A stretch of DNA of 63,827 nucleotides, counting the filler, from Reclinomonas americana ATCC 50394 (taxonomy: Eukaryota): assembly GCA_048213135.1 (NCBI GenBank). It is 16 parts of 16 records of this genome, joined end to end, with 100 filler letters (N's around TTAATTAATTAA, not from the genome) between each part and the next. Parts side by side here need not be neighbours in the genome. Positions count along the whole stretch, not along the records: positions 48,344 to 56,357 come from AFZH01017426.1; 15 more parts are not named here. One strand, given 5' to 3'. This document shows, one piece after another, positions 1-63,827 of this stretch. Position 1 is the first letter of the stretch. Every line of letters starts with the position of its first letter. The notes under the pieces are model-generated. The model did no database searches. It was not told the DNA's origin and worked only from the letters and a program-made list of their open reading frames with translations. A program made the position numbers and the translations under genes.

Positions 1-689
1 CCACCACTCTGCGTGCGCAACATGAGAAAAGCCCACGGCCTTGACTACATGCTCGTGCTCAAAGCTCTCCTTCTCCGTGCCACCGAGGGCGTCCCACACG
101 CGTGCCGTGTAGTCGGCACTGGCCGTCGCCACCAGCAGCGCCTGTCGGTTGATGGCCGCATCCCACACGGCGCCCTTGTGTCCCTCGAAGGTGCCCACCC
201 AGTCCTGCACACATGCGCGCGTGTGAGGCACAGAGAGAGAGAGTGCGTGTGTGCACAAGTGGACATTTTTCCTCGTCGTGTCTTGCACGCCTCACTCTGC
301 GTGCTCTCCTTTTTTCTCTCTCTCTCCTTCACGTGCAGAGACGCGCACTGTGACGCAGTGTGTGCATGCAACGCTCTCTTGCATGCACGCGCACACAGCA
401 TGCATGTGCATGCAACGTTGTCCGCAACTCCACTCTCTCCATTCCTCAGCATCGGCAAGCCATCCAGCGACGCCGACACCATCCAGAAGCTTCCCTCCAC
501 CAGTGGCGAGTACGCAAAGTTCATAATCGGCCGCGTGTGCCCCGTGCACAGCACCGAAAACGCCGACGATGATGACGAAGGAGAAGACGACATGGCCACG
601 GGATTCCCTGCTGCTCCTGCTGCTCCTGAGGAGGAGGACAGCGAGGCGGCGGCAAAGGAGGCGGCGAGACCGGTGCGTGGCGAGCTCAT
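1..689 (-). CDS. STRAP: Serine-threonine kinase receptor-associated protein (STRAP/UNRIP, WD40), 5' part; runs off the window start
   Basis: Exon 689-429 encodes VLCTGHTRPIMNFAYS...SASLDGLPMLRNGESG. After a GT-AG intron (428-205), exon 204-22 encodes DWVGTFEGHKGAVW...ATASADYTARVWDA. This matches the STRAP N-terminus (CSGHTRPVV...[25 protein letters not shown]). The start may be the ATG at 593 instead. Confidence 0.9.
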
Positions 690-1040
690 TTACTTACAAT
701 GATGATTTTTTGGTCGGATGATGATGTGCCGCAGTGACATCTTACGGTTTGTTGCATTTACACTAATCACCGCCGTACATCATCGAAAAGTTCTCTTGTT
801 GCGCGGAGACCGGCACCCTCTCGTTTTGTGTCGTTTTTTTCGCGCTTGTCTCTTCTTCTTTGTGGCGTCTTCCCTCTCCCACACCCCCGTCGGATTTCGA
901 TATTGACGATGAGGTGCGTGCTGTCTTTGTTGTTGTTGTTGGCATGCTTCCCCCATACTTGGGACGACTGGTGGTTGTCCGAGGTTTCGCTCACTCGCAG
1001 CTCCTCTCGCCTTCCCCTCCTCAGCCCACGAGTATCGCTA

Positions 1041-1820
1041 ATGGTGGCGATAGTGGCGATGGCGATGGTAGTGCTGCTGGCGGTGACGGTCGCCGCCGAG
1101 CCCAAGAATCAACATCCGACGGTTAATCCGGCGTACCGACATTTGGTGGCGTCGACGACGCGACAAGCGACGGAGAAGCGCCAGAACAAGCTGCTCGAGA
1201 CGTTCCACAACCGCGTGGAGAACCTCCGGTTGCACCCAGAGCGCCGGACGCAGAAATCGACGCGCACGCTGAGCGTCAGCAAGTGCATGAGCCAGCAGGT
1301 GGTGCCGTCGTGCAATGGCAAGCTGGTGCTGCAAGTCAAGCAGGCCTCGTACCGCCCGGCGCAGAACCTCGAGTGCAGCGACAACCTCGCTGTGCCGGCG
1401 TCGCCCGTCTTCAACAACCACAAGGTGTCGGCGTTCCAGCGCGACGTCAACTGGCTCCACGCCACGGTGCCGCAGACTGGTCGCTCCGCACCGCTGCTCG
1501 ATCGCCTCCACCGCACCGAGTACACCACCTCGCCGCCCAAGAACCAGCCGCTCAACAACAAGCTGCTGACCAAGCATCCGCTCAACTTCCTCACTGGCCA
1601 GCAGGACAAGTACAACAAGAGCCACCTGACGCGCCCGATTGCACAGGCTCGCTGCCTCACGTTCGACGTGCGCGAGGACGTCATGCGCATGTGTGACGGT
1701 CGTACCAACTGCCAGTTCCGACCGGACCTGGAGTTCGTCACCAAGTGCCCGTCACCCTCCACCAAGTACCTGTTGGAGATGACGTACGAGTGCGTGCTGC
1801 CCTCGGAGACCGATGAATAA
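1041..1820 (+). CDS. Secreted protein with an interrupted SUEL/galactose-binding lectin-like domain
   Basis: Single exon with a hydrophobic signal peptide (MVAIVAMAMVVLLAVTVAA). The pattern C..SC..LQVKQASY..C...C..V..MCDGRTNC..CP..TKYLLEMTYEC fits the SUEL lectin consensus. Confidence 0.65.
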   Translation: MVAIVAMAMVVLLAVTVAAEPKNQHPTVNPAYRHLVASTTRQATEKRQNKLLETFHNRVENLRLHPERRTQKSTRTLSVSKCMSQQVVPSCNGKLVLQVKQASYRPAQNLECSDNLAVPASPVFNNHKVSAFQRDVNWLHATVPQTGRSAPLLDRLHRTEYTTSPPKNQPLNNKLLTKHPLNFLTGQQDKYNKSHLTRPIAQARCLTFDVREDVMRMCDGRTNCQFRPDLEFVTKCPSPSTKYLLEMTYECVLPSETDE

Positions 1821-2001
1821 GCGCGTCGCCCTACCTTTCTTCTCCATGTCACAGTCTGTGCGATCCCAATTTTGCCTTGTTGTTGCTGTTGTTGTTGTTG
1901 TTGTTTATCACTAGAAAAGAGTGCACCTCTTGCGCGGTGGGGTTTTCTGATTGTAGTCCTTGCCCCCTATTCCGTGTGGAGAATGTACTCGATGTCTTGC
2001 G

Positions 2002-3167
2002 TTACAATGCCGAGTCAATGGCCCACTGAATCCATTCCCTCAGCGAGTCTACCGTGGTGACCCCGCGCAGAGCGTGTGTGTCGTTGACTTTGATCAGTCG
2101 CGCAGCACGAGCCCCTGCATCCATCCACACACAAGAGAAAAATGCAAATGTCAGTCAGTTTGGTGAGGGCCGGCCATGCAGTCACTGCCACGCACCCGCT
2201 CTGGTGACTCTGGCAACTAATCGCTCGGAATGAGACATCGGAATCGTGGCATCGTGTTCGCCATGCACGATCAGCACCGCCACGGTCTTGGACAGAAGCC
2301 TGCACGCGCACACACATAGAGAGCGAGGAGAACACCAGTGTAAGCAACGCAGACACACGCCAGGTGAGGTGTCGTCGTGGCCACACAGACTTTGGCATCC
2401 AGTAGTCGTCGCTGCAGTTGGCAATCCCAAAGGCCTTCTCGCCCGCTGGCGCCAGCAACACTGTCGGTCCACGCCATTGACCCTGTGCACCACTGGCGTG
2501 AGAGAGCAAGTACGCTTGAGGTGGCCATTGTCCGTTTCGCGCGCACCGTGGCCAGCAGGCGGCAAGCGACCGCGCCACCAAACGACGAGGCGACGACCAC
2601 ATCAGGCTGGAATTCGCGAATGACTTCTGTTTGGATACGAGCAGCGCGATCCAGAACCTCCCGCACACCGCGACAAAAGAGCCAACGACCGAGAAACGCC
2701 GATGCCAACAGTTGTAGACCGGCGACCACCAACACAGCCGCTTGTCGGATTATTCCGGTTCCCGCAAACATGCTGCGATTACGATGACGATGACGATCAA
2801 TCCGTCAATCACTCACACAGACACGAGAGAATGCGAGATGTGTGCGTCTCACCCGATAGACACAATGTTGTAGGCCACTAGACCACCAAGCATGGCAAAG
2901 TACCGAATGCGCAGCAGGCGCGCGTTGACAGAACACTGCTCATCATTCAGAAATCAATCGCATGCACACGCATGCACATCGACTCACAGAGACACACACC
3001 TGCATGCTGCGACAGACGACGCGCTGTGTTCCGCACAGGTTGGTCAGCAGTCGATGCTTGCCACCTCCTGGTCGGCTCTCCAGCCCGTGCATGAAGAGCA
3101 CACGTGGCGGCCACGACGTCTTGCGTACCACTGGCACGTTGCTCGCCGCCGCTGCCTCGGCCGACAT
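2002..3167 (-). CDS. Alpha/beta hydrolase (esterase-like), multi-exon, with internal hydrophobic segments
   Basis: Spliced motifs appear in the expected order: VLFMHGLES (oxyanion region), VVVASSFGGAVA (nucleophile elbow), TVLLAPA, LIVHGEHDATIP (acid), NDTHAL (His). Stop TAA at 2002-2004. Confidence 0.8.
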
Positions 3168-3428
3168 GGACAGGCGGACGTAGTTGTTGTCGTGGGGAGT
3201 GCTCATCTCTCTCTCCCAGCGAGTGCACGTGTGTGGTTTGGTTGCGTGAAACTCTCGCCCGTCCACTGGCAGTTTCATAATTGCAACTTCTCTTCATTGG
3301 CGATTCGCGCTCTACACACAACAACAACAAGCAGACAAACAGGCACATGCAAAACACACAAACATCCTAGGCAAAAACAATCCGCATTGGCGCCGATGCT
3401 GCCGCTCTGTGCACGAGAGGAGTCGTAG

Positions 3429-6400
3429 TCAGTCAACCAAGAAAATCACAAAAAGCCCTGCCCCCAGACAACTTGCAGACCCTCGATTGAGTCGCGGCAG
3501 TTGCAGCATCTTGGCACGCAGGTGCTCTTTCAACGCCTGCTGCGACGACGTCGGCGTGCTGGGTCCCTGATCCGTCAGCGATGCGCTGTCAGCACGCACC
3601 GGCTGCGCCGTGTCGTCGTCTTCTGACGAGGACGACGTCACTCGCTGGTGTGCATGGGTCTTGCCGCCCTCGGCGCTGGAGGGCAACGAATTACGCCGAC
3701 CTCCAGCCCGTCCGTTGGTTGGCGCTGCCGTGGTGGCGTTCTGCGGCGGCGACGCATGCAGCGGGCCGCGCACCTCCGGCATCGGTGGCTTCGGTTTCAA
3801 CAGTGGTGAGCGCGCCGATTGCGGTGGCGACGGCACCGACAACTCGCACACAGCAGCACTGATCGCGTTGAACAGGTGCAGCGTATCCACATACTCGGGG
3901 TGCTCTTCGCCCAGCGATGTGCGCTGCGCCAGCAAGCAGAACTGTGCGAGCTCCAGCGCATCGGCGGTGCGGTTCACGAACGGCAGCAGCGAGGCCAGCG
4001 CCTTGGCACTCTCCACTGTGTCGTGATGTTCTACACACGGCCGGGGATGAGGGCTACGAAGAGGCAGGAAGCATAGCTAGCATATGTACCGGATCCCAGA
4101 ATGCGCCGACGCATTTGCAGGTTCTTCTCGTGACGCTCCACAGCCTCGCCCATGCAGTTGATGCTGCTCAGGCAGTTGGCGATATTATGCGCCGACACCA
4201 TGGCTACAAACAGGGACGCGCGGACGTCAGTGCGCAGGTGTCCTCGCCAGCGACACGCGAATCGACACGCAACTGTGCGGATGCTCCGGTCCCAACTCCA
4301 CTTTTTGAATGTCAAACGTCTGCTCAAACATGACGAACGCCTCGCCCACCTTGCCTTGAGCGTACATTGCTGCGTGCCGACAATGTGAGTGTACAATCAA
4401 ACAAAAGAGCACGGACACACGCACGCACCAGCAGCACAGTTGTTCATGGACCACAACCTGAGAAGAAGTGGAATCAGTCCGACATGTGCGCAGACAGCAC
4501 ACAACGACAGCAAAATGTATGCTCACGTGTGCTCATGTCGCGGGCCAAGTTGCCGTTTCCGCTCCGACAGGCATGCGTCGTACAATTCGGCAGCCTCGTC
4601 ATACCGTCCAAGTGCAAATAATGAATTACCCTGCAGCGTGCCACCATGATGAGCATTGCATGTGTGCACAAGAGAATGAACGTGTAGTTCGATCATCGCA
4701 CCAGGTTTGCCATGGACCTGCGCGCCGCGAAAGTGTCAACACAGGACGACAACTCAGAAGCCACACACACACAATACCCACCAAAGCGTGTCCGGTGCCT
4801 CCAGCCCCAACAGTCGCTGACGTCGTTCGAGACACTCGCGATGCAGTACCACTGCTTCCTCGTGACGTGACATGGCATCCAGAGCCAGGGCACGGTTGTT
4901 GAGGGCGCCACATGTCCACGGATGGTCGACACCGCGCGTACGAATCATGGAGTCGTAGACCTTGGTGTGCAACGCAAACGCGTCCCTGCATCGCCAAGGA
5001 CACGCTTGAGGGAGTCGCGGGAGAGAGAAAAGAAAAGACCTCATCTCGAACACGCACTGGTGCCGGTTGAGCAGCGAGAGAACGTTGGCGAGCGACGTGG
5101 CCTCGGCCAGATACTCGTCGCTGTCGACGCCAAACGACTTGTCGTACGTCTCCAGCACGGCGGCATGCAGCGCAGCGGCCTCGTGTGGCGACGCCCGCGT
5201 GAGCGCCAGTGCCAGGTTGTGCATGGCGGCAATGGTCAGTGGATCATCGTCACCCAGCGTTTGCTGTCGAACTGTACACACATGACGATGCAGATCGGCG
5301 GCACGTTTGTGCACACCCATCACATCCAAACAATTGGCCAGATTGCACATGGCACCGAGCGTCTCTGTGTACACAGTGTCAGCAATTCCAGCAGACACAC
5401 TCTCCGTGGAGCCGGGCGACCACGCACCGACTGCATCGCTGCCGAGGATCTCGATTCGGCCCTGCACACACTCCTCAAAGTAGGATATCGCCTGCGAGTA
5501 GTCGTCGAGGCGCATGTACACAGAGCCCACTGCGTGGACCGAGCGCAGTGTGTCGCGATGCTTGGGACCCAGCACCTCCCGACGTGCACGCAGCGTCGAC
5601 TCTGCGACAGGTGATATTTGACACGCGATGAGAGAGCGCGAAACACACAAGAGAATGCATGGATCGCGCAGCAGTCGCACCGTGAATCTGGAGAGCGTCC
5701 TCTGCAGCTCCAAGATTCAACTGGTCGTTGCCGAGATGGTACATGCGATTCAGCGTCGACGGATGCATGTCACCAAAGAGTTGCTGTGCGTGGCACATAT
5801 AGAGTCGACAGTGAGGAACAATGCGCACAGCACGGTGCGGCAGTGCACGCAACATGACGAATGCGTGCCGACGTCGTATCCAGTGCGAGACACTGCCATC
5901 ACCAGCGGTGAGTGGCCATGGTAGCAGTGCGAAACGCCCATTCTTTCTCTTGCTTCGTCCACTCACCTCATCGAACCGCCGTAATCTGCGCCACACGTCG
6001 TCTGCCAGCTCCTCTGCCGTGCGCAGTGTCTCGATATTCGCCCCACCCAAATTATGATCAAACAACTCCAGTGCCTTGCGGTACAGCGTGGTGGCGGTGT
6101 CGGTGTCGCCGTCGGCCAGCAACAAACGCGCCGACCGTCGCACAGCGACTGGATCCGAATCGACCTCTGCAAGAAACAACAAGTCAGCGATATCGAAAAT
6201 CACGGATAGCAGCTGTCGCACGCGCAACTTTCGTGCAACTCGCCCCACACCGCCTCGATCGCCTGGCTCATCATGCCGTCACGACTCACCATGGCCGCCA
6301 CCTCGAGCAGAAACTCGACCACCTGCTCCCGCAAAACGCCATCGCATGCACTCAGCAGGCAAGGTCGAATCGCAGCAATCACCGTCTCCGTCGACTGGAA

Positions 6401-6988
6401 CATGGGCGCCAGCGGCGACGACGACAACGGCACCGCCGACGGCGACAGAGCGGGGAACTCGAGACGCGCCGAGGCCATCAGCCTCACCATCTCCACACGA
6501 TCCATTTCATCGTCTGTCGATGGCGATGTGAGGGAGGGAATCTGCACAGGGAACGTGGAGTGCGTGGAGCGTGCAACCAACGCAACGCTCTTTGCTCATC
6601 TGGAACGACTCATCATCCTCCAGTGTCACTGCGCCGGCACTGTGACCGCGCGTGGGCACACACGAGGCCAGCCATCGCATCAGTCGTTCAAACTCGCTCT
6701 CCAGCCACGCCCGCCGGTAGGTCAAGCGCGCCAGTGCGCCACACGTCACACTGGTCTCCACGTACGCCTCGCACGCACGCAGACACTCGTCCAATGAACT
6801 CTGCGACGACTGCGCTGTCAGGAAGAGCCCAAGCGCAAAAAGCGTTGTTGATCATCATTGAATGCAACTTCACTCGGCGGCGACATGACGCTGACCGCGA
6901 GGTTGGCCACGCCGCGCTTCTCACTGAGTGAGTCGGCACGTGTGTCGTCGGGTGCTGTGTATGTTCAAGCGTGAGTCTGGGCATCTCA

Positions 6989-7026
<38 letters not shown>

Positions 7027-7510
7027 TGAATGAATGAATGAATGCGCAACTGACATGCAGTGCCATGATGCGGTTTGCGCGCGCTGCGAGTCGATGAGAG
7101 CGCCACCACAGCACATGGATCGTGTCGTCGCCACTGTCGCTGCTGGCATCCAGGGCCTCGCGCACGTGATCGCTCATCGTACTCTTATGCACGCAAGCGC
7201 GCGCACACACACTTTGTCACACGCTCGTCTGCGATCGGTGTGATGCGTGTGCCAGGCACGCTCGCAAAGGGGATGGAAGCGTGCGCTGTTCGCGCGATGG
7301 CGAGTGCACGAGAACAGCAGCAACGACGTGCAGAGGGTGATTGAGAATTGCAAGTCTGTCCCGCAACTCGCTGTTGACCTTCGTTCTTCGATCGCCATCC
7401 CCCCGATCGAGTGACAAGCAGCTATGCAGTGTGGTCGCCAGCAGCTATTACACCTCATCCACTGTGATTCTTCCTTGCGACTCCAGCGAATTGCACTTCA
7501 CCCGTTCTCC
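3429..7510 (-). CDS. Multi-exon TPR protein (kinesin-light-chain/TPR_10-12 type repeats); 5' end uncertain, may extend into the gap
   Basis: Many ~42-aa repeats, e.g. RREVLGPKHRDTLRSVHAVG, RQQTLGDDDPLTIAAMHNLA, RTSLGEEHPEYVDT, followed by a Pro/Ser-rich tail. Exon-like segments continue up to the spacer at 7511. Confidence 0.75.
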
Positions 7511-7727
7511 NNNNNNNNNNNNNNNNNNNNNNNNNNNNNNNNNNNNNNNNNNNNTTAATTAATTAANNNNNNNNNNNNNNNNNNNNNNNNNNNNNNNNNN
7601 NNNNNNNNNNAGCAACAGCAGTGGCAGTGCCACGAGGAGCAAAGTTCCCCCTCGCGTATGCATGTGCGGATAATTTGATTTTGGCGGGAGACAACTTTTT
7701 TCGCGCCAATAACACTTTACATTTTTC

Positions 7728-9793
7728 TCAAAACCGCAAGTGCGGTGGGGGCTCGTTCAGTGGGATCTTGCCGACAGTGAATGTGGCGGCGGCGAATTCT
7801 GCTTCTGCCCAGGCGGGAATGCCACCTGCCGCACCGGGAGCGGCGGTCGCGACTTGCGTGGCGGCGGGAGCCGGTCGACCGCCGATGTGGGTGCCGGCCA
7901 TCGCTGGCAGTGTGCTTTTCGGGAGGGACGACACGCTGCCGAGGGGTTTCGTAAAGGAGGGCGCCGTTATACCGGACCCAGATGCTGCCATTCCAGACGA
8001 AGCCATGCCTGCAATTACACAATGTCAGCGGTGGCGCGAGCGCGATGCAAGATCAGCAACTCACCGCCAGAGGAGGCGGCAGCAGAAGAAGACGCGCCAC
8101 CACCACCGCCACCGCCCTGCGCCACTTCCTGCTCCATCTCCACCACCTGCTGCCGCACATAGTGCAACAACTCCTCGTACTGCTTTTGTTGATCCTGGAT
8201 GAGCTGACTCTCCATACGCACCTGCACACAATGTACATACACGTACAGGTGAGCAACAAAGAGGAAAAGGGTAACATGGTGCGCATCCCCAGCTAAATGC
8301 CACCACACGCAACATATGCCGTCGGATCCGACACAAAATTCTTGTACAACTCGTAGCGCAGCTCCTCCGGACTAACGTCGTTCACAATGAGTGCGGCCCC
8401 GTTCGCCGGACCACACGACGACAGCTTCCACATCAGTGTCTCCTCCTCCAAGCTCGTCTTCAGCAACTTCATCTCCTTCAGCGCCTTGGCCGCCGGATTG
8501 GAGCTATCTGCTCCGCCGTCACCGCCACCCATGCCCGGTGGACTCCCAGCAGTACCGGCGCCACCTGCATCACAATGGCGCGGTGAGCGAGAGGAGGAGG
8601 TCGCAGCGAGTTCAGTTTTCTTTTCGCAAACGCACCCTTGTTCCATCCACTGCCAGTGCTCTGACTGCCCCACCCACCGCCGCCCGTGCTGGTGGTCGAG
8701 GAGGTGCCCCAGCCACCTCCCGTACTTGACCCACGTCCCCAGCCACTGCCGGTGCTCGATGCGCCACCGCCCGTGCTTTGCGTGCCCCAACCACCACCTC
8801 CCCCACCTCCACGCCCGGCACCCCATCCACCGCCTCCACCACCACCACCACCACCCGTGGTCTTCCCCGAATTCCATCCGCCTCCTCCGCCAGTACCACG
8901 ACCGCCACCACCCCAGCCACCGCCACCGCCTCCAGTGTTGCTGCCTCTTCCTGCATTCCAACCGCTACCAGTGCCTCGACCTGCACCACTGTTCCATCCG
9001 CCTCCTCCACCGCCACCCGTATTGCCACGACCACCACCACCACCACCCCAGCCACCTCCTCCTCCAGTGCCTCGACCTGCGCCACTATTCCAGCCACCAC
9101 CACCACCACCACCACCACCCCAGCTGTTCGACGCCGGTCCTTGATCCCATCGACCGCCGCTGCCTCCTCCAGTCGACATGCTGCTGGTGTTCCACGCCGT
9201 CTTCAGCCCTGCACGCCACCGCTGCCGCATCAGCAACAGTGTATTCCCCATCGCACCGCACACACTTACTCACCAGCTCCTGTACTCGGCTGCGCTCCTC
9301 AATGAGAGTATGTAAGAAAAAGCGCGCGCGCGCCAGTGGATCACACTCACTCACCAGCGTGCTCCAGTTGCCACCACCACCACCACCACCACCACGCCCA
9401 CCACCGCGTCCACCACCGCCTTGTTGCGCAGCTGCCATACACACAGAGAGCACTGAGTAGCTGCGCCAGCAACTCACAACTTGCTCCTCACGCCAACTCA
9501 CCCATTCGCGATCCTTCCGTCTCCTCATATGGATGCAAGAACCTGCACGCACACAATCAGTCTCACTCTCTCTCTCACACACACGCACTTGCACATACAC
9601 AGAGGGAGCGCAACTTGCATCGTGGGCCGTACGAGCACTGGCCAGTCTCCTGAATGTTGCGACACATGGCAACAGGTCCTCCTCCTCCTCCACCACCTCC
9701 TCCACCACCTCCACGGCCACCTCCACCGCGTCCTCCTCCTCGTCCTCCACCTCGCCCACCTCCACGGTGGTGGTAGTGCTTCTTGCTCGACAT
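7728..9793 (-). CDS. NUP42: NUP42/NUPL2 (hCG1)-like nucleoporin with CCCH zinc finger, RGG and Gly/Trp repeats, and C-terminal GLE1-binding-type motif
   Basis: Spliced CRNIQETGQCSYGPRCK|FLHP is C-x8-C-x5-C-x3-H. The middle motif MWKLSS...DVSPEELRYELY and the C-terminus EFAAATFTVGKIPLNEPPP resemble human NUPL2 (DISPEELRLEY; FTLGKIPLKPPP). Confidence 0.8.
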
Positions 9794-9855
9794 TCAATCA
9801 CGAGAGAAAGAGGACGGTCACGGGACAGTCTTTCGTTCTTCTTTCGTTGTGTGCG

Positions 9856-10423
9856 ATGGCGCGAGTGCTTCTCAGCGTGTTGTGGTGGTCGTTTGTCTCT
9901 TGGCTGGTACCCTTCTTGGCCGCCTTTGCCTTCTTCACACCGGAAGGCAAGCTGGCGGTGGAGGAGCGCACATTCAAAACATGCATGATCATGGTTGATT
10001 CTTCTCTCTCTCTTTCGCTGTGTGTGTGTGCGCATCCTGTCTCTGACTTGTGTGTGTGTGGGTGGGTGAGCAGATTGGTGGCTCGGTCGGGGCATGGGCT
10101 GTGGCGCGCATCATGCGACTGGTCAGCGCGCGCAGGGGATTCTTGGTGGGCGTCGTCATGTTGACGGTGAACTGGGGTCTCGATCTTCTCATCCTCGTGC
10201 CGTTCCTCTCGCATCATGCCACGGTCGTTGACTACAGTTACGCGTGCACATGTCGCCTCCTGTGTGCATCATCCACGTCTCACGCAATCCCATCGCTGCA
10301 GTGCTCGACATTGGTCTGCGGTATGTTCCAATGCTGTTTGTCGCCTGGAACATGGGATCGGTGGCGCGCCATGCCAAGGCCTCTGGAGCTGCTGCTGCTG
10401 CTGCTGTCGACAAGAGCAAGTAA
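9856..10423 (+). CDS. Small (~140 aa) multi-pass membrane protein of unknown function
   Basis: Exons 9856-9993, 10074-10236 and 10302-10423 splice in frame through GT-AG introns: MARVLLSVLWWSFVSWLVPFLAAFAFF...FKTCMIM|IGGSVG...VNWGLDLLILVP...DY|MLDIGLRYVPMLF...K*. Confidence 0.7.
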
Positions 10424-10541
10424 CGAGGCGATACGAGGGAGTGTACACAAGCACAGCGCGCGCGTGAGTTTTACACAGTTGTCATTCGCGCGGGCGGAAA
10501 AAAGCTATGAAAGAAAAGCGAGAGCACGCGGGCAAGCAGGC

Positions 10542-39738: not shown

Positions 39739-42700
39739 TCACAGCAACACACATTTTCCCTTTTTTGCACGTCGTCGGCACTCCTCCAACAACTTGATGG
39801 CATACACCGTGTGCGGATGATATTCACCAAGCACCGCTCGCATACCATCTACACACTCCACCAGCATCGCCTCTGCCTCGGCCCATCGTTGCTGCTTCAT
39901 GAGCAGGTCACCGTAGTTGTGCATCGTCGTCAATGTGCCTTCATGCCTGTCACCCAGCACCGCTCGAAGCCACTCCATACACTCACGGTACACATCAGCA
40001 GCTTCTCCCAATGATTCTGGTGTGCCTCGATTGGTGAGAGAAGAAGCAAGATTATTCATCGATACGAGAGTGCTCGGATGTCGATCTCCCAGCGATGCTC
40101 GCTTCAACTGCAAGCATTCTCGTTCAAGTTGAATCCTCTCTTCCAGACGACTGTCATCATGGATGCATGTGGCAAGATTGTTCATGGACATCAAAGTATC
40201 TGGATGCTCTGCTCCCAGAACCAGTCGTCGCATCTCCCAACACTGTCGAAAGAGAGTCTCAGCATCAGCAAATCGGTTTCGATTCTTGTGATACATAGCC
40301 TGCCAGTGCATCGTCCACATCGAGTCCGGATGACTCTCACCAAATGTTGCACACAGCCGCTCATGACACTGCACGAGAAGTGACAAGTCGTCTGTACAAA
40401 AAGCGAACAACATCAAGCAACGGAATGCGTCAATCTTATCCAGCACAGTCATCTCATCCCTCCCATCCGTCTCCCACTCTTCACACAATCGCCACGCCCG
40501 TTGCCACGCAGCGTCGCGTTCGTCCAACTGACGTAGCATATCAAACAACAACGCACAAGAATTCGCCACCACAATGGCGAATCGTCGTCGCAGTGGACAT
40601 CTGTGCGCTCACCACACTCCGTCACACGACGCATAAGCGATGATGCCACTGCTTCGTTGAATCCGCGAGACGGCAGATAGCCTCCTGCACACTGCTCACC
40701 AATCCAATCCACAGCGCCACACTGCACCAACAGCCCATTCACACCAACAGCATCCCTCGCCCACATGCCATCATCCTCACCTAACCGTCGCCACAGTGTG
40801 TGAAGCACATCAAGCAAGTCTCGCGACACCAACAGCTTAGCGTCACTGTCAATCTGCGTATCAATGCCACTCAGCACACAGCACACCAGTCGCACAATCA
40901 GTCGCTGCGCCCGTGACACGGCATCTACACACCGTCCCACAATCCATCCAGCAATCTCGTCGTGCACACGATACTCCACCACCGCACTGCCACCCTTCCC
41001 CTCCTGCTCACCACACAACACACGAGCGACGCTGTCCAAGCTGCCACTAACACCCACCGTCACCAGATTTGACAAGCACAGATCCTCCAGCACACCCTCC
41101 ACTCCGTCGTCACCACCCATAAACTCATCTCGCAGCGTACGCACTCGCTGCTCCTCTACCACACTCATCTCGTCAAAGTGCAGTCGCTCACCCACCACCT
41201 CGGGTGCACGCCGTCGTCTCTCCTGTGCCAGCTGATGCAGTCGCAGTCGACGCACAAACAGACCCAACTCCACCAATCGACCTGCCGCCTCTTCATCATC
41301 ATCCACTGCCGCCTGCCTATCATAACCACCACCCACAGCCACCGTCATATCGGGAATCACTCGCAGCACACCAAGCGCCACTCGTGCAAGTGCCACTGTC
41401 ACTGGCAAGCCGAGCTCCTTGCACGCCGTGATCAGCACCAGCAGACGACGTGCTGCTGCTGTCTGTGACATCACATTGCGTTCCAGCAGCTGCGACAGCG
41501 CATCGCCACCGATGCCACTCAGCACCTCCTCCAGTCGCGCGCCCACCAGCTGTGCTGGCGATTGTGACAGCAACCAGCTGTATGCCAGAGAAGAGAAGGA
41601 GAAAAGAGAGTGAGCCTTCTCGTCCGCACACCTTACTCACTCATCCACTCACCCAACACAAGCACTCACTCGCAGTGCACTCTTCTCCTGCTGTCCACTC
41701 TCCAGTGCCTCCACGATCCTTCGTCGCACATCCTCCGACACGACACCATGCAGTCGCCCCTCCACCAGCTGCACAATATCCTCGTTCTCCACACTCTCGA
41801 CTCGCACACACTCCACCTCCACCTCGTGCATCATCGAGTCACGAATCTTATCTGCCACCTGCCAATGTCGACTCGTCACCACCACAATCGGTGCCACCAT
41901 TCCACCTGCACACAGACGCACACGCATGATGCACATCAAGTCAGGATCCAACATACGAGCAAGAATGAGAATTCTGTCACCCCGACACGAACCCTCATCA
42001 GCACACTGAACAACACTCCTCACTTGCTCCGCCGATCCCACATTGTCCAGCACCATCACTCCACTCGAGGCGTGCATCAATTGTCGCAACAGACGACGTG
42101 CTGGCTCCACCTCACCACTCGCCAGCAGCGCATCCACCTGACCGGCCATCCTCCGTCCCTCCGCTTCGTCCACTCGCATCTGTGCCGTCACAAAGGCACG
42201 TAGACACTCGCCCAGAGCACTCTCCGCCTGCAGCACGTAGCATGAAGAGAGAGAGAGTCAGAATGACAACAGAAGAGATGATGCAAGAAAAGACACTGGT
42301 ATTCACCTTTACATGCTCCCTCGCATCGCCCACATGACCACGCATCTCCACTGACACGGCCGATCCCCTCCATCGGCGAGTCGCCAGCAACTCGGTCACC
42401 AGCAGCTCGGCCAGGAATGACTTGCCAGTGCCACCTTCACCCGTCAGCACAACCACGATTGGATGATGTGCTGCGCAAGTAACATCCACCACAGACAACA
42501 AGATGAGACACATGAATGCGGAGAAGGAAGGAAGGGAGAATGAGAAGGATTACCCAACCTTCCATAGCATCCACAATACGTGTGGCGAGTGAGGCTGCCA
42601 GTGCACGCCGACTTGGGAAGCGGAATGTGGTCACTGGATTGACTGTGCGGGCGATGAGTGCTGTCATTGATTGGCGACTGCTGTCGGGTGCTGTGTGGCA

Positions 42701-43982
42701 CGGAGAGTGAGTGTATGAACGCAACAATGCACATTGAATGCAGATCTATCATGGAGCGCACCTGCAGCTGAGGGAGACGAGGGAGAGATGCTCATCAGGT
42801 CGTCTCCTTCGTGCACTTCCATTCGCATCTAATCAATCACATGCAAGTGAGAAACAATATCTGCAAGCGACCACATCTGCATGCAGATCTACACAACTTG
42901 CACCACATTGGCTGCTATCGACGCTTGGTCTGCTTGACTCAGTGCGCCTGCATTCACACAATCAAGACAGCATCAGCTTCCACAATCCGTCAAATCATCA
43001 GCCATCTCTCTCCTCTCTCTCACCATCACGAGCCTCGTTCAGCTGCACCACCAATTCCTCTTCCACATCCCTGCCAATCTGCAGTCGCCGCACAAGCTGG
43101 TGCAACTCGCCCTCTCCTTCTCCTCCGTCACCGAGTAGAGGCTCAAAGAGTGCACGAGCTCGTGCGGGACTCGCTTGCTCAAACACCTCCCTCATTCGCA
43201 CAATCGCATCGCGCTGTGACAATCAAAGAGTGAGAGACACAATCACACAGAGGGAGATCATACTCCTCCTGCTTCCATCTCCACTCATTCTCACGCACAC
43301 TCACCACATCACCAACTGGAATCAGACGAGCCGGCTCGTCACGCGGGTGCTCTCGATGACCCGCCAGCAGCAAGATCGAGCAGCACAGCATCGCATCAAA
43401 CGAACTGCAGTCGTGCAGCTGTCCTCGCTGACGCCACTCGCGCACCGTCTGCTGCTCCTTCTCATTCAGCTGAACACACATGGTGACTCCGTCGGGCATG
43501 GTGCTGCATGGTGGGAAGACAGAAAGAAAGAGAGGATGCTGGTGAGTGAGGAAACGTGTGTGACAAGAAAGAGGGCGATTCATCAGGGATAGAGTGTGGA
43601 GCCACTTGCTGTTCTCTTCGCTCTTCTCTCTCTCATTCACATCTCCATCATCCTTCCCTACACACTCACCGCACATCACGCTCACTCGGCGCCTTGCACC
43701 ACTCATCGACATGATTCACACCAGGATACGAATCGAGAAATGCCGGCAGCACTTGCTCGAGTTTGGATTGCAGAGCGCGGGTGCATGGGCGAGACAGAGC
43801 TTTGGCAAGACGCACCATGCATTCTTCATCACCAGCATCGTGATGATGACTGCACGAGAGAGAAGCGGGGAGAGTGACAGGGAACGAATCACACACAACG
43901 TGAGAACGATGATGAATGCATCTGACAACAACACAATGAGAGACAAACGCAACTCACGCGGCACTCCACTCCCACTCGCCAT
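39739..43982 (-). pseudogene. NLR-like copy C, frameshifted upstream of the TPR region
   Basis: Walker A GEGGTGKS is intact. In the large last exon a 22-nt deletion relative to copy B at 40596/40597 shifts the frame (ORFs 41573-40449 and 40572-39739). An assembly error cannot be excluded. Confidence 0.75.
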
Positions 43983-44428
43983 GATGATATGTCACAACAG
44001 AAAATAGCAACAGCACACAGACAGATGCAGAGGGGAATGACACACTCTTGTGTCTCCGGGCGACACAATAAGAAGCGGAGAAATGCAACAACTCACTCTC
44101 CTTCTCTCTTGCACAAACGCACACACGCAAAGGGGAATCACACAGGCACAGAACAGAACGAGAACGCACAAGCTCACTTCCGCTCAGCAGCAGCGCAGCA
44201 ACACACAGTTGTGACTATTGGGACATGACGTCACCGAGATTGCAACATCCTAACGAAGTCTGCGCGGCAATGGGGGAGGTCGCAACACGAAGCTGCACTC
44301 CCGTGACGTGCGTTGCCATTGCGAGAACTCGCAGATGCAAACACCAGCAAGCTTGTTTATCTTCTCACCATCCTCGATCCAAGACATCACAATATCCACG
44401 TTCCCCCTCACTCTACTCTCCTTTCCTA

Positions 44429-44810
44429 TCACAGAACCACACAGCACCGTGCATCCGCCGTCTGCCCGCTCGCCTGCAGCGGTGTCCGCTCGCTCGTGGC
44501 CTTGCCACCCGCCGCCGCCGCGCCCGCACTGCGCGAGGTCGACGTTGCCGTGGCGCGGCTCTTGGCACTCTGCGGCGCCGACTGCGGGTCGAACAGGTGC
44601 AACGTGGGGTAGTTGGCCGAGTCGACTGCAAAGGGGAGAAGGTGAGACGGCGAGCAGGAAGTGGGGAAGAAGAGAACGCACTTGCATCCTCGTCGTCGAA
44701 ATCGCCAGCCGGCGCCTGCAGGTGCACGTCGTCTGCCGACACCACCATGGCACCAGCAGTTGTAGCAGCAGCAGGAGCGGCGGCAGTGGTTGTTGGTTGT
44801 GAATTCTGTG
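44429..44810 (-). pseudogene. Duplicated last two exons of the TBC/EF-hand gene
   Basis: Near-identical to 50160-50547 (NSQPT..AGAMVVSADDVHLQAPAGDFDDEDA / VDSANYPTLHLFD...RCCVVL*). No upstream exons are present. Confidence 0.85.
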
Positions 44811-44828
44811 AGGAGGGAAAAGAGCATA

Positions 44829-47800
44829 TCAATAGTCTGCACTCAACCAGCATCTACAGTTTAACGTGCTCACAAGACCCAATACCGCGCCAGCCTCAGA
44901 TGCGCTCTTGTTGGCCTTCCTTGCACGTTTCCGCCACTCGGCCAAACACTTGATGACATTTACAGTGTCCGGATGCTGATCACCAAGCATCGCTCGCCGA
45001 CCATCCACGCACTCCACCAGCAACGCGTCTGCCTCGTCCCATCGTTGCTGCTTCATGAGAACAATCCCGTAACCAAACATCGTCAGTAATGTGAACTGAT
45101 TCCTGTCTCCCAGTATCTCTCGCGATTTTTCCAAGCACTCAGCGCACAATTCTGCAGCTTCCGCCAATGATGCCGGTGTGTTTTGTTGATTGAGAGAATT
45201 CGCAAGATTGTTCATCGAAGCGAGAGTGCTCTGATGCCGATCGCCCAGTGCTACTCGCTTCAGTTGCAGGCACTTGCGTTCCAGTTGAAGTGACTCCTCA
45301 AGCCGACTCCCATCCTGGATACACTTTGCAACACTGGTCATACAGGCTAATGTGTCGGGGTGATCCGCCCCAAGAACCAGTTGTCGCATCTCCCAACACT
45401 GTCGCCAGAGTGCCTCAGCATCAACTCGCTGCGGTCGATAATAGAGGCTCAGAGCTTTGTAGTGCAACGTTGTCAGCGAGTCCGGATGACACTCACCAAG
45501 TGTCGCACACTGCCACTCATGAGATTGGAACAAAAGTGGCAAGTTACCATCACAAAAAGCGAACCACATCAAGCAGCGCAGTGCATCAATCGTATCCAAC
45601 ACAGTCATCTCGCCACTGGCATCCCTTTCCCAGTCCTCACACAGTCGCCACGCCTGCTGCCACGCTTCTGCACAATCGTCAGCCAGGCGAAGAATGTTGA
45701 ACAACCACGCGAGACACCTCGCTACCACATTGGAAAACCGACATTGCACAAGATCCATATCTGCATCATCATCTCCAAGATCTTCAAACTCCGTCACTCG
45801 TTGTACAAGCGACAAGGCCAAGGCTATGTTGAATCCACGAGGCGGTAGTTTTTGGTTTACGCACTGCTGACAAATCCACTCCACAGCCCCACACTGCACC
45901 AGCAGCCCAGCCACACCAACCACATCACTCGCCCACATGCCATCATCCTCACCCAACCGTCGCCACACCGTGTGAAGTACATCGAGCAAGTCACGCGACA
46001 CCAACAGCACACCGTCGCTGTCATTCTGCAAGTCAATGCCACTCAGCACACAACACATGAGTCGCACAATCAGCCGTTGTGCCCGTGACACTGCATCCCC
46101 ACACCGTCCCACAATCCACCGAGCAATCTCATCGTGCACTCGGTACTCCACCACCGAGTTACTTTCTCTCACCTGCTCGCCAGACAGCACACGAGCCACA
46201 CTGTCCATGCTGCCACTGACACCAACCGTCACCAGATTCGACACGCACAGACCCTCCAGCACATCCTCCACTCCTTCACCAACACCACCACCACCCACCA
46301 ACTCATCACGCCGTGCACGCACTCGCTGCCTCTCCTCCTCACTCATCTCGTCAAACTGCAGTCCCTCACCCACCACCTCTGGTGCACGCCTTCGCCTCTC
46401 CTGCGCCAATTCATGCAATCGCAGTCGACGCACACATTGACCCAACTCCACCAGCCGACTTGCCGCCTCCTCATCTTCATCACCACCATCCACAGCCACT
46501 ATCATATCGGGAATCACTCGCAGCACACCCAGCGCCACTCGTACGAGTGCCACCGTCACTGGCAAGCCGAGTTCCTTGCACGCCGTGATCAGCACTAACT
46601 GACGACGCGCGGCAGCTGTCTGCGACATCACATTGCGCTCCAGCAGCTGCGACAGTGCATCGCCACCAATGCCGCTCAGCACCTCCTCAAGTCGTGCACC
46701 CACCAGCTGCGCAGTAGACTGTGACAGCAACCAGCTGCATGACAAGAAGAAGAGAGGGAGAGAAGAGTAAGTCATTTCATCTGCAACAGTTGCTCACATT
46801 CATTCACTCACCCAACACACGCACTCACTCGCAGTGCACTTTTCTCCTGATGTCCACCCTCCAGCGCCTCCACAATCCGAAGTCGCACATCCACTGTAAC
46901 CTTGTGGCGCAATCGCCCCTCCACAAGCTGCACAATGTCCTCGTTCTCCACATTCTCCACTCGCACACATTCCACCTCTGCCTCGTGCAACATCGAGTCA
47001 CGAATCTCATCCGCCACTTGTCCATATCGACTCGTCACCACCACAATCGGTGCAACCAGACCACCTGCACATATGCATGATGCACATCAAGTCAGAATGC
47101 ATCATCAAAGCAAGAATGACGGTTCTCTCACTTGACAAAAACGCACCCTCATCAGCACATTGAACAACACTCCTCACTTGCTCAGCCGATCCCACATTGT
47201 CCAGCACCATCACTCCACACGATGCGTGCATCAATTGTCGCAGGAGACGACGTGCTGGCTCCACCTCGTCACTCGCCAACAGCGCATCCACCTGACCGGC
47301 CATCCTTCGTCCCTCCGCTTCATCCTCCCGCATCTGTGCCGTCACAAAGGCACGCAGACACTCGCCCAGAGCACTATCCGCCTGCACAATGTGGCAGAAA
47401 GAGAGAGAGAGTCAGAATGACAGCCAAAGAAATGATTTAACATGAAAGACAACATGCATATTCCTCAGCACACCTTCACATGCTCTCTAGCATCACCCAC
47501 ATGACCACGCATCTCCACAGACACGGCTGAACCCTTCCATCGACGAGTCGACAGCAACTCGGTCACCAGTAGGTCGGCCAGGAATGTCTTGCCAGTGCCA
47601 CCATCACCCGTCAGCACCACCATGATTGGCTGACGTGCTGCGCAAGATATCATCCAACATAAGACAAACATGATGAGACACATGAATGTGGAGAAGGAAG
47701 GGAGGGAGAATGAGAAGGAACACCCAACCTTCCACAGCGGCCATAATGCGCGTGGCAAGTGAGGCTGCCAGTGTGCGACGACTTGGGAAGCGGAATGCGG

Positions 47801-48446
47801 TCACTGGACTGACGGTGCGGGCGATGAGCGGTGCCTCGAACGGGAGACTGCAGTCTGGTGCTGTGTGGCACAAAGAGAGTGAGGGTGAGCACAGCCATGC
47901 GCACTCCATGCAAGTCGATCATAGAACGAACCTGCAGCTGAGGGAGAAGAAGGGGCGAGACATAATGCGTCAAGTCGGTGATGCACACGCTCCACCTCAT
48001 CGCGAATCTAACCAGTCCCATGTAAATGAGAAACGAGTCATATGCAAATGGCAGCCAAAGATGCACATCCACATAACTTGCTCCATATTTACCGGCGGTG
48101 GCGAAGACTGGTTACCTTGACTCAGCGCACCTGCATACACACACCGCCAATCAGCACCGCAATTCAATCAATCCACACGTACAAGCACCAGCGATCTCTC
48201 TCTCTCTCACTCTCTCTCTCTCTCTCTCTCTCTCCTCTCTACCNNNNNNNNNNNNNNNNNNNNNNNNNNNNNNNNNNNNNNNNNNNNTTAATTAATTAAN
48301 NNNNNNNNNNNNNNNNNNNNNNNNNNNNNNNNNNNNNNNNNNNTTACGTACTACGACGCGACCACGTCACTACTACACCACCACCACCACTACGACACCG
48401 ACCACTACTAACTACAACTACACCACCTACGAACGACACCACGACG

Positions 48447-48513
<67 letters not shown>

Positions 48514-49734
48514 CCCACTCACCATCACCACCCTCGTTCAAAATTACTTCGACTGTTTGTGAATTTGAAGTACCTGGAGGCGGCCAGGAAAAAACATGTG
48601 TCAGTTCCGTTGCAATACCTAGAAACCGAGAGTTTCAAAGAAGCTAACCTGGATGGACGCTGAGTCGGAAGTAATTTAGCTCCATTTCTGATAACTTGTG
48701 CCGATGGACAGCTTCCTGTTGACGTCCTTGCTGCCGCATGTCTGATAGCTTGAGCCTGACTTGTTCGTGCCAGACAGGAAGCAGCAAATGTCCATGTTCC
48801 TTTATGGCGTGCACGAGTGCACGAACATAGGGTGATTCAAATGCTGGAAGACGAACACGAGAAATTTGTGAGTTTCAATGCATTGCAGACAAATCACTGC
48901 ACTGGTTACTCACCACCCTCATGTGCTTGCCAGCCATGATAGCAGGCAAAGCCGACAAACACATTGTCAGTCAGACGACCCTCGTCAACCGGACTGGCAT
49001 GTGAACTGCACCAACCGAGAGTGAGTGAAATAGCCCGTTTGCGACGCGCCACATCAATCCATCCACGCACCTGTCGACTGAACGGCAACAGTTCATCAGC
49101 AAGATCAACACCGCACGCCTTGACATCTTCTGCCGCAGTTGGATCATGCAGTAGTCGGCGAGCTTCAGTGATTTTTCTCCGTTCAGCTGTAGCCAAATTG
49201 GTTAACTCAACATGTCTTCAACGAACACAAGCATGCCACACAAGCTCACCAGGCGTGTTTTGGGGACGTGATTGGCATCGCATGGGAGGAGCAACAAGTC
49301 TCCGTCACTCGCCAGCCCGTGACCAGAGAAGAAAAGAAGTACGCACTCGCGTTCCTCGTTTACCATCTCTTGCACGAATACGTCAAGCACGGAGTGCATG
49401 TCATCGCCCACCACATCAGATTGTGGACAAACATGGAAACCAATCGCCTCAAGCACTGGCTGCAGGAGGGCTGCGTGTGTGCGAGGAGTGAGAAAATTGA
49501 CGAAGACACGTGCACGTGCACGTCACGTGCACGTCAGAAAGGAAGATCCACTCACCCACATCATGTGGCGGGTTCCTCAGCGCTGCATAGGGTCCCTCGC
49601 CGTCGCAAGTGTTGCCGATGAGGACAGCCACGCGTTTGTATCGTCTGCAAGAAGATTAGTGCAAACGAATGATAGTTTGGCACCAACGACGAGAAGATGC
49701 GCAACTCTCGCAGCACTTCACTCCCGCTTGCCAT
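44829..49734 (-). CDS. NLR-like protein copy D: caspase-family (peptidase C14) domain + NB-ARC-type STAND NTPase + TPR
   Basis: Exons 49734-49706, 49644-49556, 49470-49250, 49186-49071, 49005-48914, 48843-48649 and 48573-48523 splice in frame: RVAVLIGN..LRNPPHDV..LEAIGFHV..LLFFSGHG..LLPCD..LILLMNCCR..FVGFAC..SPYVRAL. A phase-1 intron spans the spacer to the exon at 48130, followed by GDGGTGKT, VLDNV, VTSR, VHD and TPRs. Confidence 0.85.
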
Positions 49735-50159
49735 GATGATGCGTCACAATAAGAACACAAGAGCACACTGACAGGTGCACAGGGGAAAAACACACACTGT
49801 CTCTCTCTCTCTCTCTCACACACACAATAAGAAGCGGAAAAATACAACAACTCACTCCTTCTCTCTCAGGCACACACACGCACACAGTGGATAAGGTCAC
49901 TGACACAGAAACGAGAACACAGCTCACTTCTGCTCACAGCAGCAGCAACGACCTTCCGGAAATGAGACAGTGGGACATGACTTCGTCGGAGTGCTATGCA
50001 TGCTGCATGCTGCTCACAAGGCATGAACAGCTTGTCGCCGAGAACAGATATTTGTACGTGCACATAGTCCGTGCGGCTTAGAGTGTTCTTGGGACGTGGT
50101 GACCAACGTCGGCCTTCAAGGCCTGCGCGACGCATTCTTTCACTCCCCTCACTATTCTG

Positions 50160-52778
50160 TCAAAGAACCACACAGCACCGCGCATCCGCCGTCTGCCCGC
50201 TCGCCTGCAACGGTGTCCGCTCGCTCGTGGCCTTGCCACCCGCCGCCGCCGCGCCAGCACTGCGCGAAGTCGACGTCGCCGTGGCGCGGCTCTTCGCACT
50301 CTGCGGCGCCGACTGCGGGTCAAACAGGTGCAGCGTGGGGTAGTTGGCCGAGTCGACTGCAAAGGGGAGAACGTGAGACGGCGAACAGGAAGAGGAAAAG
50401 AGGCAAGAGGAAACGCACTTGCATCCTCGTCATCGAAATCGCCAGCCGGTGCCTGCAGGTGCACGTCGTCTGCCGATACCACCATGGCACCGGCAGTTGT
50501 AGCAGCAGCAGGAGCGGCGGCAGTGGCTGTTGGTTGTGAGTTCTGTGGAGGAGAGGATAGGGTAAGTGGGAAGTGTAAAGAGAGGAAGAGGGGGAGGCAT
50601 CGTGAACAGAATGAGAGACAGCGACAGGAAAAGGGGCAGGAAGAAGAAAAAGACATGAGGAAAGAGGTAGGAGGAGAGGACGACAAAGGAAGAGGAGCAG
50701 GAGGAGAGGGAGAAGCGAGGAATAGGAAGAGAGGAACAGGAAAGGAAAGAGAGACAGAGAGAGCAAGAGCAAGAGGAAAGGATAAGGGAGAAAAGATGAA
50801 GACACAAGAATGAGAAAGATAAAGAGGAACAAGAAGAGGAAGAACATAAGGTGGAGAGGAGGAGCAAACGGAACAGGAACTGGAAAAGGATGGGGAAAGT
50901 AAAGAACAACAGCTGGAGAGGAGGAAGAGAACCCGGAACGGAAGTGTAAGAGAAGAGGGAAGAGAAGAGGACGAGAAACGAAGAGGAACAGCAGGAGCAA
51001 CAGACACATGAACATGTAGAGGGACAGGAAGAGAAAGTGGGAGAGAAAAGGAACAGGAGGCAGAGATAAACGCAGAAGAATAGGAACAGAAGAAGAAGAA
51101 GAAGAACTGGAACACGAACAAAGAGGAGAGGAACAGAAGAAGAGGAAGGGGACGAGAACGTGGAAGAGGAACAGAGAGAGGAAAAGGACCAGCAACTCGA
51201 GGAGGTGAAGCGGAAGTGAAATAGGAAGAGAAAGAGAAAGAAGAAAGTGGATCTGGAGGAAGACGGAAGAGGAAGAGGAAGAGGGCAAGAAAGAGGAGCA
51301 CGAACAGGATCAGGATCAGGAATGGAAGTGAAAGAGCTGTAGAAAGGAGAAGAAAGAGAATGAGACAGAGAAGACGAAGACGAACAAAATAGGAACAGGA
51401 CCAGGAACGGAAGTGTAACAGAAGGAGGAAAGGAGGAAGAGAAAGGGGGAAGCGGAGAGGACGAGAAGAAAGCGGAGAGGACGAGAAGGATGAGGAGGAT
51501 GTAGTAAAAAGGAACAGGAACATGAAACGACGAGAACGACAAAAGAAACAAGATGAGCAAGACAAAGTGAATCAAGCGAGAGAGGAGGACGAGGAAAACA
51601 ACCAGTGACCAGCTGTCTTTCTTCTTCCTCTATGCTCATACTTACCGATGCCGCCGCCGCCGCCGACGCGCGCTTGTTAACATTGCGCCGCGCCGACGCC
51701 GCCTTGGTGCGCTGCACCTTCTTGTGGATGGAAAACGCCTCGATAATGGCCGGCTCGAGATACGCCCACTGCACGAGCTCGTCGTAGCTGCGGCAAGCAG
51801 GTCAGACACGATAAGCCACTGCTGGAACATAAGGCCTCTCACCTGATCTTGCCGTCGTTGTTGATGTCAATGTTCTGCGACACATCGCGGGTGAGATGCA
51901 CAGAAGACACCAGCAGACTCTAAACTGCACTCCAAGCTCATGATCGCGCTGGCGTTGCCGCTCGACGGGTCGTTTACCGATAAGCTGCAAAGCTGCTCAT
52001 CTCTTGCTTCACTACGAATTCTCTTCAATCTGTTCGTGCTCCTCAGCAATTGAAGTCTCTCCGTTCAGCCGTACTTGTCCACTATTCTCAACCCACAACT
52101 TGCATCCTCCTTCATCCCTTCACCCTTCACCTCCCCGCTCACCTCAAACACACTATCCGTGTCCGACGCCATTGACGACCGCACACCGACACTGTTCACC
52201 GTCTGCACCAGCGCCGCCAACTCCGCCTTGTCGATGAACCCACTCTTGTCGCGATCGTAGGCCTGGAACACGACTGCGAAAGAGAAAAAGCTTCAGAAAC
52301 AGGAGCAAGAAAAGTGACGCAAGAGATAAGCAACCTTGCAGCTTGTCGGTGAACGATCCGTCCAACAGCAACGCCAGCGCGGTCATGAGCTCGCGGAATG
52401 TCAGCACTCCATCGCGATTCTGGTCGAACAAGTTGAAGAGCGAAGTGGCCTCTCCCGGGTGCCGTTCCCAGCTGCGAGGTGAATGGGAAGGGGGACGGGG
52501 GGAAAGGAAGAGGCAAAGCTGTGAGCTCAAGTGACAACAAAGGAGACTTGTTCGCCTGAGATATGTCTGCAGCTCAGTGTCCTTCTCTATAACTTTCTCC
52601 CTTGGCGCTCTTGCGAGTGTGTGCGCGTGCGCGCCCCTCAAGTGATTAATTCGGTGCATAGCATGTCGATTAAACCTCTCTCTCCTCTTGTTTGTGATTG
52701 TGCGTGTGTTTCAAGTGTCAACAAAAAGAGTCTCACTCGTCGCTGAGAAGTTGTTTTCGGTACGCAAGTCTCAGTTGC

Positions 52779-52831
<53 letters not shown>

Positions 52832-52974
52832 CGTGTGCACGTGCACAAGTCTGTGTGCATGCGCCCTCAGGTAATAACGACGGCCCCTTGCTTATCGTGC
52901 CAGTGTCGCTTGTATCACTATATGCATGTGTGTTTGCCTGTATGTATTCTCATCTCAAAGAACATTTACACATG

Positions 52975-53006
<32 letters not shown>

Positions 53007-56000
53007 CTCAGCGGGTACATGCGTGTGCTCAGAAGACAACAAAGAAGCATTTCTCGTCGACGATAGGTCTCCCTCCCTCTTTCATCATTGTGTGTGCCTA
53101 CAATGGAGCATTTCTTGTTGATGAGACGTTTGTTTCTCTGCGACAGTCTCTGATACTTGCGTGCGCCATCAGGTGGCAACGTAGGCCTGCTGCATGCAGT
53201 GCCAGTCTCTTTTTTATCATTCTCCCTCCCCTCTCTGTGAACGTGTGTGGTTGTCAGCTTGCTATCCTGAAACTCAGCGATTTTCAAGCTTGTCGCGCGC
53301 TCTCTTTCTCACTCCTCGTGCATCCGCTTGAGGCGACAGATTGTGCTCCTTCTACGTCGATGAGACTCTCTCTCTCTCTCTCTCTGTGCCTGCGGTTACG
53401 AGTGTGACAGGTGACAACAAAACACATCGTCGACTGGACTGCATCTCCGTGTCAGTTTTTGTGACCGTCTCCCTCCCCGTGTGTGCGTATGTGCCCTCAC
53501 GTGAAAACAACGTCTTCTAACCTATCAAAATGACGTTTCTCCCTCCTCTCGACAGGGTGACTTTGTCAACCCCAACACTATTACTTCTCCCTTTAAATTC
53601 GCTGATTGGCTGCTTCTTCTCATTCACCTTCTCCCCCCTCTCTTTCCATTCTCCACCTCCTCCTCCTGTTACAAACCTCGAATTCATCGACCCTAATACC
53701 TGCTTGAACTGCCCCTCATGAATTCCCACACCATCCGCACTCATCGCGACAAACTCCTCCCGCAATCGCCGCAGTTCAGCCGCCGTGACTGCTCACAACC
53801 ACATAGTTGTGAGCACCTTCGCAAGAAAAGACAACTCGCTCAAATTCGCAACATCCAGTACTCCGCTCCAACTCCACCACCTCCCGCATCGACAACATGC
53901 GCTGTGCACTCTGCCGCAGCGCCTCCAAGTGCTGCTCGCGCAGCTGCTGGATGAGATTCCACTCCACATTGTTCATGCGCACAATCTCTCGCGCCAGGCC
54001 ATCGGCGTCGCGCACTCGCACACAGGCGATCTTGATGGCCGGTCCGAGTTCCTGCAGGTTCCTCAGCTTCAGCAGGTCGGCTTGGTGGCGGGCGAGAAGT
54101 GCCAGCGAGCACCTGCGAAGAGGAGAAGGTAAGAGGGGAAAGGAGATGTAAATCGGAAGGTGGCGATGCAACTTGAAAATGATTCGTGAGCCGTGCAGGA
54201 ACAGCAAGTCCTGTGATGCCTAATAAGCACAGGCTTCGAAGCAAGTGAGCAACTGCACGAATTACCCATATTCTCGCCGTCGTCTCGGCGGGCAGCGACG
54301 TGCAAAAGAGGGTGATGAACCAGGGCATGGAGAAAATCGGCATCTGCACGTTGTGGTGCGTCAAGTGGCGATGCAGTTCTGGGTGGAAGCGGGCCAGAAG
54401 GTCGTCCAGGACGGCCAGGTCGACCTGCAGAGGGGGAAGGGGTAAATAGGGAAAGGGAGAAAGGGAGAGGGCGAGGGAGAAGTGACAAGAGAAGGGCGAG
54501 GGCACGAGACGAGATGGAGGCAAGGAAAAGCGCAGAAGTAAAGATGCGAGAAGAAGGATTGTGAAGGGAATCGACGGAAACAAGGAGAAACTCTATTTTC
54601 TCAGTTATCTTTCGCTTTCTTGTCTTCTCATTTCTGCTCTTCTCCTTCCTCTCACTGTTCACACTTCTGTCCGAAAAAACGGCATGTGAAACAAGAATGG
54701 CAGATGTCGGGCAGAAGGAGGAAGGATAGAGGCGATGAAGGGCAGAACACAAGGCATGTCATGCTACATGCATTGTGCGACTCCCTCTCTCTCTCATGTA
54801 TGACGCGCTACTTCTTTTGCGCGACAGCAGAGCTTGACGAGAGCAATGCGCTGCAGCAACTTGTCTCACTCACCAGTCACCATCATGCGCATCAAGTCCG
54901 CCTGAGTGCATGAGTGCAAAAGGAAGGAAAGAGCTCGCAGTGGGTGCAGAAGTGCAGCGGGGTCGGAGAGAAAGTGCGGACTTGAGAAAAGAAATGATAT
55001 GCGGACGGAAGGATGAGAAAGAGAAACGAGAGAAACGACAAGACTGAGGGCAGCTGCAAGAAAAAGAGGGGAAAGAATGCGGCGCATCGCAGCAAACAGG
55101 AGAACGAGAGAAGCAGAACAAAGGGACAGTGGAACGAGAGAAGCAGAACAAAGGGGGGACAGTGGAACGAGAGAAGCAGAACAAAGGGGGACAGTGGAAC
55201 GAGAGAAGCAGAACAAAGGGGGACAGTGGAACGAGAGAAGCAGAACAAAGGGACAGTGGAACGAGAGAAGCAGAACAAAGGGACAGCGGAACGAGAGGGC
55301 AGATGTGCCGCATCTCTCTCCCTTCTCTCTCTCCCTCCTTTCACCCTTTCCTCCCACCCTCTCCGCGATACACAACTCTCACACCCTCCATATTCTCCGT
55401 GTACGTGGTGGGAAAGTAGTCCTCCACAATCGTGCACAGCAGCCAGAACGCAATCTGCCACAACGCGCGTGAGAACCAGATTCTTCAGCACTCATCCTCC
55501 TCCAACGCACCTCTGGGTGCTCCCTAATATGCAGCAACAGAAACGCCGCAATAAACGTCAGACCCTGCGTGTAACCCCGATCCTCATTGCGGTACAGAAA
55601 CGCCTGCACAAAAAGTCAGACGTCGAATCTCTTCTTCAACCCCCACCCCTTTCCCCCACTCCCACGCACATGCAACACCCGCTGCAGGGACCGCCTGCCC
55701 GGCGAGCCCTCCGCAAAGTACGGGTGCTCTGTGAAGGAGCGCGGCACGTCGAGAAAGATCGTGTTCAAGTCGCGGTGCGTGGTGGTCGCGCTCGACGAGT
55801 CCAACAGGGCGTTCCACTGGCGCTCGGTGTAGTCGAGGTACTCGTCGAAGGGCGCGGCGAGTTCCTCGAAGGAGAAGGCGCTTTGCGAGGCTTTGCGGTG
55901 GGCGGGGGAGATGTAGAACCACACCTAAGAAGGGGGGCAAAGGGAAAGGGTGAGAGGGGGGAGAACGGGAAAGGGTGAGGGAAAGGGGGGAGGGGGAAGA

Positions 56001-56986
56001 ATGAGACCGGCTGTGAATGAATGAATGCGCGCATGGCTTGAGCCGCAATGCTAAGAGAGACGGGCAGATAGAATACCGTGCTGGAAATAGGACGAAACAC
56101 GGCACGAGAGGAGACAAGCGCCATTTGGAGAGGTGCACCTACCATTGCGCGCATCGCATGCGGTACGCCAGCAGCAACCAGGTTCGCCAGCGGTCCGTCG
56201 CGTCGCTCCTTGGCCAGCACAGAGGCGTCGTATGCATTCGGTAGGTCACCGCCAGCGGTGGCGGAAGAAGGTGAGGAGTCGCCGTTGAGGCGTCCTGATG
56301 AGGGGAAGAGAGGGAGAGGAAGGGAGGGAGAGAGAGAGAGAGAGAGAGAGGAGGGGANNNNNNNNNNNNNNNNNNNNNNNNNNNNNNNNNNNNNNNNNNN
56401 NTTAATTAATTAANNNNNNNNNNNNNNNNNNNNNNNNNNNNNNNNNNNNNNNNNNNNTCTTAGTGCATGTCTCTTTCACTCAGTTGTCTCAGCTTTCCCG
56501 ATCTTTCAGAGAGAGCAAGTAGCAGGGAGTGTGAGTGAGTGTGTTCCTCTCTCTCTCACTCTCTCTCTCTTTTCAATTCCCGCCACAATCACGCTGCGAT
56601 ACAAACTCAGTTGTCTCTTGCAGTCTCTCTCACTCATTCACACGCTGACACTCACACTCTCTCATACACACTCTCGCTCCTTCTCTCTTTCTCTCTCTCT
56701 CTCTCACACACACCACACACAGATTACTATACGTGCATTTTCCCAGTTGTGCCCAAACTGTTTGCCCTCATCCCCTTTATTGTGTCTCTCTAATCCCCCT
56801 CTATCTGTCAGCCGTCTCCTCTCCTCCTCCTCCTCCTCCTCCTCCTCTCTCTCTCACTCCCTCCCTCTCTCTCACACACACACATACTCAACTCAAATAC
56901 GTATTCCACGTCGCCGTTGTATCCACCGGCGGCCGATACGTCGGCGAATCCTCCTCATCCACAGAAAAGCCCAGTGTGTCAATCAT
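50160..56986 (-). CDS. TBC (Rab-GAP) domain protein with C-terminal EF-hands and CaaX-like end
   Basis: First exon MIDTLGF...WNTYL, then GVPHAMRAM|VW, IFLDVPRS (IxxDxxR), GYTQG (YxQ) and PWFITLF. EF-hand loops DQNRDGVLTFRE, DRDKSGFIDKAE and DINNDGKI|SYDE. Ends RCCVVL*. Confidence 0.88.
55101..55297. repeat. Intronic 30-33-bp minisatellite, about 6 copies (gaacgagagaagcagaacaaaggg..acagtg)
   Basis: Direct inspection; units differ mainly in G-run length. Confidence 0.9.
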
Positions 56987-57842
56987 TGCCCTCTCAAACA
57001 CACAAAAGAAAAGAAATATGGACGTCGCAGAAACAGTCATGCAGGACAAAGATCCATAGAGAGACAGCGAGACGCGCAGGGAGACTGGGTGAGGGAGGAA
57101 TAGAGAGATATGCTCGTTACACAGGTAGCCTCAAGGTGGCGCGTTTATCCGCACAGGAGAGCGAGAGAACGACGTCGTTTCAGACTGTCGTGCAGGACAT
57201 CATCATACAGCAAGAAAGAGTGAGACGTGGAGGCCACTAGCGAGAGGAAAAGAGAGAGACATGCTCGTTACACGAGTGATCTCAATGGCAGCTCGTTTCT
57301 CAACACAGGAGAGTGGGAAACGTCACAGAAACTGGCATGTATGACACTTTTCGCAGAGCAACGAAGAGAGCGACAGAGGCCGATTGTGAGATGCAAAGAG
57401 AATGACATGCGCGTTGCGCAGATGATATCTAAGGCTGCGCGTTTTCTCCGCGAAGGAGATCGAGAAAACGTCGCGGAAAGTTCTTGCAGGACATCGAACA
57501 CAGTGCCACAGAGAGACAGGATGGCTGGTTGCGAGATGCGAAAAGAAAGATTAACATGCCACGCAGTGGTTTCCTAAGGCTGCACTCCGCACAGGGGAGC
57601 AAGCTCGAGAAAAACTTCGCGGAATGTTTCTTGCAGGACATCGAACAGCAACGATTGGGGAACTGTGAAAGGCTCAGAGAGAGAAAGGGAAGAGAGACAC
57701 ACTTGTCACGTAGCTTATCTCTACGGCAGCGAGCTTCCTGCACGCACGAGAACGCGGAGCGTCGTGGAAATGTCACAGGACATCTGACAAAAACCAACCC
57801 CGGTCGATCACGAGAGACACACACTCACACTTGCCTGCAACA

Positions 57843-60800
57843 ATGAACACACAGATGTTCTCCGAGTCTGTGCGTTTGAGGACGTTCAACAAGTTGAGCG
57901 GACAGTGTTGTTGTCCGACGTTCTTCTCTCACGCTCTCTCACTCTCACTCTTTCTCTGTGTGTCTCTTTGTAAGAAACGCGCGATGGCCTTATCCTGAGT
58001 ATCGGCTTGCCACGCCGGAGACACTGGCTGCTGCGGGGTTTTACTTTGCGCCGAGTGCGTCGTACCCCGATCGAGTGGTTGTTGCGTTGCAGGGAGGGAG
58101 GGAGAGAGAGAGAGGAGGGAGAGAGAGAGAGAGAGAGGAGGNNNNNNNNNNNNNNNNNNNNNNNNNNNNNNNNNNNNNNNNNNNNTTAATTAATTAANNN
58201 NNNNNNNNNNNNNNNNNNNNNNNNNNNNNNNNNNNNNNNNNGAGAGAGAGAGGAGGAGAGAGAGAGAGAGAGAGGAGGGAAGGGAGAGTGAGGGGAAAGA
58301 GAGGAATGCATGTGCGATGCATTCCGCGATCGTGTTCGATATTTTGCTTTGAGTTCCATGCTTTCCCTCTCACTCATCGAGAGTGCAATGTGTCTGTGTG
58401 TCTGTCTCCATTACTCCTGCTTACTCACTCCTCTCTCGCTTCTTAGTTCTCTGTCAGTATGCATGTATTTCCTAGGCTGTCTTGTTGTCTCGCACCTTTC
58501 TCTCTGCGAGAGTGCAGTCTGTGTTTGCGTGTCTCGCGAGCTCTCTATCTCCTCCACTCCTGCTATCTCTCATGCTCTCTGTCGCTGCTTTCTGTTCTCT
58601 GTCGGTCTGCGTGCATTTCCACTGCTGTCTGTCTGTCTCTCTCCTCTCTTTCTCTCGCTCAGTCTGCGAGTGCAGTCTGTGTGTCTCCCTGTGTCCTCTG
58701 TCTCCTCCACTCTTGCGTACTCCTGCTACTTTCTGTTTTCTGTCAGTCTACATGCATATCCTCTGCTGTCTGCGTGTCACTCTCCTCTCTCTTAATTCTC
58801 AGCGAGTGTGCAGTCTGTGTTCGCAGTCACTGCCACCGCGACCCCCCTCCTCTCTCTCTCCGCTTTCACTCTCTTACCTCGCCTTCTGAGTTTCTTCAGT
58901 TGTTCCTCACTCATGCACAATTTAGTCCGCTCTCCTGCTGCCTTGCTTGCACACCTCCTGCAGCTCATCTTCTTTCCTTTCCCACACCACAGTGCTTCTC
59001 ATGCGAAGTAAGTCTGGTCAACTGGGAACCGCAAGACGAGCCACTGTTGCGCCGCCTTTATCCTTGCCTCCCCACTCCCTCTCCATTCACCAGCACCTCG
59101 CAGATCCGAGCACTTCAAGCACAAGCCCGATTGTCGCTTCATCAACGGCCTGGACCCCACAAATGTGCCATTGGCGGCGGAGGCCGGCGGGAGTGCCGCT
59201 CCACCAGCTTCGCCAGCGCCTCCGTCGCCGGCACCTCTGGCGGCCAGTGGGTCGTTTTCAGAGCAGGTGGAGGCGCCGGCACCAGCGGTGCAACTGCCAG
59301 TGGCGGCGGAGGAGGCGGGGGAGAGGTGAGCGGGAAGGGGAGAAAGGGAGAGAAAGAGAGGCATGTGGTTGACTGGATACGTTTGCGTGCACAGTGTGGA
59401 AGAGCTGCGACCATCGCGAGAGGCAAGCAAGTCGGCGCCGCCGGTGGAGACGGACAGGTGAGAATGGGAGAGAGGAAGTGGCACTTCATCCTGTCTCTTG
59501 CTGTCTTTCTGCACGCATCTGTTCCACTCTGTGAGCGAAGAAGAAGAAGTCCTCATCGAATATCTTCGTCCCCTCCTTCCGCCACTCGCCGTCACTCTCG
59601 CACGCTTACTTATTCACTCCCGTTCACATTTCACAGAAAGAAATTCAGTTTCCCTTCCTCCATCCTTTTCACCGTCCACATCCTCTCTTTCTCTCTCTCA
59701 CTCATTCACTGCCCTTAACATTTCAAGGAAGAAGAAGAAGACAAGAAAGAAAAGGAAGGACAAGAAAAACCTCAATTCCCCTCCCTCCATCCTTTTCTCC
59801 ACCTCAATTCCTTTCTCTCTCGCTCTCTCTCGCTCACATTTCAAAGAAGAAGACAAGAAAGAAACTCCATCCCCCAACTCCATCCTTGTTTCTGTCTACA
59901 TTCCTCTTGTTCTCTCTCTCTCTCTCTCTCTCACTCGCTCACTCCCTTTCACATTTCAAAGAAGAAGAAGACAAGAAAGAAAAGGAGGACAAGAAAGAAC
60001 CTCAATCCCCTCCCTCCATCCTTTTCTCCACCTCAATTCCTTTCTCTCTCTCTCTCTCACACACACTCTCTCTCTCTCACTCGTTCACTCCACTTCGCAT
60101 TTAACCAAGACAAGAAAGAAACTGAATTCCTCTCTCTTTCTCTATCCTCCTCCACATTCCTTTCCTTCTGTCTCTCTCTCTCACTGACTCATCCACTCCC
60201 GTTCACATTTAAAAGAAGAAAACAAGAAAGAAACTCCACCTCCTCCCTCCATCCTTTTAACCGTCCACATTCCTCTCGTTCTCTCTCTCATTCCTTTCGC
60301 TCTCACTCTCTCACTGACTCATTCACTCCCCTTCACAATTCAAAGAAGGAAAAAGACAAGAAAGAAACTCCACCCCCCTCGCTCCATCCTTTTCTCCACC
60401 CGTATTCCTTTCTCTCTCCCTCTCTCTCTCTCTCTCACTCTCTTTATATTCAAAGAAGGAAAAAACAAAAAAGAAACTCAACTCTCGTCCCTCCATTCCC
60501 TTTCACCTACCACATTCCTTTCTACTCTCTCTCTCTCTCTCACACACACCCTCACTCCACTTCTCATTTCAAAGAAGAAGACAAGAAAGAAAATCCATTC
60601 CCCTCCCTCCGTCCTTCTCACCACCCACCTTCCTTTCTTTCTCTCACTCTTCCCCTTCCCCTTATTCCCCCATTCCCTTCCCCTTATTTCCCCCTTCCCC
60701 TGACCCCCATTCCCCCTTCCCCTTTATTTCCCTTATTCCCCCTTTGCCTCTCTGCAGAGCCCCCGCCTGGGAACTCGCCCAACTCAACGACCTCCCCACC

Positions 60801-61334
60801 CTCCGCCAACTCACCTCCTCCGCCCGCACCCTCCTCCAACCCGAGGAGATGGACGCCAGCGGCGGCTCGGCCTTTTACTACGCCGCCGCCTCCGGTCACG
60901 TGCCCATCCTCGAGTTGCTGTGGCACACCGAGTGCGGCACGGAGCTGGCGCAGCACGTGACCTACAACGGGTGGACGCCGCTAATGGGCGCCGCCGGCAA
61001 CGGACAGGTGGAGGCCGTGCGCTGGCTGCTGGCCGACCCGCGTCGCTGCTCGCCCGAGGCGGCGCGCATGATTGACGAGGAGGGGTGGACGGCGCTGCAC
61101 AATGCCGTGTTCTGGAACCAGCAGGAGGTGGCCGTGCTGCTGGCCACCGCCATTCCCGACCTGCTGGCGGTGCGCGGGCGCGACGGCAAGACGGCGGTGG
61201 AGATGGCGCGACAGCGCGGATTGGCGGCCATGGTGGAGGCCCTGGAGCGGGTGGTGGTGGTGGCGGAGCCGACGGTGGAGGACTTGACGCGGCAGGTGAG
61301 GGAGCGTGACGCGCTGGTGGCCGAGTTGAGGAGA
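57843..61334 (+). CDS. BIR-domain (IAP-like) protein fused to ankyrin repeats; 3' end lost in gap
   Basis: Spliced SESVRLRTF..WP..TPETLAAAGFYF..DRVV|CFSCEVSLVNWEPQDEPL|SEHFKHKPDCRFI is a BIR with C-x2-C-x16-H-x6-C. A Pro/Ala linker follows, then a phase-compatible exon from 60758 with GGSAFYYAAASGH, GWTPLMGAAGNGQ, GWTALHNAV and GKTAVEMA, then a coiled-coil-like stretch. Confidence 0.85.
59620..60630. repeat. Intronic degenerate tandem repeat (~110-140 bp units containing cacatttcaaagaagaagacaagaaagaaa)
   Basis: The motif recurs about eight times in the long BIR-ankyrin intron. Confidence 0.75.
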
Positions 61335-61434
61335 NNNNNNNNNNNNNNNNNNNNNNNNNNNNNNNNNNNNNNNNNNNNTTAATTAATTAANNNNNNNNNN
61401 NNNNNNNNNNNNNNNNNNNNNNNNNNNNNNNNNN

Positions 61435-61694
61435 AGCCCCGCCACCAACGTGACGTATGCGCGGCAAGTCTCCGTCAGTGCGTGGGAGGGGGAAGGGATT
61501 TGAGGGAGAGGGTTGTGGAGTGTTGATTTGGTGAAATGCAGCGCTGTCGTGCACGGGGACGCCGGCTGGCGGGTCGCCTGTGATTCGGTACACGACGGAT
61601 GGCACGGCGCCGACGGTGCTGTCGACGCAGTATTCGGTGGCGTTGGTGCTGCAGAGCACCACGCCGGCGTTGAGGACGGTGCAAGTGCGCGCGC
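61435..61694 (-). CDS. Probable coding exon fragment of an unknown gene
   Basis: GC-rich, codon-like segment after a polypyrimidine/CAG acceptor (ARTCTVLNAGVVLCSTNATEYCVDSTVG...). No motif recognised. Confidence 0.35.
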
Positions 61695-62634
61695 TGTGTC
61701 AGGCGGTGAGTGGGGGAAGGGCGGAGGAGGGATGAGAAGGGAAGCGAGAGTGGAGGAGGACTTAGAAGGCAATGAGTGCAGCGCACTCAAGCGTGTGAGT
61801 GAGAGAGACCTGAGATCAATCGAAGAGAAACGGTGACGCACTTTGAGAGAGAGAGAGAGAGAGAAAAGTGAGAGTAGAGAGAGAAAAGAGAGAGAAAGAT
61901 AGAAAAAAGAGAGAGAAAGAGAGAGAAACGAGAGAGAAGAGAGAGAAGAGAGAGAAGAGAGAGAAGAGATAAAAGAGAGTGAGAGACAAAGAGAAATTGA
62001 GAGACAAAATGTTGACAGCATTACATTGGCGTTTCGCGAGGAGAGAGCGTGCGCAGTGAGTTACAGGAAATGCTAGCTATCGTGGAATGCGTGAAATTGT
62101 GAAAGCTTGATGTATGATATCTCGGCTCCAGATTTCTTTGTCAGCGATGCCTCATTTCTGTGCGTTTTTGTGCATCTTCAGTTGTCCTGGTGGTCAGTCT
62201 TTCTTTTCCCAGTGCACTGTTGTTCTCGTCTCTTGCTTTCTCTTCTCATCTCTCCACATCACGTGCAGCAGCTTGTTTCGTTTCACTGGTTGTCTTGTGG
62301 ACCTCTTCTCTTCTGCGTTCCCACTGACTCTGTCGATCTGATCACTCATTTCCTGTTCACCATTCTTGGAGTTTTATTATTCGTTGCTCCAGCATGTCGG
62401 ATCAGTCTCCAAGACTGCTGTCTCCTCTCCACAGTCACGCTTTCTCCTGCTTTTTTTATCTTTACTCTTCCCCTTCTCTCTCTTCCCCTCTTTCCCTTCC
62501 CCTCTCCTCCCTTCCCCTCCCCCCAGGTCGGCTANNNNNNNNNNNNNNNNNNNNNNNNNNNNNNNNNNNNNNNNNNNNTTAATTAATTAANNNNNNNNNN
62601 NNNNNNNNNNNNNNNNNNNNNNNNNNNNNNNNNN

Positions 62635-63827
62635 TGCCGTCACAAAGGCACGCAGACACTCGCCCAGAGCGCTCTCCGCCTGCAGCATTTGGCATGGAGA
62701 GAGAGAGAGAGTCGGAATGACAGCATCATGAAAAACAACATGCATGTTCCTCACACACACCTTCACATGCTCCCTCGCATCACCCACATGACCGCGCATC
62801 TCCACTGACACGGCCGATCCCTTCCATCGACGAGTCGCCTGCAACTCGGTCACCAGCAGCTCGGCCAGGAACGACTTGCCAGTGCCACCATCGCCTGTCA
62901 ACACCACAATGATTGGTTGACGTGCTGCGCAGGAATCATCCACCACCAGACAACATGATGAGACACAAGAATGTGAAGAAGGAAGGAAGGGAAAATGAGA
63001 AGGAACACCCAACCTTCCACAGCGGCCACAATGCGCGTGGCGAATGAGGCGGCCAGTGCACGTCGACTGGGGAAGCGGAATGTGGTCACTGGATTGATGG
63101 TGCGGGCGATGAGAGGCGTCTTGGATGGGCGACTGCTCTCTGGTGCTGGGTGGCACAGAGTGTGAGAGTGACGTCGACAGCAACGCGCATTTCCATTTAG
63201 GGCTCTCCTAGAACACACCTGCAGCTGACTGAGAGGAGGGTGAGATGCTCAATGTACTCAGCTGCTGTTGCATGCACTCCATCTGCTCAAAGCACTTAAA
63301 AAGTGAGAAACAGTGAGCAATCTAGAATTGACCGCCTCTTCATGAAAATCCACTCAACTGGCTCAAGGTGTGCCAGCAGCATCGTCTGGCCTGCCTGATT
63401 CAGCGCACCTGCATCCACACACAGCCAGACAGCATCAGCTTCCACGCTCAATCAAATCATCCACCATCTCTCCTCCCTCTCACCATCACGAGCCTCGTTC
63501 AGCTGCGCCACCAATTCCTCCTCCACGTCCCGCAGTCGCCGCAAAAGCTGGTGCAACTCGCCCTCTCCTCTTCCTCCACCACCGAGCAGGGGCACAAAGA
63601 GTGCACGAGCTCGGGCAGGACTCGCTTGCTCAAACACCTCCCTCATTCGCTCAATCGCATTGCGCTGTGTGACAACGAGAGAGTGAGAGAGCAGAATCAC
63701 ACACAGAGAGGGAGATCCCACTCTTCCTTCTTTCCATCTCCTTCTCATTCTCGTACACACTCACCACATCGCCAGCTGGAATCAGACGATCCGGCTTGTC
63801 TCCCGGCTGCTCTCGATGACCTGCCCG
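62635..63827 (-). CDS. NLR-like protein copy E, partial (HEPN-like type N-terminus and Walker A exons)
   Basis: Exons RAGHREQPGDKPDRLIP, RNAIERMREVFEQ..QLNEARD, PLIARTINPVTTFRFPSRR, VVLTGDGGTGKSFLAE and AESALGECLRAF. Truncated by the window end and a spacer. Confidence 0.85.

Follow-up and report, generated by a model that had tools for sequence, protein, structure and literature searches.

The window, meaning the whole stretch of DNA that was analyzed, is 63,827 nucleotides in length and comes from Reclinomonas americana ATCC 50394 (GCA_048213135.1). It is eukaryotic DNA with short GT-AG introns. Sixteen contigs are joined in it by 15 identical 100-nucleotide spacers, each composed of 44 N, a 12-nucleotide stop linker, and a further 44 N. 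The minus strand carries a tandem family of genes that encode a P-loop NTPase and TPR repeats. The family has five copies, labeled A to E, the last of which is partial. Coordinates of the copies, and of the features of copy D, are listed in Table 1.

The bodies of the five copies are 80.8–83.8% identical in pairwise comparison. Copies A, B, C, and E have an N-terminal module of approximately 200 amino acids. This module has no recognizable domain in copy C, where none of three exons gave any Pfam match at E values up to 10. Copy D carries a cassette encoding a peptidase C14 domain at the N-terminus. Two copies show signs of decay: the P-loop of copy B is missing 21 nucleotides, and the frame of copy C stops at residue 825. 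Because these neighbors are decaying, an intact ORF is not automatic in this array.

Table 1. Members of the NTPase-TPR family in the window and features of copy D. Positions count along the window.
Feature	Position	Strand	Basis or remark
Copy A	body 28061-31153; ATG 32414	minus	family-type N-terminus
Copy B	body 32899-35855; ATG 37144	minus	family-type N-terminus
Copy C	body 39759-42783; ATG 43982	minus	family-type N-terminus
Copy D	body 44914-47998; ATG 49734	minus	C14 cassette at N-terminus
Copy E (partial)	62635 to window end; ATG outside window	minus	family-type N-terminus (exons 3-4 seen)
Upstream region (promoter / 5' UTR), common to A-C	49735-49948	minus	blastn and alignment
Exon 1, 29 nt, start codon, MASGSEVLR, leaves phase 2	49734-49706	minus	length, phase, and GT donor as in family
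Cassette exon 2, C14 start (KRVAVLIGN strand)	49644-49556	minus	HMM positions 4-30
Cassette exon 3, C14 core, catalytic His (FSGHG)	49470-49250	minus	Pfam PF00656
Cassette exon 4, strand with catalytic Cys (LLMNCCR)	49186-49071	minus	aligned to D-x-C-R column
Cassette exon 5, C14 domain, continued	49005-48914	minus	collinear in HMM alignment, gapless at exon joints
Cassette exon 6, C-terminal part of C14 and linker	48843-48649	minus	weak PF00656 match, HMM collinearity
Cassette exon 7, 51 nt, leaves phase 1	48573-48523	minus	last 18 nt and donor homologous to family exon 4 end
Intron with (GA)n, ~105 nt low-complexity contig end, and 100-nt spacer (48244-48343)	48522-48131	minus	blastn, sequence
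Optional 15-nt exon	48130-48116	minus	conserved in five copies; GT follows in D only; keeps phase 1
Pre-P-loop exon, 132 nt, phase 1 to 1	47860-47729	minus	same length and borders in A, B, C, E; needed for open frame
P-loop (Walker A) exon, GDGGTGKT	47637-47474	minus	read from sequence; sub-threshold Pfam matches
Walker B-like exon, VMVLDN	47381-47147	minus	aligned to Walker B region of 5-sequence NB-ARC HMM
Exon with IVVVTSR	47064-46829	minus	read from sequence; weak collinear HMM alignment
Large last exon: rest of NTPase, helical region, TPR repeats, stop	46718-44829	minus	Pfam, open frame

Copy D begins in the same way as its paralogues. Its upstream sequence is 76–78% identical over 268–279 nucleotides to the regions before the ATGs of copies A, B, and C (blastn). 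About 215 nucleotides of this sequence and the first few bases of intron 1 align with A–C, and homology is lost inside intron 1. Of the 29 nucleotides of exon 1, 23 are identical to copy A, 25 to copy B, and 24 to copy C, and the encoded peptide MASGSEVLR corresponds to MASGSG(M/V)PR in A–C. The earlier note had held that the upstream region and first exon of the family are retained in copy D, and both are found there.

Exons 2 to 7 of copy D span positions 49644 to 48523 on the minus strand, all have AG and GT borders, and are separated by introns of 61–85 nucleotides. Together with exon 1 they form one open frame of 793 nucleotides (264 codons plus one base). Five unrelated exons had been counted after exon 1 in the earlier note. 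Six were found, and the count of five fits if the 51-nucleotide exon 7 is regarded as partly homologous to the family.

Exon 3 by itself (73 amino acids) matches Pfam Peptidase_C14 (PF00656) with an E value of 5e-8 and a score of 33.4 bits, where the curated cut-off is 21.4. In the exon-by-exon scan of cassette exons 2–6, exon 6 gave a weak PF00656 match below threshold (E value 0.21, profile positions 181–229 of 233), and exons 2, 4, and 5 gave no Pfam match singly. A custom HMM with a profile length of 230 was made from 13 C14 domains gathered with exon 3. The spliced product of copy D scores 102.7 bits on this HMM in a single alignment covering positions 4–205; on its own, exon 3 reaches 59.5 bits, and the top score among 20 shuffles is 0.6. 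The remaining exons add 43 bits, which is independent of how the relatives in the HMM were picked. There are no gaps at the exon joints, and the domain is complete, with both halves of the fold.

All 13 relatives have a His in line with that of FSGHG, and 11 of the 13 have a Cys in line with the second Cys of NCCR. Exon 2 aligns to the (I/V)GN that is conserved in 13 of 13. Two positions ahead of the catalytic Cys, copy D has Asn and 12 of the 13 relatives have Asp, a change that could mean altered or weaker substrate binding. A complete C14 domain with a His-Cys pair, standing where the family has its own N-terminal domain, is what the earlier note had described from motifs; the HMM search that it suggested as a check agrees, with exon 3 above the Pfam threshold and the spliced product aligned along the custom HMM.

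Relatives of the protease domain are distant. None of 59 candidate relatives of exon 3 reached an E value ≤ 0.001. An exhaustive HMMER search with exon 3 gave 40 matches, 22 of which were scanned with Pfam; 14 of these carry C14, and the other eight are PD40-type repeat proteins, rejected as spurious matches to a biased stretch of the query. The true C14 matches are 25–44% identical over approximately 60 residues, and in two of them the C14 domain is combined with FGE-sulfatase, an architecture of bacterial type. Two of the 10 nearest clusters that were looked up are rotifer "caspase family p20" proteins, and the other eight are unnamed. Among solved structures, all nine distinct sequences matched by exon 3 are MALT1 paracaspase; this match is not significant (E value 0.26) and aligns the GHG and the L-x-P-x-D-A stretch that follows it. 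NCBIfam gave a weak match to "caspase, EACC1-associated type" (22.6 bits, cut-off 140). PF00656 was the sole family reported for exon 3, with CHAT (PF12770) absent at E values up to 1, and PADLOC returned nothing for the protease exons.

No other C14-like sequence was found in the window, the remaining tblastn matches having E values of at least 5.4, and a second C14 copy there was rejected. A gene on the opposite strand over the cassette or the flank of the gap was also rejected, with no Pfam match above threshold in four further frames (three plus, one minus).

At the 3' end of the cassette, homology to the family resumes. Of the 28 nucleotides around the donor of exon 7, 24 are shared with copy A, 24 with copy B, 23 with copy C, and 24 with copy E. 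The 28-mer of copy A, allowed up to four mismatches, has exactly five occurrences on both strands of the window, and these are the five copies. By blastn, positions 63501–63467 of copy E align with 48540–48506 at 85.7% over 35 nucleotides (E value 2.6e-4), and on the far side of the spacer positions 63434–63396 of copy E align with 48156–48118 (E value 1.6e-6). Homology had been placed by the earlier note at the last codons and donor of family exon 4, which is where these alignments put it. The breakpoints of the cassette lie in intron 1 and 18 nucleotides before the end of family exon 4.

The two halves of copy D are linked across the spacer at 48244–48343, whose true length is not given by the assembly. 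A (GA)n tract is present on both contig ends that flank it. These ends correspond to points 33 nucleotides apart in intron 4 of copy E. Because both map so closely within one paralogue intron, the two contigs are likely to be adjacent, and the spacer very likely interrupts an expanded (GA)n tract within a single intron. The adjacency that the earlier note relied on is likely in view of the 33-nucleotide distance and the shared (GA)n. The contig that bears the cassette itself ends inside family intron 4, which places the cassette within a family gene even if the adjacency is wrong.

Several other spacers in the window likewise split a microsatellite. On the cassette side, approximately 105 nucleotides beside the spacer are odd, low-complexity sequence that resembles other contig ends and is presumably a read-end artifact.

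The cassette leaves the frame in phase 1, and the next large exon of the family, the 132-nucleotide exon, is entered in phase 1. Joining 48523 directly to 47860 gives, in silico, a predicted protein of 1149 amino acids. Joining by way of the 15-nucleotide exon gives a predicted protein of 1154 amino acids, with the sole stop at 44829–44831. In the resulting 13-exon model all 12 introns are GT-AG (11 if the 15-nucleotide exon is skipped), and the exon lengths and borders of the family part are the same in paralogues A, B, C, and E. The direct-join rule is validated by copy A, where it gives an open frame of 1069 amino acids; the NTPase-TPR body of copy A is open over 869 codons. The intron phases, including that of the intron across the spacer, fit in silico as had been claimed.

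The small exon also exists in a 53-nucleotide form (48130–48078), and on this form rests the alternative that copy D makes a free protease and not a fusion. Use of the 53-nucleotide exon, or a transcript end in the gap, would bring translation to a stop at approximately 300 amino acids, and the NTPase and TPR parts would not be co-translated. The 53-nucleotide form has a good acceptor, and its GTT donor is preserved throughout the five copies, as is an open frame, the length of which varies by 9 and 3 nucleotides. In copy D it breaks the frame, and the first stop falls at residue 301. If splicing at 48523 does not take place, the frame meets no stop codon before the gap, the (GA)n included. 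We nevertheless consider a free protease as the main product unlikely. The 53-nucleotide exon would truncate copy A too, yet the body of copy A is open and constrained (dN/dS of 0.33 against D), and a productive isoform that skips or shortens the exon must therefore exist. The family donor is, moreover, kept exactly at 48523. The productive isoform of the family must lack the 53-nucleotide form, which could still serve as a regulated alternative.

The NTPase module that follows the cassette is split over five exons and is divergent. We take the order GDGGTGKT, VMVLDN, IVVVTSR to resemble that of NB-ARC domains, with IVVVTSR presumably comparable to the NB-ARC "TTR" motif. Scanned exon by exon, the module gave no above-threshold match to NB-ARC (PF00931), NACHT (PF05729), or another STAND family. 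The P-loop exon has generic Pfam matches below the cut-offs (nSTAND3, E value 1.8e-4; AAA_16, 0.002; NACHT, 0.05), and PADLOC gave generic ATPase matches only. Against an HMM of five NB-ARC-TPR proteins the module scores 10.7 bits, compared with 0.7 or less for 50 shuffles, and the P-loop and Walker B/TSR segments are collinear in the alignment. A phmmer search of the module against 160 fetched proteins gave nothing significant. For the region after the NTPase, an Atlas look-up returned DUF7779 and WHD_NWD1 with scores of at most 0.82, which serve as leads only. The NTPase of copy D appears to be STAND-like and divergent.

The large last exon matches Pfam TPR_10 (E value 7e-23) and TPR_12 (E value 1.4e-17). 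It has 253 protein relatives at E values ≤ 0.001. The best 120 of these 253 all match by way of the TPR repeats only, over 26–55% of the query. Most of these 120 are bacterial kinase-TPR proteins, six have NB-ARC, one has CHAT, and none carries PF00656. Searches of two very large protein collections yielded no close relative, either of the protease domain or of the protein as a whole, and for this reason the fusion has no comparative support from those collections.

Coding signals were compared between the cassette and the family. The codon-usage log-odds of the cassette, scored against the family, is +24 bits in the proposed frame, and −129 and −100 bits in the other frames; the cassette introns score −32 to −42 bits. 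GC3 is 0.55 in the cassette and 0.57 in the family. Between the bodies of copies D and A, dS is 0.45 and dN/dS is 0.33, with a dN/dS of 0.19 in the first 300 codons. Codon usage and dN/dS together argue for a live gene.

These values bear on the possibility that copy D is a dead chimera, that is, a pseudogene left by rearrangement within a birth-and-death array, or an artifact of misplaced contigs. The lesions in neighboring copies B (21 nucleotides missing from the P-loop) and C (stop at residue 825) speak for such an origin, as does the stitching of the window from 16 contigs with uniform spacers, since tandem paralogues can collapse or be mis-ordered in assembly. Copy D, however, has an intact ORF, canonical splice sites, both members of the catalytic pair, host-like codon usage, and a constrained body, and the left contig ends in family intron 4, so that the cassette lies in a family gene either way. 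A dead or artifactual copy D is accordingly rated very unlikely.

Equally improbable, in our estimate, is a C14 domain that serves as an integrated bait, monitored for a pathogen inhibitor or modifier of proteases in the manner of the integrated domains of plant NLRs: non-canonical integrated domains are, in the available parts of two papers, widespread in plant NLRs (PMC4759884, PMC7761493), and the Asp-to-Asn change beside the catalytic Cys could mark a non-catalytic copy, but both catalytic residues are kept and the domain occupies the exact place of the family's N-terminal module, the usual position of an effector.

The reading that we favor, and consider probable, is that copy D is a live gene whose product is a single-chain receptor of the protease-STAND-TPR type, formed when the N-terminal exons of the family were replaced. 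The polypeptide would be approximately 1150 amino acids in length and would contain (N- to C-terminal) a C14 protease, a divergent STAND-type P-loop NTPase, and TPR repeats. In its making, the segment from intron 1 to the last 18 nucleotides of exon 4 would have been replaced by a six-exon protease block, with the family promoter, start exon, splice phases, and downstream exons kept. By analogy with other systems, the TPR region would bind a trigger and the NTPase would then oligomerize. This would bring the N-terminal proteases into proximity and activate them, in the manner of initiator caspases and MALT1 paracaspase, and they would cut a substrate to give a defense or death response.

A mechanistic parallel, by analogy, is the apoptosome. 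In Apaf-1 and CED-4, an NTPase-driven oligomer activates caspase-9 and CED-3, respectively, by bringing copies together. Copy D would be alike in that an NTPase oligomer would activate a caspase-fold protease by proximity. It differs in that the protease of the apoptosome is a separate protein recruited through a CARD, whereas that of copy D would belong to the same chain as the NTPase; copy D gave no sign of a CARD or death-fold domain. MALT1 paracaspase is activated by dimerization. Unlike copy D, it has death and Ig domains and no NTPase, and its match to exon 3 was the non-significant one given above (E value 0.26). Among the animal relatives of Apaf-1, N-terminal adaptors vary (CARD, DD, DED, TIR) and TPRs are sometimes present; the accessible part of the source makes no mention of a protease fusion (PMC2246300).

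Fusions of caspase-fold proteases with STAND NTPases are described in bacteria and fungi in the accessible text of two papers (PMC3501461, PMC10197012), in agreement with what the earlier note had stated. According to the first, as far as its available text goes, the metacaspase-NACHT-WD40 arrangement is widely distributed in bacteria (Asplund-Samuelsson et al. 2012, PMC3501461); among its bacterial metacaspases NACHT occurs in 15 and NB-ARC in two, and TPR is among the commonest partner domains. Copy D would resemble the C14-NACHT-WD40 and C14-NB-ARC proteins of that part of the source in combining C14, a STAND-like NTPase, and repeats in one predicted polypeptide (PMC3501461). It differs in being an intron-split eukaryotic gene of 12 or 13 exons with TPR_10/TPR_12 repeats, and in having an NTPase too divergent for a NACHT or NB-ARC call exon by exon. 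There is no closeness in sequence.

In the available parts of the sources, some fungal NLRs begin with a protease of the CHAT (caspase-related) or S8 type, and a gasdermin gene often lies next to them (PMC10197012, PMC9815663). The fungal families are described there as having many alternative N-terminal modules and TPR, ANK, or WD40 repeats, a likeness to the family of copy D. The consulted part of PMC9815663 gives 19 Pfam profiles for the N-termini of fungal NLRs; CHAT and S8 are among them, and C14 is absent. The protease of copy D differs from that of the CHAT-NLRs in matching PF00656, with CHAT unseen as noted for exon 3. No gasdermin-like Pfam match was found in the 44 ORFs of at least 140 amino acids outside the array, a scan that intron-split genes would escape. 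In non-exhaustive word searches, no account of a C14-STAND-TPR fusion from a eukaryote other than a fungus came to light.

Receptors with a built-in caspase-fold protease form a short list, made up of the bacterial metacaspase-NACHT/NB-ARC proteins and the fungal CHAT-NLRs; copy D, if expressed, would extend it by a eukaryotic case whose C14 domain is a true one. Such a case does not overturn current views, and fits the modular recruitment of death and defense effectors by STAND receptors.

The direction of the swap, on which the earlier note took no side, was considered with the five copies in the window. An N-terminus other than C14 is present in four of the five (A, B, C, and E). An unrooted tree of 606 shared nucleotides has the form (E, A, (D, (C, B) 98) 73). 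Because four copies have the other N-terminus and D is nested (73%), the protease is probably, with modest support, the derived state and a newcomer in copy D. This holds unless the root lies on the branch of D itself, and gene conversion could blur the tree. No donor of the cassette was found within the window.

A broader idea, which we regard as doubtful, is that the family is built for effector exchange and that the small exon is an output switch. The fixed 29-nucleotide start exon (phase 2) and the junction of last codons plus donor (phase 1) would act as splice "adaptors", and whole multi-exon effector modules would be swapped among paralogues between them. With the small exon skipped or short, the product would be a full sensor-effector; with the long form, it would be a free caspase-like protease of approximately 300 amino acids. 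If true, this would be a family of NLRs that diversifies and regulates its output end, and not its sensor end alone, in a eukaryote outside the groups with described protease-NLRs.

Whatever the standing of that idea, the two breakpoints of copy D show how a swap can spare the reading frame. The array also holds a natural control, in that the paralogues have the same promoter, start exon, and NTPase-TPR body and a different, unannotated N-terminal module. Since the paralogues differ in this module, the effect of an output-domain swap is open to direct study.

The small exon-like element that lies 3' of family exon 4 is more conserved than its flanking sequence. Equivalents of the copy D element are present in the other four members (A, B, C, and E) of this tandem NLR-like family. 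In its 41–53-nucleotide form the element has an open frame in all five copies, with indels in multiples of three, and its exit phase is wrong for the downstream exons. Its inclusion would be predicted to truncate every copy directly past the N-terminal module, at residue 301 in copy D. The element may be a regulated alternative exon that yields effector-only proteins.

Copy D carries a caspase-like Peptidase C14 cassette in place of the usual N-terminal module. Two residues before its catalytic Cys is an Asn, where 12 of the 13 aligned C14 relatives have Asp. This Asp to Asn change could alter P1 preference. The repeated segments flanking copy D share 92.8% identity over 400 nucleotides. Because this identity far exceeds the 76–84% among family copies, the repeat is judged to reflect a flank that was duplicated or converted recently.

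Features of the family and of other genes in the window
Feature	Position	Strand	Remark
Catalytic Cys exon, copy D	49071–49186	minus	C14 alignment
Small exon-like element, copy D	48078–48130	minus	conserved in family
Small exon-like element, copy E	63380–63434	minus	equivalent of copy D element
Repeated ~400-nt segment	44426–44818		directly downstream of copy D stop
Repeated ~400-nt segment	50157–50557		directly upstream of copy D promoter
P-loop exon, copy B	35396–35559	minus	Walker A-coding 21 nt absent
Large exon, copy C	39673–41563	minus	disrupted frame
TPR gene outside A–E family	4757–6278	minus	two adjoining ORFs, TPR_10/TPR_12
Methyltransferase-like ORF	15956–16750	minus	Methyltransf_24/O-methyltransferase
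Methyltransferase-like ORF	17673–18917	minus	Methyltransf_24/O-methyltransferase

Despite the 21-nucleotide loss, the copy B frame is open up to residue 1063, and this copy is either a P-loop-less or a decaying paralogue. Copy C is probably a pseudogene. Its frame has a stop at residue 825, its large exon has AA in place of AG at the acceptor, and this exon shows up as two overlapping ORFs (39742–40608 and 40452–41636).

Contig ends were examined at all 15 spacers (for example, 39362–39461 and 48244–48343). They frequently terminate in a microsatellite, after which come short periodic runs, either TACG-like or rich in GTC, that look like read-end artefacts. Sequence within approximately 100 nucleotides of any spacer is not to be trusted.

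The TPR gene, whose repeats match at E 1.3e-27, is separate from the A–E family, judged by DNA similarity. The neighboring methyltransferase-like ORFs have identical matches (E about 1e-11) and look like a duplicated pair.
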